Below, one piece after another: positions 1 to 64,000 of a stretch of 64,000 nucleotides of DNA. The notes under the pieces are model-generated. The model saw only the letters and a program-made list of their open reading frames with translations. It did no database searches and was not told the DNA's origin. Every line of letters begins with the position of its first letter. The stretch's first letter is position 1. A program made the translations under genes and the position numbers. The DNA is from Flavobacteriales bacterium (GTDB lineage: Bacteria > Bacteroidota > Bacteroidia > Flavobacteriales_F > PHOS-HE28): NCBI GenBank assembly GCA_016715895.1, contig JADJXH010000004.1:218876-282875 (forward strand), given 5' to 3'.

Positions 1-972
1 GAAACGCAGCAGCAGCAGCAGGGAGGCCTCCGAGGAGCGGAGCACCTTGTCCTCGTTGCCCACGAAGCGGATGTCCTCCAGCACCACATGCTCGCCCGGA
101 GCGATCGGCGTGAGCTTCAGGTCCACTGTGACGGTGGGCTCCATGCTGCCCTTCACCTTCATCGTGGTGAACATGTAGCCTTCGCGCACGCAGCCGATCT
201 TCAGGTTGCGGTACATGTCCATGTCGAACGTGTACGTGCTCCTGCCCTTGGCCTCCACCACCTTGTCGAACACCATGCCGTCGATGGTGAGGCTCGCGTC
301 CACGGGCCTGCCGCTCTTGGCATCGGTGATGTTGATGACGAGCTGCTGTTTCTGCGTCGTCGTTTCCTCCACCACCGGCTTCGGCGGCGGGTCGTAGTGG
401 AAGTGGATCGTGTAGCCGGCCAGCGGACGGTCCTGATAGTCGACGACCAGATAGAACAGGTCGCCCTCCTTCACCTCGATGGCTCGGCTGTAGCTCGCAC
501 CCACACCGGAGCGCACGAAGTCCTCGGTCGCGTCCTTGCTGAGGCCGCAGCGGCTGCCGAGCGCGGGGTCGTTGCGGCTGATGTTCGAGCGCACCGGTTG
601 CACCAGGCGGCTCGGGATCTTGTCGCAGATGCCCGGGATGGCTCCCTCGAAGAGCAGGAAGTCGATGTCGTCCTCGGGGTTGTCCGGGATGATGTCGAAG
701 GTGAGCGTGGTGGTCACCGGGCTCCTGAACTTGTACCAGGTGCTGTGGTGCTCGCGCTCAAGCCACTGCAGGTGGTCCACCGGGTTCTCCCTGATCTCCA
801 GCTTGTTGCCGAAACCGCGCACGGCGTCGGCCTGGTGGAAGATGGAGTCGGCGATGGGGATGGCCCCGGTGCAGTCCCCGTTCTCCTGCGTGAGCCGCGG
901 GTTCTGCTGCGCCTGGACCGCGGTCGCGGCCAGGCTCAAGCCCAGGAGGTACAGGATGCGGATGGTTCGCAC
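1..972 (-). CDS. OmpA-family outer-membrane protein (partial; runs off the window start)
   Basis: Absent from the ORF track. My translation from GTG at 972 gives VRTIRILYLLGLSLAATAVQAQQNPRL (signal peptide), and the frame stays open to base 1, ending ...PGEHVVLEDIRFVANEDKVLRSSEASLLLLLRF, which looks like the start of an OmpA C-terminal domain. Confidence 0.7.
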   Translation of the reverse strand, partial: MRTIRILYLLGLSLAATAVQAQQNPRLTQENGDCTGAIPIADSIFHQADAVRGFGNKLEIRENPVDHLQWLEREHHSTWYKFRSPVTTTLTFDIIPDNPEDDIDFLLFEGAIPGICDKIPSRLVQPVRSNISRNDPALGSRCGLSKDATEDFVRSGVGASYSRAIEVKEGDLFYLVVDYQDRPLAGYTIHFHYDPPPKPVVEETTTQKQQLVINITDAKSGRPVDASLTIDGMVFDKVVEAKGRSTYTFDMDMYRNLKIGCVREGYMFTTMKVKGSMEPTVTVDLKLTPIAPGEHVVLEDIRFVGNEDKVLRSSEASLLLLLRF

Positions 973-1005
973 GGGACCTGCATACGCAGGGACCCCGACC
1001 AAGGT

Positions 1006-3687
<2,682 letters not shown>

Positions 3688-3688
3688 G

Positions 3689-4180
3689 TCACCCAGCTGA
3701 ATAAACCAACTTGCCATTATCCTTAGCCCACGCTTCCGTGAAGCCAACGTGCGAAATGGCATTGGTGCTTCGATCGAGCTTGGCTTCGGTCTCCTTGCAA
3801 ACGATTTCTGGGGCCAGTTCATATATGACCTTCACTTCCAAAGGCCTCTTCTTGAAGAAGACGGCTAGGTAGATCTTGCGATTGCGTCGTATCCTCTCTA
3901 ATGATGCCTGCCTCTTGTCCTCCGGCTTATTGAACACCCGGTCCAACTGTCCGGATCCGCCTTCGAGACATGATAGATACTCGTACAGCAAGTCCTTGTC
4001 CTTGCGATCACGCGCGTCAGAGTCGTGCTTGGTCACGATTACCTCATGGCCTAGTATCTCGGCGATGATTATCTCCTTCACAAGCCCCGGCTGCAGGACG
4101 TTGAGGATGCCTATGCTGGTGGCCAATTCTTGCGCCTGCCTGACCAAAGCCACAATGCTCTTCAGTACCGTCGGACTCAT
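3689..4180 (-). CDS. Putative PvuII-like type II restriction endonuclease
   Basis: 163 aa, lower GC than the flanks, coupled to a DNA methyltransferase. By eye the sequence is colinear with PvuII as I recall it: [14 protein letters not shown] ~ QDLALKHGINDIFQ, DSDARD ~ GNDAVD, YEYLS ~ YELKS, VIYELAP ~ [16 protein letters not shown] ~ VMEHGTKIY. Confidence 0.6.
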
Positions 4181-4968
4181 ACGAACAATGTGTATTCAGC
4201 CTCTTTTGAAATAGAGGCCACCCTCTCATTCGCTATGCGCACATAGTCGCTGTTTTGCTCGAATCCGATGAAGCTCCGCTTCAACCGCTGACAAACAGCC
4301 CATGTAGTACCGACACCGCTGAAAGGGTCCAACACTAGATCGCCCTCGTTCGAGCTGGCACGTACCAGTCGGTCGATCAACTTCTCCGGCTTCTGAATCG
4401 TATTCAATAGGTCACGGCTAATGAGCTCTTTGCTCTTGTAGGTAAGCTGTTTGATATCCCCCCAGACATCGCCAGGGTTCTTTCCTGCTTCATTAAAGCG
4501 TGTCTTTCCATACGTGCCGTTCTGAACACTTGGCACACGTTCACATCGAAGTCGATGCTCAAGCTCCACCAACTGAGGGACCCGGATATCATCAAGGTTG
4601 AAGGTCTTCGCCTTGCCTTTACTGAAGTAGCAGATGAGATCGTAGTTGTTGGTGTAATTGGTTCGACCCTGCGCCAAGCGACTAGGTTGATACCAAACGA
4701 TGCGCGCGTTCAACTTCAAGTAAGGCCTATAGTCGATGAAGTCGATGCAATCCTCCTTGCCGAAGAGGTACATGGCACCACCAGGCTTGAGCACTCGACT
4801 GAACAAACGCAACAGGTTAAAATTATACCCTTGGATATCGCCGATCCGATCCCAGTCCTGATCGGTCACACCGTATGGCCCATCGCAAATGATGAGATCG
4901 ACGCTTTCGTCCGGCACATGTGCAATGAGCTTCAATGCATCTCCTTGGTGAATGGTCTCGTGTTCCAT
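4177..4968 (-). CDS. Site-specific DNA methyltransferase, N6A/N4C beta class
   Basis: IHQGDAL start, motif IV-like DGPY near the N-terminus, QKPEKLI, and motif I DPFSGVGTT near the C-terminus (beta order). Confidence 0.9.
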   Translation of the reverse strand: MEHETIHQGDALKLIAHVPDESVDLIICDGPYGVTDQDWDRIGDIQGYNFNLLRLFSRVLKPGGAMYLFGKEDCIDFIDYRPYLKLNARIVWYQPSRLAQGRTNYTNNYDLICYFSKGKAKTFNLDDIRVPQLVELEHRLRCERVPSVQNGTYGKTRFNEAGKNPGDVWGDIKQLTYKSKELISRDLLNTIQKPEKLIDRLVRASSNEGDLVLDPFSGVGTTWAVCQRLKRSFIGFEQNSDYVRIANERVASISKEAEYTLFV

Positions 4969-5069
4969 GATGTTGAAGTTCGGGATGGTCCTTAATCTAA
5001 CTCAGTACGGCGATCATCATTTATCCACAGCGGATCTCCTTACTGCCAACCCAACTATCGTCGCGTCAA

Positions 5070-6071
5070 TCATGCCATTACCGGTGTTGCGCGTGGTGCG
5101 TGCCGCTTGGCTTCTGCCGCCAGCGCCGCGATATGCTCCGGCGTCGTTCCGCAACATCCCCCCACCACGTTCACCCAGCCGTTGGCCATGAATTCGCTCA
5201 CGAGGCGTGCGGTGACGTCGGGGGTTTCGCGGTACTCGCCCATCTGGTCGGGCAGGCCGGCGTTGGGGTAGATGCTCACGCGGCATGGGCTCTGCTCGGC
5301 GATCACCTCCAGGTAGGGCCGCATCTGGGCCGCGCCCAGCGCGCAGTTGAGGCCCATGCTGAAGAGCGGCACATGCTGCATGCTGATGAGGAAGGCCTCG
5401 ATGGTCTGGCCGCTGAGGGTGCGCCCGCTGGCATCGGTGATGGTGACGCTGCACATGAGCGGGACACGTGTGTTGCGTGCTTCAAAGACCTCCTCGATGG
5501 CAAAGAAGGCGGCCTTGGCGTTGAGCGTGTCGAAGATGGTCTCCACCAGCAGCAGGTCCACGCCGCCGTCGAGCAGGGCTTCCACCTGTTCCTTGTAGGC
5601 CGCCACGAGCTGGTCGAAGGTGACGGCGCGGTAGCCGGGGTCGTTCACATCGGGGCTGAGCGAGGCGGTCTTGTTCATGGGACCGATGGCACCGGCCACG
5701 AAGCGCGGCTTGCTCGGGTCCTTCTTGGTGAACGCATCACAGGCCTCCCGGGCCAGGCGCGCGGAGGCGAGGTTAAGCTCGCGCACCAGGTGACCGCATT
5801 CGTGCTCGGCCTGCGCGATGCGGGTGGCGCTGAAGGTGTTCGTCTCCACGATGTCGGCACCGGCCTCGAGGTATTGCTCATGGATCTTCTTGATCGCTTC
5901 GGGGCGCGAGAGCGAGAGCAGTTCGTTATTGCCTTTCAGCAGGATGGTGTGGTCCTCCATACCGGGCGGATGGAAGTCCTCCTCGGTGAGGCCGAGGCGC
6001 TGGATCATGGTGCCCATGGCGCCGTCGAGGACGAGGATGCGTTGTTGGGCGATGCGTTCGAGGTCTGTCAT
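5070..6071 (-). CDS. metH: Methionine synthase N-terminal part (homocysteine S-methyltransferase domain)
   Basis: LVLDGAMGTMIQ, ETNTF, GLNCALG, YPNAGLP and GGCCGTTPEHI. Start placed at ATG 6071 (MTDLERIAQQR). Confidence 0.95.
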   Translation of the reverse strand: MTDLERIAQQRILVLDGAMGTMIQRLGLTEEDFHPPGMEDHTILLKGNNELLSLSRPEAIKKIHEQYLEAGADIVETNTFSATRIAQAEHECGHLVRELNLASARLAREACDAFTKKDPSKPRFVAGAIGPMNKTASLSPDVNDPGYRAVTFDQLVAAYKEQVEALLDGGVDLLLVETIFDTLNAKAAFFAIEEVFEARNTRVPLMCSVTITDASGRTLSGQTIEAFLISMQHVPLFSMGLNCALGAAQMRPYLEVIAEQSPCRVSIYPNAGLPDQMGEYRETPDVTARLVSEFMANGWVNVVGGCCGTTPEHIAALAAEAKRHAPRATPVMA

Positions 6072-6116
6072 CGGTTCACAAGTGTGCGTGCTTTCCGGTC
6101 GCTCCTTCCAAATGCA

Positions 6117-6203
6117 GGTGAATGGGAGTTGGTGAATGGTGAATGAGACTGAGCGGTTCGGCGATGGGGTCTCCCATTCACCATCGACCATTCGCCATTC
6201 ACC
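6117..6203. repeat. Inverted array of 7-bp tandem repeats (GTGAATG x4 / CCATTCA x4) forming a hairpin
   Basis: Left arm gtgaatg-ggagttg-gtgaatg-gtgaatg; right arm ccattca-ccatcga-ccattcg-ccattca; inner stem gagac/gtctc. Confidence 0.85.
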
Positions 6204-6214
6204 GCACCCAGAAA

Positions 6215-6249
6215 CCCGCCGTCGTCCTCGTTCTTCGGACTATGGCGGG
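6215..6249. repeat. REP-like palindrome (CCGCCnTCGTCC...GGACTnnGGCGG type)
   Basis: cccgccgtcgtcc-tcgttcttc-ggactatggcggg. A near copy lies at 6375-6411 and a related one at 11611-11641. Confidence 0.7.
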
Positions 6250-6254
6250 CAAAG

Positions 6255-6286
6255 AAAAAAGCCCCACCCGATGGACCGGATGAGGC
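6255..6286 (-). terminator. Intrinsic terminator, expression platform of the SAM-I riboswitch
   Basis: Minus strand GCCUCAUCCG-GUCCAU-CGGGUGGGGC (10-bp stem with G-U pairs) followed by a U tract. Its 5' arm CUCAUC can alternatively pair with the P1 3' strand GAUGAG (antiterminator). Confidence 0.9.
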
Positions 6287-6323
6287 TGCATGCTCCCGAA
6301 GGAGGATCGCTACCTGATCACGG

Positions 6324-6461
6324 CTCATCTCTCCCACCATGATGGCGGGCTGGATTTAGCACCGATCGTCGGACGTCCGCCTTCGTCCGCTTTCACGGAC
6401 TTCGGCGGGACGATGGTTGCCAAGGCTTCACAGGGCCAGTCCCTCTGCCTTTCTGGATAAG
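6324..6461 (-). promoter_or_regulatory. SAM-I (S-box) riboswitch
   Basis: Minus strand cTTATCcagaaaGGcaGAGGGActGGCCCtgtGAAgCCttGGCAACC...GGTGCTAAATCC...GAGATGAG matches the SAM-I consensus, and it lies upstream of metH. Confidence 0.95.
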
Positions 6462-6480
6462 CGATGGAAAGAACGCGGGG

Positions 6481-6488
6481 CGAAGATA
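6481..6488 (-). promoter_or_regulatory. Bacteroidota sigma-A -7 element for the riboswitch transcript
   Basis: TATCTTCG on the minus strand, about 20 nt upstream of the riboswitch; a variant of TAnnTTTG. Confidence 0.6.
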
Positions 6489-6512
6489 GGTGGTGGACGG
6501 ACTCCGGCAGGG

Positions 6513-8216
6513 TCAAAGGCAATGGACCACGCGCAGGGCTCGCGCTCCTCGAGGGCCTTGAGCAAGGACGAGGTACACCCCGGCCGGTTGGGCGGCCATG
6601 GAGAACTCCGTGCGCTCGCGCGCGTGGGTGGTCCGCTCCAGAATGCGGCCGAGACCGTCGAGGAGCAGCAGCTCATCTCCGCGCTCGGTCCCCTCGACGA
6701 TCAGCACATCCCCCCTGATGATCGCATGCACAGGCAGCGAGGCGTGCTCCGGTAGGGATACGCCCCCCCCGTCGCACGAGGAGTTCACCGATCTGTACCG
6801 CGCCACGATCGCCGAACTGCTCGCGCTCGTGCTGATCAGTGCTGGAGAACCAGCCAGACCGACATTGGCGGAATCCGAGCACTGCCCACCGATCACCAAG
6901 GCATCTGCAGCGGACCAGGCCATGTCCATGAACCAGTCCTTGCCCGTTCCCTGCACCACGGTGCTCCAAATGTGGGAGCCGTCATCCAGGCAATAGGAAC
7001 CGATCCATGCTGTACTGGGAGGCCCTTGGGTCTGGTAGAGGATGGACCCGCTGCCCGGATCCGCATCCAAGGAGTGGGTGAAGGTGCCTGAAACCACCAC
7101 GGCGCCATCCTTGAAGGGGGTCATGCAACTGATCAGTTCATTTCCGTATTCCGAGAACAGGTCGCTCCATCCCGGCTGCCAAATGGTCCCCTCCAAGGTG
7201 TGGATGAACGCATCATTCCCCGAAGAGGTCAGTTGCTCCACCGTATCCGCGTTCGTGAACGTGGCCTGGCCGGAAAACGCGCCGCCGAGCACGATACCGC
7301 GATCAGGGAGCGGACGGACCAAGGGGGACTGCCACCAGACCGGCCAGTCGAAGCTCTCATGCCGCACATACCCTCCACCGGGGTCCAGCTTGATGGCGAC
7401 GGCTCCCTGATTCTGGCCGAAGTTGGTCCATGCCGTGTCCGGACCAGGGTCCACATCGAATTGTTGCATCGGGACCGGGCCGACCGTACGTAGGGAAAGG
7501 AGCAGGTCGCCTTCGGAGAACGCGAGGTCACAGGCGTACTCCATTCCAACACCACCCATCACGCCCGACCATTCGAGCTGGTCCATGGCATTGAGCTTGG
7601 CCACCCATACGTCGGAATACCCGCTGGAGCTCAATATGGCCACGTTCGGACCAGGATCGACATCAATGCTATCGGTGAACTGGCCGAGGAGGAAGACATC
7701 GCCCTGGTCGTTCGTGAGCAGGTGCATCGCGATGGAACCCTCGATCACCGAAGCGGCAACGAAGGTGCCATTGGTGGACCATCGGACGAGGGCCATCCCG
7801 TTCCCACTGACCATGAAAGTCCCGGGCCCGGGATCCGCATCCCAGCTTCCGTCCAGAAGCACGGACAGCACCACGTCACCTGCTGGTGAGACCGCGATCG
7901 CGCGCAGGGCGTCCGCTTTAAGGCCCCATTGGTACGTGCCTGAGCTGTCGTACTTGGCCAGGAAGCAGCCTGACCCCGGTAAACCACCGAAATTCCAGGA
8001 AAGGGTGGCCGAACCTGGCCCGGGATCAAGGTCGACGGACCCCGTGTTCGCCATCCGACCGAACACGTAGATGTTGTCCTGCGCATCCGTTCGCACCTCT
8101 TGGATCATCGACTCCCCGGATACGCCAAGCAGGTTGGCCCAGTGCAGGACCTGGCCGGCCGACAACAAGGGCAGCTCCATGAGCAGGAGGATCGGGATGA
8201 TCGCCTTGTGGCGCAT
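6513..8216 (-). CDS. T9SS-secreted beta-propeller (SBBP-like repeat) protein
   Basis: Signal peptide MRHKAIIPILLL, repeated DxDPGP and 'LAKYDSSG'-type motifs, and a C-terminal sorting-domain pattern (LLDGLGRIL...PAGVYLV). Confidence 0.75.
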   Translation of the reverse strand: MRHKAIIPILLLMELPLLSAGQVLHWANLLGVSGESMIQEVRTDAQDNIYVFGRMANTGSVDLDPGPGSATLSWNFGGLPGSGCFLAKYDSSGTYQWGLKADALRAIAVSPAGDVVLSVLLDGSWDADPGPGTFMVSGNGMALVRWSTNGTFVAASVIEGSIAMHLLTNDQGDVFLLGQFTDSIDVDPGPNVAILSSSGYSDVWVAKLNAMDQLEWSGVMGGVGMEYACDLAFSEGDLLLSLRTVGPVPMQQFDVDPGPDTAWTNFGQNQGAVAIKLDPGGGYVRHESFDWPVWWQSPLVRPLPDRGIVLGGAFSGQATFTNADTVEQLTSSGNDAFIHTLEGTIWQPGWSDLFSEYGNELISCMTPFKDGAVVVSGTFTHSLDADPGSGSILYQTQGPPSTAWIGSYCLDDGSHIWSTVVQGTGKDWFMDMAWSAADALVIGGQCSDSANVGLAGSPALISTSASSSAIVARYRSVNSSCDGGGVSLPEHASLPVHAIIRGDVLIVEGTERGDELLLLDGLGRILERTTHARERTEFSMAAQPAGVYLVLAQGPRGARALRVVHCL

Positions 8217-8390
8217 CCTGTGAAGGTAGGTCACGCGGTACAACGCGCCGGTGCTTGTTGAATTGCGCCTACCCCCTGACACGCGTCATTCGACAATGCC
8301 CGTAGTGAGTTGGATGGACCCGAAGCCCCGGTCCGCTCGACAAAAAGGAAAGGCGATGGGGAAGAACGTTGTGCCCGGAAAGGTTCGCGA

Positions 8391-8834
8391 TCAGAAGCCG
8401 TGTTGCTCACCCCGTTCGATGACCTCTTGAAGCAACCGCAGATCCTTCCTCGCCACCCCATTGGGAGCCGTGGCCAACGCCTTCCGTGCCAACTCCGCGA
8501 ATCCCGGCAGATGGGGATTGCCTGCGCTCCAATACCCTGCGGGGTGGTTGATCCGTAGCAGTGCGTTCAACAGGTCGCCCGGATAGAATTCGGTCTCCAT
8601 CCAGGGGTCGCTCGCCAATAGCGCCAGGGCTTTCGGCACGAGGTGGCGCAGGCATTCGTTCTGGCCGATCAGGAAGCGCAGGTCGGCAGCCGACAGTTGA
8701 CCGATAGGGATGCGGTGCAGGGCAAAGTAGCGGCGCACGACCTCACTGTCGTCAGCATCAGGCACAGGCTGCGTCCAGGTCCACCCGCCCAAGGCACTGA
8801 TGCTATGCCGGTCGGGCTCCTTCTCCTTGTGCAT
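8391..8834 (-). CDS. CdiI-like contact-dependent-inhibition immunity protein (orphan)
   Basis: PIGQLSAADLRFLIGQNECLRHLVPKAL...EFYPGDLLNALL fits the 'DLRxxIGQxxGLxxLVP.A...YPGDLL' CdiI immunity pattern. Confidence 0.7.
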   Translation of the reverse strand: MHKEKEPDRHSISALGGWTWTQPVPDADDSEVVRRYFALHRIPIGQLSAADLRFLIGQNECLRHLVPKALALLASDPWMETEFYPGDLLNALLRINHPAGYWSAGNPHLPGFAELARKALATAPNGVARKDLRLLQEVIERGEQHGF

Positions 8835-8853
8835 GGAGGTCGTTGCCGCTCAG

Positions 8854-9228
8854 CTACACTTCGTACATCAACACCGCCACCTCGTCCTTGATCCGCTCGA
8901 AGTCGCCATCGGCGGTGAGCAGGGGGATCTGTTGGGTCAGGGCCGTGGCGGCCACGATGGCATCCGGGATCTTCAGGCGGTAGGTCTTCCGTATGCGGAT
9001 GGCCTCTTCCATGATCCGGGCATCCAGCTCGATCATCGGCCACTCGTTCACGAACGCGGTCACGGCCTTGGCCTCTGCTCGGCTCATGCCCGGCTTGCTG
9101 AGCAACTCCATGTAGGTAATGAACGAAATGACCACCCGTTGACCTGAAATGGCATCGGCGGCGGACCTGTCCCCGCGAAGCAGAAAGAGGGCCACATTGG
9201 TGTCCAACACCAGGCTCTCACCACTCAT
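8854..9228 (-). CDS. vapC: VapC/PIN-domain toxin
   Basis: LVLDTNVA, ITYMELL, LKIPDAIVAATA and LLTADGDF. Start placed at ATG 9228. Confidence 0.9.
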   Translation of the reverse strand: MSGESLVLDTNVALFLLRGDRSAADAISGQRVVISFITYMELLSKPGMSRAEAKAVTAFVNEWPMIELDARIMEEAIRIRKTYRLKIPDAIVAATALTQQIPLLTADGDFERIKDEVAVLMYEV

Positions 9229-9394
9229 CCCGCCACTTGCGCTGGAGTGCAACAGGGTCTTCGTCGAGCTTGAGAACACCCACGTACTTGTAAACGTCCA
9301 CCGGCTTACACGCCTTGGCACGCTGGGTGCGGAGCTTCCGCAGCTGCATCTGGATGCGCTGCTTGGACATGCCCCGTTTGATGACCACCACCAT
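9218..9394 (-). CDS. Putative antitoxin
   Basis: 58 aa (MVVVIKRG...VGVLKLDEDPVALQRKWRDEW) overlapping the vapC start; typical size and position for an antitoxin. Confidence 0.75.
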   Translation of the reverse strand: MVVVIKRGMSKQRIQMQLRKLRTQRAKACKPVDVYKYVGVLKLDEDPVALQRKWRDEW

Positions 9395-9429
9395 ACCACG
9401 AAGATACAGCGGTCGCGGATGGACGTGCG

Positions 9430-11496
9430 CTACTTCAAGTGCTTCTCCAACCACCCGAACACCTCCGCATGCCATTGCATGGAGTTCTGCGGCTTCAGCA
9501 CCCAGTGGTTCTCGTCGGGGAAGCGGAGGTACTTGCTCTCGATGCCCTTGGCCTGGCAGGCGGTGAAGCTGCCGATGCCCTGCATGAGCGGCACGCGGAA
9601 GTCCTTGTCGCCGTGCACCACGAGCATGGGCACGCGCCATTGGTCGGCATGCAGCAGCGGGTTGAAGGTCTCGTAGTTCGCGGGCTTCGTGAAGACGCTG
9701 CCGCCGTTCTCCCAGTCGGTGAACCAGAGCTCCTCGGTGCTGTAGCCCATGGCGCGTGTGTCGAAGATGCCGCAGTGCGACACCAGCGCCTTGAAGGGCT
9801 CGTTCCACACGCCGGCGATCCAGTTGATCATGTAGCCGCCGTAGCTCGCGCCCAGCGCCGCCACGTTGCCGTCATCGAGGAAGGGGTATTTGCCCAGCGC
9901 GAAGGCCAGGCCCTTCTGCAGGTCCTCCAGCGGGCGGTCGCCCCAGTGCTCGTTGATGGCGTCGGTGAAGGCCTGCCCGTAGCCGGTGCTGCCGTGGAAG
10001 TCGATCATCACCACGGCGAAGCCCTGACCTGCGTAGGTCTGCGGGTTCCAGCGGTAGCTCCAACTGTCGCCGAAGCTGCCCTGCGGACCGCCGTGGATGA
10101 GGAAGGCCACGGGGTACTTCCTGCCTTCGGTGTAGTTCGAGGGCTTCAGCACGTAACCGTACACGGTCTCGTTGTTCCAGCCGGGGAAGCTGAACTGCTC
10201 ATAGGCGCCGAAGACCTTGTCCTTCAGCGAAGCGTTCACCTGCGTGAGCACCGTGGCGCCCTGGTCGATGAGCTTAGCCTTGGGCGCGCTGGCGTACAGC
10301 TGTGCCGGACCGCTAAGCCCGCTCTTCTGGTACACGAAGCCCTTGGGCGTTTCCACGAAGGCATCCAGGTGCCCGTCCGTGCTCAAGGGCGTGACGGTGT
10401 TGGTCTTGAGGTCGATCCGGAAGAGGCGGTGCTTGCCGAGGTCGTCGGCGGTGACGAGCAGGTTCTTGCCATCGCGGCCCCAGGCCAGGCTGGCGACGCT
10501 CCGGTCCCAGGTGGCGGCCACGTCGGTCACCGTGCCGGTGGTCAGGTCCATCACCTTCAGTTGGAAGCGGTCGGCCTCGTAGCCCGGGCGCTTCATGGCC
10601 TTGTAGGCCAGCCTGGTGCCGTCGGGTGAGATCACAGGCGATGCGTCCCACGCGGGGTTGCTCGCGGTGAGGTTCGTCGGGGTGCCGCCGGTCACCGGCA
10701 CACTGTAGAGGTCGAAGTTGGTGCTCCACGGCTCCTTCTTCCCCGCGATCCGCGCGCTGAAGTACACGGTGCGGCCATCCTTGCCGATCACGAAGTCCTC
10801 GTTGCCGCCGAACGGCTTGGACGGCACATCCCCATCGAAGCCGGTCATCAGCGGCACGGGCTGGGCATTCGGATCCTTCAGCGAGAGGTAGTAGAGGTGG
10901 TTTCGGGTGCCGTCCTTCCAGGTGTCCCAATGGCGCATGAACACACGGTCGTACACCTGACCGGTGCTCTTCCCACCTTCTTGCGCGCTCATGCGTTCCA
11001 AGGTGCAGGCGATGGCGTCATCGCATTCCGGGAACACGGCCAGGGCCACCACCAGGCCGGAGCCATCCGGTGCCACGCGATAGGCCTGCACATCCAGCGG
11101 CAGGAAGGTGATCGGCTCGGCCGCCTTGCCAAGGGCGTCGGCCTTCCACACCTGCGTGAGGCCTCCATCCCCGCGGGCGCTCAGGAAGTAGAAACCCGAC
11201 CGGTCACCCGACCACTGGATGTCACCGGCGCCCCCTTCACCGGCAGGCACCTTCACCTCGGGCTTCTTCAGGTCCGCGAGGTCCTTCATCCACAGCGTGC
11301 TCACCCCCCGGTTCGCCTCCATATCGGTGGCGCGCACATTGAACACCGCGGTGGTGCCCGCGGGATCCACGGCCAGGCCGCCGATGCGGTCGAGCATCAG
11401 CATGTCGGGATACGTGAAGGGGGCCTTCTGCTGGGCGGTGGTCGTGAGCGCCAACAGCAGACCTGTGGCGATGGTAAGGGTTCGACGGTGCATCAT
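9430..11496 (-). CDS. S9 family peptidase (dipeptidyl/acylaminoacyl peptidase)
   Basis: IHGGPQGS, GASYGG nucleophile elbow, VHGDKDFRVP and FPDENHWVLKP, plus an N-terminal propeller and signal peptide. Confidence 0.92.
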   Translation of the reverse strand: MMHRRTLTIATGLLLALTTTAQQKAPFTYPDMLMLDRIGGLAVDPAGTTAVFNVRATDMEANRGVSTLWMKDLADLKKPEVKVPAGEGGAGDIQWSGDRSGFYFLSARGDGGLTQVWKADALGKAAEPITFLPLDVQAYRVAPDGSGLVVALAVFPECDDAIACTLERMSAQEGGKSTGQVYDRVFMRHWDTWKDGTRNHLYYLSLKDPNAQPVPLMTGFDGDVPSKPFGGNEDFVIGKDGRTVYFSARIAGKKEPWSTNFDLYSVPVTGGTPTNLTASNPAWDASPVISPDGTRLAYKAMKRPGYEADRFQLKVMDLTTGTVTDVAATWDRSVASLAWGRDGKNLLVTADDLGKHRLFRIDLKTNTVTPLSTDGHLDAFVETPKGFVYQKSGLSGPAQLYASAPKAKLIDQGATVLTQVNASLKDKVFGAYEQFSFPGWNNETVYGYVLKPSNYTEGRKYPVAFLIHGGPQGSFGDSWSYRWNPQTYAGQGFAVVMIDFHGSTGYGQAFTDAINEHWGDRPLEDLQKGLAFALGKYPFLDDGNVAALGASYGGYMINWIAGVWNEPFKALVSHCGIFDTRAMGYSTEELWFTDWENGGSVFTKPANYETFNPLLHADQWRVPMLVVHGDKDFRVPLMQGIGSFTACQAKGIESKYLRFPDENHWVLKPQNSMQWHAEVFGWLEKHLK

Positions 11497-11564
11497 GGTT
11501 TCGACCGGGATGGGACGCAATGAACGAAGATCGGCGCTTCAGGCCATGGCTGAGTCCTAGGATC

Positions 11565-11641
11565 TTGATCCCTTGAGCCTTGATACTTGAAGCTTGAAGC
11601 TTGAAGCTTGCCTCGTCCGCCAAAGCCTTGGCGGAGGCGGG
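11565..11641. repeat. 7-bp tandem repeat array (TTGAAGC-like, 6-7 units) abutting a REP-like palindrome
   Basis: TTG recurs at 11573, 11580, 11587, 11594, 11601 and 11608, followed by cctcgtccgccaaagccttggcggaggcggg. Confidence 0.8.
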
Positions 11642-11642
11642 T

Positions 11643-11903
11643 TCAGCCTTGCGCCCCCGAGAACTCCTTGAAGAAGCCCACGATCCGCTTGCGGAAGAGC
11701 AGGAACAGCAACAGGTAGGGGACCGCCATCAGGTAGAGGATGCCCAGGTTGAGGCCACGGCCCACGTTCTGCTCGCCACCGAACGGTTGCTGCTGCCCCT
11801 CCACGGTGGCCTTGCACATGGCGCAGCCCTGGGCCAGCCCATCAGCCGGCAGGACCAGCAGCAGGGGTAACAGGAGCAGCAAAGGCCAGGCGCGGCGGAG
11901 CAC
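11643..11903 (-). CDS. Small membrane protein of the Bacteroidota cytochrome oxidase assembly cluster
   Basis: AQGCAMCKA...GLNLGILYLMAVPY pattern. GTG start at 11903, with a TACCTTTG -7 box at 11908-11915. Confidence 0.75.
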   Translation of the reverse strand: MLRRAWPLLLLLPLLLVLPADGLAQGCAMCKATVEGQQQPFGGEQNVGRGLNLGILYLMAVPYLLLFLLFRKRIVGFFKEFSGAQG

Positions 11904-11932
11904 GGGGCAAAGGTAGGCTGACACGCCCTGTC

Positions 11933-12490
11933 TCAGTAATACGGGCTGATCATCAGGTACACCACCACGCCGGTGACGCTCACATAGAACCACACGGGCC
12001 ACACCCGTTTGGCCAGGCGGCGGTGCTCCGGGTACTGCGCCGACAGCGCGCGGTAGGCCGTGAACAGGATGAAGGGCAGGCTGAGACCGGCCAGCACGAT
12101 GTGGCTGAAGAGGATCACGTAGTACACCAGCTTCACCGCGCCGGTGCCGCCAAAGGCCGTGTCGCCGGCGAAGAGGTGGTGGACGATGTAGCTCACCAGG
12201 AAGAGCACGCTGAGCGCCATCGCCGCCATCATGGCCGCGCGGTGGGCGGTCCAGCGGCCGGCCCTGGCGGTGAAGAGGCCCGCGAGCAGCAGCACGCTCA
12301 CCAGGCTGTTGAGCACCGCGTTGATGCGGGCGAAGACGTGCACGTCCAACCCCTCAGGCGCCGGCACCTGCACCCGGTTGAGCACCACCACCGCGGTGAA
12401 GACGATGGCCGAGAAGGTCCAGATGAGGCGTTTGGCGGGACGCTCCTCCAGGCGGAGGCTGCGGGGCGGATGGGCTTCGCGGGGGGGCAT
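11933..12490 (-). CDS. DUF420 membrane protein
   Basis: AHRAAM, FLVSYIVHH, ILFSHIVLA, HRRLAK and WFYVSVTGVVVYLMISPYY. Confidence 0.9.
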   Translation of the reverse strand: MPPREAHPPRSLRLEERPAKRLIWTFSAIVFTAVVVLNRVQVPAPEGLDVHVFARINAVLNSLVSVLLLAGLFTARAGRWTAHRAAMMAAMALSVLFLVSYIVHHLFAGDTAFGGTGAVKLVYYVILFSHIVLAGLSLPFILFTAYRALSAQYPEHRRLAKRVWPVWFYVSVTGVVVYLMISPYY

Positions 12491-12520
12491 GCGGGGTGAA
12501 CGCTCGGCGGGCGGCGGGGT

Positions 12521-13225
12521 TCACGAGCTGCGCTCGGCGGCTTCGCGCCGGCGCACCTTCTCCTCCTTCAGCAGCATCTTGATGTCGCCCGCCAGGCGGC
12601 CCACCTCGGCCGTGCTGGTGCCATCGTAGTAGCCGCGGATGTGGCGGTCCTTGTCCACCAGCACGAACATCTCCGAGTGCAGGAAGCCGTCCGGGGCCAT
12701 CACGTCCTCGCGGGCGGCCAGGAAGTAGCCTTCGCTGCCCAGCAGGTAGAGGTCGGCCTTGGGGCCGGTGAGGAACTTCCAGCGGGCGGTGTCGGCCTGG
12801 TGGCGGCGGGCGTAGGCGTTGAGCACCTCGGCCGTGTCGTTCTCCGGGTCCACGGTGTGGCTCAGGAACACCACGTCATCGAAGGCCTCGTCGTCGAGCT
12901 TGAGCTGCAGCTGCTGCATCTGGCGCGTCATGCGCGGGCAGATGGTGGTGCAGCGGGTGAAGAAGAAGTCGACCACCAGGATGCGGCCCTCCACATCGCG
13001 GTCGCTGAAGGGGCGGCCGAACTGGTCGGTGAAGGCGAAGGGCGGCACGGTGAAGTAGGTGGTGTCGCCGGGGGCGTTCACCTCCTTGGGGCCGTAGTAG
13101 GGCAGAAAGGCGTAGCGGTGCTTCGCCAGCCCCAGGGCCGGTGCGAAGAACAGGAACAGGAGCAGGATGAAGAGCGGGATGCCGCCCAGGATGGCGAGCT
13201 TCTTCCAGCGTGGCGCGGGGCGCAT
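12521..13225 (-). CDS. SCO1/SenC family copper chaperone
   Basis: FFFTRCTTICP (CxxxC), SHTVDPENDT and HSEMFVLVD. Confidence 0.92.
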   Translation of the reverse strand: MRPAPRWKKLAILGGIPLFILLLFLFFAPALGLAKHRYAFLPYYGPKEVNAPGDTTYFTVPPFAFTDQFGRPFSDRDVEGRILVVDFFFTRCTTICPRMTRQMQQLQLKLDDEAFDDVVFLSHTVDPENDTAEVLNAYARRHQADTARWKFLTGPKADLYLLGSEGYFLAAREDVMAPDGFLHSEMFVLVDKDRHIRGYYDGTSTAEVGRLAGDIKMLLKEEKVRRREAAERSS

Positions 13226-13233
13226 CCCTCGGC

Positions 13234-13605
13234 TCAGAGGAACTGCGTCCACAGGCTGTGGACATAGTTCGACTCCCAGATGGCGATGAAGAGCAGGTAC
13301 AGGATGAAGAGCGCGTAGGGCAGCAGGATGATCGCGCGGATGTTGCGGCGCTCATCGCCCAGGTGCATGAACACGGCCACGATGTAGCCCGCCTTCACCA
13401 GTGTGAGGACCACGTACAGCAGCTTGATGGTGTTCCACGCCGAGGCGTCGAACCACTCCTTCCAGTAGGCGCCCACGGCCACCTCGATGGTGGTGACCAC
13501 GGCCAGCAGGCCGGTCACCTGCCAGATCTTGCGGCGGATCCTGCGGCCCTCCTCCTCACCATGGTGGGCGTCCAGGCTGTACTCGATGATGTCGTCGCGC
13601 TCCAT
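13234..13605 (-). CDS. Cytochrome c oxidase subunit IV family protein
   Basis: LTLVKAGYIVAVFMHLGDER motif and three TM segments. Confidence 0.88.
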   Translation of the reverse strand: MERDDIIEYSLDAHHGEEEGRRIRRKIWQVTGLLAVVTTIEVAVGAYWKEWFDASAWNTIKLLYVVLTLVKAGYIVAVFMHLGDERRNIRAIILLPYALFILYLLFIAIWESNYVHSLWTQFL

Positions 13606-13606
13606 G

Positions 13607-14476
13607 TCAGAGGAGGTAGAAGAAGGTGAACACGAACACCCACACCAGGTCCACGAAGTGCCAGTACAGGCCGGCCTTCTCGACCATCTCGTAGTGGCCG
13701 CGGCGGTGGAAGACGCCCCGCATCACCATCAGCAGCACGATGAGGTTGATGACCACGCCGCTGAAGACGTGGAAGCCGTGGAAGCCGGTGATGAAGAAGA
13801 AGAAGTTGGCGTACTGGGGGGGGCCGTACTCGTTGCGCACCATGTTGGCCCCGTCGATGTAGGCCACGCGCTCGTTCCAGAGGGCCAGGGCCTCGGCGCC
13901 CTCCACATGGGCATGGTCGCCCTCGGCGGGCTTGAGGTAGTGGCCGGGCAGCGCCTTCACCAGGTGGAAGCCCGGGGCATTGGCCGGGTCGTGCGTATCG
14001 TGCGTGTCGTTGTGCACCCAGTATCTGGCGCCGTCGGCCGTGGTGATGTAGCCGCCGCCGCCATGGATGAAGTGGCTCCACTCCCAGGCCTGGCTGCCCA
14101 CGAAGAAGGCGCCGCCGATCACCGTGAGGAAGAGCCACTTGATGACGCCCTTCTTGTCCATCCGGTGCCCGGCCTCCACGGCCAGCACCATGGTGACGGA
14201 ACTGAAGATGAGGATGGCCGTCATCAGGGCCACGTAGATCAGCGGGTAGTCGCCGTGGAGGAAGGGCAGGGCGCGGAACACCTCCTCGCCGATGGGCCAG
14301 GTGTCCGTGGTGGCGTGGCGGGCGAAGCCATAGGCCACCAGCAGGCCGGAGAAGGTGAGGGCGTCGGACACCAGGAAGAACCACATCATCATCTTCCCGT
14401 AGCTGATGCTGAACGGGGAGCGCCCGCCGCCCCAGAGGACGTCGTTGCTCAGTGCCTTGGTCGCTTCTCCTGCCAT
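13607..14476 (-). CDS. Cytochrome c oxidase subunit III (CoxP-like)
   Basis: KMMMWFFLVSDALTF, FFFITGFHGFHV and GLYWHFVDLVWVFVF. Confidence 0.92.
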   Translation of the reverse strand: MAGEATKALSNDVLWGGGRSPFSISYGKMMMWFFLVSDALTFSGLLVAYGFARHATTDTWPIGEEVFRALPFLHGDYPLIYVALMTAILIFSSVTMVLAVEAGHRMDKKGVIKWLFLTVIGGAFFVGSQAWEWSHFIHGGGGYITTADGARYWVHNDTHDTHDPANAPGFHLVKALPGHYLKPAEGDHAHVEGAEALALWNERVAYIDGANMVRNEYGPPQYANFFFFITGFHGFHVFSGVVINLIVLLMVMRGVFHRRGHYEMVEKAGLYWHFVDLVWVFVFTFFYLL

Positions 14477-14501
14477 GGGTTCCGTTTGTCCGGCCGCAAA
14501 C

Positions 14502-15230
14502 CTAGTGAACGAAGGTCAAGAACAAAAAGAGGTAGACCCACAGGATGCCCAGGAAGTGCCAGTACATGGTACCGGCCCACAAACCGGCGTGGTCGGCCTG
14601 GGTGTAGGCGCCGCGGGCGGCCAGCACGAGCATCACCACAAGGCTCACCAGACCCAGGCCCAGGTGGGCCAGGTGGGCGGCCGTGAGGGCGTAGATGTAG
14701 GAGCTGGCCGTGTTCTTCTGCTCATCCAGATCGGCGTTCAATGCGGTCCGGCGCTGGGTGTCGTCCGGCATGTAGAACTTGCCATCCTCCAGCACCAGTT
14801 CCTGGCCCTGATGGCGGATCGTCCAGTCCTGGCCGTAGGTGCCGGTGTTCTGGAGCACCTTGCCCACCACGAAGTTGCCCTTGTCCACCAGCTGGCCCCA
14901 ACCTTGGAACTGGCTGACGGTGAAGCCGATGCCGAAGGCCAGCGTGAAGGCGATCAGGAGCGGCACGCCGCCCATCTCGCCGCGGCGGACCCGCGTCAGG
15001 GCCATCTGGATGAAGAGGCTGCTGACAGCGATGCACCCGGTGCTCACCAGGAAGGCATCGGGCAGGCGGATGTCCACCCAGTAGCCTCCGCTCATGCTCA
15101 CCACGTAGGCGCTGGTGAGCCCCGCGAAGAACATCACGATGGCGAAGAGCAGAAGCCAGGTGAGGAGCTTGCGGGCCTTGAGCTTGCGCGGAAGGTCCTC
15201 GATGGCCGGGGAGTAGGTGAAGGTGGTCAT
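14502..15230 (-). CDS. Cytochrome c oxidase subunit III (CoxO-like)
   Basis: MFFAGLTSAYVV, AHLAHL and MYWHFLGILWVYLF. Confidence 0.9.
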   Translation of the reverse strand: MTTFTYSPAIEDLPRKLKARKLLTWLLLFAIVMFFAGLTSAYVVSMSGGYWVDIRLPDAFLVSTGCIAVSSLFIQMALTRVRRGEMGGVPLLIAFTLAFGIGFTVSQFQGWGQLVDKGNFVVGKVLQNTGTYGQDWTIRHQGQELVLEDGKFYMPDDTQRRTALNADLDEQKNTASSYIYALTAAHLAHLGLGLVSLVVMLVLAARGAYTQADHAGLWAGTMYWHFLGILWVYLFLFLTFVH

Positions 15231-16117
15231 GAGCGGTCCAGCACGTAGGCGAGCTGCACCGCCGGGAGGTAGAGGAAGCTGGCGAACATCAGGCGTCGGG
15301 CCTGGCGCGTGTCGCCGGTGCGGTAGAGCTTCCAGGCGGGCACCAGCATCACCAGGCCGGCCACGATGGCCACGACCGGCGCCACGGTCCCCACACGATC
15401 GAACACCCAGGGCAGCATGCCGACGGGGATAACGAACAAGGTGTACAAAAGGATCAGGAAGGCGCTGGACCGGTCACGCTCCCCGCTGGGCAACAGGCGG
15501 AAGCCGGCGCGGGCGTAATCGTCGTGCAGCACCCAGGCGATGGCCCAGAAGTGGGGGAACTGCCACATGAACTGGCCGGCGAAGAGCAGGCCGGGGGTGA
15601 GCCCGAACTGGCCGGTGGCGGCCACATGGCCGAGCATGGGCGGAAAGGCACCGGGGAAGGCCCCCACGAACACGGCCCAGGGGCTGAGGCGCTTCATCGG
15701 GGTGTAGAGGGCCACGTACATGAAGAGGCTCAGCAGCCCGAGGATGGCGGTGAGCACCCCGAAGGCCGCCCACAGCATCCACAGGCCGGCGATGCCCGCC
15801 GCAGTGGCCAGCACCAGGGCGGTGGTCACGCTCATGCTGCCGCGCACCAGGGGCCGTTCGGCGGTGCGCTGCATCAGCGCGTCGGTGTTCAGCTCCCACA
15901 CCTGGTTGAAGGCGTTGCTGGCCCCGGTGACCAGGGTGCCGGCGAGCAGCAGCAGCAGCAGGCCGCCCACGTCGAGCGCGCCGGCCGGGCTGCCCATCCA
16001 ATAGCCGAGACCGGCGGAGAAGACCACCAGGCTGGCCAGGCGCAGTTTGAACAAGGCGGCCGCGTCGCGCAACAGGCCCACGGGGGCGGTGACGGCGGTG
16101 GCGGAGGAGCGCTGCAC
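15227..16117 (-). CDS. cyoE: Protoheme IX farnesyltransferase (heme O synthase)
   Basis: NAFNQVWE..DALMQRTAERPL, YTPMKR, VGAFPGAFPP and WQFPHFWAIAW. Confidence 0.95.
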   Translation of the reverse strand: MQRSSATAVTAPVGLLRDAAALFKLRLASLVVFSAGLGYWMGSPAGALDVGGLLLLLLAGTLVTGASNAFNQVWELNTDALMQRTAERPLVRGSMSVTTALVLATAAGIAGLWMLWAAFGVLTAILGLLSLFMYVALYTPMKRLSPWAVFVGAFPGAFPPMLGHVAATGQFGLTPGLLFAGQFMWQFPHFWAIAWVLHDDYARAGFRLLPSGERDRSSAFLILLYTLFVIPVGMLPWVFDRVGTVAPVVAIVAGLVMLVPAWKLYRTGDTRQARRLMFASFLYLPAVQLAYVLDRS

Positions 16118-16145
16118 GGGGAGGCGGGGGTGTTCCGGAGCGGCG

Positions 16146-16153
16146 CAAAGGTA
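16146..16153 (-). promoter_or_regulatory. Bacteroidota -7 promoter element upstream of cyoE
   Basis: Exact TACCTTTG (TAnnTTTG) on the minus strand. Confidence 0.65.
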
Positions 16154-16174
16154 GCCCTTCGGCCGGCTCGCGGC

Positions 16175-17773
16175 TCAGGGCCTTCCGGTGCGCAGCTGCT
16201 GGTCGGTGTAGCGGTCGCGGAAGGTGGCGGCGATGCCGACGCGCACCCAGTGCTGCACCTGGGTCTCCCCCAGCTCGGGCACGAAGGAGCGGAACACATA
16301 GGCCGCCTCCAGCTGCAGGCCGGCCCGCTCGCTGAGCACATAGGCGCCGCGCAGCTCGTTGTGCAGCAGGTTGGCCTGCACCGGCGCCGCCAGGTAGAAG
16401 CCGTAGTTCTCCAGACGGCCTTCGGCATCGCGTACCGGGCGGTCCTTCTCCGGGCGGTACAGGTCGCTGCCCCAGGAGTAGAGGCCGGTGTCCACCCCCA
16501 TCACCGCGAAGCTGATGTGCTCCCGCAGGCTCCAGCGCCCGCGCCGCCAATCCACGATGGCGAGCGACTCGTGGAAGTTGCTGCCGTAGGGGTGCGCCAG
16601 CGGCTGGGCGAAGTGGGCGTGGTTCTGCCGCGTATCGCTGTGGGTGTACATGAAGGGCCGCACGTAGTTGAACTCCAGCCGCACATCGAGCCCCTTCACC
16701 TTGAACGCGTCATAGGAGATCCAGCCGAGCTGGAAGCCCTGCTTGTTGGCGAACCAGCCCTCCCCGCCGCGCACCTCGCGCAGCAGGAATTCGTCCAGCA
16801 CCAGCTGGCTGTAGAACAGGCTCTGCCAGCCGGCCTTGATGTTGAGGGCGAAGCCGAGGATGGCGTTGTCCGGCGAGCCCAGCCCGAACTCGATCGGGCG
16901 ATAGAAGATCACCGGGTTCCAGTAGTTGAAGTCGAAGCCTCGGGGGTAGTTCGGGTCGTTGTCCTGCCAGATCACCGCCTCGAAGAGCCCGAAGTTGATC
17001 CGCGGGGTCACGTTGTAGCTGAGGTAGTGCATGCTGGTGGCCTTCCGCTGGAACCGGCGGGGCACCCCGTCCGCGCCACGGATGTCGTCCATCAGGGCGT
17101 AGAGGTTCACATAGCGCACCTTCCAGAAGGTGGTGGCGATGCGCAGATAGGGGTAGCTGGTGGCGTTGTCCGACAGCATCAGCGAGCGATGGCCCTCGCC
17201 CCAGAAGTTGCGGCCGCGCCCCACGGTGATGTTGAAGTAGGTGGAGGTGGTCCAGTTGAGGTGGGCGTTCCAGTCGTAGTGCGCGTAGGTGGGCGCGGTG
17301 CCGTAGGCGTAGCCCTCGGAGGGGGCGGCCCCGGAGGCCTGCACCAGGGTGTCCAGGTGGGCGGGAAAGCGTTCCAGCCAGCCCATGCCGTCGGCGTGCA
17401 GGGTCAGCGAGGGATGCAGGTCCACCTCGGCCCAGCCGCCGGCGCCCAGGCGGTAGGCCGGGTCGGTGGTGCGGGCGCTGGAGAGGCCACCGAGCAGGTC
17501 CACGAGCGGGGCACCACGGAAGCGGCCGCTGTCGCCACGGGCCCAGCGGTCCAGGAAGGGCAGCGCACCGGGGCGCGGCATCGTGTCGGCACCGGGCAGG
17601 GCGGCGAGGTCGCTGCGCAGGTAGGGCCGAACGGCGGTGTGCTGGTCGCCCTTCCAGCGGTGCAGGGCGGCGGCATAGGGGGCCTCCAGGGTACGGCTCA
17701 GGGGGAAGAGGCCCGGCTGGGCGGAAGCGGCAGTGGCCCACAGCAGCAGGCCGGACAGGAGCAGCGGCCTCAT
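16175..17773 (-). CDS. Outer-membrane protein, Wzi/RemB-like
   Basis: Signal peptide MRPLLLS; GRGRNFWGEGHRSLMLSDNA, YWNPVIFYRP and QPLAHPYGSNF; paralogous to 18895-20457. Confidence 0.6.
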   Translation of the reverse strand: MRPLLLSGLLLWATAASAQPGLFPLSRTLEAPYAAALHRWKGDQHTAVRPYLRSDLAALPGADTMPRPGALPFLDRWARGDSGRFRGAPLVDLLGGLSSARTTDPAYRLGAGGWAEVDLHPSLTLHADGMGWLERFPAHLDTLVQASGAAPSEGYAYGTAPTYAHYDWNAHLNWTTSTYFNITVGRGRNFWGEGHRSLMLSDNATSYPYLRIATTFWKVRYVNLYALMDDIRGADGVPRRFQRKATSMHYLSYNVTPRINFGLFEAVIWQDNDPNYPRGFDFNYWNPVIFYRPIEFGLGSPDNAILGFALNIKAGWQSLFYSQLVLDEFLLREVRGGEGWFANKQGFQLGWISYDAFKVKGLDVRLEFNYVRPFMYTHSDTRQNHAHFAQPLAHPYGSNFHESLAIVDWRRGRWSLREHISFAVMGVDTGLYSWGSDLYRPEKDRPVRDAEGRLENYGFYLAAPVQANLLHNELRGAYVLSERAGLQLEAAYVFRSFVPELGETQVQHWVRVGIAATFRDRYTDQQLRTGRP

Positions 17774-18888
17774 GGCGTGGCGCGCCGCTGTGGCAGGGCG
17801 AAGGGCAGCAGCGCGAGCACCACGGCCGTGCTGCCCAGCACCATCAGGCCCACATTGGGGTGCCACTTGCGGGTGAGCAGGCTGAGCCCGATGATGGTGA
17901 GGGCGTAGGCGTAGAGGGCGAACGTGGTGCGGCGGTGGCCCAGGCCCATGTCCATCAGGCGGTGGTGGATGTGGTTGCGGTCGGCGGCCAGGGGCGACAC
18001 CCCGCGGGCGGTGCGCACGATGAAGATGCGCAGCGTGTCCACCAGCGGGTAGGCGATGACGGCCATGGTGAAGATGGGCGTGGGGATCTGCCGCAGCGGC
18101 AGCGGCAGGCGGCTGGTGTCGTGGTCCACCACCTTCATGGCCAGCACGGCGATGATGGCGCCGATGATCAGCGAGCCACTGTCGCCCATGAAGATGCGCG
18201 CCGGGTGGAAGTTGAACACCAGGAAGCCCACCAGCGCGCCGGCCAGCACGAAGGCCAGCAGGCTCAGGGCGATGTCACCGGCCATGTACAGCCACACACC
18301 GTAGACCGTGGCGGCGATGAGGCCGATGCCGCCCGCCAGGCCGTCCACCCCGTCGATCAGGTTGAAGGCGTTCACCAGCACCACGTAGGTGAAGAAGCTC
18401 AGCGCGATGCTCATCGCCGTGGGCAGCTCGTACACGCCGAACAGGCCGTGCATGTCGGTGATGCGGATGTCGGCGGTGATCACCAGGATGTAGCCCACGA
18501 TCATGTGGCCCACCAGCTTCTTCACGGGGCTGAAGCCGATGATGTCGTCCTTGACGCCGATGAAGAAGAGCAGCACCATGGCCGCCAGCACGAACTTGAA
18601 GTCCTTGTAGGCCTGCCCCATGGCCTGGTAGAGGGCCTTGTAGCCCTCACCGTCCTCGCCGATCAGGGCGGCCTGAGGGAACCAGAGGGCATAGGAGAAG
18701 ATGACGGCGGCGAAGATGATGATGCCGCCGATGGTGGGCACGCTGCGGTGGTGCACCTTGCGCGCATCGCCGGGCTCGTCCACCAGGTGCTTCAGCCGGG
18801 CCACCTTGATGAGGCTGGGCATGGTGAAGAGCACCACGATGAAGGCCGTCACCGCGCCGAGGATCAGGATGTAGCCGTGCTCCTTCAT
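17770..18888 (-). CDS. MraY/WecA-family undecaprenyl-phosphate glycosyl-1-phosphate transferase (GT4)
   Basis: VPTIGG, IGVKDDI, NAFNLIDGVDGLA, IFMGDSGS and DRNHIHHRL. Confidence 0.92.
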   Translation of the reverse strand: MKEHGYILILGAVTAFIVVLFTMPSLIKVARLKHLVDEPGDARKVHHRSVPTIGGIIIFAAVIFSYALWFPQAALIGEDGEGYKALYQAMGQAYKDFKFVLAAMVLLFFIGVKDDIIGFSPVKKLVGHMIVGYILVITADIRITDMHGLFGVYELPTAMSIALSFFTYVVLVNAFNLIDGVDGLAGGIGLIAATVYGVWLYMAGDIALSLLAFVLAGALVGFLVFNFHPARIFMGDSGSLIIGAIIAVLAMKVVDHDTSRLPLPLRQIPTPIFTMAVIAYPLVDTLRIFIVRTARGVSPLAADRNHIHHRLMDMGLGHRRTTFALYAYALTIIGLSLLTRKWHPNVGLMVLGSTAVVLALLPFALPQRRATP

Positions 18889-18894
18889 GGGCGG

Positions 18895-20457
18895 TCAAAA
18901 GTCGGCATACCGGTTGAACAGCGCCATGCGGAAGGCGGCGTAGAGGTGGCCGCTGTTCTGTTGGTCGGGCGCCGGGCTCAGGTCGCGCATCGAGTAGCCG
19001 ATGGTGAACCGCATGTTGCTCATTTGGTTGATGAGGTAGCTGGCGTTGAGCTCCAGGTAGGTGAGCTGGCGGACGATGGGCCCGTCCGGCAGGGCCGAGA
19101 GCTGATCGGGCAGCAGCAGGTCGCTGCCATGGTTGGCGGCCAGGCTGTCGGGGCCGTCCGTGCGATAGGTGGCCAGGTTCAGCTTGGCCTGCAGCAGCAC
19201 CTTGCCGCGGATGCGATGGTCCAGGATCACGACGGCCTCGTCGAAGTTCGCGCCGTACGGATGCGCCAGGGGCTGCTGCGTGTGGGTGTACGCGGTGAGC
19301 GCATCCCGCTGCATGTACAGGAAGGGCTGGGCGCTGTTGTACTCGGCCTGCAGGTGCATGTCGAGGCCGAAGAGGTCGAACCAGCGGAAACCGGCCTGCC
19401 AACCGTAGCGACCAGGCTTGTCGGTGACGCCCTGGCCGTACACGTACAGCTTGTCGGTGAGCTTCACGCGCAGGTCGAGGCCCAGCACCTGCTTGTGGTC
19501 GCCGTCAAAGCCGTTCACCAGCGTGTTGATGCCGATCACCGGGTTCAGGGTGAGGGCGTTGAACGGGCGCACGCCGCTGCTGTCGATGCGCTTGAAGATC
19601 GTGGCCTCGAAGAGGCCGACCGTCACGCGTCCCAGGTCGAGGCTCAGGTGGGTGAAGGTGGCGCGCTTCCACAGGAAGAGGCTCTCACTGCTCTCGCCGG
19701 TGGGCAGGCGTTGGAGCATGTTGAGCTGGGCGTAGATCGTGCTGTACTGCAGGCGGTCCTTCCAGCCCAGGTGGCTCAGCTTCAGGAAGGGATAGGTGGG
19801 GCTGGCATCGCTCAGCAGCATGCTCCGGTAGCCGTGGCCCACCTGGTGGCGCCCCTGTCCCAGCTGCACGTTCAGCCAGCGGCGCGGCGTCCAGCTCACG
19901 TTGCCCATGGCCCAGGCGTAGTCGAAGGCACGGCCGTTGAAGGGTTTCACCCGGGCCTCGCCGGGCACCACGCCCAGCTCGCGGGTCCTGTTCCACAGGT
20001 ATTGCGGATAGATGGCCTGGTTCTCGAAGAAGGCGGTCTGGAAGGAGAAGCGCGGGCCCAGGTCCCCGGCGACCCAGAAGCCGCGCGTGTTGCGGTAGAA
20101 GCGGGTGGTGTCGGCGAAACGGCTCTGGTCGCGGAAGTCCTGACCGAGCTGGAGGTCGAGCATCAGGTCGGCGTGCAGGCGCACACCCTTCTTACGCACC
20201 TGCAGCAGGTGGCGGCGGAAGAGCACCTCGGTGAGCCAGTAGTAGCGCCGGGTGCTGTCGGGGCGGAAGCCCATCACACCGGTGAGGTCGGCGCGGCTCT
20301 GGATCACGGGCTTCAGCCCGGTGTGGATGCGCGCGGTGCGGCAGGCCGCGCTGCGTTCCACGTCCAGGTAGATGTCGCGCTGCAGGGGGATGTCGTTCTG
20401 CTGGGCGGCGACGCGCAGGGCCAGGGGCAGCAGCAAGAGGAGCAGGCGGCGGCGCAT
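18895..20457 (-). CDS. Outer-membrane protein, Wzi/RemB-like (second paralog)
   Basis: Signal peptide MRRRLLLLL; GQGRHQVGHGYRSMLLSD, LNPVIG and QPLAHPYGANF. Confidence 0.6.
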   Translation of the reverse strand: MRRRLLLLLLPLALRVAAQQNDIPLQRDIYLDVERSAACRTARIHTGLKPVIQSRADLTGVMGFRPDSTRRYYWLTEVLFRRHLLQVRKKGVRLHADLMLDLQLGQDFRDQSRFADTTRFYRNTRGFWVAGDLGPRFSFQTAFFENQAIYPQYLWNRTRELGVVPGEARVKPFNGRAFDYAWAMGNVSWTPRRWLNVQLGQGRHQVGHGYRSMLLSDASPTYPFLKLSHLGWKDRLQYSTIYAQLNMLQRLPTGESSESLFLWKRATFTHLSLDLGRVTVGLFEATIFKRIDSSGVRPFNALTLNPVIGINTLVNGFDGDHKQVLGLDLRVKLTDKLYVYGQGVTDKPGRYGWQAGFRWFDLFGLDMHLQAEYNSAQPFLYMQRDALTAYTHTQQPLAHPYGANFDEAVVILDHRIRGKVLLQAKLNLATYRTDGPDSLAANHGSDLLLPDQLSALPDGPIVRQLTYLELNASYLINQMSNMRFTIGYSMRDLSPAPDQQNSGHLYAAFRMALFNRYADF

Positions 20458-20494
20458 CAGCGGGGAAGGCCCGCCGAAGGTAGCCGATGCCGGA

Positions 20495-20521
20495 AAAGCA
20501 AAAGCCCCGGCGGACCGGGGC
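20495..20521 (-). terminator. Intrinsic terminator after gmd-fcl
   Basis: GCCCCGG-4 nt-CCGGGGC stem followed by TTTTGCTTTT on the minus strand. Confidence 0.75.
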
Positions 20522-20545
20522 CTCGATGCGTTCATGGTCCAGGCC

Positions 20546-21484
20546 TCACACCTTCGCCAGCTCGCTCTTGGCGAACTCGGCGTACACGGCGGTGATGCCC
20601 TCGCGCAGCCCGATGCGGTGCTTCCACCCCAGGTTGTGCAGGCGGCCCACGTCCATCAGCTTGCGCGGGGTGCCATCGGGCTTCTCGGTGTTCCACTTCA
20701 GTTCACCGGTGTAGCCCACGATCTCCTTGATCATTTCGGCCAGGGCCTTGATGGTGAGGTCCTCGCCCGTGCCGATGTTCAGGAAGAGCTCCTCGTCGTA
20801 GTTCTTCATGAGGAAGTAGCAGGCATCGGCGAGGTCGTCCACATGGAGGAACTCGCGCATGGGCGAACCCGTGCCCCACACCTCCACGCTCGGCGCGACC
20901 GTCACCTTGGCGGTGTGGAACTTGCGGATGAGCGCCGGCAGCACGTGGCTGTTGTTGAGGTCGTAGTTGTCGTTGGGCCCATAGAGGTTCGTGGGCATCG
21001 CACTGATGTAGTTGCACCCGTACTGGCGGCGGTAGCTCTCGGCCAGCTTGATGCCTGCGATCTTGGCGATGGCGTAGGGCTCGTTGGTCTGCTCCAGCAG
21101 GCCGGTGAGCAGGCTCTCCTCCTTAAGCGGCTGGGGCGCCATCTTCGGATAGATGCACGAGGAGCCCAGGAAGAGCAGCTTCTTCACCCCGTGCTCGTAG
21201 GCCGAGTGGATGATGTTGCTCTCGATCATCAGGTTCTCGTACAGGAACTGGGCGCGGTACACGTTGTTGGCGTGGATGCCTCCCACCTTGGCCGCGGCGA
21301 GGTACACGTACGCGGGTTTCTCCTGGGCGAAGAAGTCGCGCACGGCCTGCTGCTCCTTCAGGTCGAGCTCCTTGCTGGTGCGCACCACGATGTTGGTGTG
21401 GCCCTCGGCCTGCAGCTTGCGCACGATGGCGCTGCCCACCATGCCGCGGTGGCCGGCCACGTAGATCTTGTCTTGCTTGTTCAT
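20546..21484 (-). CDS. fcl: GDP-L-fucose synthase
   Basis: [36 protein letters not shown] and [10 protein letters not shown]. Confidence 0.96.
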
Positions 21485-21489
21485 CTGTC

Positions 21490-21589
21490 GGGGCGACGTT
21501 AACGTCGCCATGGATTTGAGGATCTCATCAAAAGGCGTGGGCGACGCGAACGTCGCCCTTACGAAGAGTGATCGCGTGGGCGATCACTC
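21490..21589. repeat. Cluster of three palindromes (REP doublet plus hairpin) between gmd and fcl
   Basis: ggcgacgttaacgtcgcc (21492-21509), gggcgacgcgaacgtcgcccttac (21539-21562) and gagtgatcgc-gtgg-gcgatcactc (21566-21589). Confidence 0.75.
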
Positions 21590-22705
21590 CTGTTCGTGCA
21601 GGATCTTGTGGCCGCCCTTCTTCAGGTACACGTCGCGCTTGAAGAGCTCCAGGTCGCTGGCCATCATCTCCTTCACCAGGGCCTTCAGGTCGTACTTGTG
21701 CTTCCAGCCCAGCTCGCGCATGGCCTTGGTGGGGTCGCCCTCCAGGTGGTCCACCTCGGCGGGACGGTAGTAGCGCTTGTCGATGGCCACGAGCACCTTG
21801 CCGGTCTTCCTGTCGACCCCCTTCTCCTTCTCGCCCTTGCCCTTCCACTCGAGCTTGATGCCCACCTCCCCGAAGGCGAGGTCAACGAAGTGGCGCACGG
21901 TGTAGGTCTTGCCGGTGGCGAGCACGTAGTCGTCGGGCTTCTTCGCCTGCAGCATCAGCCACATGCCTTCCACGTAATCCTTGGCGTGGCCCCAGTCGCG
22001 CTTGGCGTCCAGGTTGCCCAGGTAGAGCGTATCCTGCAGGCCCAGCTTGATCTTCGCCGCGGCGCGGGTGATCTTGCGGGTCACGAAGGTCTCACCGCGC
22101 AGCGGGCTCTCGTGGTTGAAGAGGATGCCGTTGCAGGCGAAGATGCCGTAGCTCTCGCGGTAGTTCTTGGTGATCCAGAAGCCGTACAGCTTGGCCACAC
22201 CGTAGGGACTGCGCGGATGGAACGGCGTTTCCTCGTTCTGCGCATGCGGACGCACACCGCCGTAGAGCTCGGAGGTGGAGGCCTGATAGAACTTGGTCTT
22301 CTTCTCGAGGCCCAGGATGCGGATGGCCTCCAGGAAGCGCAGCGTGCCGATGCCGTCGGCGTTGGCCGTGTACTCGGGCATCTCGAAGCTCACGTGCACA
22401 TGGCTCATCGCGGCCAGGTTGTAGATCTCGTCCGGCTGGATCTGCTGCACCAGGCGCAGGCAGTTCACGCTGTCGGTGAGGTCGCCGTAGTGCAGGTGGA
22501 AGGGACGGCCCTTCTCGTGCATGTCGTGGTAGAGGTGGTCGATGCGGTCGGTGTTGAAGAGCGAGCTGCGGCGCTTCACGCCGTGCACCTCGTAGCCCTT
22601 GTTCAACAGGAGCTCGCTCAGGTAGGCGCCGTCCTGTCCGGTGACACCGGTGATCAAGGCGACCTTGCGCTTCTTTCCGCTCGACTTCGTGCTTTTCTTG
22701 GCCAT
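21584..22705 (-). CDS. gmd: GDP-mannose 4,6-dehydratase
   Basis: [50 protein letters not shown] and RDWGHAKDY. Confidence 0.97.
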
Positions 22706-22745
22706 GGGGTCGGGGCGACGATGGATCGCCCATGGGTTTGGTTGT

Positions 22746-23582
22746 TCAGTGGACGATGAACCAGTTGTTCACCAGGGAATGCTTGTTGTAGCGCAAAGGC
22801 GCGTTCGTGGTCACATCGATGAGCGTGCGACCCGCCTCGTTGGCGATGGCGTGGCCGGCGGCGCTGTCCCACTCCATGGTGGGGGCGTAGCGCGGGTAGG
22901 CATCGGCGCTGCCTTCGGCCACCAGGGCGATCTTCAAGGCGCTGCCCATGCTGGTGAGGGCCACCTCGCCGTGCTGCTGTCGCATGCGTGCGATGTAGGC
23001 CTCGGTCTCGGGGCTCGCATGGCTGCGGCTGGCCACGATGGTGAAGGGGCGCTGGGGCATGGATAGCGGCAGGCGCTCGGCCTGTGCGGCAAGTTCATAC
23101 GCCGAGGAGGCGCCCCGGGTTGCCGCCCGCTCGATCCGGTGGGCCCCACCCCCACCCCAGGCGAAGTAGAGCAGGTCCTTCACAGGCACGTAGAGCACCC
23201 CGGCGATCGGCCGCGCTGCGCCCAACGCACCGGAGGGTTCGCCGTCGCGCTCCATCAGCGCGATGTTCACCGTGAACTCGCCGTTGCGCTTGACGAACTC
23301 CTTGGTGCCGTCCAGCGGGTCCACCAGCCAGTAACGCTCCCAGCGCTGGCGCTCCTCCACGGGCAGTTCCTGGCCTTCCTCGCTGAGCACCGGCAGCCCC
23401 GTGGAGGCAAGCGCGGTCACGATGGCCCGGTGTGCGCGGCGGTCCGCCTCCGTGAGCGGCGAGCGGTCGTCCTTCAGCTCCACGGCGATGGCGCCGGCGT
23501 AGACCTCGAGGATCGCGCGCCCGGCATCGAACGCCGCGGCGATCGCCGGACCGAGCAGGTCACCGGGGGCCGTGTGCTGCAT
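22746..23582 (-). CDS. cysQ: 3'(2'),5'-bisphosphate nucleotidase
   Basis: [23 protein letters not shown] and [11 protein letters not shown]; TACCTTTG box at 23590-23597. Confidence 0.93.
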
Positions 23583-23664
23583 CGGGGGCCAAAGGTAGCC
23601 GCACCCGATGCGGGTGTTCCGCGCCGGCGGGTGCTTCCATCAACAACGCGTGTGCACGACGGCC

Positions 23665-24963
23665 TCAGGGCCTCGCGAGACGCGACCGATGCATCTCGAA
23701 GAGCTCCTCCTGCACGCTGTCCAGGGTGATGGCGCGGCCATCGATGAAGGCATAGCGCACCGCGTTGGTGCGCATGTCGAGCGCGTCGCCGGCCGAGAGG
23801 AAGAGGGTGGCGCTCTTGCCCACGGCAAGGCTGCCGTAGCGGGCGTCGATGCCCAGCACCTGTGCGGCACCCAGCGTGACGCAGCGGACGGCCTCCTCGG
23901 CGGGAAGGCCGTAGGCACGGGCGGTCCCGGCCAAGAAGGGCAGGTTGCGGGCGCCCATGCGCTCCATGTCGCCGGAGTAGCTCAGGCAGAAGGGCACCCC
24001 GCGTTCGTGCAGCAGGGCGGGCAGCCGATAGGGCAGGTCCACGTCGTCGTCGTTGCGCAACGGGAGGCTGTGCACTCGACGCAGCAGCACGGCCACGCGC
24101 TTGTCGCGCAGCAGGTCGGCGACGCGCCAGGCATCGTGGCCACCCACGATCACGGTGCGGTGCACGCCCATGCGGTCCGCGAAGAGCACGGCCTCCTGGA
24201 TGTCCTGCGCCTGTTCGGCATGCACGAAGAGGGTCATCTCCCCGGTGAACAGGCCGGCCAGCGCCTGGATGCGGACATCGGCCGGTGCGGCCTCGGGCCG
24301 GCGGGCGCGGGCGGCGGCCTCGGTGAAGAGCTGCTCCAGCTCGCGCAGGCGGCGCTCCCGTTCCTCGGCCTTCTCCTTCACCACGGGACCGGGCTCGGCC
24401 CACCACCCATGCCGGCTGAAGGCCCTGGGCCAGGTGATGTGCATGCCATTGTCGTGGGCGATGAGCGCATCGCGGCGGTCCCAGGCATCGAGCTGCACCA
24501 CGCTGCTGCGCCCGCTGACCACCCCGCCGCGCGGCACGATCTGGGCGATGAGCACACCGTTCCGGCGCACCGTGGGGATGATCCGCGAATCCACGTTGTA
24601 GGCCGTGGAGGCCCGCACCTCCGGAGTGATGTCCCCGGCCTCGTCCTCATCGATCGTGGCGTGCACCTGATCGATCTCGGCCAGGCCCAATGTGGCATCG
24701 GGCAGGATGAGACCCGGGTAGAGGTGACCGCCCGCGGCATCGATCACCGTGTCGTAGCGCGCCGCCGGGGCCGTGGGGCCCACGTGATCGATCACGCCGT
24801 TGCGGAAGCCGACGAAGCCGCCGGTGATCAGCCGGCCATCGCCGGTATGCACCTGCGCCTCGCGGATGAGCACGCTGCGGGACTGGGGCGGGGCGGGCGC
24901 CGGCCGCTGGGCCTGCACCGCACAGGCGGCCAGGGCCGCGAGAAGGGTCAGTGCGGTCCTCAT
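23665..24963 (-). CDS. Amidohydrolase family protein
   Basis: HLYPGLI, VTLGAAQVLGID and GSLAVGKSATL; signal peptide. Confidence 0.85.
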   Translation of the reverse strand: MRTALTLLAALAACAVQAQRPAPAPPQSRSVLIREAQVHTGDGRLITGGFVGFRNGVIDHVGPTAPAARYDTVIDAAGGHLYPGLILPDATLGLAEIDQVHATIDEDEAGDITPEVRASTAYNVDSRIIPTVRRNGVLIAQIVPRGGVVSGRSSVVQLDAWDRRDALIAHDNGMHITWPRAFSRHGWWAEPGPVVKEKAEERERRLRELEQLFTEAAARARRPEAAPADVRIQALAGLFTGEMTLFVHAEQAQDIQEAVLFADRMGVHRTVIVGGHDAWRVADLLRDKRVAVLLRRVHSLPLRNDDDVDLPYRLPALLHERGVPFCLSYSGDMERMGARNLPFLAGTARAYGLPAEEAVRCVTLGAAQVLGIDARYGSLAVGKSATLFLSAGDALDMRTNAVRYAFIDGRAITLDSVQEELFEMHRSRLARP

Positions 24964-27900
24964 GGTTCCTCGCCGAGGGTCTCACAATGCCAGTGTCCGT
25001 CCTTCTTCGGTGCGGGCGCCTCGGTGCGGGCGCCCAGTCGCTGCGCGGCGAGCACCTTGGTCACCAGGCGGTCGCGTTCGGTGCGGATCATCGCGCGGAG
25101 GCGCTCGTCACGTGACCGTTCGTACAGCGGCCTTCCGTCGACCAGGGTCATCTCGGCGCGGGCGTCGATGCTCAACGGATGGGCGCTCCACAGCACAAGG
25201 TCGGCGTCCTTGCCGGGCTCCACGGTGCCCATCCGGTGGTCAAGATGCAGCATGCGTGCGGGGTTGAGGGTCACCATCTTCAGGGCCTCCTCCTCGGGCA
25301 CCCCGCCGTACTTCACGGCCTTGGCGGCCTCCTGGTTCAGGCGGCGGCCCATCTCCGCATCATCGCTGTTGATGCCGGTGAGCACACCGGCCTGCCAGAG
25401 CAGCGCCGCGTTGTAGGGGATGGCCTCGTACACCTCCCACTTGTAGGCCCACCAGTCGCTGAAGGTGCTGGCGGCCACCCCGTGCTCGCGCATCCGGTCG
25501 GCCATCTTGTAGCCTTCGAGGATGTGGGTGAAGGTGTTCACCGTGAATCCAAGGCTGTCGGCGAGGTCCATCAACATTTCGATCTCGCTCTGCACGTAGC
25601 TGTGGCAGCTGATGAAGCGCTCGCCGCGAAGGACCTCGGCGAGGGCCTCGAGCTCCAGGTCGCGGCGGGGCGCGGGAGGCGGGGCCGTGCGGCGACGGCG
25701 CGCTCCGGTCCTGGCGACCGCGGCCGCGTGGGCGTCGTGCAACGCACGGTGATCGCGGGCGCGCAGGAAGGCGTCCAGCATCACCTGCTCCACGCCCATG
25801 CGCGTGCGGGGGTACCGATGGCCATGCGGCGAAGTGCTCTGCTTGACGTTCTCGCCCAGGGCGAACTTGATGAAACCCCGTGCATCATCGATCGGAAAGG
25901 CGTCAGCAGAAAGGCCCCAGCGCAGCTTCACCAGGGCGCTCTGGCCCCCGATGGGGTTGGCCGATCCGTGCAGCAATTGCGCGGCCGTGACCCCGCCGGC
26001 GAGCTGGCGGTAGATGTCCACATCGTCCGGATCGACCACATCGGTCATGCGCACCTCGGCGCTGATGGCCTGCCCTCCTTCGTTGACGCCGCGCCGCAAC
26101 GCGATGTGCGAATGCTCGTCCACGATGCCCGGGGTGAGGTGCAGGCCCGTCGCGTTCACCTCGCGCACCGCCGGTGGGGTCCGTCCGGTGAGCACGGTGG
26201 TGGGATCGAGGGCGGTGCCGACCGCGGCCACACGCCCCTGATGCACGAGGACATCCGCCTGGCGGAGGATGCCCCGCTCGGTGTTCGTCCATACCGTGGC
26301 GCCTTTGAAGAGGATGGTGGCGGAGTCGGGCACCAGGGTATCGCCGTAGGCGGAGAACGGCGCCCATACGGCCCCGGGCGCGCTGGCGAGCAGACTGTCC
26401 AGGGTCGCCTTGCGGGCTGCGGGATCCTTCACGGGCGCGGCATCGGCGCGGCGCACGGCGCTCCACGGTGTCCAGATATCGCCGGGGATCACCCCCTGGC
26501 CGTCCCAGATGGCACCCTCGGCGTGCACCGTACCGTTGAGCCGAACATCGCCAGCGCGGCCGATCGCCCTGGCATCGAAACGCAGTCCGATGCGTTCGCC
26601 ACTGTGCGTGAGGTCGGCGGCATACTTCGCGGTGTCACCGGCGGCACCGCGGAGCGTCGCCTTGCGGTCGCGCCACCGTCCACCGGTCACCTCCAGGCGC
26701 AGGGTCCGCCCGTCGATGTTCAGGTCATAGGTGCCCCGCACATCAGGCAGGCTCCGGTCGGCCAGCACGAACCGTTCACCCGCCACCCAGGTCTCCTGCA
26801 CGGCATTGTCCTCGGCCAGCAGGTGGTCCGTGGTGATGAGCAGGTTGGCCAGGGCCCCGGTGGCGAGGACGCCCAGGCGGTCCTCCAGACCGAGGTAGGC
26901 CGCGGGCACGGTGGTGCAGGCGGCGATGGCGGTGCTGCTGTCGAGGCCGCAACGCACCATGCGGCGCACCGCGGGCCACCAGTCCTCCGGCTCCTTCAGC
27001 CCGTGGCGGGTGAAGGCGAAGCGCACCCCGGCCTGGTGCAGGATACGGGGACCGTGGGGCGCGAGCTCCCAGTGCTTGAGCCGGGCGATGGGCACCTCGA
27101 GGGCGTCGTGCGGGTCACGGACATCGGGCGCATCGGGCTGCACCACGGGCAGGATGAGGTCGAGACCGGCGTCGGCCACCTCGCGCCATCGGGCAACCTC
27201 ATCGCCGCCGCCTTTGACGATGGCCCGGAACCCATGCTCGCGTCCCAGGGCGGCGATCCGCAGGACATCCTCGCGATCGCGGGCCTCGAACACCCAGGGC
27301 AGGCGTTGCTGAGAGGCCAAGGCCTCCAATTCGGCATCGCGCAGTTCGGCGGCGCCCCCTTCGCCATACCAACGGGCATCCAGCAAGGTCTGCCGCAACA
27401 GGGCGATCGAGCCGGTGAGCGAGGACGGGTAGGGGTCGGTGGAGCTGCCCTTCTGAAAGGAGAAGTGCGCCGAAGCGTCGGCCACCAGCACATCCAGTTG
27501 CGGGGACCGGCCTGCCGGGAGCACCACCGCGCCGGTGCCGCGCACGATGCCATCGGGCTGGTGCACCCACACGGCGGTGACACCCTGCGCGCGAAGGCGG
27601 GCGGCCTGATCGGCATCGGGGGCGTAGCGGGCCGCCGCCCGCTGGGTGGCCCGCACGGCCGGGTTCCAATGGCGCGCTCCGGCCAGTGTGCGGGCGGGTG
27701 CCGGTGCGTCCTTGGGCATGCCGAGGTCGCCGTACGGCTCCACGAGCCCCGGCCACACATGCGCGCCACGCAGGTCGTGCACCACGGCATCCTTCGGCAC
27801 GCTGACGTCCCTGCCCACGGCCGTGATGCGCTCCCCGGTCACCACGAGGGTGGCGTCGTACACAGTGCGGCCCGGCTCGGGATGCAACGTGGCGTGCACG

Positions 27901-28025
27901 AACGCGTGCACCGGCACGTTGCGGTCGTGCGGCCCGTTCACCGGGGCGGTCACCTGGGCCATGGCCGTCCCCAGGAACGTCACGGCGCACAGGAGGCCGG
28001 AGGCCGGCGGAAGAAGGGACCGCAT
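24960..28025 (-). CDS. Large two-domain amidohydrolase family protein
   Basis: TPGIVDEHSH, KFALGENVK, GINSDD and GTVEPGKDADLVLW. Confidence 0.85.
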   Translation of the reverse strand: MRSLLPPASGLLCAVTFLGTAMAQVTAPVNGPHDRNVPVHAFVHATLHPEPGRTVYDATLVVTGERITAVGRDVSVPKDAVVHDLRGAHVWPGLVEPYGDLGMPKDAPAPARTLAGARHWNPAVRATQRAAARYAPDADQAARLRAQGVTAVWVHQPDGIVRGTGAVVLPAGRSPQLDVLVADASAHFSFQKGSSTDPYPSSLTGSIALLRQTLLDARWYGEGGAAELRDAELEALASQQRLPWVFEARDREDVLRIAALGREHGFRAIVKGGGDEVARWREVADAGLDLILPVVQPDAPDVRDPHDALEVPIARLKHWELAPHGPRILHQAGVRFAFTRHGLKEPEDWWPAVRRMVRCGLDSSTAIAACTTVPAAYLGLEDRLGVLATGALANLLITTDHLLAEDNAVQETWVAGERFVLADRSLPDVRGTYDLNIDGRTLRLEVTGGRWRDRKATLRGAAGDTAKYAADLTHSGERIGLRFDARAIGRAGDVRLNGTVHAEGAIWDGQGVIPGDIWTPWSAVRRADAAPVKDPAARKATLDSLLASAPGAVWAPFSAYGDTLVPDSATILFKGATVWTNTERGILRQADVLVHQGRVAAVGTALDPTTVLTGRTPPAVREVNATGLHLTPGIVDEHSHIALRRGVNEGGQAISAEVRMTDVVDPDDVDIYRQLAGGVTAAQLLHGSANPIGGQSALVKLRWGLSADAFPIDDARGFIKFALGENVKQSTSPHGHRYPRTRMGVEQVMLDAFLRARDHRALHDAHAAAVARTGARRRRTAPPPAPRRDLELEALAEVLRGERFISCHSYVQSEIEMLMDLADSLGFTVNTFTHILEGYKMADRMREHGVAASTFSDWWAYKWEVYEAIPYNAALLWQAGVLTGINSDDAEMGRRLNQEAAKAVKYGGVPEEEALKMVTLNPARMLHLDHRMGTVEPGKDADLVLWSAHPLSIDARAEMTLVDGRPLYERSRDERLRAMIRTERDRLVTKVLAAQRLGARTEAPAPKKDGHWHCETLGEEP

Positions 28026-28070
28026 GGGCGGCGAAAATAGGGGTGCGGACGCGGCGGCCCCGGCGACGGC

Positions 28071-28078
28071 TACCTTTG
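28071..28078 (+). promoter_or_regulatory. -7 promoter element; divergent partner TATTTTCG on the minus strand at 28032-28039
   Basis: Exact TACCTTTG, 23 nt before ATG 28101. Confidence 0.65.
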
Positions 28079-28100
28079 CCGCCCATCAGCAGCATCCCGC

Positions 28101-28541
28101 ATGGAGACGAACATCCTGGGTTTCTTCCACAGCCTGTTGCGCTACGGTGTGCTGGCCTTCGTGGCCGCTGCCGGCCTCACGGCGCTCAACGGCCTGCTGC
28201 GCGGTCGGCCCATCCTGGTCTATGAGCGCACCTTGGCCATGGTGGCGGTGCTGCTGTGCCATGTGCAGCTGGTGCTCGGCCTCATCCTCTACTTCATGCG
28301 GTTCAAGGCCTTCGGCATGATGCAGCCCGCCCACCAGCGATTCTGGAAGATGGAGCACATCGGAACGATGGTGGTCGCCATCGTGCTGGTGACGGTGGGA
28401 CGTGCGATGAGCAAGCGGGCCAAGGAGGAGCCGCGCAAGCAGCGGCTCATCGCCATCTTCTTCCTGATCGCCCTGGTGCTGATGCTGTGGGCGACGCCCT
28501 GGCCGTTCAAGGAGGTGGGGCGCGACCTGGGCTGGTTATGA
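28101..28541 (+). CDS. Conserved four-TM membrane protein (often labelled cytochrome b-like in Bacteroidota)
   Basis: HSLLRY, HVQLVLGLILY, RFWKMEHIG..MVVAI and IPWP-like TPWP. Confidence 0.75.
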   Translation: METNILGFFHSLLRYGVLAFVAAAGLTALNGLLRGRPILVYERTLAMVAVLLCHVQLVLGLILYFMRFKAFGMMQPAHQRFWKMEHIGTMVVAIVLVTVGRAMSKRAKEEPRKQRLIAIFFLIALVLMLWATPWPFKEVGRDLGWL

Positions 28542-28888
28542 GCATGCGCCTGCTTCCCCTTTTCGCGATCGTGTTGCTGGCCTGCACAGCAGGCGGTTCC
28601 ACGGAGGATCCGGTGATGGCCGACACGCTGCCGAACGGCTCCCCGAACGGTCCGGCGCTGTTCCAGATGCACTGCACCCTCTGCCACGGCAAGGACGGAA
28701 AGCTGGGGCTGAGCGGTGCGAAGGACCTCACCCTGTCGGCGCTCACGCGGGAGGAGGTGAGCACGGTGGTGGCCGGTGGCAAGGGGAAGATGATGGGCTA
28801 CCGCAACATGCTGAAGCCCGTGGAGCTCGACGCCGTGGTGGACCACGTGATGGCGCTGCGCACAAGCGCACCCGGGGGTCGGCCATGA
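28538..28888 (+). CDS. Monoheme c-type cytochrome (lipoprotein)
   Basis: LLAC lipobox, CTLCH heme site and distal Met in GKGKMM. Confidence 0.88.
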   Translation: MSMRLLPLFAIVLLACTAGGSTEDPVMADTLPNGSPNGPALFQMHCTLCHGKDGKLGLSGAKDLTLSALTREEVSTVVAGGKGKMMGYRNMLKPVELDAVVDHVMALRTSAPGGRP

Positions 28889-30117
28889 TCGAGACCACGC
28901 GGGCGAAGGCCGAAACGGCCGTGCTGGTGGGCCTGGTGACCGATGAGCAGGACGCCGGGCGGGTGAAGGAATACCTGGACGAGCTGGAGTTCCTGGCCAC
29001 CACGGCGGAGATCCGCACGGTGAAGCGGTTCACGCAGAAGCTGCACCGGCCCGACGGGCGCACGTACGTGGGCAGCGGCAAGCTGGCCGAGGTGAAGGCC
29101 TGGATCGAGGCGAACGGCACCGACAGTGTGATCTTCGACGATGAGCTGACGCCCGCCCAGCAGCGCAACCTGGAAAAGGAGCTCGGGCGGCCCGTGCTCG
29201 ACCGGCCCCGCTTGATCCTGGACATCTTCGCCCGGAGGGCCCGCACGGCGCACGCCCGCACGCAGGTGGAGCTGGCACAGTACGAGTACATGCTGCCCCG
29301 CCTCACCAAGCTGTGGACGCACCTGGAACGGCAGCGCGGTGGCACCGGCACGCGGGGCGGGGCCGGCGAAAAGGAGATCGAGACCGACCGTCGCATCGTA
29401 CGCGACCGCATCGCCCTGCTGAAGGCCCAGCTGCGCGACATCGACCGCCAGAAGGCCACCCAGCGCGGCAACCGTGGCAAGCTGGTGCGCGTGGCGCTCG
29501 TGGGCTACACCAACGTGGGCAAGAGCACGCTGATGAACCTGCTGAGCAAAAGCGATGTCTTCGCCGAGGACAAGCTCTTCGCCACGCTGGACACCACCGT
29601 GCGGAAGGTGGTGCTCGGCAACCTGCCCTTCCTGCTCAGCGACACGGTGGGCTTCATCCGCAAGCTGCCGCACCAGTTGATCGAGAGCTTCAAGAGCACC
29701 CTGGACGAAACGCGCGAGGCCGACCTGCTGCTGCACGTGGTGGATGTGAGCCACCACGACTTCGAACAGCAGTACGCCACGGTGAAGCAGACCCTGAACG
29801 AGATCGGCGCCGGCGACAAACCCGTGATCGTGGTGCTGAACAAGATCGACGCGTACCGCCCGGCCCCGCACGACCCGGACGACCTGGCGCCCAAGCGCCG
29901 CGATCAGTTCACACTGGAGGAGCTGCAGCGCACGTGGATGTCGAGCATGGACGGTGCGGAGTGCATCTTCATCAGCGCGGCGCGACGCACGAACATCGAC
30001 ACCCTGCGCCGGTTGCTGTATGACCGCGTGAAGGCGCTGCACATCGCGCGCTACCCGTACGAGAGCGATCTGCTGTTCAAGGACGCCTACCTCGAAGGTC
30101 GCGTGGAGGAGGAGTGA
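28885..30117 (+). CDS. hflX: Ribosome-splitting GTPase HflX
   Basis: QVELAQ, LERQRGG, GEKEIETDRR, VGYTNVGKST, DTVGFI and NKID. Confidence 0.97.
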   Translation: MIETTRAKAETAVLVGLVTDEQDAGRVKEYLDELEFLATTAEIRTVKRFTQKLHRPDGRTYVGSGKLAEVKAWIEANGTDSVIFDDELTPAQQRNLEKELGRPVLDRPRLILDIFARRARTAHARTQVELAQYEYMLPRLTKLWTHLERQRGGTGTRGGAGEKEIETDRRIVRDRIALLKAQLRDIDRQKATQRGNRGKLVRVALVGYTNVGKSTLMNLLSKSDVFAEDKLFATLDTTVRKVVLGNLPFLLSDTVGFIRKLPHQLIESFKSTLDETREADLLLHVVDVSHHDFEQQYATVKQTLNEIGAGDKPVIVVLNKIDAYRPAPHDPDDLAPKRRDQFTLEELQRTWMSSMDGAECIFISAARRTNIDTLRRLLYDRVKALHIARYPYESDLLFKDAYLEGRVEEE

Positions 30118-30177
30118 GCCCGGGAGCGCCCGGCAGCGCATACGCACCGGTGCGGGAGGCACGTTGCACAAGGACCG

Positions 30178-32469
30178 ATGGCGAGGAAGCGCGGCAAGGG
30201 GAAGGGGAAGCGGAAGGCGCCGGGGATCGGGGCCATCCTGCTGCTGCTCGTGCTCGCCGCCGTAAGCGGGCTCGGGCTGCTGGTGGCACTGGTGTCGTTC
30301 AACGTGTTCGGTCGGCTGCCCAGCCAGGCCGAGCTGGCCGCCATCGAGCATGAGGAGGCCACGCTGGTGTTCGCCGAGGACGGCACCTTGATCGGCAAGC
30401 TCTTCGCGGAGGAACGCACCAACATCCGCTATGAGGACCTGCCGCAGCACCTCATCGACGCCCTGGTGAGCACCGAGGACGCGCGCTTCTTCGAGCACCA
30501 GGGGGTGGACGGCACGAGCTACGTCCGCGTATTCTTCCGCACCATCCTCGGCGGTGACCGCAGCGCGGGCGGTGGCAGCACCATCAGCCAGCAGATCATC
30601 AAGAACCTCTATGGTCGCGAGCGGCACGGGCTGCTCACGGTGCCCGTGAACAAGATCAAGGAGGCGCTGGTGGCGCAGCGGCTGGAGCGCGTGTATGACA
30701 AGCGCGGCGTGCTCGTGCTCTACCTGAACAGCGTGCCGTTCGGCGAGAACCTCCATGGCATCGAGTCGGCCGCGCGCCGCTTCTTCGGCCGTTCCACGTC
30801 GCGGCTGAGCGTGGAGGAGGCCGCCGTACTGGTGGGCATGCTGAAGGCGAACACGGCCTACAACCCGCGCCTGCATCCCGACCGCGCCCGCGAACGCCGC
30901 AACACGGTGCTGGGCCTGATGGAGAAGCACGGCCACCTGGACGCGCGCACGGCGGACAGTCTTCAGGCCCTGCCGTTGAAGCTGCGCTACACCGGGCTCG
31001 ACGCCTACGACGTGTACGGCTACTTCGTGGCCCGGGTGGCCGAGGAGGCCGAGGCCCTCCTGCGGGAGCAGGCCGCGGCAGCCCCCTCCGGCGGGAAGAA
31101 GAAGAAGGTCCTGCGGGCCCCTGTTCCGCCCGCGGCCCTCCCGGACCTGCGCAAGGACGGCCTGCGCATCCACACCACGCTCGATCCCGAGCTGCAGCAC
31201 CTGGCCGTGGAGGCCTCGCGGGCACACCTCGCACGCATGCAGCCCAGGCTCGATGCGGAACTGAAGGCCTCAAAGGCCCGCACGGCATGGGAGCGCGCCA
31301 AGGGGCGGAAGGCCGACCGCGCTTGGAAAGCCGATGCCACCGCACCGCGCGAGCTGTACGACCACACCGGTGTCCGCGTGGACACGATCGGCCATCGCGA
31401 CAGCCTGTGGCACTACCATCGCCTGCTGAACGCCGCCGTGCTGATGATGGAACCGGGCACCGGCAACGTGCGGGCCTGGGTGGGCGGCGGCCACCCCCGC
31501 TATCTGCCGTACGACCTGGTGAAGGCGCGTCGCTCCATCGCCAGCGCGATCAAGCCCGTGATCTATGCCGCCGCGCTGGAGGCCGGTCACGCGCCATGCA
31601 CCTACCTCAGCAACACGCCACGCACCTATGCCGAATACGATGACTGGGCGCCGGGCAACTTCGACGGCGATACCACCGGCGGCGAGGTGGCCATGTGGGC
31701 GGCGCTGGCGCGCAGCATGAACCTGCCCACGGTGGACCTCTACTTCAGGCTGGACCAGGACTCGCTGCGCGACGTGGTGCGCGCCTTGGGCATTCCCGGT
31801 GTGCAGGTGCAGCATCCGTCGGTGTGCCTGGGTTCGTCCGACCTCAGCCTGCTCGACATGGTTCCGGTGTACGCGGCCTTCGCTGCACGCGGTCAACGGC
31901 CACGCCCACGCCTGATCACGCGCATCACCGACGCCGACGGCAAGGTGCTGTACGAAGCACCCCGTCCGCGGAGCCGGCGGGCGCTCACCGCGGAGGTGGC
32001 TGATGCCATGAACGCCATGCTGCGCCGAGCCGTGGACCAGGGCACGGGCACGGCGCTGCGCTCACGCCATGGCGTGGGTGGCGCCCTGGCCGGCAAGACG
32101 GGGACCTCCCAGGACCAGCGTGATGCCTGGTTCTTCGGCTACACGCCCGGGTTGGTGGTGGGCACCTGGGTCGGCGCGCGCGATCCGTCGGTTCATTTCC
32201 GCGGGGCCCTGGGCACCGGTTCGCAACTGGCCCTGCCCATCGCCGGGCAGGTGTTCCACGGCATCGAGGCGAGCAGTGAGCTGCGCCGGCGCTACATGCG
32301 ACCCTTTACCGCGCCGGACTCCGCACGGTTCGTGATGGACTGTCCTGCCCGGCATGAGCCCGGTTGGATCGAGCGGCTGTTCGGGGGTCCGCCAGAAGAC
32401 CCGACGGATACGAACGCGCGGCCCGGATTTCTGCAGCGCCTCTTCCGCGACCGGGAGCAGGAGCGCTGA
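30178..32469 (+). CDS. Penicillin-binding protein 1A (transglycosylase-transpeptidase)
   Basis: EDARFFEHQG, GGSTISQQ, KIKE, YLNSVPFG, SAIK, SMN and KTGT. Confidence 0.93.
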   Translation: MARKRGKGKGKRKAPGIGAILLLLVLAAVSGLGLLVALVSFNVFGRLPSQAELAAIEHEEATLVFAEDGTLIGKLFAEERTNIRYEDLPQHLIDALVSTEDARFFEHQGVDGTSYVRVFFRTILGGDRSAGGGSTISQQIIKNLYGRERHGLLTVPVNKIKEALVAQRLERVYDKRGVLVLYLNSVPFGENLHGIESAARRFFGRSTSRLSVEEAAVLVGMLKANTAYNPRLHPDRARERRNTVLGLMEKHGHLDARTADSLQALPLKLRYTGLDAYDVYGYFVARVAEEAEALLREQAAAAPSGGKKKKVLRAPVPPAALPDLRKDGLRIHTTLDPELQHLAVEASRAHLARMQPRLDAELKASKARTAWERAKGRKADRAWKADATAPRELYDHTGVRVDTIGHRDSLWHYHRLLNAAVLMMEPGTGNVRAWVGGGHPRYLPYDLVKARRSIASAIKPVIYAAALEAGHAPCTYLSNTPRTYAEYDDWAPGNFDGDTTGGEVAMWAALARSMNLPTVDLYFRLDQDSLRDVVRALGIPGVQVQHPSVCLGSSDLSLLDMVPVYAAFAARGQRPRPRLITRITDADGKVLYEAPRPRSRRALTAEVADAMNAMLRRAVDQGTGTALRSRHGVGGALAGKTGTSQDQRDAWFFGYTPGLVVGTWVGARDPSVHFRGALGTGSQLALPIAGQVFHGIEASSELRRRYMRPFTAPDSARFVMDCPARHEPGWIERLFGGPPEDPTDTNARPGFLQRLFRDREQER

Positions 32470-35400
32470 TCAGGGCAGTTGCGCCACACGCACCGCCGTA
32501 GGTACGCTGCCACCGATGTTCACCAGGATCGGGTCGCGGTCGTTGGTGCCCCCCGCGTACTTCACCACGCCGTCCATGTTCACATCCTCGCGCAGGTACC
32601 CGCCCACGGTGGCCGTGGGCACCGTGCCGCCGATGGCCGACAGGATGGGATCGCGGTCGTTGGCGGCGCCCGCGTACTTCACCTGCCCGTTGAAGGTGAC
32701 GTCACCCGCCCAGAGCACCATGGTCCCGCTCAGGTTCTTACGCGCATCAGTGCCGAAGGTCGCCGTGGCCGGAGCGGTGAGGTCCACCGCCAGCGGAGCG
32801 CCGCTGAGCGTGTAGGCCGAGGCCGTCATCGCGCCGAGGTGGTTGCGATGCCGGACAGCGATGCGGTAGCTGCCCGTGGCCACGGTGAACGACAACGGCG
32901 ACACACCGTCCGCCGCCACCACATCGCCATCTCGTTGAAGCAGGCCGCAGCGCGTGGCGATCACGGTGGAGGGTGTGGTGGCATCCCGCAACTCCACCAC
33001 CACCCAGTCCACCACGGCATTGACGCCGCTGGTCTGCAGCACGGTCGGTGTGGTGGTCTCCCCTCCCCCGCCCACATGGGCATAGCTCAGGGCCGTGTAC
33101 GGTTCGGTGAGGGGAAGGAGACCTGCGGTGCGGAGGTCGTCGCGCATGAGCTGATCGCCGGCGGACCACGGTCCCTCGAGCACGGCGCACAACGCGAGCT
33201 GCACCGCAGGGCTGTTGGGGGTCAGCCGGAAGGTGCGTAGCTGCTGCGGGGCGAAGGAGGCGGTGACGGTGCCGTTCACCAGCGGGGCGGCGCCCGTGTT
33301 CGTCTCGATGTGCGTGGTGGTCTGCACCGCGCCCAGGCCCCAGGTGGAGGCGATGGTCGTGCTCTGTGCCGCGTCGCTCACGTTCCACAGGCGTGCAATG
33401 ATGCCGCTCGCCACGCCTTCCTCAGCCGGTTTCAGGGCCCAGAGCAGCACGTCGGGATCACTGAAGGTGAAGGCGCCGAAGGTGGTGGCGGGATACGGAC
33501 CACCGTTCCCGGTGCAGGTGCCGACCACGAACGGGTTCTGGTGCTCCAGGGCGAAGCGCATGGCGGCCACCTGGTCGTAGGCGCCTTCATGCGGCCGCAG
33601 GCTGAAGCCGTAGTGGAAGAGCGTGTCGCCGTGCTGGTCGGGAATGCCCGGGCCGCTGCCCTGGAAGTTGCCGCCCGCGGTGAACCGCAACTGGCTGCTG
33701 CCGCTGTCGAAGGTGCCGGTGGTGCTGTTGCCGAGCTTCAGGAAGGCGGGGCCGCTGGCGCTCACCGTGAGCCCGTACTGCGCGTTGCTGATGTCGGCGA
33801 AGTGGCCGAGGGTGAGCTGGTCGTACCGCGCGTTCTGCGTGGCGTAGTGGCCGCCGTTGCTTTCCAGCTTCGCGGTGAGGATGGCGCCCAGCTCCTCATG
33901 GCGGACCGTGGCGTTCACGATCTGCACACCGTACGCCCAGTCCAGCATGCTGCTGAAGTTGTCCGTGATGCGGTCCTCCACGTCCACACGGTGCAGGTCC
34001 TTGTACAGGGTGACGCGCACGTCGTGGCCCAGGGGGATCACGCCTTCGGTCTGCACCGTCGCACTGATGGGGCCGTTGTTCACCAGGTACTTGATGCCAC
34101 CGGGCGCCGTATAGGCTCCCAGGTCGTTCATGATCCGTCCGTTCACCGTGCCGGCGTAGCTGCGGTTGGCGAGCTTGTCGCGCAGGCTGGTGATCACCCC
34201 TTCGCCGCTCATGCTGATGCGGAAGCGATCGCTCTCGAAGAGGTGGATGTCCAGCGTGGCCGTGTTGGGCGCGACCGGCGGGTTACCCGGTTGCAGGGTG
34301 TACACCTTGTACCCGGCGGCAGGCACGTCCGTGGCCAGGATGCGCACGAAGGTGGCGCCGTCCTTCACGATCACCTGCGAGGGGATCACCGTGGCCGTGG
34401 TGCGGTCCACCACCTGCACGGGCTGCGGACCGGCATAAGGCAGGTCGGCCACATCGGTGCGCAGATGCCCCAGCGGGTTCACCACCACGAAGCGGAGCTC
34501 ACCGCCCGCGTCGATCTGCGACCCCAGCGAGGCCAGCGCGTTGCTGAGGAGCTGGGTGCCGTAGCCGGTCACCTGGGCCTCCAGCCCACGCTGCCACAGT
34601 GCACGGTCGTTCGCGGGCACCACACCACCCACGCCGAAGTTGTGTTCCCAGTAGAGGCTGATGGCGGTGTGGGCCTCTTCACGCTGCGCGGCCATGTTCG
34701 ACCACACGGCGGGGTCGTGGCGTGCGGCCAGCGTGGCCACGGCCTCGGCACTGCGCAGGCGTTCGATGCCGCGCCGCATGCGACCGGTGACCTCGGCGAT
34801 GCTGGCGCAGTCCAGGTCCCACTCGTTGCCGAAGCTCAATGCCTGGCTGGGCAGCGTGCCGCCGTAGGTGGCCTCGATGTCCTCGAAGAAGTCCTTCATG
34901 TTGCTCACATGGCACTGCGTGGTGGCATCGCTGCGCGCCTGGGCCACGGTGGGAAAGCTGCTGTCCAGCGTGAGGGTGTTGTCCCATCCACGGCCGAAGG
35001 CACCGGCCACGGTATAGGGGTAGTTGTGCGGGAAGGCGACGCTGTTGAGCTTGTCCAGGCACTGGTCCACGGCGGTGTTGGGCACGAAGGCCTCGGCATA
35101 GCCGCCCAGGCCCTGGTTGTAGGTGAGGCTGTACCACTTCATCAGCACGCTGGAACCATCGAGGCCGGTGTACCGGTACAGCTCGTGCTCACGCTGGCCC
35201 AGGCCCGTGACCTGGGTGGCGCAGCCGCACACACCCTTCCAGCTGTAGCGCGCGCCCATGCCGTTCCACAGGGAGGCGAGCCCGAGCGGCTGGGTCTGGT
35301 TCTCCATGCTGATGGCCATGGGGATGTCGATGCCGTATTGCCGTTGCAGACGGCCGGCGTAGTAGCCGCTGCGGATGACACCCTCGGTGATGTTGCCGCC

Positions 35401-35748
35401 GTGCGTGCACACCAGTCCGTTGAGCGGCACGGTCATCTGGCCGCTCTGCAGCTGGGCGATCAGCCGGTCGAACTGGGCCGCCGGCCGGTTGCGCTTGTAG
35501 ATCTCCACCCAGTACCAGCCGTCGCAGTTCCACTTGTTGCGGTAGGGTGCCGGGTTGCCGGCGGTGGCATCGTTGAGGTCCAGGTAGTGGTCGATCATCT
35601 GCGGGATCCACTGCTCGTGGTCCGCCACCGTGCCGCTCCACAGGTAGTCCGTGTGGTCGTCCGGGGCCAGGTAGATCCGGTTGGTCTGACCTTCGGCGAG
35701 GGTCGCCACGACGAGGGCGGGCCATAGGAAGTGGGAACGGCGCAGCAT
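32470..35748 (-). CDS. Secreted GH38-like glycoside hydrolase with a C-terminal dockerin-like repeat domain
   Basis: DDHTDYLW (HxDxxW), GH38-like overall layout, LLWALKPAEEG and ARLWN; C-terminus carries two DVxxxGxVKYAG..NDRDPIL repeats. Confidence 0.7.
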   Translation of the reverse strand: MLRRSHFLWPALVVATLAEGQTNRIYLAPDDHTDYLWSGTVADHEQWIPQMIDHYLDLNDATAGNPAPYRNKWNCDGWYWVEIYKRNRPAAQFDRLIAQLQSGQMTVPLNGLVCTHGGNITEGVIRSGYYAGRLQRQYGIDIPMAISMENQTQPLGLASLWNGMGARYSWKGVCGCATQVTGLGQREHELYRYTGLDGSSVLMKWYSLTYNQGLGGYAEAFVPNTAVDQCLDKLNSVAFPHNYPYTVAGAFGRGWDNTLTLDSSFPTVAQARSDATTQCHVSNMKDFFEDIEATYGGTLPSQALSFGNEWDLDCASIAEVTGRMRRGIERLRSAEAVATLAARHDPAVWSNMAAQREEAHTAISLYWEHNFGVGGVVPANDRALWQRGLEAQVTGYGTQLLSNALASLGSQIDAGGELRFVVVNPLGHLRTDVADLPYAGPQPVQVVDRTTATVIPSQVIVKDGATFVRILATDVPAAGYKVYTLQPGNPPVAPNTATLDIHLFESDRFRISMSGEGVITSLRDKLANRSYAGTVNGRIMNDLGAYTAPGGIKYLVNNGPISATVQTEGVIPLGHDVRVTLYKDLHRVDVEDRITDNFSSMLDWAYGVQIVNATVRHEELGAILTAKLESNGGHYATQNARYDQLTLGHFADISNAQYGLTVSASGPAFLKLGNSTTGTFDSGSSQLRFTAGGNFQGSGPGIPDQHGDTLFHYGFSLRPHEGAYDQVAAMRFALEHQNPFVVGTCTGNGGPYPATTFGAFTFSDPDVLLWALKPAEEGVASGIIARLWNVSDAAQSTTIASTWGLGAVQTTTHIETNTGAAPLVNGTVTASFAPQQLRTFRLTPNSPAVQLALCAVLEGPWSAGDQLMRDDLRTAGLLPLTEPYTALSYAHVGGGGETTTPTVLQTSGVNAVVDWVVVELRDATTPSTVIATRCGLLQRDGDVVAADGVSPLSFTVATGSYRIAVRHRNHLGAMTASAYTLSGAPLAVDLTAPATATFGTDARKNLSGTMVLWAGDVTFNGQVKYAGAANDRDPILSAIGGTVPTATVGGYLREDVNMDGVVKYAGGTNDRDPILVNIGGSVPTAVRVAQLP

Positions 35749-35801
35749 GGCGCAGGGGTTGGGTCCGGTCAAGGTACCGGATCGGCCGGACCTGGACAGC
35801 G

Positions 35802-37445
35802 TCAGCGCCGGCGGTCCATGCCGGGCACGGAGGCGGGGGCGCGCTCCTGCTGCGAAGGTGGCGGAGCCTTCACCTGCATGCCGTCCTTGTACTCAATGGA
35901 CCGCGTCACACGGCCGTCGGTGTCCAGGAACTCCATGGTGCCGTGCAGGCGGCCCTGCACATAGCTCATGCGCTGCACCACACGGCCGCGGTGGTCGTAC
36001 ACCTCGCAGCGCCCGTGGGGGTCGCCGTTCAGCAGTTCCTGCTGGCGCAGCTTCACCCCGGCATCGTCGAAGTAGGACCACTGGCCGCTGGGCATGCCGT
36101 TCACGTAAGTGCCCTCACTGATCGGCAGGCCGGCGGTGTTGTACGCCACCCAGCGACCACCCCGCTTGCCGGCCGCGTAGTAGCCTTCCTCCTTCAGCTT
36201 GCCGTTCTCGTACCAGAACTTCCATGCGCCATCCTTCAGATCGTCCTTCCAGCTGCCTTCGTACTCCTGCTGACCATCGGGGTACCAGCCCTTCCACAGG
36301 CCGCTGATGCGCCCTGCCGTGAACCCGCCCTGGTCCTTCATGCGGCCGTTCTCGAACCAGCTGGTCCACTGGCCTTCGCTGAGGCCGTTCACGTAGGGGC
36401 CCTCCTGGAGCTTCTGTCCGTTCTCGTACCAGGTGGTCCATACGCCCTGCTTCACACCGTCCACGAAGCCGCCCTTCTTCCAGAACTGACCGCCCTCGTA
36501 GAAGTAGACCCAATCGCCCTGCTCGCGATCGTTCGCGTAGATGCCGGTGCTGCTGAGCTGGCCGTTCGGATACCAGTACTTCCACACCCCCTGCCGCTTG
36601 TCCGCCACGAATCCGCCCTGCATGTCGGGCTGGCCGGTGGTGGTGGTCCACACCCAGATGCTGTCCTTCAGGCCATCGCGGTAGTGGCCGGTGATGTTGG
36701 CCTGGCCGCTCCGGAAGAGGAGGCGGAAGGGCCCATGAAGCCGTCCGCGCTCGTAATGCTCCTCCTTCTCAAGCCTGCCATCGCTGAAGGAGTACGACCA
36801 TGCCCCGTGTTTCACTCCGCCGAGGTAGGCGCCCACGGCCTTGGGGTTCCCCGCGGGATACAGTTCCCGGTAGGCGCCGCTGGGCACGCCGCCCACGTAT
36901 GCGGTCTCCGTCTGCAGGGCCCCGCTGGCGTACCAGGTGCGCAGGGTGCCGGTGCCGTCCGTCACGGTGCGCTCGCCGGCCTTGTCCCATGCATCGAGCA
37001 GCAGGCAGATGGTGTCGGCGCACTGTTCGCGCATGTAGGGCCGGCCGTCGGTGTACCAGTACTCCCAGAGACCTTGCTTCCGGCCGCGCTGGTAGGTGCC
37101 GCGCTCCATGAGGGTGCCGCTGCGGTAGTAGCTCTGCATGAGGCTGTCCTGTTCGCCGCGGCGGAACCAGCCGTCGTGCTGCACCTGGCCGTTGTCGTAG
37201 AAGAGCCGCACGTGACCGTCGCGTTCGCCGCCTTTGAACTCTGCCTCCTCGTAAAGTCGTCCCTGCGGGTCCCAGAAACGCCACTGGCCCCACTCGCGCC
37301 CATTGACGAAAAGCCCTTCGCTGCGCTTCACGGTGCGGGTGCTGTCCCAGTGGTCCACGAAGGGTTGCACGGACTGGGCACGGAGGGCGCCGGAAGCGAA
37401 CAGGAGGAGGAGGAGGAGGAAGCAGCTGCGCAGCAGGAGGGGCAT
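35802..37445 (-). CDS. MORN-variant (YwqK-like) repeat protein
   Basis: About 20 repeats of G.W..WY.NGQ...EG.Y..G; signal peptide. Confidence 0.85.
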   Translation of the reverse strand: MPLLLRSCFLLLLLLFASGALRAQSVQPFVDHWDSTRTVKRSEGLFVNGREWGQWRFWDPQGRLYEEAEFKGGERDGHVRLFYDNGQVQHDGWFRRGEQDSLMQSYYRSGTLMERGTYQRGRKQGLWEYWYTDGRPYMREQCADTICLLLDAWDKAGERTVTDGTGTLRTWYASGALQTETAYVGGVPSGAYRELYPAGNPKAVGAYLGGVKHGAWSYSFSDGRLEKEEHYERGRLHGPFRLLFRSGQANITGHYRDGLKDSIWVWTTTTGQPDMQGGFVADKRQGVWKYWYPNGQLSSTGIYANDREQGDWVYFYEGGQFWKKGGFVDGVKQGVWTTWYENGQKLQEGPYVNGLSEGQWTSWFENGRMKDQGGFTAGRISGLWKGWYPDGQQEYEGSWKDDLKDGAWKFWYENGKLKEEGYYAAGKRGGRWVAYNTAGLPISEGTYVNGMPSGQWSYFDDAGVKLRQQELLNGDPHGRCEVYDHRGRVVQRMSYVQGRLHGTMEFLDTDGRVTRSIEYKDGMQVKAPPPSQQERAPASVPGMDRRR

Positions 37446-37641
37446 GGCCTCAAAAGTACCCGGCGAGGCAGGCACCTTGTCAGGAGGAACGACGGATCAT
37501 CCACGATCCGCATGGGGTGCGAACGGATCGCGGCCCTGCCGTGTTCCCACACGCGCCCCCTGTTGGGTCACCAAGGACCACGTACCGATGGATGAGCGTG
37601 AGGAGCACACGCGGAGCAGGGTCCCGGCTACCTTGCAGGCC

Positions 37642-39579
37642 ATGAACGGGAACCGGGGCCGGCGCCTGGCGATCCTCGCCGGACTGGCGGGCGTGGTGCT
37701 GCTGCTGGCCGGCTGGAGCGCCGCCCTGGAGCCGCGCGGCCACCACAACCGGCTGGAGGATCTCCTGTTCCGCTCGGCGGACACGGACCTGGTGGTGCTG
37801 TACAGCACCTATTTCGCCACGGCCGGCCGCTGCGCGGGCTGCCACGGCCATGATGTGAACGGTGTGGCGAGCGTGGACGGCAGCGGCCGCGACGTGAACG
37901 CGGCCGACGACTGGCGCAGCACGATGATGGCCAACAGCGCCCGCGACCCCTTCTTCCGGGCCAAGCTGGAGCACGAAGTGCTGGTGAACCCCGGCCACCA
38001 GGGGGCCATCGAGGGCAAGTGCCTGGGCTGCCATGCGCCCCTCGGCTTCCACGAGCAGCGCATGCTGGGAGGCGCCCCCTTCACCGCGGCCATGCTGGAC
38101 ACGAGCACCATCGGGCTTGACGGCGTGAGCTGTGCGGCGTGCCACCAGCAGGACCCCGACAGCGCCGGCCGATCCTTCAGCGGTGACCTGCGCTTCAGCA
38201 TCGACACGGTGTACGGCCCGTATCAGGAGGACGAGATCAACCCGGCGATCATGGAGTTCTTCGTCGGCTTCAGGCCCACCTTCGGGGAGCACATCGTGGA
38301 TGGACGCACCTGCGCGGGCTGTCACACGCTGATCACTGAGACGGCGGACCTGCAGGGCAACCTCACGGGCGACCGGTTCGTGGAGCAGGCCACCTGGCAC
38401 GAGTGGCTCAACTCGTCGTACAACGGCACCAGCGCCAACTGCCGCAGCTGCCACATGCCGCGCATCCAGGACAGCATCATCCTGGCCTCCGACTATTCGT
38501 TCCTTCCGGGGCACACACCCTTCGGGTTGCACCATCTGGCCGGTGGCAACGTGTACATGCTGGAGCTGATGAAGCAGCACCGCCAGCAGCTGGGCATCCC
38601 CGCCACCGACGTGCAGTTCGACAGCACCATCGCCCGCACGCTGCACAACCTGCGCCACCGCTCGGTGGACCTTGACGTGCAACTGGTGGACCGCAGCGCG
38701 GACACCGCATGGATCGATGTGACCCTGCAGAACCTCACGGGGCACAAGTTCCCCAGTGGTTACCCCAGCCGCCGCGCCTTCGTGGAGGTGGACGTGCTGA
38801 ACACCGATGGCGACACGCTCTTCCACAGCGGGCGTATCGATGCGGCCTGGGAGGTGGAGGGCCATGATCCCGCCATGGAGCCGCACCACGATGTGATCCG
38901 CGGTCCGGACCAGGCCCAGATCTATGAGCTGGTGATGGGCGACGTGAACGACGACGTCACCACCGTGCTGGAGCGCGCCAAGAGCCCGTTGAAGGACAAC
39001 CGCCTGGTGCCGGTGGGCTTCAGCACCACGCATTCGGCGTACGACACCACGCGCATCGCCGGCGTACCGGCGGCGGACATCGACTTCAACCACGATGCGC
39101 TCGGCCTGGAGGGCAGCGGCTCGGACCGTGTGCACTACCACGTGCCGCTCGGTGGCTACGAGGGTCCGCTGCAGGTGCAGGTGCGGGTGTGGTACCAGCC
39201 GGTGCCGCCCCGCTGGAACGCGGAGATGTTCGCCTTCAACGGCCCGCGCATCGACAGCTTCCGCACCATGGTGGACGGGATGGACGGCAGCCCCACGCTG
39301 GTGACGGCGGACAGCCTTTTCGTGGGCGCGCTGGGCCTCGGGGAGGGCGGAGCCACGACGGTGCTGGTGCATCCCAACCCCGCGCCAGACGGTCGCGTGA
39401 CGGTGACCGGCCCCGCCGAGGTGCTGGAGGTCTTCGACGCGCAGGGGCGAAGGGCCGTCGTTCAGGTGGTGCGCCAGGGTGATCGGAGCGTGTTGCAACT
39501 GCCTTCGGTGCCAGGCACCTATCTGGTGGTGCTGCGCCACCGGGGTGTGGACCGCGTGGAACGCGTGGTGCGACCATGA
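37642..39579 (+). CDS. Pentaheme c-type cytochrome with T9SS type-A sorting domain
   Basis: Five CxxCH sites (CAGCH, CLGCH, CAACH, CAGCH, CRSCH), an N-terminal signal peptide and a C-terminal VHPNP...VFDAQGR...PGTYLV domain. Confidence 0.85.
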   Translation: MNGNRGRRLAILAGLAGVVLLLAGWSAALEPRGHHNRLEDLLFRSADTDLVVLYSTYFATAGRCAGCHGHDVNGVASVDGSGRDVNAADDWRSTMMANSARDPFFRAKLEHEVLVNPGHQGAIEGKCLGCHAPLGFHEQRMLGGAPFTAAMLDTSTIGLDGVSCAACHQQDPDSAGRSFSGDLRFSIDTVYGPYQEDEINPAIMEFFVGFRPTFGEHIVDGRTCAGCHTLITETADLQGNLTGDRFVEQATWHEWLNSSYNGTSANCRSCHMPRIQDSIILASDYSFLPGHTPFGLHHLAGGNVYMLELMKQHRQQLGIPATDVQFDSTIARTLHNLRHRSVDLDVQLVDRSADTAWIDVTLQNLTGHKFPSGYPSRRAFVEVDVLNTDGDTLFHSGRIDAAWEVEGHDPAMEPHHDVIRGPDQAQIYELVMGDVNDDVTTVLERAKSPLKDNRLVPVGFSTTHSAYDTTRIAGVPAADIDFNHDALGLEGSGSDRVHYHVPLGGYEGPLQVQVRVWYQPVPPRWNAEMFAFNGPRIDSFRTMVDGMDGSPTLVTADSLFVGALGLGEGGATTVLVHPNPAPDGRVTVTGPAEVLEVFDAQGRRAVVQVVRQGDRSVLQLPSVPGTYLVVLRHRGVDRVERVVRP

Positions 39580-40379
39580 CCGCTCCTGTTCTCGCCTCCC
39601 TGCATTGCTATCCGATCAAGTCGGTCGGCGGCTTCGCCATGCACGAGGCGCGGCTCACCGACCGTGGGTTCGCGCACGACCGGCGCTGGATGCTGGTGGA
39701 TGCCGCCGGGCGTTTCCTCACCCAGCGCGAGCTGCCCTCCATGGCGTGCCTCCGCACGGAACCGGCGGAGGACGGCTTCACGGTGATCGACCATCGCGAT
39801 GAGGAGCACCTGAGCCTGCCCTGGACCTTGGAGGACGGCCCCGAACCCGAGGTGGACATCTGGGGAACGCGCGTGCGCGCGCGCGAGGCACCATCGGGCT
39901 GGTCCGCCTGGTTCAGCACGCGTGTGGGCGGTGCGGTGCGGCTGGTGCACATGCCCGATGCGACGCATCGCCCCATCGACGAGCGCTATGCCCGCGGGTT
40001 GACCTCGCTGAGCGATGGCTTCCCCTACCTGATCGTGTCGCAGGCCTCGGTCAATGCGCTGAACGAACGCCTCGACGTGCCGGTGCCCGTGGACCGCTTC
40101 CGCCCGAACCTGGTGATCGGCGGTGGCGTGGCGCATCAGGAGGACGGTTGGCGCGAGGTGCGGATCGGCACGGCGCGGTTCTCCCTGGTGAAGCCCTGCG
40201 CACGCTGCATCATCACCACCACCGACCAGCGCACGGGTGAGCGTGGCAGGGAGCCGCTCCGTACGCTGGCCACCTACCGCACGATGGACGGCAAGGTGCA
40301 CTTCGGCATGAACGCGGTCGCCGATACGCAGGGCCTGGTGCGTGTGGGCGATCCCATCTCGATCCCGGACCGGCCATGA
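39576..40379 (+). CDS. MOSC domain protein (YcbX-like)
   Basis: YPIKS, DRRWMLVD, DGFPYLI, RFRPNLVI, KPCARC and FGMN. Confidence 0.92.
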   Translation: MTAPVLASLHCYPIKSVGGFAMHEARLTDRGFAHDRRWMLVDAAGRFLTQRELPSMACLRTEPAEDGFTVIDHRDEEHLSLPWTLEDGPEPEVDIWGTRVRAREAPSGWSAWFSTRVGGAVRLVHMPDATHRPIDERYARGLTSLSDGFPYLIVSQASVNALNERLDVPVPVDRFRPNLVIGGGVAHQEDGWREVRIGTARFSLVKPCARCIITTTDQRTGERGREPLRTLATYRTMDGKVHFGMNAVADTQGLVRVGDPISIPDRP

Positions 40380-41164
40380 TCCACTCCATCCTCGCCGACA
40401 AGGCCACCCGCCTCTACCTCATCCTGGGCGGCTTCTTCGTGGCCAACGCGCTCATCGCCGAGATGATCGGGGTGAAGCTGTTCCAGTTGGAGACCTTGCT
40501 GGGGATGCCGAAAGCGGACTTCACGCTGCTCGGCCAGCCGCACCTGAGCTTCGTGCTGAGCGTGGGCGTACTGCCCTGGCCCATCGTCTTCATCATGACG
40601 GATGTGATCAACGACTACTACGGCGTGCGCGGGGTCCGCTTCCTCACCCTCCTCACCACGGCGCTCATCGCCTTCGCCTTCGTCGTGATGTTCTTCGCCA
40701 TCCGCATGCCGGCGGAGCAGGGCTGGTGGACCGGCAGCAGCGCGGCGCAGGGCGTGCCCGACATGCAGGCGGCCTTCACGGCCATCTTCGGCCAGGGCAT
40801 GAACATCATCCTCGGATCGCTCACCGCCTTCGTGGTGGGGCAGCTGGTGGACGCCTTCGTGTTCCGCCGCATCAAGCGCATCACCGGCGACCGGCGGATC
40901 TGGCTGCGCGCCACCGGCAGCACCGTGGTGAGCCAGCTGGTGGACAGCGTGGTGGTGACCTACATGGCGTTCTGGGTCCTCAAGGACATGAGCTTCCCCA
41001 TGGCCACGGCGCTGGTGCTCACCGCATACAGCTACAAGCTCGTCGTGGCCGTTCTGAGCACGCCGCTGGTATACCTCGTCCACGCCGGCGTGGAGCGCTA
41101 TCTTGGCACGGAACGGGCGGCGGCGATGCGCCTGGCCGCGCTCCGCCAGCACGAGGTAGCATGA
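40376..41164 (+). CDS. Queuosine precursor transporter (VUT/YhhQ family)
   Basis: ANALIAEMIGVK, TDVINDYYG, GSLTAFVVGQLVD and STVVSQLVDS. Confidence 0.88.
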   Translation: MIHSILADKATRLYLILGGFFVANALIAEMIGVKLFQLETLLGMPKADFTLLGQPHLSFVLSVGVLPWPIVFIMTDVINDYYGVRGVRFLTLLTTALIAFAFVVMFFAIRMPAEQGWWTGSSAAQGVPDMQAAFTAIFGQGMNIILGSLTAFVVGQLVDAFVFRRIKRITGDRRIWLRATGSTVVSQLVDSVVVTYMAFWVLKDMSFPMATALVLTAYSYKLVVAVLSTPLVYLVHAGVERYLGTERAAAMRLAALRQHEVA

Positions 41165-41688
41165 GCGATTCGGTGATCATCGAGCCGGTGAGCAAGGTGG
41201 ACGACGCCGGCTTCCACAGGCTGGTGAGCCGGGAACAGGACCGTCTCCGCGCCTACTTCCCGGTGACCTTGGGCCGCTGCACGGACGTGGGCGCCACCCG
41301 ACGCTACCTCAAGGAGCTGGTGTCCATGGCGAAGGACGGGACCTTCTTCTGTTTCGTGCTGCGCGACTATGAGGGTTCCGACCCCATCGGCGCGGTGTTC
41401 CTGAAGCAGTTCGACCGCACGGTGGGCCGCTGCGAGGTGGCCTACTTCATCGATGAGCCGCACAGCGGGCAGGGCTACGGCACCCTGGGGGTGATGTGGG
41501 CCGTGGACCATGCCTTCAGCCGGCTGGGCATGGGCAAGGTGGTGGCGCGCATCGCGCCGGACAACACCGCCAGCATCCGGGTGGCCGAGCACTGCGGCTT
41601 CCAGCGCGAGGGCCTGCTGCGCCGCGAGTTCCGCACCGGCCATGGCGAGCTGGTGGACCTGTTGTACTACGGGAATCTGCGCCCATGA
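41161..41688 (+). CDS. GNAT N-acetyltransferase (RimJ/RimL-like)
   Basis: EVAYFI...GQGYGT, NTASIRVAEHCGFQREGLLR. Confidence 0.88.
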   Translation: MSDSVIIEPVSKVDDAGFHRLVSREQDRLRAYFPVTLGRCTDVGATRRYLKELVSMAKDGTFFCFVLRDYEGSDPIGAVFLKQFDRTVGRCEVAYFIDEPHSGQGYGTLGVMWAVDHAFSRLGMGKVVARIAPDNTASIRVAEHCGFQREGLLRREFRTGHGELVDLLYYGNLRP

Positions 41689-41867
41689 ACCGGCGACGAC
41701 GACCCACGCGCCGCACCCCCGCCTCGCTGGACCGTTCGGCGAAGCGCGCCGCGCAAAAGGCCGCCGGGGCCTTCGACGGTCGCTTCCGCCCGCGCGTGGT
41801 GCGCAGCCGGAAGACCTACAGCCGCAGGCCCAAGCACCGCGGGGAAGGTCCCGAAGGCGCGGCCTAG
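41685..41867 (+). CDS. Small basic protein, possibly ArfA-like
   Basis: 60 aa, Arg/Lys-rich, contains RFRPRVVRSRKTYSRRPKH; ATGA-coupled to the GNAT gene. Confidence 0.55.
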   Translation: MNRRRRPTRRTPASLDRSAKRAAQKAAGAFDGRFRPRVVRSRKTYSRRPKHRGEGPEGAA

Positions 41868-42841
41868 GGGGCCGGCGTCCACTTCTCCACCCGACCCGCC
41901 ACCGGCTTCAGCGCCGCCAGGTGGTCGTAGATCGCCCCGAGGTCCTGCTCGGTCATCGTGGCGTACATCGTCCACGGCATCACCGTCTGGAAGTCGCCCG
42001 GGCCCACCTTTGGATGGACGTAGGCACTGTCGGCGTACTGCTTGAACCGCGCGATGAACATGGCCTTGTCCCAGGCCCCGATGCCGTCCGTGGGGTGCGG
42101 CGTGATGTTCGGTGACCGCAGCACGGAGCCATCGGGGAAGGCGAAGGTGAATCCTCCGGCGAAGGGCTGACCCACACGTTCGCCCTTCACGGTGTTCGTG
42201 TGGCACTCGATGCAGGCGGCCGCATTGGTCACATACTCGCCATAGAGCGCGTCGGTCGGAGCGGGACGGTCCATGGGCTTTGGCGGCTCGGGCACCGTGC
42301 GCATGATGAGGTTCACCGGGAAGTCGATCGTGCTCTCCGGATAGGCCGGCGTGGCGATGGGGTCCAGGGAGCGCAGGTAGGCGATGATGCTGTGCACGTC
42401 CTCGGTGGCCAGCCTGTTGTAGTTCGGATAGGGCATCACCGGGAAGAAGGGATGACCGTCCTTGCTGACCCCGCTGGTGATGGCCCGGTACAGTTCGCCA
42501 TCGGTCCAGTCCTTCAGTGCGAAGGGGGTGATGTTGCGTGCGAAGAACTCGCCGGGGAACTGCATGGTGCGGTCGAACTTGTCGCCGCCGGCCCCCAGCG
42601 TCCCGGGTTTGGGCGGACCGGCAAAGAGGCTCCAGTCACGCTGCGCGTGGCAGTCCATGCACACGCACACACTGTTGGCGAGGTAGCGCCCCCGTTCGAT
42701 CCGCTCGGGGGTGAGCTCCACCTTCAGGTCCGCAGGCGCGTCCACATCGGGCAGGGCCTTTGTGATGTAAAGCAGTCCTGCACCGACGACCACGGCCAGG
42801 AGCAGGAGCACGGCAGCAAGGATCTTGATGAACCGTTTCAT
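41864..42841 (-). CDS. Diheme c-type cytochrome, membrane-anchored
   Basis: CMDCH and CIECH, two NITP motifs, and MPY/MPW distal Met residues; N-terminal TM helix. Confidence 0.88.
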   Translation of the reverse strand: MKRFIKILAAVLLLLAVVVGAGLLYITKALPDVDAPADLKVELTPERIERGRYLANSVCVCMDCHAQRDWSLFAGPPKPGTLGAGGDKFDRTMQFPGEFFARNITPFALKDWTDGELYRAITSGVSKDGHPFFPVMPYPNYNRLATEDVHSIIAYLRSLDPIATPAYPESTIDFPVNLIMRTVPEPPKPMDRPAPTDALYGEYVTNAAACIECHTNTVKGERVGQPFAGGFTFAFPDGSVLRSPNITPHPTDGIGAWDKAMFIARFKQYADSAYVHPKVGPGDFQTVMPWTMYATMTEQDLGAIYDHLAALKPVAGRVEKWTPAP

Positions 42842-42949
42842 GGGACAGGTGGTGTTGGATGGAACGAAAGTGGCGAATGACGGATCACCACACAACCGGA
42901 AGCAGCGTCACCTGCGATCGAGGATCAACGCCTGTTACCTTCGGAGCGC

Positions 42950-44644
42950 ATGTCGAAGAACATCACCTCCCTCTCCGGCCGCGACGGCAAGGAGCTGGAC
43001 GACGCCCTGTGGGACCGGTTGCAAGCGGCCGCCGACCTTACGGGCACGCCATCAACGGACGCGCTCACCCGCATCGCGGATGAGTACCTCATCGGCGAGG
43101 CCATCACCTATGGCACCAGCACCTTCTACGACTTCCTGAAACCGGAGAACAAAGGCATCAAGGCCTACGTGTGCAACGGCAGCGCCTGCCTGGTGGCGGG
43201 CACGCAGGACAAGGTGCACCACGCACTGCGAAAGCACTTCAAGGAGGAGGAGATCGGGCACATGTGCTGCCTGGGGCGCTGCCACGAGAACAGCGCCTTC
43301 CACATCGGCGGTCGCAACTACAGCGGCGACAGCGTGGACCGCGTGGACGAGGTGGTGAAGGCGGTGCGTGAAGGTGGTGCGCACGGCGTGGCGGCGAACG
43401 GTGGGCACCATGTGGGCACCACCATGGAGGCCCCCATCCTCACAGCGCCCATGCCGCCGCTGCCGGAGTTCTACGCGGTGTGGGAGCGCGTGCTGCAGAG
43501 CGATCCGGCGGACATCCTGCAGGAGATCAAGGTGGCCACGATCCGCGGAAGAGGAGGGGCCGGTTTCCCCATGGGCTTCAAACTGGAGGCCTGCCGCAAC
43601 GCCACCGACACCACCGGCAACGGCACCCCGCGCAAGTACATCGTGTGCAATGCGGACGAAGGCGATCCGGCGGCCTTCAGCGACCGGTACCTGCTGGAGC
43701 AGCGTCCGCACCGTGTGCTGCTCGGCATGATGATCGCCGGCTACTGTGTGGGGGCCGATACGGGTGTCCTCTACATCCGGGCGGAATATCCCGAAGCGAT
43801 CGCCGCGGTGAAGGAGGCCATCCGGGAACTGGAGGCGGCCGGCTGGATCGGCACCGCCATCAAGGGCAGCGGCTTCCACTGGCGCTTCAAGGTGATCAAG
43901 GCGGCGGGTGCCTATGTGTGCGGTGAGGAGACGGCGCTGCTCAACAGCATCGAGGGCAAGCGCGGCGAGGTGCGCACCCGTCCCCCCTATCCGGCGCAGC
44001 AGGGTCTGTTCAACCGGCCCACGGTGGTGAACAACGTGGAGACGCTCGCCTGTGTGCCCTGGGTGGTGGAGCATGGCGGTGCGGCCTTCGCACGGCTCGG
44101 CTCCGAGAAGAGCAACGGCTCCAAGCTCGTCTGCCTGGACAGCGGCTTCAACCGCCCCGGTCTCTATGAGGTGGAGTGCGGCACCCCCCTCGCCCGTGTC
44201 ATCGACGAGCTCGGCCAGGGCTTCGCCCGCCCCACCAAGGCGCTGCATATCGGCGGACCGCTCGGCGGCATCGTTCCGATGGAGAAGATCAACGCGCTCT
44301 CCATCGATTTCGAGAGCTTCCAGAAGGAGGGCTTCCTCCTCGGGCATGCGAGCGTGCTCAGCATCCCCGCCGGCTTTCCGATGATCGACTACCTGGAGCA
44401 CCTCTTCGCGTTCACGGCGGCGGAGAGCTGCGGCAAGTGCTTCCCCTGTCGCATCGGTTCCACCCGTGGACGGGAGCTGATCCAGGGTGCACGCGACGGC
44501 CGGCGGATCGACCGGGCGCTGTTCCAGGACCTCATCGAGACGATGGAGATCGGGTCGTTGTGCGCGCTCGGCGGAGGACTGCCGCTCGGTGTACGCAATG
44601 CGCTTCAGTACTTCGGCGACGAGCTGCGTCCGGCGTTCACCTGA
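42950..44644 (+). CDS. NAD-dependent formate dehydrogenase flavoprotein subunit (NuoE-like plus NuoF-like fusion)
   Basis: CNGSAC...CCLGRC (2Fe-2S), IRGRGGAGFP, CNADEGDP, AYVCGEETALL, ESCGKCFPCRIG and SLCALG; TACCTTCG box at 42936-42943. Confidence 0.9.
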   Translation: MSKNITSLSGRDGKELDDALWDRLQAAADLTGTPSTDALTRIADEYLIGEAITYGTSTFYDFLKPENKGIKAYVCNGSACLVAGTQDKVHHALRKHFKEEEIGHMCCLGRCHENSAFHIGGRNYSGDSVDRVDEVVKAVREGGAHGVAANGGHHVGTTMEAPILTAPMPPLPEFYAVWERVLQSDPADILQEIKVATIRGRGGAGFPMGFKLEACRNATDTTGNGTPRKYIVCNADEGDPAAFSDRYLLEQRPHRVLLGMMIAGYCVGADTGVLYIRAEYPEAIAAVKEAIRELEAAGWIGTAIKGSGFHWRFKVIKAAGAYVCGEETALLNSIEGKRGEVRTRPPYPAQQGLFNRPTVVNNVETLACVPWVVEHGGAAFARLGSEKSNGSKLVCLDSGFNRPGLYEVECGTPLARVIDELGQGFARPTKALHIGGPLGGIVPMEKINALSIDFESFQKEGFLLGHASVLSIPAGFPMIDYLEHLFAFTAAESCGKCFPCRIGSTRGRELIQGARDGRRIDRALFQDLIETMEIGSLCALGGGLPLGVRNALQYFGDELRPAFT

Positions 44645-44715
44645 TCGATGAAGGCGGCGCCCGAGCCGGCGCTCCCAACGCACGACGCGCCGCGATGCGG
44701 CGCGCCGGAAATGGC

Positions 44716-44740
44716 GAAGGGCCCGGAACCCGGGCCCTTC
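44716..44740. terminator. Hairpin between convergent genes
   Basis: gaagggcccg-gaacc-cgggcccttc, a perfect 10-bp stem. Confidence 0.7.
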
Positions 44741-44761
44741 GATCGTATGGAGCCAGGCTCC

Positions 44762-44890
44762 TTACTTCTTCTTCGCGGCCTTCTTCGTGGCCTTCTTCGC
44801 GGCCTTCTTGGTGGCCTTCTTCGGAGCGGCCTTCTTGGTCGCCTTCTTCGCGGCCTTCTTCGTGGCCTTCTTAGCTGCCTTCTTTGCCAT
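44762..44890 (-). CDS. 42-aa histone H1-like Lys/Ala-rich protein
   Basis: Below the ORF-track cut-off. ATG at 44890 gives MAKKAAKKATKKAAKKATKKAAPKKATKKAAKKATKKAAKKK-TAA, followed by a hairpin terminator. Confidence 0.85.
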   Translation of the reverse strand: MAKKAAKKATKKAAKKATKKAAPKKATKKAAKKATKKAAKKK

Positions 44891-45142
44891 GACGGTTAAG
44901 GGTTTGAGACAAACGTATCACCTCGAACGCATCCACGCATCAAATGGTTGCAAGGATGTACCAACCAAATAGTGTTGATAACGATGAAGTGCGATCATCG
45001 ATCCTCGCATCGCATCGCGGTCATGCGCGCATCCGTTCGTTCGCATCGGTCGCATGCATCACGTGATGCACATGGTGCTCCTGCATCGCGTCGCCGCCAT
45101 CACGCATCGCTCCTGCCATCGATGCGTTCGGTGCCAAGCCGA

Positions 45143-45355
45143 TCATCCCACCGCACGCATCCGGTTGCCCTTCGCCTCGTGCGTGAGCTCGCACAGGCCG
45201 AGCGCCTCCATCAGCGGTGGCAGGTACACGCCGAAGCGTCCACGCAGACCCTTCTTCAACCCATACCAGCCACCCACCGGGTTCTGCGGTGAACGCCCCC
45301 AGGCTTCCACGGTGCCTTCCTTGGCCGGCTTCTGCTCATCGGCCCCGCCGAGCTC
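45143..45355 (-). pseudogene. C-terminal fragment of a conserved hypothetical protein (DUF6855-like by recollection)
   Basis: ELGGADEQKPAKEGTVEAWGRSPQNPVGGWYGLKKGLRGRFG..PPLMEALGL; the expected N-terminal half is not recognisable upstream. Confidence 0.5.
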
Positions 45356-45511
45356 CCTGGATCGCATGCGGACGTCCAGATGAGTCGCATGGGCTCCGAT
45401 CGGCATGCGCAAGGGGACTGATCATTGATCGAAGCGCGTTCGCGCGATGCCTTGCGGAAGGGCAGCGTCCGTCATGGCCGCGTTGCCGGCCCTGGTGCGG
45501 AGCGCTTCCGC

Positions 45512-46060
45512 TCAGCGGAGACCCGCAGGCAGCGGCCACCGCTTATGCGCGCCGGTGAGCCGAGCGAGCAGCAAAGCGAAGCCGAAGAGGGCATCCTGCA
45601 ACCAGAACGGCATGCCCGCCAGCCGGTACTCCTTCCGCATCTTCCACAACAGGTGCATGGCGGCCAAGGGCGGCACCTTGTTCCAATCGCCGCCGCGTTC
45701 CATCGCCGTATCGCCCATCGACTGCAGCATCCATTCGATATGCAGCGCCGGCTCGTACCAGAACTCCGCCTCCACCCGCTCGGTGGCGCTCCCATTGCGG
45801 AAGTTGTGCGCCTCGCCAGAACGGATCACAGTGCTCTGCCCGGGACCGAGGGTCACCTCCTTCTTGCCGATGGTCACGATCAAGGTCCCGCTGTTCACCT
45901 TGAAGCCCTCTTCCTGCCCGAAGTGGACGTGCGGACCCGGGCCTTTGTTGCCAGGCCCAAGGCTCAACGTGGCCTCGCTTCGTTGGCCGTTGGTGCGCTC
46001 GCGGGCATCGTTGAACTGGATGCGCTCGCCGATGGCATGGAGGTCGATCGTCCGTTTCAT
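45512..46060 (-). CDS. Cupin domain protein
   Basis: GPGPHVHFGQEEGFKVNSG...GEAHNFRN cupin motifs; start at ATG 46060. Confidence 0.85.
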   Translation of the reverse strand: MKRTIDLHAIGERIQFNDARERTNGQRSEATLSLGPGNKGPGPHVHFGQEEGFKVNSGTLIVTIGKKEVTLGPGQSTVIRSGEAHNFRNGSATERVEAEFWYEPALHIEWMLQSMGDTAMERGGDWNKVPPLAAMHLLWKMRKEYRLAGMPFWLQDALFGFALLLARLTGAHKRWPLPAGLR

Positions 46061-46093
46061 GCCGTTGCGGTTTCCAGCAAAGCTGATCGGTCT

Positions 46094-47213
46094 TATTGAT
46101 CCGGCATCGATATAGCGGACGATCGGCACGATCTGTGGATCTTGCCGAGGCATGCGCGAGAACGACTCCAGGAAGCTGTCGATGCCCGAGCTCAATGAGC
46201 GTCGTAGGCAGGCGGTGCAATGCAGGCTCAAGGGCATGGGCCTGAAGGAAACGGCCGAACTCTGTGGCATGTCCCGCAACACGGTGAACGAAGCCTGGCA
46301 ACGGTACAAGGCCGGTGGCTGGAAGGCCATTCGTGTGTGGAAGACCGGTCGCCCGGTGGGCAAGGGACGCATCCTGACAAGTGAGCAGGAGAAGGAGACA
46401 CAACGGCTGATCCGTGACAGAACGCCCGATCAGTTGAAAATGCCTTATGCGTTGTGGAACCGGCAAGCGGTGCGCGAGCTGATCGAGCGGCGCTACGACC
46501 GCAAGCTGGCCATACGCAGTGTGGGGCTCTATCTGGAGCGCTGGGGATTTACGCCGCAGAAGCCACTGCGCAAGGCCTACGAGCAGCGACCGGAGGCGGT
46601 GCGCAAGTGGCTGCACGAGGATTATCCGGCCATCCGTGCACGTGCCAAGGCTGAAGGTGCCGTGATCCACTGGGGCGATGAGACCGGTCTGCGCAGTGAT
46701 GACGTTCGCGGGCGCAGCTACTCCCTGCGAGGCCACACTCCCGTGGTCAGGGTGAACCACAACCGCCACGGCTGTTCGGTGATCTCCACGGTGACCAATC
46801 GCGGGGAAATGCGCTGGATGGTCTTCAAGGGCGCACTGAACAGCAGCATCCTGATCGGCTTTCTGAGAAGACTGGTCAAGGATAGCGACAACAAGGTGTT
46901 CCTGATCTTGGACAACCTCAGGGTCCACCACAGCAAGCCGGTCAAGGAATGGCTCGAGGAGCATCTGGAGAGCATCGAGGTCTTCCACCTGCCGAGTTAT
47001 TCGCCCGAACTCAACCCGGTGGAAGTAGCGAACGCAGCGCTGAAGGATGCCGTCACCAAGCACGCTCCAGCACGCAAGAAGGGGCAGCTTGAACTCTTCA
47101 CATCACGCTTCCTGCGTTCCCTCCAGCGACACCCCAAGCGCATCATCGCACTGTTCCAGAAAGACACCGTTCGTTACGCAGCCTGAGTCCAGATCATGAA
47201 TGCCGGATCAATA
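46094..47213 (+). mobile_element. IS630-family insertion sequence
   Basis: Terminal inverted repeats ATTGATCCGGCAT (46095-46107) and ATGCCGGATCAAT (47200-47212), a TA dinucleotide at both ends, and a single transposase ORF. Confidence 0.93.
46152..47186 (+). CDS. IS630 DDE transposase
   Basis: N-terminal HTH, GFTPQKP, WGDETG, LILDNLRVH and LPSYSPELNPVE. Confidence 0.95.
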   Translation: MRENDSRKLSMPELNERRRQAVQCRLKGMGLKETAELCGMSRNTVNEAWQRYKAGGWKAIRVWKTGRPVGKGRILTSEQEKETQRLIRDRTPDQLKMPYALWNRQAVRELIERRYDRKLAIRSVGLYLERWGFTPQKPLRKAYEQRPEAVRKWLHEDYPAIRARAKAEGAVIHWGDETGLRSDDVRGRSYSLRGHTPVVRVNHNRHGCSVISTVTNRGEMRWMVFKGALNSSILIGFLRRLVKDSDNKVFLILDNLRVHHSKPVKEWLEEHLESIEVFHLPSYSPELNPVEVANAALKDAVTKHAPARKKGQLELFTSRFLRSLQRHPKRIIALFQKDTVRYAA

Positions 47214-47325
47214 AGCAATGCTGTGCAAGTCTCGCTCCACCGGCACTTCCATGCCCTCCTCATCCGAGGAGCAGGGTTCGAAGCTGGACGCGCCCTTTCT
47301 ATCTTCGTGCGTTACGTATCTCGCC

Positions 47326-50190
47326 ATGAACCAGCCCCAGGCCAAGACCGGCACCTCCGCCCCTCCCGCCGCCAAGACCCAGTCCGCCCCGGCCTCCTCC
47401 AACAAGGCAGCCGTGGAGGTCGACCTCGCCTACATCGATGGTGTGGCCTACCCCATCCACAAGGGCGAAACGATGCTCGCCTTCCTGAAGCGGCACAAGG
47501 GTCCCAACCCGGTGCCCACGCTCTGCGACGCGCCCAACCTGGAGCCCTTCGGCAGCTGCCGCGTGTGCAGCGTGGAGGTGGCCCTTCAGGAGGACGGCCC
47601 CAGCAAGGTGATGGCCAGCTGCCACATCCCCGTGGGCAAGGGCATGTACATCACGGTGAACAGCCCGCGCATGGAGCGGCTGCGCAAGAACATCGTGGAG
47701 CTGGTGCTCACCGACTACGACACCGAGCGGCTGAAGACCGAGGACCACGGGCGGAACGAACTGTACAATGTCGTCCAGCAGATCGGCTTCGACATCGACA
47801 GCGTGCGCTACCCCAAGGGGAAGAACCACCTCGACACGCCGATGGACACGAGCCATCCGTACATGGTGAGCGACCTCAGCGCGTGCATCAGCTGCTACCG
47901 GTGCGTGCGCGCGTGCGACGAGGTGCAGGGCGAGTTCGTGCTCACCATGGCCGGCCGCGGCTTCGACAACCACATCGTCAAGGGCACCAACGAAAGCTTC
48001 AAGGACAGCGATTGCGTGAGCTGCGGCGCCTGCGCACAGGCCTGCCCCACCAGTGCCATCACAGACGTGTTCCGCGCCAAGGAGACCAAGGCCGATGAAG
48101 TGGTGCGCACCGTGTGCACCTATTGCGGCGTGGGCTGCAACCTGGAGGTGAAGGTGAAGGACGGCAAGGTCGCCGGCATCACCGCACCGCTGGAGGCCGA
48201 GGCCAACCAGGGCCACACCTGCCTCAAGGGCCGCTACGCCTTCCGCTTCTACGACCACCCCGAGCGCTTGCGCACCCCGCTCATCCGCAAGAACGGCGAG
48301 CTCGTGCCCGCCACCTGGGACGAGGCCTACGACTTCATCGTGGACGGCTTCATCCGCATCCGCGAGCAACATGGTCCGGACGCGCTGGCCGGCGTGAGCA
48401 GCGCGCGCTGCCCCAACGAGGAGAACTACCTCATGCAGAAGTTCTTCCGCGCGCAGGTGGGCACCAACAACATCGACGCGTGCGCGCGCGTGTGCCACAG
48501 CCCCACGGCCCTGGGCATGCAGAAGACCTTCGGCACCGGCGCGGCCACCAACAGCATCGACGACCTGAAGGACACGCACACCATCATGGTGATCGGTGCG
48601 AACCCCACCGACGCGCACCCGGTGACCGGCGCCAAGATCAAGCAGCAGATCATGAAGGGGAAGACCCTGATCGTGATCGACCCGCGCCGCACCGAGCTGG
48701 CCCGCTACGCCCACTACCACCTGCAGCTGAAGCCCGGCACCAACGTGGCCCTGCTGAACATGATGATGCACTTCATCGTCAAGGAGGGCTGGGTGAAGCA
48801 GGAGTTCATCGACCAGCGCACCGAGGGCTGGGCCGATTTCAAGAAGGAGATCCTCGCCGTGGACATCGACGCCATGGAGCGCGAGACCGGTGTGGACCGG
48901 AACCTGGTGCGTGAAGCCGCGAAAGCCTACGCCAGCTCGCCCGCCGCCATGAGCTTCCACGGCCTGGGCGTCACCGAGCACTACCAGGGCACCTTCACCG
49001 TGATGCAGATCGCCGACCTGGCGATGATGACCGGCAACATCGGTCGCCGCGGCGTGGGCGTGAACCCGCTGCGTGGCCAGAACAACGTGCAGGGCGCGGC
49101 CGACATGGGCTGCCAACCCCACCAGGGGGCAGGCTACTTCGCGGTGGACGAGCCTGCGAACATCCGGATGTACGAGCAGTTCTACGGCGTGGAGCTGCCC
49201 CACCACGCGGGCAAGAAGATCCCGCAGATGTACGACGCCATGCTCGCGGGCACGCTGAAGGCCTTCTGGGTGGCGGGCGAGGACATGGCGCAGACGGACC
49301 CCAACACCCTGCACGTGCGCAAGGCCCTGGGCCAGCTCGAGCTCTTCGTGGTGCAGGAGCTCTTCATGACCGAGACCGCCAAGCTCGCCCACGTGGTGCT
49401 GCCCGCCAGCAGCTTCCTGGAGAAGAGCGGCACCTTCACCAACGGCGAGCGCCGCATCCAGCGCGTGAACGCCGTGGTGGAGCCCATCGAAGGCACCAAG
49501 AGCGACGGGCAGATCACCTGCGACATCATGGAGCGCTACGCCGCGAAGACCGGCAGGCGCAGCGGCAACGCCAGCAAGGAGTACCACCCGAGATGGGTAC
49601 TGGAGGAGATCAGCCGCATCGTGCCCTTCTTCGCCGGGGTGAAGTGGGACGAGCTGGGCGAGAACGGCAAGCAATGGCCCGTGAAGCCCGACGGCAGCGA
49701 CACCAAGATCCTGCACGCCGACACCTTCAAGCGCGGCCTCGGCAAGTTCATCTTCAACCAATGGGAGAAGAGCCCCGAGGTGCGCGAGAACGAGAAGGAC
49801 TACCCCTACATCATCACCACCAACCGCGAGCTGGAGCACTACAACTGCGGCGCCATGACGCGGCGCACCGGCAACGGCGAGATCCTCACCGAGGACGTGC
49901 TGCTGATCAACCCCGCCGACGCGGAGAAGAACGGCATCGCCGAGGGCGACATGGTGTGTGTGGAGAGCCCGCGTGGCAAGGTGGACATCAAGGCCCGCAT
50001 CACCGACGAGGTGAAACCCGGCATCCTCAGCAGCACCTTCCACTTCCCGGAGATCATGCTCAACATCATCACCAGCAGCGTGAGCGATTCACTGGCGATG
50101 TGCCCGGAGTACAAGGTGGTGACGTGCAGGATACGCAAGGCGAAGAAGGCGCACCTCCGTCAGGCTGGAGAAGTGGTACTGAAAGCCTGA
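47326..50190 (+). CDS. fdhF: Formate dehydrogenase alpha subunit (Mo/W-bisPGD, Cys-type)
   Basis: N-terminal Fe-S motifs (CRVC, CISCYRCVRAC, CVSCGACAQAC, CTYCGVGC), ARVCH active-site Cys-His, LRGQNNVQG; start at ATG 47326 after a TATCTTCG box at 47300-47307. Confidence 0.95.
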   Translation: MNQPQAKTGTSAPPAAKTQSAPASSNKAAVEVDLAYIDGVAYPIHKGETMLAFLKRHKGPNPVPTLCDAPNLEPFGSCRVCSVEVALQEDGPSKVMASCHIPVGKGMYITVNSPRMERLRKNIVELVLTDYDTERLKTEDHGRNELYNVVQQIGFDIDSVRYPKGKNHLDTPMDTSHPYMVSDLSACISCYRCVRACDEVQGEFVLTMAGRGFDNHIVKGTNESFKDSDCVSCGACAQACPTSAITDVFRAKETKADEVVRTVCTYCGVGCNLEVKVKDGKVAGITAPLEAEANQGHTCLKGRYAFRFYDHPERLRTPLIRKNGELVPATWDEAYDFIVDGFIRIREQHGPDALAGVSSARCPNEENYLMQKFFRAQVGTNNIDACARVCHSPTALGMQKTFGTGAATNSIDDLKDTHTIMVIGANPTDAHPVTGAKIKQQIMKGKTLIVIDPRRTELARYAHYHLQLKPGTNVALLNMMMHFIVKEGWVKQEFIDQRTEGWADFKKEILAVDIDAMERETGVDRNLVREAAKAYASSPAAMSFHGLGVTEHYQGTFTVMQIADLAMMTGNIGRRGVGVNPLRGQNNVQGAADMGCQPHQGAGYFAVDEPANIRMYEQFYGVELPHHAGKKIPQMYDAMLAGTLKAFWVAGEDMAQTDPNTLHVRKALGQLELFVVQELFMTETAKLAHVVLPASSFLEKSGTFTNGERRIQRVNAVVEPIEGTKSDGQITCDIMERYAAKTGRRSGNASKEYHPRWVLEEISRIVPFFAGVKWDELGENGKQWPVKPDGSDTKILHADTFKRGLGKFIFNQWEKSPEVRENEKDYPYIITTNRELEHYNCGAMTRRTGNGEILTEDVLLINPADAEKNGIAEGDMVCVESPRGKVDIKARITDEVKPGILSSTFHFPEIMLNIITSSVSDSLAMCPEYKVVTCRIRKAKKAHLRQAGEVVLKA

Positions 50191-50193
50191 TCG

Positions 50194-50640
50194 ATGCGCA
50201 TCTACATCGACACCTCGGTCTTCGGTGGTTGTTTCGACGAGGAGTTCGAGGAATGGTCCTTGAAACTCTTCGAGCTGGTCGCAACCGGCAAATACACGGT
50301 GGTGATCTCGGATGTGACCGAGGATGAGTTACGGGATGCACCCGCACATGTCCGCGAAGTATTGAAGGACCTTTCGCAGAAGCAGTTGGAGGTGGTCAAA
50401 CTCACGGAGGAGTCAAGAGCATTGGCCCATGCCTATGTCAAGGAGCGCATCGTCACCGCCAGGTGGAAGGCGGATACGGAGCACATCGCTGTCGCCACCA
50501 TCGCCCAGGTTGACCTTCTGGTGAGCTGGAATTTCAAGCACATCGTGAATTACGACCGCATCCGGCTCTACAACGCTGTAAATTTGAAGCACGGCTACAA
50601 ATTGCTCGAGATCCGTAGCCCAAGAGACCTGACCACATGA
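50194..50640 (+). CDS. PIN-domain toxin-like protein
   Basis: IYIDTSVFGG, DTEHIAVAT and LVSWNFKHIVN. Confidence 0.88.
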   Translation: MRIYIDTSVFGGCFDEEFEEWSLKLFELVATGKYTVVISDVTEDELRDAPAHVREVLKDLSQKQLEVVKLTEESRALAHAYVKERIVTARWKADTEHIAVATIAQVDLLVSWNFKHIVNYDRIRLYNAVNLKHGYKLLEIRSPRDLTT

Positions 50641-50822
50641 ACACCGAAGCCAGAAAGAAGAAGCGCTTTGACGCCGTGGCCATGGTGCGCGAGATACGTG
50701 AGGCCCACTATCGCCGAGACACCGACCCCAACTTCGATCCAGCGGAGTTGAAGCGCATCAAGGCAAAGTGGACCAAGTTGCTTGAGGAGGACCTGAAGGC
50801 GCGGGGTAAGAAAGCGGCTTAA
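50637..50822 (+). CDS. Putative antitoxin downstream of the PIN gene
   Basis: 61 aa, KKKRFDAVAMVREIRE; ATGA overlap with the PIN stop. Confidence 0.7.
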   Translation: MNTEARKKKRFDAVAMVREIREAHYRRDTDPNFDPAELKRIKAKWTKLLEEDLKARGKKAA

Positions 50823-50824
50823 CA

Positions 50825-51075
50825 ACCGACGAGGTGAAGCCTGCCTACCGGCAGGCAGGCCCGGCATCCTCAGCAGCACCTTCCACTTCCCCGTGATCAT
50901 GCTCAACATCATCACCAGCAGCGTGAGCGACAGCCTGGCGATCCCGTTAGGGCGGGACAGGTCGTGCCCGGAGTACAAGGTGGTGATCCCGCTGGGGCGG
51001 GACAGGCTGTGCAGGATCCGGAAGGCGCGGAAGGCGCACTTGAGGAAGGCCGGCGAAGTCCAGGTGAAGGCATGA
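50825..51075 (+). pseudogene. fdhF: fdhF 3'-end relic copy 1, with three palindromic insertions
   Basis: Aligns to about 50002-50190 (TDEVKPGILSSTFHFP...KA*), with insertions at 50840-50859, about 50941-50961 and 50986-51006. Confidence 0.95.
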
Positions 51076-51401
51076 GCTTGAGAGCACTGCTGACAGCGGT
51101 TCTAGCGCTATGCCTGATCGGGGCAACGCTGCCATCGCACCCGCTTCATCTGTCCGGTACAGTTCGGTTCAAGAGTGAGCGAGTGGACTTACGCGTGGAA
51201 GGGCTCAGCCTCTTTGTGAAAGCAGGTGGTCGGATCCTTGCGAAGAGCGATGTTGATAAGGATGGTCGATACGCCATCAACTTTACTCCAGGTGACCAAC
51301 CTACTGTCGACTTCTACTATGCGGGCCTTGGTCACGATACCACCTTCATCAGGTCCTTCACTCGTTTCGAGAGCGATGTATTGATCTGGAATATTGACTA
51401 A
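51072..51401 (+). CDS. Small secreted hypothetical protein
   Basis: MSLRALLTAVLALCLIG signal peptide, beta-rich 109 aa; ATG overlaps the relic's TGA. Confidence 0.7.
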   Translation: MSLRALLTAVLALCLIGATLPSHPLHLSGTVRFKSERVDLRVEGLSLFVKAGGRILAKSDVDKDGRYAINFTPGDQPTVDFYYAGLGHDTTFIRSFTRFESDVLIWNID

Positions 51402-51449
51402 TGAGCACGCATTGGAACCTTAGTGCGCCTGCCTGCCGAAGGCAGGGCC

Positions 51450-51703
51450 AGGTGGACATCAAGGCCCGCATCACCGACGAGGTGAAGCCCGACATCCTCA
51501 GCAGCACCTTCCACTTCCCGGAGATCATGCTCAACATCATCACATCAAGTGTGAGCGACTCACTGGCGAGCCAGCTTTGGCGGGACAGGTCGTGCCCGGA
51601 GTACAAGGTGGTGATCCCGCTTGGGCGGGACAGGCTGTGCCGGATCCGGAAGGCGAAGAAGGCGCATTTGAGGAAGGCGGGAGAGGTGGTGCTTAAGGCG
51701 TAG
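51450..51703 (+). pseudogene. fdhF: fdhF 3'-end relic copy 2, with two in-frame palindromic insertions
   Basis: VDIKARITDEVKPDILSSTFHFPEIMLNIITSSVSDSLA-[SQLWRDRS]-CPEYKVV-[IPLGRDRL]-CRIRKAKKAHLRKAGEVVLKA*. Confidence 0.95.
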
Positions 51704-51841
51704 GTTCTTGGGGCGTTCCGGCTCGAAGACTCGCCGTCGGGCCATCCGCTCGTAGTCCTCGCCGCCCTCGTTCCTCAGTCGGCTGTGGGCTTTCCGCTTC
51801 AATGCGTCGCGCGGCTTAGTTTTGACTTGAGCAATTGACCG

Positions 51842-52996
51842 ATGGCAAAGAAGCAGTACAAGGTTCCGGTTTCCGGGGTGGTGGCGCAGTACGCCAGGAC
51901 GAGCCTTGGCCTATCGGTCGTGGATGCCTGCAAGATGCTGGAGATTGAGGCTGAGGAATTGGAGGCCATTGAATCCGGTGTGGAGCAGCCAGGGATTTTC
52001 TTGCTCAAGTCGATGGCTAGGGTCTACAAGCGGTCTTTGACTTTCCTGCTCCTCACCGAGGTGCCTTACGAGAAGCCGTTACCACGCGACCATAGGACAG
52101 CCGGCTCTGTCAAGCTTGACCATTTCCATTCGAAGACCATCCTTACAGTTCGGAAAGCCCGTACGCTCGCCATCTCTCAAATAGACCTGCTCAGGAACTT
52201 GAACTTGCCGGTGCCGGCGTTCAAGCACCGCTCGACGTTGCAGGATGATCCCAAGGCATTAGGACAAAAGCTGAGGCAACAGCTTGAGTTGTTCCACCTC
52301 CGCGAGGAGGGTATTACAGATGCGCAGGCCTTGGAACATACCATCGAAGCGGTCTCAGCTCTTGGCGTGCTGGTCTATCAACTGAGTCTGACCCAGGACG
52401 GCCTACGGGGCTTCTCCGTTTTGGACGAGGAGGTACCGATCATCGTTCTGAAACGGCGAGGGGAAATGCCGACCGCGAGATTGTTCACGCTTTTCCATGA
52501 ACTCGGTCACGTCATCCTTGGAGAAAGCGGCATGTGCGACCTGCACGCAGCAGATGGGGAGGCAATAGAACATTGGTGCAACAGCTTTGCCGCAGAGGTC
52601 CTGTTGCCGAGAGAGGAGCTGCGGCAACACACGGTGGTCGTTCAGCACCTCGCTGCAAATGCGGGTAAAGAGTGGGCAAGGGTGGAGTTGGCCAATATCG
52701 CCAAGGGATACCATGACGGCTTGGAGGTGGTATTGCGGGCATTGCTTTCTGAGAAGCTCACCACGCCAGAATTCTATGAGGAGCACCACCTGAAATGGAA
52801 AGAGAAAGCCTTTGGACGGGCAAAGAAGGGCCAGCCACGCGATACGATCAAAGGGAAAGTGCAGGAACGCGGACGTTCGTTCGTGCGCTTGATCTTCAAT
52901 GCCTTTGACCGTGAACGGATCGGCGCCATTCAAGCCTCGCAACTCCTTGATGTGCCGATGGACCGCTTCTCCCAAGCCCGTCAACTGGTAGTATGA
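51842..52996 (+). CDS. XRE-family HTH plus ImmA/IrrE metallopeptidase fusion
   Basis: N-terminal HTH (ARTSLGLS...LEAIESG) and FTLFHELGHVIL (HExxH) followed by EHWCNSFAAEVLLP. Confidence 0.92.
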   Translation: MAKKQYKVPVSGVVAQYARTSLGLSVVDACKMLEIEAEELEAIESGVEQPGIFLLKSMARVYKRSLTFLLLTEVPYEKPLPRDHRTAGSVKLDHFHSKTILTVRKARTLAISQIDLLRNLNLPVPAFKHRSTLQDDPKALGQKLRQQLELFHLREEGITDAQALEHTIEAVSALGVLVYQLSLTQDGLRGFSVLDEEVPIIVLKRRGEMPTARLFTLFHELGHVILGESGMCDLHAADGEAIEHWCNSFAAEVLLPREELRQHTVVVQHLAANAGKEWARVELANIAKGYHDGLEVVLRALLSEKLTTPEFYEEHHLKWKEKAFGRAKKGQPRDTIKGKVQERGRSFVRLIFNAFDRERIGAIQASQLLDVPMDRFSQARQLVV

Positions 52997-53513
52997 TGAA
53001 CTTGTTCGATGAGGATGAGGCCATCTATGCGTTCGACAGTGATGCGTTGGTGACACTTGAGCGATACTACAGCGACCTATCCGTCTTCGATGCGCTTTGG
53101 CAGGACCTGGCATGGCTTTCCCTCGCAGGCCGCTTCAAAGTCATCGACTTCGTGTACGACGAGGTAGTGGATAGCTACAAGGGCGACCGGGGGTTCCTGA
53201 AGTCCTGGTTGAAGAAGCAGCGCAAATACTGCTTCTGGGAAACCGATGAGAAGGCGATGATCTTATCGCAGCGGGTCATCAACGAGAATGTTAGGTCTGG
53301 GTTTCTGAAGCCTGGCAAACTGATTGGAGAGCGGGATGAGGCTGATCCATTCCTGATCGGGACGCTGCGGTAGAAGGTTTCATCATTGTCACCAAGGAGA
53401 AGACAACGGTCTCCAACAAGTTGCCGCAAGTGGCAGCGAAGTATGGTGCTCGCACCATCGGCATCGCGGACTTCTTGAAGGATCGCGGATTCAAGCTACA
53501 GCGCGGGTCTTAA
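52993..53513 (+). pseudogene. DUF4411-like PIN protein, frameshifted
   Basis: YAFDSDAL...EADPFLIG; the continuation AAVEGFIIVTKE...KLPQVAAKYG...DFLKDRG lies in another frame, shifted near 53360-53365. Confidence 0.8.
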
Positions 53514-53597
53514 ACTCCCCCGCTGCCGCGAGTCTGTGAATCGTGGCCTTCACCGCACCCCAGCCACCCCCTTCATCACCGCTGCGCTCATCCGTTA

Positions 53598-53649
53598 GGC
53601 TTGTTCGTCGTGCCGCAGTCCGACCGTGTGGTCGATGGTATGTACCGGC
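53598..53649 (+). repeat. About 50-bp direct repeat X, copy A (copy B at 57874-57924)
   Basis: ggcttgttcg-tcgtgccgcagtccgaccgtgtggtcgatggtatgtaccggc versus ggctcgttcgcccgtgccg--gtccgtccgagtggtcgatgatatgtaccggc. Confidence 0.75.
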
Positions 53650-53715
53650 TTGCCCAGTACCATGATCGCTGAGGTCAAGTGCGTGGCCCCACCATTGGGA
53701 ACGAACGTTCCGGGC

Positions 53716-54702
53716 TCACATCAAGAAGCCGTTCTCCTGCTCCACGGGGCCGGGGATGTCGGTATCGCCGATCATTTCGCGCAGGTCGATCTCAATTCCG
53801 CGTGCGATCGAGGTGATGGGCACATCGTTGTAGGTGCCTTCGAAGGGGTTCTCGGAATAGTCACCGATCATCTCCATCAGGAAGAAGATCCAGATGATGA
53901 GCGCGCTCAGGAAGGGTGATACCCAGAAGAGCCAACCCGCTGAACGGCCGATGACATCGAGCATGCCCAGCGGCACGAACACGGCGAAGACAAGCGTCAG
54001 CCACAGCGCTGTGCTGGCGTACTGGCGCGGGAAGGGGAAGTTCTTGATCCGCTCCGCACGTCCCTGTTCCGCATACAGCTCAGCGACATGTCCGTGGAAG
54101 GCCATGTGCCGGAAGTCATCGAAGTAGCCGGCATCCCGCAGCTCCTGCAGACGGATGCTCTGGTTGCGCAGCAATTGGGTGGCCAGGTTGCTTTGCTGGT
54201 ACACGCCGGACAGCTCCTGCTCGGGCAGGTATTTGGACATCTCCGCCTTGCATACCGGTCCGGGTTGCTCGCTCATCCGGGGCAGGTTCGCACTGTGCTC
54301 CAGCTCACGCGGATGCTCCCAAGCACGGGGCATCCGGAGCTGGTGGCGAAGGGCGGTGAGCCAGGCGATATGGCGATGGACGAGCTCGCGGCGGATGGCC
54401 TGGTCGTCCGGGCCCTTCACGAACGAGCAGACCGCAGCACCGAACGCGCGGCTGCTGTTCACGATGCCGCCCCAGATCTTGCGCGCCTCCCACGTGCGGT
54501 CGTACGAACTGTTGTTCTTGAAGCCGAGGTAGAAGGCCACCGCGATGCCGATGACGCTGATGGGCTGCCAGGGGATGCTGAGATCCGTGTGGAGCAGGTG
54601 AACAAGGATGTTCACCACGGTTGCGTAGGCCAGCCCGATGACAAAAGACCTCCTGGATCAGAAAAAGGTCATGAAGAAGCCGTAGTTGCGCTTGATGTAC
54701 AT
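53716..54702 (-). pseudogene. Bestrophin-like (UPF0187/YneE) channel gene with an in-frame TGA at codon 15
   Basis: FKNNSSYDRTWEARKIWGGIVNSSR, ERIKNFPFPRQY and ENPFEG; the upstream in-frame ATG at 54702 reads MYIKRNYGFFMTFF*SRRSF. Confidence 0.8.
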
Positions 54703-54842
54703 GGGTGTGCTTGGGAGCGTGAAGATGGGGAATGCGGCAGGTCGTCGCTTGCATCCGCGATCGACCGGTCCGGAGATGCACGGGACAAGGGCCTCCACGG
54801 TTGAGCTCATGCCTGGCATCGCACCACGGTGGCCATCACCCA

Positions 54843-54968
54843 CTCGCCCGCGTTTGCAACGCGGGCGATGATCCCGGCGCGCTTGCAGCGCGCACCGCTT
54901 CCGGCTCACATGGGTCATGGTCGTTGCAAACGACCTGCTTCCACGCCCGCGTTACAAACGCGGTCGAG
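54843..54968. repeat. 126-bp four-hairpin element (REPIN/MITE-like), copy A
   Basis: 25-bp terminal inverted repeats ctcgcccgcgtttgcaacgcgggcg and two internal hairpins with TTGCA loops. Confidence 0.88.
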
Positions 54969-55051
54969 CTCTGGCCAACGCGGGTCAGCGAAGGCTACCC
55001 CATCGGGTGGAAAGCCCGCGCGGGCACGCCTGCCCCGGGCCTGACCCGGGG

Positions 55052-55150
55052 GTGGACATCAAGGCCCGCATCACCGATGAGGTGAAGCCGGGCATCCTCT
55101 CTGGCACCCTCCACTTCCCGGAGATCGTGTTCAACATCATCACCATCAGC
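55052..55150 (+). pseudogene. fdhF: fdhF 3'-region relic copy 3 (first half)
   Basis: VDIKARITDEVKPGILSGTLHFPEIVFNIIT, preceded by the palindrome cctgccccgggcctgacccgggg. Confidence 0.92.
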
Positions 55151-56540
55151 GCGCATGCACCACCTCGAACCGTGCCCGTGCCAGGCTGCGGCCGTTGGCA
55201 TCACACAGGGTGGCCACATAGAGCCCCCCGGCCAGCGGGGAGGTGTCCACAACGACGCCGTCCGCTGATGCACCCGCCTGCTCCACCAACCGGCCAGCAG
55301 CATCCGTGATCTCGATCCACGCCGCCTGGGCCGCGCCGTCAAGGCGGATGTACATCGCATCATCCGCAGGATTGGGGCCCAGCGTCATGACGTTCATGTC
55401 GGTCGCTTCTTCCACAGCCGCGACCAGGCAGTTGAGGATCACGCCCACGTAGGCACCGCTGCTGGCGGCGATCACGATGTCCGGGAGCGCATCGGCATTG
55501 AAACGGCCCACGGCGAAGTCGATGGGATTCACGGCGGCGATGGAATGCACGGGAGGGCCGAACTGGCCCGCACCGTAGCCCGGGAACACCCGCACCGAAT
55601 TGTTGGCGTAGTCCGCCACCACCAGGTCGCCGAAACCGTCGAGGTCCATGTCCACTGACCGCACCAGCGCGGGACTGATGCCGCCGTACATCGTCACGGG
55701 CGCCGCGAAGCCACCGGTACCATCGCCCATGCGGAAGGAGAGGGAGTCCGGGGACGGATACGAGTTGGACACCACCACGTCCATGTCGCCGTTCGCATCC
55801 ACATCGATCGCCGAGGCGAAGATGCTGGTGTGCGGATGCGTGACGTGGGTCCGCGTTCCGAAGGTGCCGGGCCTTGTGCCCCACAGGATGCTCCAGAAGT
55901 GGACGACCTCGCCCAAGCCGGCCAGGTGGGTGTAGAGCACATCGAGGTGGCCATCCTCATTGAAGTCGGCGAGGTCCAGGGAAGTGGCCGGGACATCGGT
56001 GGGATGATCCGCGTGCGGCTGGAAGGTGCCATCGCCGTTGCCGATCAGCACGGCCAGGCCACCGCCACCCGCGCCATGGGGAACGAGCAGGTCGATGGCC
56101 CCGTCGTTGTCGAGGTCGCGCGCCATCAGGGTCCACGTTTCCCCGGAAGGGATGGCGTACGGGACAGGGGCATCAAAAGCTCCGCCGCCCAGGTTGAGCA
56201 GCACCTGCACATGGTCCACATGCGCGGTCACCAGGTCCGCGCGCGTGTCGCCGTTCAGATCGGCCGCGATGATGTCCACCGGGTACATCCCCACCGGCAG
56301 CGTGACGGCGGGCTGGAAGCTGCCGTCCCCATTACCGAAGAAGATCGACAGGTCGCCAGTGAGGTGGTTGCTCACGGCCATGTCCAGCAGTGTGTCATCG
56401 TTCAGGTGGCCGGCGGAGATGCCCCAGAGGTCAAGGCCGCCCGAGGCGACGAAGCCGGTATGGTCCAGGCAGATGTTCTGGCTGCGGAGCCCGCCGCCCA
56501 ACGTGAGCAGGACCAACGCGCATGGAACGTCGAAGCGCAT
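55146..56540 (-). CDS. FG-GAP/VCBS repeat protein with T9SS sorting domain
   Basis: Repeated DLNGDxxxDL motifs and a C-terminal LGPNPA...DAAGRLV...GGLYV domain. Confidence 0.9.
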   Translation of the reverse strand: MRFDVPCALVLLTLGGGLRSQNICLDHTGFVASGGLDLWGISAGHLNDDTLLDMAVSNHLTGDLSIFFGNGDGSFQPAVTLPVGMYPVDIIAADLNGDTRADLVTAHVDHVQVLLNLGGGAFDAPVPYAIPSGETWTLMARDLDNDGAIDLLVPHGAGGGGLAVLIGNGDGTFQPHADHPTDVPATSLDLADFNEDGHLDVLYTHLAGLGEVVHFWSILWGTRPGTFGTRTHVTHPHTSIFASAIDVDANGDMDVVVSNSYPSPDSLSFRMGDGTGGFAAPVTMYGGISPALVRSVDMDLDGFGDLVVADYANNSVRVFPGYGAGQFGPPVHSIAAVNPIDFAVGRFNADALPDIVIAASSGAYVGVILNCLVAAVEEATDMNVMTLGPNPADDAMYIRLDGAAQAAWIEITDAAGRLVEQAGASADGVVVDTSPLAGGLYVATLCDANGRSLARARFEVVHAR

Positions 56541-56740
56541 GGTCCGAAATTATCACCCTGGATGCGCCGCGCTCCGATCCTGGTGCCGCTCCGTTCAAAA
56601 GGATGGGCGATCGTTATTCACCGGCACGGTGCTGATCGTGCCTTAGCCCGCACGGCTACGCGTCTCCTACTTCCGCAGCTGGCGCGGATCTGTGATCCGT
56701 GTCCACCTCATCCAGCATAAGCAAGCCAGCCGATCGGCTG

Positions 56741-56968
56741 TCACTTCCGCATCCACCTTGCATTGGGGCTCATCCGATAGTGCTTGTCATCATAGGCCAT
56801 CAATCGAGGGTCAGCAGTGGCCTTCTTGGACACATGCGGCTCTCGCCCGGCGCGGATGGCTGCGCGTTCCACACACCGGAAGTGGTGGTTGGCTAGTCGC
56901 TTGTAGGGCTTCGCCGTACTGCCTTTACAGATACCGAAGTAAGGTGTATGTTTCCTTGAACGGGCCAT
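56741..56968 (-). CDS. Small basic conserved hypothetical protein (MxRSRK...MRK type)
   Basis: 75 aa, MARSRKHTPYFGI...KRLAN...DDKHY...WMRK; pattern recalled from a widespread uncharacterised family. Confidence 0.65.
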   Translation of the reverse strand: MARSRKHTPYFGICKGSTAKPYKRLANHHFRCVERAAIRAGREPHVSKKATADPRLMAYDDKHYRMSPNARWMRK

Positions 56969-57023
56969 AGCAGGTCAAGACGACTGTTGTGCGGCGCGGG
57001 TTGTCCGACTCGTGCCTCTCCCG

Positions 57024-57149
57024 CTCGCCCGCGTTTGCAACGCGGGCGATGATCCCGGCGCGCTTGCAGCGCGCACTGCTTCAGGCGTACATGGTTCATG
57101 GTCGTTGCAAACGACCTTCTTCCACGCCCGCGTTGCAAACGCGGGCGAG
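57024..57149. repeat. 126-bp four-hairpin element, copy B
   Basis: Same length and architecture as 54843-54968; its terminal arms are exact reverse complements. Confidence 0.88.
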
Positions 57150-57157
57150 CTCTGACC

Positions 57158-57199
57158 GTGCCGGACCCGGAAGGCGAAGAAGGCGCATTTGCGGAAGGC
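57158..57199 (+). pseudogene. fdhF: fdhF 3'-end relic copy 4 (short second half)
   Basis: gtgccggacccggaaggcgaagaaggcgcatttgcggaaggc differs at only 2 nt from the same stretch of copy 2. Confidence 0.85.
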
Positions 57200-57228
57200 A
57201 TTCGCTGCCGCGGGTCTGTAGCTCACGC

Positions 57229-57606
57229 CTATACCGCCACCACCCGCCCCTGCATCCACTCACCGATCTCATCCGCAGACGAACGACCTTCAGCGACGCG
57301 GATGGTCAGCTCGTAGAGTTCATCCTGCGTTGCTTCGATCCGGAAGCCCTCCTTGCGCAAGAGCAGAAGTGCGAGACCGAGGCCTGTGCGCTTGTTACCG
57401 TCCAACCACGGATGCCGGATGATCACGCTCTCCATCAGCGCGGCAGCCTTGGCGACCGGTGAAGGATAGAGATCCTCACCACCGAATGTTTGGTATGGCC
57501 GTGCCAAGGCGGCTTCCAAAGCACCCTGATCTCGCAAACCCTGCGCTCCTCCGAATGCCTCGATGGAACGCGCGTGAAACTTTTCGGCGAGGTCCAACGA
57601 GATCAT
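57229..57606 (-). CDS. Fic/Doc (death-on-curing) family toxin
   Basis: GLRDQGALEAALARP and HPWLDGNKRTG. Confidence 0.93.
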   Translation of the reverse strand: MISLDLAEKFHARSIEAFGGAQGLRDQGALEAALARPYQTFGGEDLYPSPVAKAAALMESVIIRHPWLDGNKRTGLGLALLLLRKEGFRIEATQDELYELTIRVAEGRSSADEIGEWMQGRVVAV

Positions 57607-57788
57607 TTCGCGAGCCGGGCCAACACCTCCCGGTTCTCCTCGATGATCTTGTCGATCAACTGATCGTCGCTCTCCTTGGTAGAGCCGACCTTCAGCTCAT
57701 CGAGCAGATCGATGAGCTTGATCAACGCCTTGTCTGAAAGGCCTTCGATGGCTTTCGCGGCCTTCTCGCGGAGTTCCTTGGTGCTCAT
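57603..57788 (-). CDS. Putative antitoxin for Doc
   Basis: 61 aa ending KIIEENREVLARLAK, 4-nt overlap with doc; TAGTTTTG box at about 57826-57833. Confidence 0.8.
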   Translation of the reverse strand: MSTKELREKAAKAIEGLSDKALIKLIDLLDELKVGSTKESDDQLIDKIIEENREVLARLAK

Positions 57789-58052
57789 GGGTTGCGCCGT
57801 AGCACGGCGGAGGTGTATGGTCCAACAAAACTAACGCAACAGCCCCCCCCCCAATGCAGGGCCACCTGCTTTGGGCTCGTTCGCCCGTGCCGGTCCGTCC
57901 GAGTGGTCGATGATATGTACCGGCGCGCCGCCCACACGCGGCGCAGCGCTGATGGGAACAGACTCTAGTACTACCTTCTTAACGATCCTTGTGCTCCAGC
58001 TGCCAGCGTGGACCGATCTGCGCCACTACCTTGTCCGAACATCCAAGCCCGC

Positions 58053-59183
58053 GTGCACACCAGCCGTTCCTTCCTCGCTTCGCCGCTCCTTTCATCGCTG
58101 GTGATCATGGCCTCCTGCGACGCGCAGGTCCCGGCATCCACAGCGGGTGATGTGGTCGTTGCAGCATCGCCGGGACAGGAAGTGCGCATGGACACCGCCC
58201 AGATCTCCGACTACATCGTTGCGGCCTTGGAGGATAGCCAGGGCAACCTTTGGTTCGGCACCGTGGGCGATGGTGTGGTCCGCTACAGCGCCGACCCATC
58301 GGTCGTTCCGGGAGAACGCCTCCGCTACTTCACCTCGAAGGATGGCCTCGCCGACATGGTGGCCTCCAGCATCGTGGAGGATAAGCAAGGCCACATCTGG
58401 ATCGGATCGCACGATGGCGCTACACGTTTCGACGGCAAGACCTTCACCGCCTACAAGGCACCGGAGGGATTGCACGGGGCGGGCTGCGTTCTGCTTGTGG
58501 ACCGCAACGGGACCTTGTGGGCCGGCACCAACGATGGCGCCTTCCGCTTCGATGGCACGCGCTTCCAGCCTTTCGACATTCCCACTCCAGCGATCAAGGA
58601 ACCTTCTCACAAGTGGGTGGCCGGCAAAGTGTGGGAGATCATCGAGGATAGCCGGGGTAACATCTGGTTCGGGCGCGATGGGTACGGCGCGTGCAAGTAT
58701 GACGGCACGTCCTTCACCCATTTCACCAAGGAGGACGGTCTCTGTAGCAACAACGTGGCGAGCATTGTGGAGGACCCGCAAGGCCACCTCTGGTTCGGAT
58801 CCATCACCTCGGACTTTCCGCCAGTACAGGAAGGTGGTTTGGCCCGTTACGATCCTTCGGCTTCGCTCAGGACAGGTGGCAAGGCGTTCACGCAGTTCCC
58901 CCACATGAAAGGGCTGACCGCGAACGACATCTATAACGTCTATAGGGATCGCTCAGGGAACCTCTGGATAGGTGCGGTCCGTGTGGGCGCGTACAAGTAC
59001 GACGGGAAGACCTTCACACTGTTCGACCGCACCGACCGGCCTGACCTTACCAAGTATTTCGGCATCCAAGCGTTCGTGGAGGACCGGCATGGAACGTTGT
59101 GGTTCGGCTTCAGCGGTGGGTTGTTCCGCTTCAATGGGACCGTGTTCAAGAATGTGACACGGGGTGGGCCGTGGCAGCCCTGA
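58053..59183 (+). CDS. Two-component-regulator propeller (Reg_prop) repeat protein
   Basis: Repeated EDxxGNLWFGT...G..RYDGK.F motifs; the GTG at 58053 gives a signal-like N-terminus. Confidence 0.85.
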   Translation: MHTSRSFLASPLLSSLVIMASCDAQVPASTAGDVVVAASPGQEVRMDTAQISDYIVAALEDSQGNLWFGTVGDGVVRYSADPSVVPGERLRYFTSKDGLADMVASSIVEDKQGHIWIGSHDGATRFDGKTFTAYKAPEGLHGAGCVLLVDRNGTLWAGTNDGAFRFDGTRFQPFDIPTPAIKEPSHKWVAGKVWEIIEDSRGNIWFGRDGYGACKYDGTSFTHFTKEDGLCSNNVASIVEDPQGHLWFGSITSDFPPVQEGGLARYDPSASLRTGGKAFTQFPHMKGLTANDIYNVYRDRSGNLWIGAVRVGAYKYDGKTFTLFDRTDRPDLTKYFGIQAFVEDRHGTLWFGFSGGLFRFNGTVFKNVTRGGPWQP

Positions 59184-59231
59184 TGCCCGTCATGCACCCC
59201 CTGCCGCGGGTCTCTGACCCGTGGTCCTACC

Positions 59232-60257
59232 TCACGGCAACGCATCCATCGCCGCTTCCAACGCGGCATCCACCCCGGCATTGAGCTCCTGCCGATCGGC
59301 CACCGCCACCACGGCCGGAGACAATCCACGGCCCTCCCAGCTGATGCCGTTGGCATCGCGGTGGTCGGCGATGGAGAGCGTGACGCCCCAGCCGTTGGGG
59401 AGTTCAAAGAATGCGTTGTCCGCGAAGGCCCCGGCGGTGGTGTCGCCGATGTGCACCACGTGGGTCTGCGTGCGCATGGCCAGGGCGAAGGTCTCGGCCG
59501 CGCTCTGTGAGCCACGACCGGTGAGCAGCACCACCGGCTTCGCATACGCCGGTCCCGTGGGGGTGGTGGTCCAGGCCACTTCCTGCCCGAAGTCGTCCGG
59601 ACCGGGACCGGTCTTACGGCGCACCCGCATGTACGTGGCGGCCTGGCCGGTGAAAAGCCCCGCACTGTACTGCGCGAAGGGATCGATGCCACCGGGGTTG
59701 TCGCGCACGTCCACCACCAATCCTGATGTGCCGGCCAGCGCCTGCACCGCATCGCGCAGGCCCTTGTCGTAGTCGTTGTTGCTGCCATCGAAATGACGGA
59801 TGTGGATGTAACCATGCCCGTCCACGAGCCGGCCGTACGCCACCGCCCCGTTCACTTCCTGGTATTCCGTGAGGTAGTGGTCCTTCACCGTGGGAAAGTG
59901 GAAGGTGGAGTCGATGTAGGCCCCATCCACGAGGTCGATGGACCAGCGCGGTAGCTCGGTGCTGTTCGGATAGAGCGTGATGTGTGCATCGTTCAGGGGT
60001 GTGAGCATGGCGGCCAGCACCTCGCGCAGCTGCGCATCGGTCATGCCCTCGTGCACCTGGGGCCGGTACACGTTGCCGAGGCTGTCCCAATCCAAGGTCT
60101 TCACCCGGAAGAGGCCGTAGTGTTCCTTCACTGTTCGGTGCAGGCTTTCGAAGACGCTGACGGGATCGGCGGCGGGTTCATCGCCGAAGACCATCTTCTG
60201 GCAGGAGCTGAGCAGGACGGCGCCGGTGGCCAGGGCCAGGAGGTGCGAGGTTCTCAT
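59232..60257 (-). CDS. S41 family peptidase (lipoprotein)
   Basis: LLSSC lipobox, LNDAH, VDVRDNPGG, SQSAAETF, HIGDTTAG and EGRGLSP. Confidence 0.9.
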   Translation of the reverse strand: MRTSHLLALATGAVLLSSCQKMVFGDEPAADPVSVFESLHRTVKEHYGLFRVKTLDWDSLGNVYRPQVHEGMTDAQLREVLAAMLTPLNDAHITLYPNSTELPRWSIDLVDGAYIDSTFHFPTVKDHYLTEYQEVNGAVAYGRLVDGHGYIHIRHFDGSNNDYDKGLRDAVQALAGTSGLVVDVRDNPGGIDPFAQYSAGLFTGQAATYMRVRRKTGPGPDDFGQEVAWTTTPTGPAYAKPVVLLTGRGSQSAAETFALAMRTQTHVVHIGDTTAGAFADNAFFELPNGWGVTLSIADHRDANGISWEGRGLSPAVVAVADRQELNAGVDAALEAAMDALP

Positions 60258-61099
60258 CGCTTGAGGAGGTTGTAGGTCAGGGCCGCTTCGAGTCGGCGGT
60301 GGAAGAGGCGCAGCTCGGCGGGATGATCGAGAATATCACGTTCGGCATCGTTCAGGTAGCCGATGTACAGGCCGAGGCCGATGGCGAACCGGCCCGAGAG
60401 CTGGTAGGCATAGCGCAGATCGAGCTGCGCCTGGAACAGCTGCCAGGGCGCCGCCCAGGTGGTGCCACTGTCGAAGAAGGAACTGATGCGACCCATGTTG
60501 CCCGGCACGGAGACCGAACGCGACCAGGGCTCGCGGGTCATGAGCGCCACGAGGGTGAGCGAGAACTCGGCGTTGATCCTGTGACGCCCGGACACGTACG
60601 ACCTGCCGACCAGGCCGTCGAAGGTGGCGCAGGCCATCTGGCCCACCGGGGCGAAGCCCTGCGGCCGGTTGGCGGTCCACCCCAACGCCGGTCCGAAGTA
60701 CCAGCCATTGCCATCCACCTGCGGACTCGCGTGGAAGGTGCGCGCCACGCGCAGCTCGGCCATCCACATGGGACGGTCCATCGGTATGCGCTCGTCGGTG
60801 ATGCTGCCGTCCCATTCCCAGATCGGGAAGAGCGTGGTACGGGCACCGGTGCTCGTGGGTGCGAGCAAACCCCTGCCGTAGGCCAGGTGGAAGACCCAAT
60901 CGCCCTTGGGGCCCGTGTGCGCATAGGTGAGGCCGAGGCGGGCGAGGTCGGCACGGTGCACCAAGTCGCCTACCTGCCGATCGCGCACCAGCAGCCGATC
61001 CAAGCCCGGGGTCAGTTGGAAGTAGCCTTGCTGGCCGTGGGCGTCCATGAGCATGCCTGCAAGTAGCAGGAAAAACAGGAGGTGGAAGGTGCGGTACAT
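60254..61099 (-). CDS. Hypothetical outer-membrane beta-barrel-like protein
   Basis: Signal peptide, alternating aromatic/Gly strands and a terminal ...LTYNL motif; overlaps the S41 gene start. Confidence 0.6.
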   Translation of the reverse strand: MYRTFHLLFFLLLAGMLMDAHGQQGYFQLTPGLDRLLVRDRQVGDLVHRADLARLGLTYAHTGPKGDWVFHLAYGRGLLAPTSTGARTTLFPIWEWDGSITDERIPMDRPMWMAELRVARTFHASPQVDGNGWYFGPALGWTANRPQGFAPVGQMACATFDGLVGRSYVSGRHRINAEFSLTLVALMTREPWSRSVSVPGNMGRISSFFDSGTTWAAPWQLFQAQLDLRYAYQLSGRFAIGLGLYIGYLNDAERDILDHPAELRLFHRRLEAALTYNLLKR

Positions 61100-61698
61100 G
61101 GGGTGACCGATGATGAGTTCAGCGTACGGAGATCTTCAGGCTTCGGCCTGCCTGGCGCGCGATCCATCTGGCAAGGGTGTGACCCTTGTGCGGCCCATCA
61201 CCCTTGGCAACCTGATGCAGGGCCTCGCGCAAGGTGGGTTGCCGTTCCTGCACGGGCGCAGGCACCGCCCCCTTGGACACGGGTCCCACTGCTGCCTGGG
61301 CATGGGCTGCCAGTTGAAAGAATGCCAGGAAGAGAATGCAGATGGGCATGCGCCGATGCATGGCGTTCGGTTCTCGGATGCAAACCTCCGCGGCCGGGCT
61401 GCCCTGCCAAATAGGAGGTGGTGTGAACCGGATAAAGAGCGACATGAAGTGGACACCGTGTCGCATGAGTATCCTTTGGGCACGGTCACGCGCTCCGCGC
61501 CATTGAACGTCGGAGTTCAGTCAGCGGACCATGCGGTCCATACGCACTTTCCGTCGGTACATGTCGATCAGACGCTCATCCTTCCGCAGGAGCGATCAAC
61601 TTCGTACCGCGGTGGGTGCCACCCTGCCCAACATGACCAGAGCAGCGCAGGATCGATCGCTTGGAATGCCCGGAGCCTCGTCCGGCAGCCTCCTCTTC

Positions 61699-62712
61699 AT
61701 GCGGCGGCCGCTCGCGCTCAAGCTGATCATCATCTTCCTGCTCTCGGCGCTTAACCTCACCGGCGATTACGATTGGAGCCGCACCAGCGCGACCCAGGAG
61801 CTCCTGATGGTGCTCACCACCCTCGGGCGCTGGGCCGTCACGCTCTTCGGCGCCTACGCCATCATCCAAGGGTACCAGCGTCGCTACCCGCAGGCGGACC
61901 AGAACTTCGACCGCCGTCGCGGGGCCTTTGTGTTCGTGCTGCTGCTCTGCTTCGCCACCAGCGTGGCCTCCGACTTTCCGGAAGAGCTGATCCTCCAGGG
62001 CGACCTGGATGAGCTCGGCTTCAACTGGGTCAATCACGTCTTCGGGGCGGTGCTGGTCAGCATCATCGTGCTGGGCGTGTTCGAACTGAACTACACCGGC
62101 CAGTTGAACGCCCGGCTCGTGGCCGAGAAGCAGGAGATGGAACGCCTGCACATGCAGAGCCGCTACGAGAGCCTGAAGAGCCAGGTGGACCCGCACTTCC
62201 TCTTCAACAGCCTCAACTCGCTCAGCGCCCTCATTCGCACGGACCCGAAGCGGGCCGAGCAGTTCGTGGAGGAGCTCTCCCGCGTGTACCGCTACCTGCT
62301 GCGTGGCCGCGAGCACGACCTCAGCTCCCTGGAGGATGAGCTGGAGTTCATCCGCTCCTACGAGCACCTCCTGAAGACCCGCTTCGGCAAAGGCTTCGTG
62401 CTGAAGATCGCCGTGGACGAGCACCTGCTGGGCCGGCGCCTGCCCGCCCAGGCCCTGCAGCTGCTTGTGGAGAACACCGTGAAGCACAATGTGATCTCCG
62501 AGGCACAGCCCCTCACGGTGACGATCCGCACGGTGGGCAACGACCGAATGGAGGTGCACAACAACCTGCAGCGCCGCAACAGCCGCATGCACTCCAACAA
62601 GGTGGGCCTGGTCAACATCACCGAGCGCTTCCGGCTGCTGGGCGCCCCGCCCGTGCAGGTGGAGGAGACCGCATCGGACTTCCGCGTAACCCTGCCCCTG
62701 CTGGGGGAATGA
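61699..62712 (+). CDS. LytS-like sensor histidine kinase (His_kinase PF06580 type)
   Basis: LKSQVDPHFLFNSLNSL, LSRVYRYLL, QLLVENTVKHN and KVGLVNITER; N-terminal TM helices. Start codon uncertain. Confidence 0.92.
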   Translation: MRRPLALKLIIIFLLSALNLTGDYDWSRTSATQELLMVLTTLGRWAVTLFGAYAIIQGYQRRYPQADQNFDRRRGAFVFVLLLCFATSVASDFPEELILQGDLDELGFNWVNHVFGAVLVSIIVLGVFELNYTGQLNARLVAEKQEMERLHMQSRYESLKSQVDPHFLFNSLNSLSALIRTDPKRAEQFVEELSRVYRYLLRGREHDLSSLEDELEFIRSYEHLLKTRFGKGFVLKIAVDEHLLGRRLPAQALQLLVENTVKHNVISEAQPLTVTIRTVGNDRMEVHNNLQRRNSRMHSNKVGLVNITERFRLLGAPPVQVEETASDFRVTLPLLGE

Positions 62713-62715
62713 ACC

Positions 62716-63477
62716 ATGGACATCCTGATCATCGAGGACGAACAGCTCGGGGCGGAACGCCTTGCCGCGCTGGTGCACGAGATCGATCCCGCCCATCGCG
62801 TGCTGGCCATCTGCCCCAGCATCCGCGACAGCGTGGCATGGCTGGGCAGCCATCCGGCACCGGACCTTATCCTGATGGACATCGAGCTCGCGGATGGGCA
62901 GTGCTTCGACATCTTCACGCAGGTGGAGGTCAAGGCGCCCGTGGTCTTCACCACCTCCTACGACGAATACGCTCTGCAGGCCTTCAAGGTGAACAGCATC
63001 GACTACCTGCTGAAGCCCGTGCGCAAGGAGGAGCTGCAGGCCGCACTGGACAAGCTGTCAAGGCTTCGCTCGCAGTTCGGGGGTGGCACGATCGACGTCA
63101 ACCGGCTGTTGGGGCAGTTGCAACAAGGACGGAGCGCGTACCGCACACGTTTCCTCGCCAAGCAGGGGAACAAGCTCATCGCCATCGGCATCGAGGAGAT
63201 CGCCTACTTCTACGCCGAGGACCGCATCACCCTCTTCCGCACGTGGGATGGAAGGCGTTTCGTGGCGGAATACAAGCTGGAGGAACTGGAGACCATGCTG
63301 GACCCTCAGGACTTCCACCGGATCAACCGCTCCGTGATCGCCCACGTGCGCTCGGTGCAGGAGATCCACAACCACTTCAACGGCCGTCTGAAGGTGATCC
63401 TGAGACCGGCCTTGGACAAGGAGACCATCGTGAGCCGCGAAGGCGCCATGGCCTTCAAGCTATGGATGGGTAAATGA
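62716..63477 (+). CDS. LytTR family response regulator
   Basis: IIEDE, DLILMDIELADG, AFKVNSIDYLLKP and FHRINRS. Confidence 0.95.
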   Translation: MDILIIEDEQLGAERLAALVHEIDPAHRVLAICPSIRDSVAWLGSHPAPDLILMDIELADGQCFDIFTQVEVKAPVVFTTSYDEYALQAFKVNSIDYLLKPVRKEELQAALDKLSRLRSQFGGGTIDVNRLLGQLQQGRSAYRTRFLAKQGNKLIAIGIEEIAYFYAEDRITLFRTWDGRRFVAEYKLEELETMLDPQDFHRINRSVIAHVRSVQEIHNHFNGRLKVILRPALDKETIVSREGAMAFKLWMGK

Positions 63478-63509
63478 CCCGGTCACATCATTAACTCAAC
63501 CTCCCGACC

Positions 63510-64000
63510 ATGGAACACCTGAAGCGCGCACCCAAGGCATCCCGCAGCTGGATCGACCGCCAAGCTGCGGAAGCGTTCATCCATGGTGGTCTGGTTCGGG
63601 CACGCGGGCTGAGTGCTTTCTTGTCCTTGTTGATCTGCCTGACCACGAGTGTCGTGCACGCGCAGGTCTGTGCCTGCGAGCAGGCCTTCCGATCGGTGCG
63701 CGCCTACTATGAGGAGAACCATCCGGGCTACAACGCCATGGACGCGCAGGAGAAAGCGTTGGTGAATGCCTCAGCGGATGCACTGCTGCAGGAGGTGGTC
63801 GCACGACGGCCTGCGGAGGAGTGCATCCTGTACTTGCAGCGCTATGGACAGTTGCTGCGGGACAACCACAGTTATATCGATGCCGTGCTACCTGCTCAGC
63901 AGGACGTGGACGAGAACGACCCCGAGGCGCTCGCGTCGTTCCGGCAGAGCGAGGTGTTCCGGTCCACCGAACGCATGCAGCTGGACACGGCAGCCTTGCT
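63510..64000 (+). CDS. Probable S41-type secreted peptidase (partial; runs off the window end)
   Basis: Absent from the ORF track. Open frame from ATG 63510: ...LSLLICLTTSVVHAQVCACEQAF...YYEENHPGY...CILYLQRYGQLLRDNHSYI, resembling Bacteroidota S41 N-termini. Confidence 0.55.
   Translation, partial: MEHLKRAPKASRSWIDRQAAEAFIHGGLVRARGLSAFLSLLICLTTSVVHAQVCACEQAFRSVRAYYEENHPGYNAMDAQEKALVNASADALLQEVVARRPAEECILYLQRYGQLLRDNHSYIDAVLPAQQDVDENDPEALASFRQSEVFRSTERMQLDTAAL

Follow-up and report, generated by a model that had tools for sequence, protein, structure and literature searches.

REPs consist of a foot tetranucleotide and a hairpin, have several different feet and 'double-foot' forms, and are occasionally inserted in frame within genes, tnpA_REP genes included (PMC3733652, PMC6006769). 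The described feet are GTAG/GTGG, CGTC and CnGA, and CCTG is not among them (PMC3733652, PMC6006769). The hairpins described here lie behind an fdhA gene in a 64-kb stretch of DNA (the window), and their commonest type is called E. Like REPs and REPINs, members of the E-family are short GC-rich imperfect palindromes that fold as single-stranded DNA and carry a constant tetranucleotide by the stem. As in REPs, the foot stays constant although different families have different stems, and a form resembling the double-foot REPs occurs at locus L079 (CAGACCTG-CCTACC-GATC-GGTAGG-CAGGTCTG). Unlike that of REPs, the foot of the E-family is CCTG and not GTAG, GTGG, CGTC or CnGA, one E sequence type is conserved throughout the phylum, and a YRTG target motif is visible. 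The units also differ from REPINs in being 20-23 nt long and mostly single rather than inverted doublets and, unlike in a REPtron, no RAYT flanked by inverted copies of E-family hairpins was seen among those inspected.

The IS200/IS605 elements resemble the E-family in that they insert beside a specific tetranucleotide on one side and do not duplicate the target; by analogy with their single-strand transposition, the hairpin of E may be a recognition handle. However, these elements and their miniature derivatives have two different hairpin ends and measure at least 100 nt whereas E is one hairpin of 21 nt. Elhai et al. in 2008 reportedly described the small dispersed repeats (SDR4-6) of Nostoc as 'very small mobile repeated elements'. 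These are said to be 21-27 nt long and dispersed, with near-identical cores, and to be nested in other or tandem repeats; they have no known enzyme. The SDRs are like E in length, dispersal, nesting in repeats and in having no enzyme assigned, but the E-family differs in phylum, sequence, hairpin-and-tag architecture and in its defined YRTG target. The Rickettsia palindromic elements (about 100-150 nt, only in Rickettsia) are likewise palindromic and in frame inside ORFs, but E is 21 nt long, belongs to the Bacteroidota and is unrelated to them in sequence and architecture. As with the attC sites of integrons, a folded E-family hairpin lies next to each cassette of an array, the cassettes being small toxin-antitoxin and defence ones. 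In contrast to attC (57-141 bp, with R/L boxes GTTRRRY, R''/L'' and L'/R', and dependent on IntI), E-family units have no GTTRRRY, no integrase was found in the islands inspected, and the window, unlike an integron array, repeats a 250-nt gene fragment between cassettes.

Hairpins at the fdhA 3' end

A unit of the family has a GC-rich stem of 5-7 bp, a loop of 3-6 nt and an invariant CAGG tag, which on the complementary strand is a CCTG foot 5' of the hairpin. The consensus of E is TCCCGC-TNGG-GCGGGA-CAGG-Y (21 nt; loop also written TNNG). The original prediction named seven palindromes with differing stems and a shared CCTG/CAGG end, and all seven were located in the window, the last of them beginning at 55029 rather than 55028.

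The palindromes are associated with four relics of the fdhA 3' end, all on the plus strand. Relic 1 (50827..51075) contains one A-type hairpin and two E units, relic 2 (51452..51703) contains two E units, and relic 3 (55052..55150) is truncated on its 3' side. The start of relic 4 (57158..57199) coincides with the right-hand junction of E site 2 (|GTGCCGGA), and this relic adjoins a 141-nt REP cluster without a gap. The intact fdhA is located 0.9 kb upstream and both of its E sites are empty (GA|TGTGC, GA|CGTGC; within 50095..50130 on the plus strand, GCGA|TGTGCC at 50098|50099 and GGTGA|CGTGCAGG at 50122|50123). The codons GCG ATG TGC and GTG ACG TGC are conserved in fdhA and happen to match the E target.

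Alignment with this empty gene confirmed that every E unit adds a net 21 nt, that relics 1 and 2 carry these insertions at the same two positions and that the frame is kept, the insert being translated as IPLGRDR. In relic 1, site 1 (50942..50962, plus strand) holds TCCCGTTAGGGCGGGACAGGT, which has a T-G wobble in the stem, and site 2 (50987..51007, plus strand) holds the canonical copy TCCCGCTGGGGCGGGACAGGC. In relic 2, the unit at site 1 (51570..51590, plus strand; GCCAGCTTTGGCGGGACAGGT) is degenerate, with a decayed 5' stem arm and only its 3' half intact (GGCGGGACAGG), and site 2 (51615..51635, plus strand) holds TCCCGCTTGGGCGGGACAGGC. The E 20-mer TCCCGCTGGGGCGGGACAGG has three copies in the window where 0.01 would be expected (at most 3 mismatches), and no copy was found outside the relics in the rest of the 64 kb.

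The other three hairpins have the CAGG tag in common with E, but their stems are unlike that of E. The A-type hairpin at 50840..50860 (plus strand, CCTGCC-TACC-GGCAGG-CAGG-C) adds a net 20 nt to relic 1, at a point 13 nt in from its 5' border, and therefore does not keep the reading frame; an identical 20-mer is present in a Chitinophagaceae genome. The A-type hairpin at 51428..51446 (minus strand, CCTGCC-TTC-GGCAGG-CAGG-CGCAC) and the hairpin at 55029..55051 (minus strand, CCCCGGG-TCAGG-CCCGGGG-CAGG-CGTGCC) stand at the 5' borders of relics 2 and 3, respectively, and are not insertions within a reading frame. The former recurs at the same relic border in L090 and in the relic ORFs P0005 and P0026. 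The window hairpins have stems of 6-8 bp and fold as single-stranded DNA with energies of -5.4 to -9.2 kcal/mol (-3.6 for the degenerate E copy), and about 7 of the roughly 12 hairpin-plus-NCAGG sites of the window cluster in 4.2 kb.

When 13 relics and 5 intact fdhA 3' ends were compared, E was present or absent in every combination, and none of the five intact ends carried E. P0046, a candidate for an intact fdhA with an insert, was rejected as a longer relic behind a complete gene. Contigs from four sludge and landfill runs contained no E-less allele; they had the same relic, undeleted and with its two E units in place. A metagenome census of E in fdhA returned only 2 loci.

Dispersal across the Bacteroidota

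A genome scan found the E 20-mer at no fewer than 80 loci, several per assembly, against an estimated 9 or so chance matches. Among the 80 listed loci, 64 belong to Bacteroidota and have unrelated flanks (Flavobacteriales, Chitinophagales, Cytophagales, Bacteroidales, Sphingobacteriales, Saprospiraceae and Rhodothermales). The count in the window relative to expectation and the matches of the genome scan reject a chance origin of E. The 475 kb of listed loci contain 14 further loop variants of E, or about one additional copy in every 34 kb around the seed copies. E is found in either orientation, within coding regions as well as decaying relics, in CATGTGNN runs and within other palindromes, and many copies lie directly past ORF ends. 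Nearly all copies among the listed loci are singlets or direct neighbours, and inverted pairs were seen there only in Marivirga.

The tag is not confined to E. After E was masked, CAGG was the top tail 4-mer, at 6.2 times the expectation if all 256 tails were equally common, and further stems carry the same tag and flank (CCTGCC/GGCAGG, CCTACC/GGTAGG and CCCCGC/GCGGGG). The E 20-mer had no match in 2.9 million viral contigs, and a phage origin was rejected on this basis. A tRNA origin, prompted by two CPR matches, was also rejected, as ARAGORN finds no tRNA over the motif. Rfam had nothing at E<=1 in positions 46-60 kb of the window, and in ten E loci matched only a group II intron and tRNAs, which are unrelated to E itself. 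Neither the E sequence nor the peptide IPLGRDR was found in the literature searched. The short palindromes are true copies of a previously undescribed REP-like hairpin family that is dispersed in Bacteroidota.

Target preference and reading frame

Predicted target-site bias was evident both in a flank logo of 66 E copies and at the empty sites. In the logo, position +23 is T in 82% of copies, position +24 is G in 77%, and G occupies position -1 in just one copy of the 66. The flanking TG is already present at empty sites and is therefore derived from the target. The target is |YRTG (CAYR| on the foot strand), with insertion 5' of YRTG and usually after A.

At least seven filled/empty pairs show discrete insertions of 20-22 nt without target duplication. 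In addition to fdhA sites 1 and 2, these include thiolase relics at L007 and L054 (ACGA|TGTGCG), non-coding repeats at L068 and L036, and RHS modules at L020, where two of three paralogs are filled and YTGH-E-HLDEF reads YTGH-SLSRPSGK-HLDEF. A further pair is a RAYT gene which is disrupted by a 22-nt A-type unit and whose closest allele is intact (98% identical protein, about 91% identical aligned DNA flanks). Discreteness, lack of duplication, target preference, variable stems with a constant tag and a phylum-wide distribution are observed features of this family.

E amounts to seven codons and is stop-free in five of six reading frames, the sixth having a stop only if the loop N is A, so that with its 21-nt length E does not close an ORF. 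In-frame insertion at fixed sites had been proposed for the whole family; it applies to the 21-nt E and fails for the 20-nt unit at 50840, for the 22-nt unit and for the border hairpins. Frame keeping is a property of the 21-nt length and not of the whole family, as related units are 20 and 22 nt long. An in-frame insertion in a live gene was sought in the beta-helix protein of L065, the homologs of which do not span the E-bearing region.

Search for an enzyme

The original prediction invoked a distinct REP class and noted that REPs are handled by HUH (RAYT) enzymes. The variable stems, constant tag and dispersal are REP-like, but no HUH/Y1 transposase flanked by these repeats was found among the genes inspected. 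The RAYT gene at L020 and those of 19 loci from two RAYT clusters (more than 3,300 further RAYT homologs are in the protein collection) had no E or A-type hairpins nearby and were instead flanked by other REPs of the CGCGTTTGCAACGCG type or the CTCGTTTGTAACGAG type. The CGCGTTTGCAACGCG-type REP is also found in the window as two 141-nt elements adjoining relics 3 and 4. When the E loci were searched with a motif scan and with a RAYT HMM, only L020 and a fragment in L012 were recovered, and no family recurred beside E when the 1,070 ORFs of the 80 listed E loci were clustered all against all. Toxin-antitoxin and defence cassettes are carried by the islands, and neither the window island nor any of 12 related islands was found to have an integrase.

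Origin of the hairpins

The hairpins are probably miniature, non-autonomous mobile elements of Bacteroidota that have a CCTG foot and together form a superfamily resembling REPs (a probability of about 0.6). Mobilisation would occur in trans on single-stranded DNA by an HUH Y1 (RAYT/IS200-like) enzyme, which would recognise the hairpin and the tag. On this reading the four E units of the window are inherited insertions in two related fdhA 3'-end relics. To our knowledge, no element as small as E (21 nt, one hairpin) has been shown to be moved by a Y1 enzyme. Several observations count against mobile hairpins: the exact conservation of E across the phylum is unlike that of REPs, which are usually species specific; no transposase is linked to E and no gene family is recurrent beside it; and neither an E-less allele in reads of the related strain nor an intact fdhA with E was found.

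In the window, the 5' border of each of the four relics is either no more than 16 nt from a family hairpin or coincides exactly with an E target site, and the evidence that ties the hairpins to recombination points of the array, as originally suggested, is circumstantial. The CAGG-tagged hairpins could belong to a cassette system that has no integrase, as its working ends or as its recombination sites. A hairpin-bounded segment would then move with a replacement 3' end into YRTG sites of the target gene, the relic/cassette array would be built up in this way, and solo E units would be the minimal, 'empty' insertions. The hairpin 13 nt inside relic 1, those abutting relics 2 and 3, and the start of relic 4 at E site 2 are consistent with such a system, as are the toxin-antitoxin and defence cassettes of islands that have no integrase. 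A cargo-free order of intact gene, hairpin and relic also occurs in fdhA (L090) and in thiolase (L054), where the joint has an E-type hairpin with a 25-nt loop (CAGGCT|GTG|AACGG), and the thiolase of L007 is followed by the same architecture plus a cargo gene. However, in other loci many relics lack a hairpin at the border, the borders vary and have no one fixed core, and the border hairpins are inconsistent in orientation. Moreover, E is never found in intact genes, where such a system would sometimes place it, and the hairpin of the VDIKA border is common by descent and thus counts as one event only; a cassette system is unlikely. A bolder form of this idea is quite doubtful: the CCTG-foot hairpins would be the ends by which a single-strand DNA enzyme moves cassettes with a spare 3' end of the target gene, the displaced 3' end being left as a relic at each YRTG insertion. 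Bacteroidota would in this way build integrase-less defence and toxin-antitoxin arrays behind fdhA, thiolase and RHS genes, and the 21-nt length of E would have been selected to keep the hit gene in frame.

Since the window copies are found only in relics, descent and recombination may have contributed more than transposition to the local pattern. Carried further, this would mean that no dedicated transposition took place: a relic module that spreads horizontally would have acquired one or two insertions long ago, and homologous recombination, gene conversion or microhomology-mediated template switching would have copied them around; interrupted homology would shield cassettes from deletion, so that relics with insertions persist. 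Common descent fits the junction dinucleotides at fdhA, which are TC at site 1 in four of four filled copies and CT at site 2 except in L092_relA (TT) and L081_relA (diverged). Relics across genomes are closer to each other than to the resident gene, and reads of a related strain contain the same cassette and the same relic, in which both E units are present. Microhomology also exists between the targets and the conserved flanks of E. Descent alone cannot account for E in dozens of unrelated contexts across Bacteroidota classes, for the independent filled/empty pairs (thiolase, RHS genes, non-coding repeats and the RAYT gene) or for stem variants that keep the tag, and as a general explanation it is improbable.

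A selected functional motif (a protein-binding site, RNA stabiliser or terminator) would fit the exact phylum-wide sequence and the many copies directly past ORF ends but is very improbable given the lack of matching Rfam families, the copies in both orientations within coding regions and decaying relics, the gene disrupted by one unit and the absence of a T-run after the hairpin.

Implications

If the hairpins are mobile elements, the 21-nt hairpin would be among the smallest mobile DNA units known, and it would be conserved across a phylum that includes major gut and environmental bacteria, with a readable target rule and with reading frames left unbroken. It would provide a concrete substrate for an enzyme search, whether the enzyme belongs to a Y1/RAYT class with an unreported CCTG foot or is something else. 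For annotation, E would account for unusual inserts of seven residues (IPLGRDR, LSRPSG) and for spurious small ORFs in Bacteroidota. The hairpins would also serve as a marker for tracing the build-up of small defence and toxin-antitoxin cassettes behind conserved genes.

Hairpins of the fdhA relics

The intact fdhA ORF (47218-50190), which encodes a formate-dehydrogenase alpha-type molybdopterin oxidoreductase, is followed by four partial copies of its own 3' end with small cassettes between them: relic 1 (50827-51075), relic 2 (51452-51703), relic 3 (55052 to about 55150) and relic 4 (57158-57199). The cassettes carry a PIN protein with a 61-aa ORF, a 109-aa ORF, an ImmA/M78-HTH protein with DUF4411, a bestrophin-like gene, an FG-GAP/T9SS protein and a Fic/Doc pair; no integrase was found among them. 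The DUF4411 ORF (52993-53500) has 126 aa compared with 164 aa in a related island (L083), and the bestrophin-like gene (53716-54800) is matched at profile positions 44-288 only; both look truncated or decaying. Directly upstream of fdhA, between a NuoF-like subunit gene (42950-44644) and fdhA, lies a 344-aa ORF (46152-47186) that, by eye alone, looks like an IS630-type transposase.

All seven hairpin sequences named in the original prediction are present in the window, and their common CCTG/CAGG end is real. Four of the seven are of one sequence type, E (T-CCCGC-TNGG-GCGGG-A-CAGG-Y), a 21-nt unit with a CAGG tag, or CCTG foot on the complementary strand. Aligned with the intact fdhA 3' end, relics 1 and 2 each carry two net 21-nt insertions at matching sites; the site-1 copy of relic 2 is degenerate. 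The empty sites in intact fdhA read GCGA|TGTGCC and GGTGA|CGTGCAGG (the bar marks the insertion point), and the inserts encode the peptide IPLGRDR in the fdhA frame. E-like matches number three in the window against 0.01 expected from shuffling, with none elsewhere in the 64 kb. The remaining three hairpins bear the same CCTG/CAGG end on stems unlike that of E. At 50840, CCTGCC-TACC-GGCAGG-CAGG adds a net 20 nt to relic 1, 13 nt in from its 5' border. The 51428 and 55029 hairpins adjoin the 5' ends of relics 2 and 3, respectively, and have the same form on the minus strand, with the hairpin followed by CAGG and then by CGCAC or CGTGCC. In-frame insertion is a property of E but not of the other hairpins.

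Distribution and stem diversity

E recurs at scattered places in Bacteroidota genomes. The search for further copies beyond the locus found the pattern TCCCGYTNGGGCGGGACAGG at at least 80 loci in the genome collection, against about 9 matches expected by chance (an estimate assuming uniform composition). Among the 80 loci listed, 64 belong to Flavobacteriales, Chitinophagales, Cytophagales, Bacteroidales, Sphingobacteriales, Saprospiraceae and Rhodothermales. Flanks are unrelated between loci, several assemblies are matched three times, and a further 14 copies with other loops lie in the 475 kb of sequence that these loci comprise. No copy occurs in 2.9 million viral contigs, no Rfam family matches E, and neither its sequence nor its peptide is mentioned in the literature searched.

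The tag is not confined to E. With E masked, CAGG is still the commonest 4-mer after GC-rich hairpins at the E loci (29 of 1,202), a 6.2-fold excess over a baseline in which all 256 tails are equally common. The tag and a YYRTG flank recur across different stems, including CCTGCC/GGCAGG (A-type; window copies, L015 three times, L020 and L041), CCTACC/GGTAGG (L079, three times) and CCCCGC/GCGGGG (L022). Some copies, as in L079, are fully palindromic with CCTG also on the 5' side, like the "double-foot" REPs (PMC6006769). A tag that stays the same while stems vary would be expected if a folded hairpin and a guide tetranucleotide were recognized.

Target preference

A target-site bias, part of the original prediction, is evident in 66 Bacteroidota copies: the 3' flank of E is Y-Y-R-T-G-C (T 82%, G 77%), and the preceding base is A or T, with G in 1 of 66. 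Since empty sites already contain TG, its conservation reflects the target rather than the element. Filled and empty versions of the same site were paired, each time within one locus, in thiolase relics (ACGA|TGTGCG, 21 nt; L007 and L054), RHS modules (GTGTT|CATGCC, 21 nt; two of three paralogs filled in L020), a non-coding repeat (CCA|TATGAC, 21 nt; L068) and another palindrome (CAC|CCCTCC, 20 nt; L036), and target duplication is absent from every pair compared. The RHS insertion changes a conserved YTGH-E-HLDEF to YTGH-SLSRPSGK-HLDEF. One Chitinophagaceae assembly (L012 3530-3700, L015, L068) has filled, degenerate and empty copies of a repeat of about 110 nt that precedes ATGAAAAA start regions, with E at a single point, TTCCA|TATGAC. 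Two E copies also lie within the ORF of a beta-helix protein (L065) and one within that of a type I restriction S subunit (L040), and both ORFs seem intact; a search for insert-free homologs of these two proteins yielded none.

A 22-nt A-type unit interrupts and frameshifts a gene for a REP-associated tyrosine transposase (RAYT) in L020, which indicates that members of lengths other than 21 nt break frames. The intact allele supplies the empty site (GAT|GTTTTT); the proteins are 98% identical and the aligned DNA flanks about 91% identical. The upstream sequence and inverted repeat common to both alleles suggest a fairly recent insertion.

In high-GC Flavobacteriales assemblies, E is often found within runs of CATGTGNN octamers, whose sequence includes the YRTG target, and several units are sometimes arranged in tandem (L001, L010, L011, L030, L031, L053, L060, L072, L079). 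In Marivirga (L023 3026-3520 and 6562-7050; L078), E lies 4 nt after a match to group II intron domains D1-D4, with an inverted E-like unit 290 nt beyond it, and the arrangement is present in two tandem 3.5-kb copies.

Relic islands and recombination

The relic peptide, used as a query, matched 142 short ORFs in many Flavobacteriales metagenomes. The fdhA island (window 50190-57800; L081-L097) is variable in related Flavobacteriales: the islands examined begin immediately 3' of fdhA, and several of them, like that of the window, have a Reg_prop gene as their far boundary. Their toxin-antitoxin and defence cassettes are separated by 5'-truncated relics of the fdhA 3' end, each cassette beginning right after a stop codon, and the cargo changes (PIN, ImmA with DUF4411, Fic/Doc, DUF4011 helicase, XhoI restriction-modification, AAA_15/21, KilA-N, RHS). 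No integrase was found in the related islands examined. Sludge metagenomes contain a related strain in which the cassette and relic recur with both E units.

Across 13 relics, E occupies site 2 in nine and site 1 in four; it is absent from all five intact fdhA 3' ends. At site 1 all four filled copies have the junction dinucleotide TC, and at site 2 all but two have CT; this near-uniformity suggests that the two insertions were probably single old events carried along as the relic module spread. Those that relics 1 and 2 of the window have in common go back to shared descent. Other fixed-site inserts, all multiples of three in length, are not obviously members of the CAGG family: one of 33 nt follows GILSS (hairpin GTCGCC...GGCGAC), one of 39 nt follows NIIT, and one of 24 nt (peptide ILRQAQDGV) is an alternative to E at site 1; relics with such small inserts are L083 9990-10220, L086 5950-6305, L090 3090-3378 and L087 9960-10190. 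Every combination of presence and absence occurs among the 13 relics and five intact ends, which requires that relics have recombined with one another or that inserts have been gained and lost repeatedly.

The proposal that the hairpins mark the recombination points of the array fits the window, where a family hairpin is found at, or no more than 16 nt from, the 5' border of each relic and the first base of relic 4 falls at the E site-2 junction. Nothing but a hairpin separates the intact gene from a relic in L090 (fdhA) and L054 (thiolase; 3460-3830, minus strand); the L054 hairpin is of E type with a 25-nt loop itself holding a palindrome. In L007 (5280-6300), the thiolase gene is followed by one cargo gene and then a relic. 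The thiolase relic in these loci carries E at VVT-M-CVG (ACGA|TGTGCG). Elsewhere, however, many borders lack a hairpin, borders are not fixed and orientations differ, and a causal role is therefore kept as a minority reading.

RAYT genes and the nature of the family

The L020 transposase matches NCBIfam NF047646 (88.8 bits; cut-off 80), has motifs like those of Bacteroidetes subclass 2.6 (PMC6006769) and belongs to a family with over 3,300 homologs in the protein collection, the named matches being Bacteroidota (Fulvivirga, Reichenbachiella, Cyclobacteriaceae). Its gene (3220-3990; compare L117) has 28-nt flanking inverted repeats and sits between RHS orphan modules. No HUH/Y1 gene flanked by the CAGG hairpins was found among the RAYT genes inspected, which are flanked by another REP, of CGCGTTTGCAACGCG or CTCGTTTGTAACGAG type, with no E beside them. 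The CGCGTTTGCAACGCG core of these flanks (L108-L116) forms the terminal inverted repeats (25-26 nt) of two 141-nt window elements, 92% identical and with four REP-like hairpins, which look like a REPIN/BIME-type cluster; RAYT-type REPs are therefore present in the window and distinct from the CAGG hairpins. One element (54836-54976) precedes the relic 3 hairpin by about 50 nt, and the other (57017-57157) adjoins relic 4, the junction falling precisely at E site 2.

The suggestion of a distinct REP class is supported in part: the family is REP-like with its own CCTG foot, and HUH-type mobilization of the CAGG-tagged units would be by analogy with known REPs. From these the family differs in its foot, size, singlet habit, phylum-wide conservation and visible target. 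The best-supported reading is that the hairpins, 20-22 nt long, form a family of mobile, REP-like elements with a CCTG foot and a YRTG target, and that those in the window were inherited as insertions within relic gene ends.
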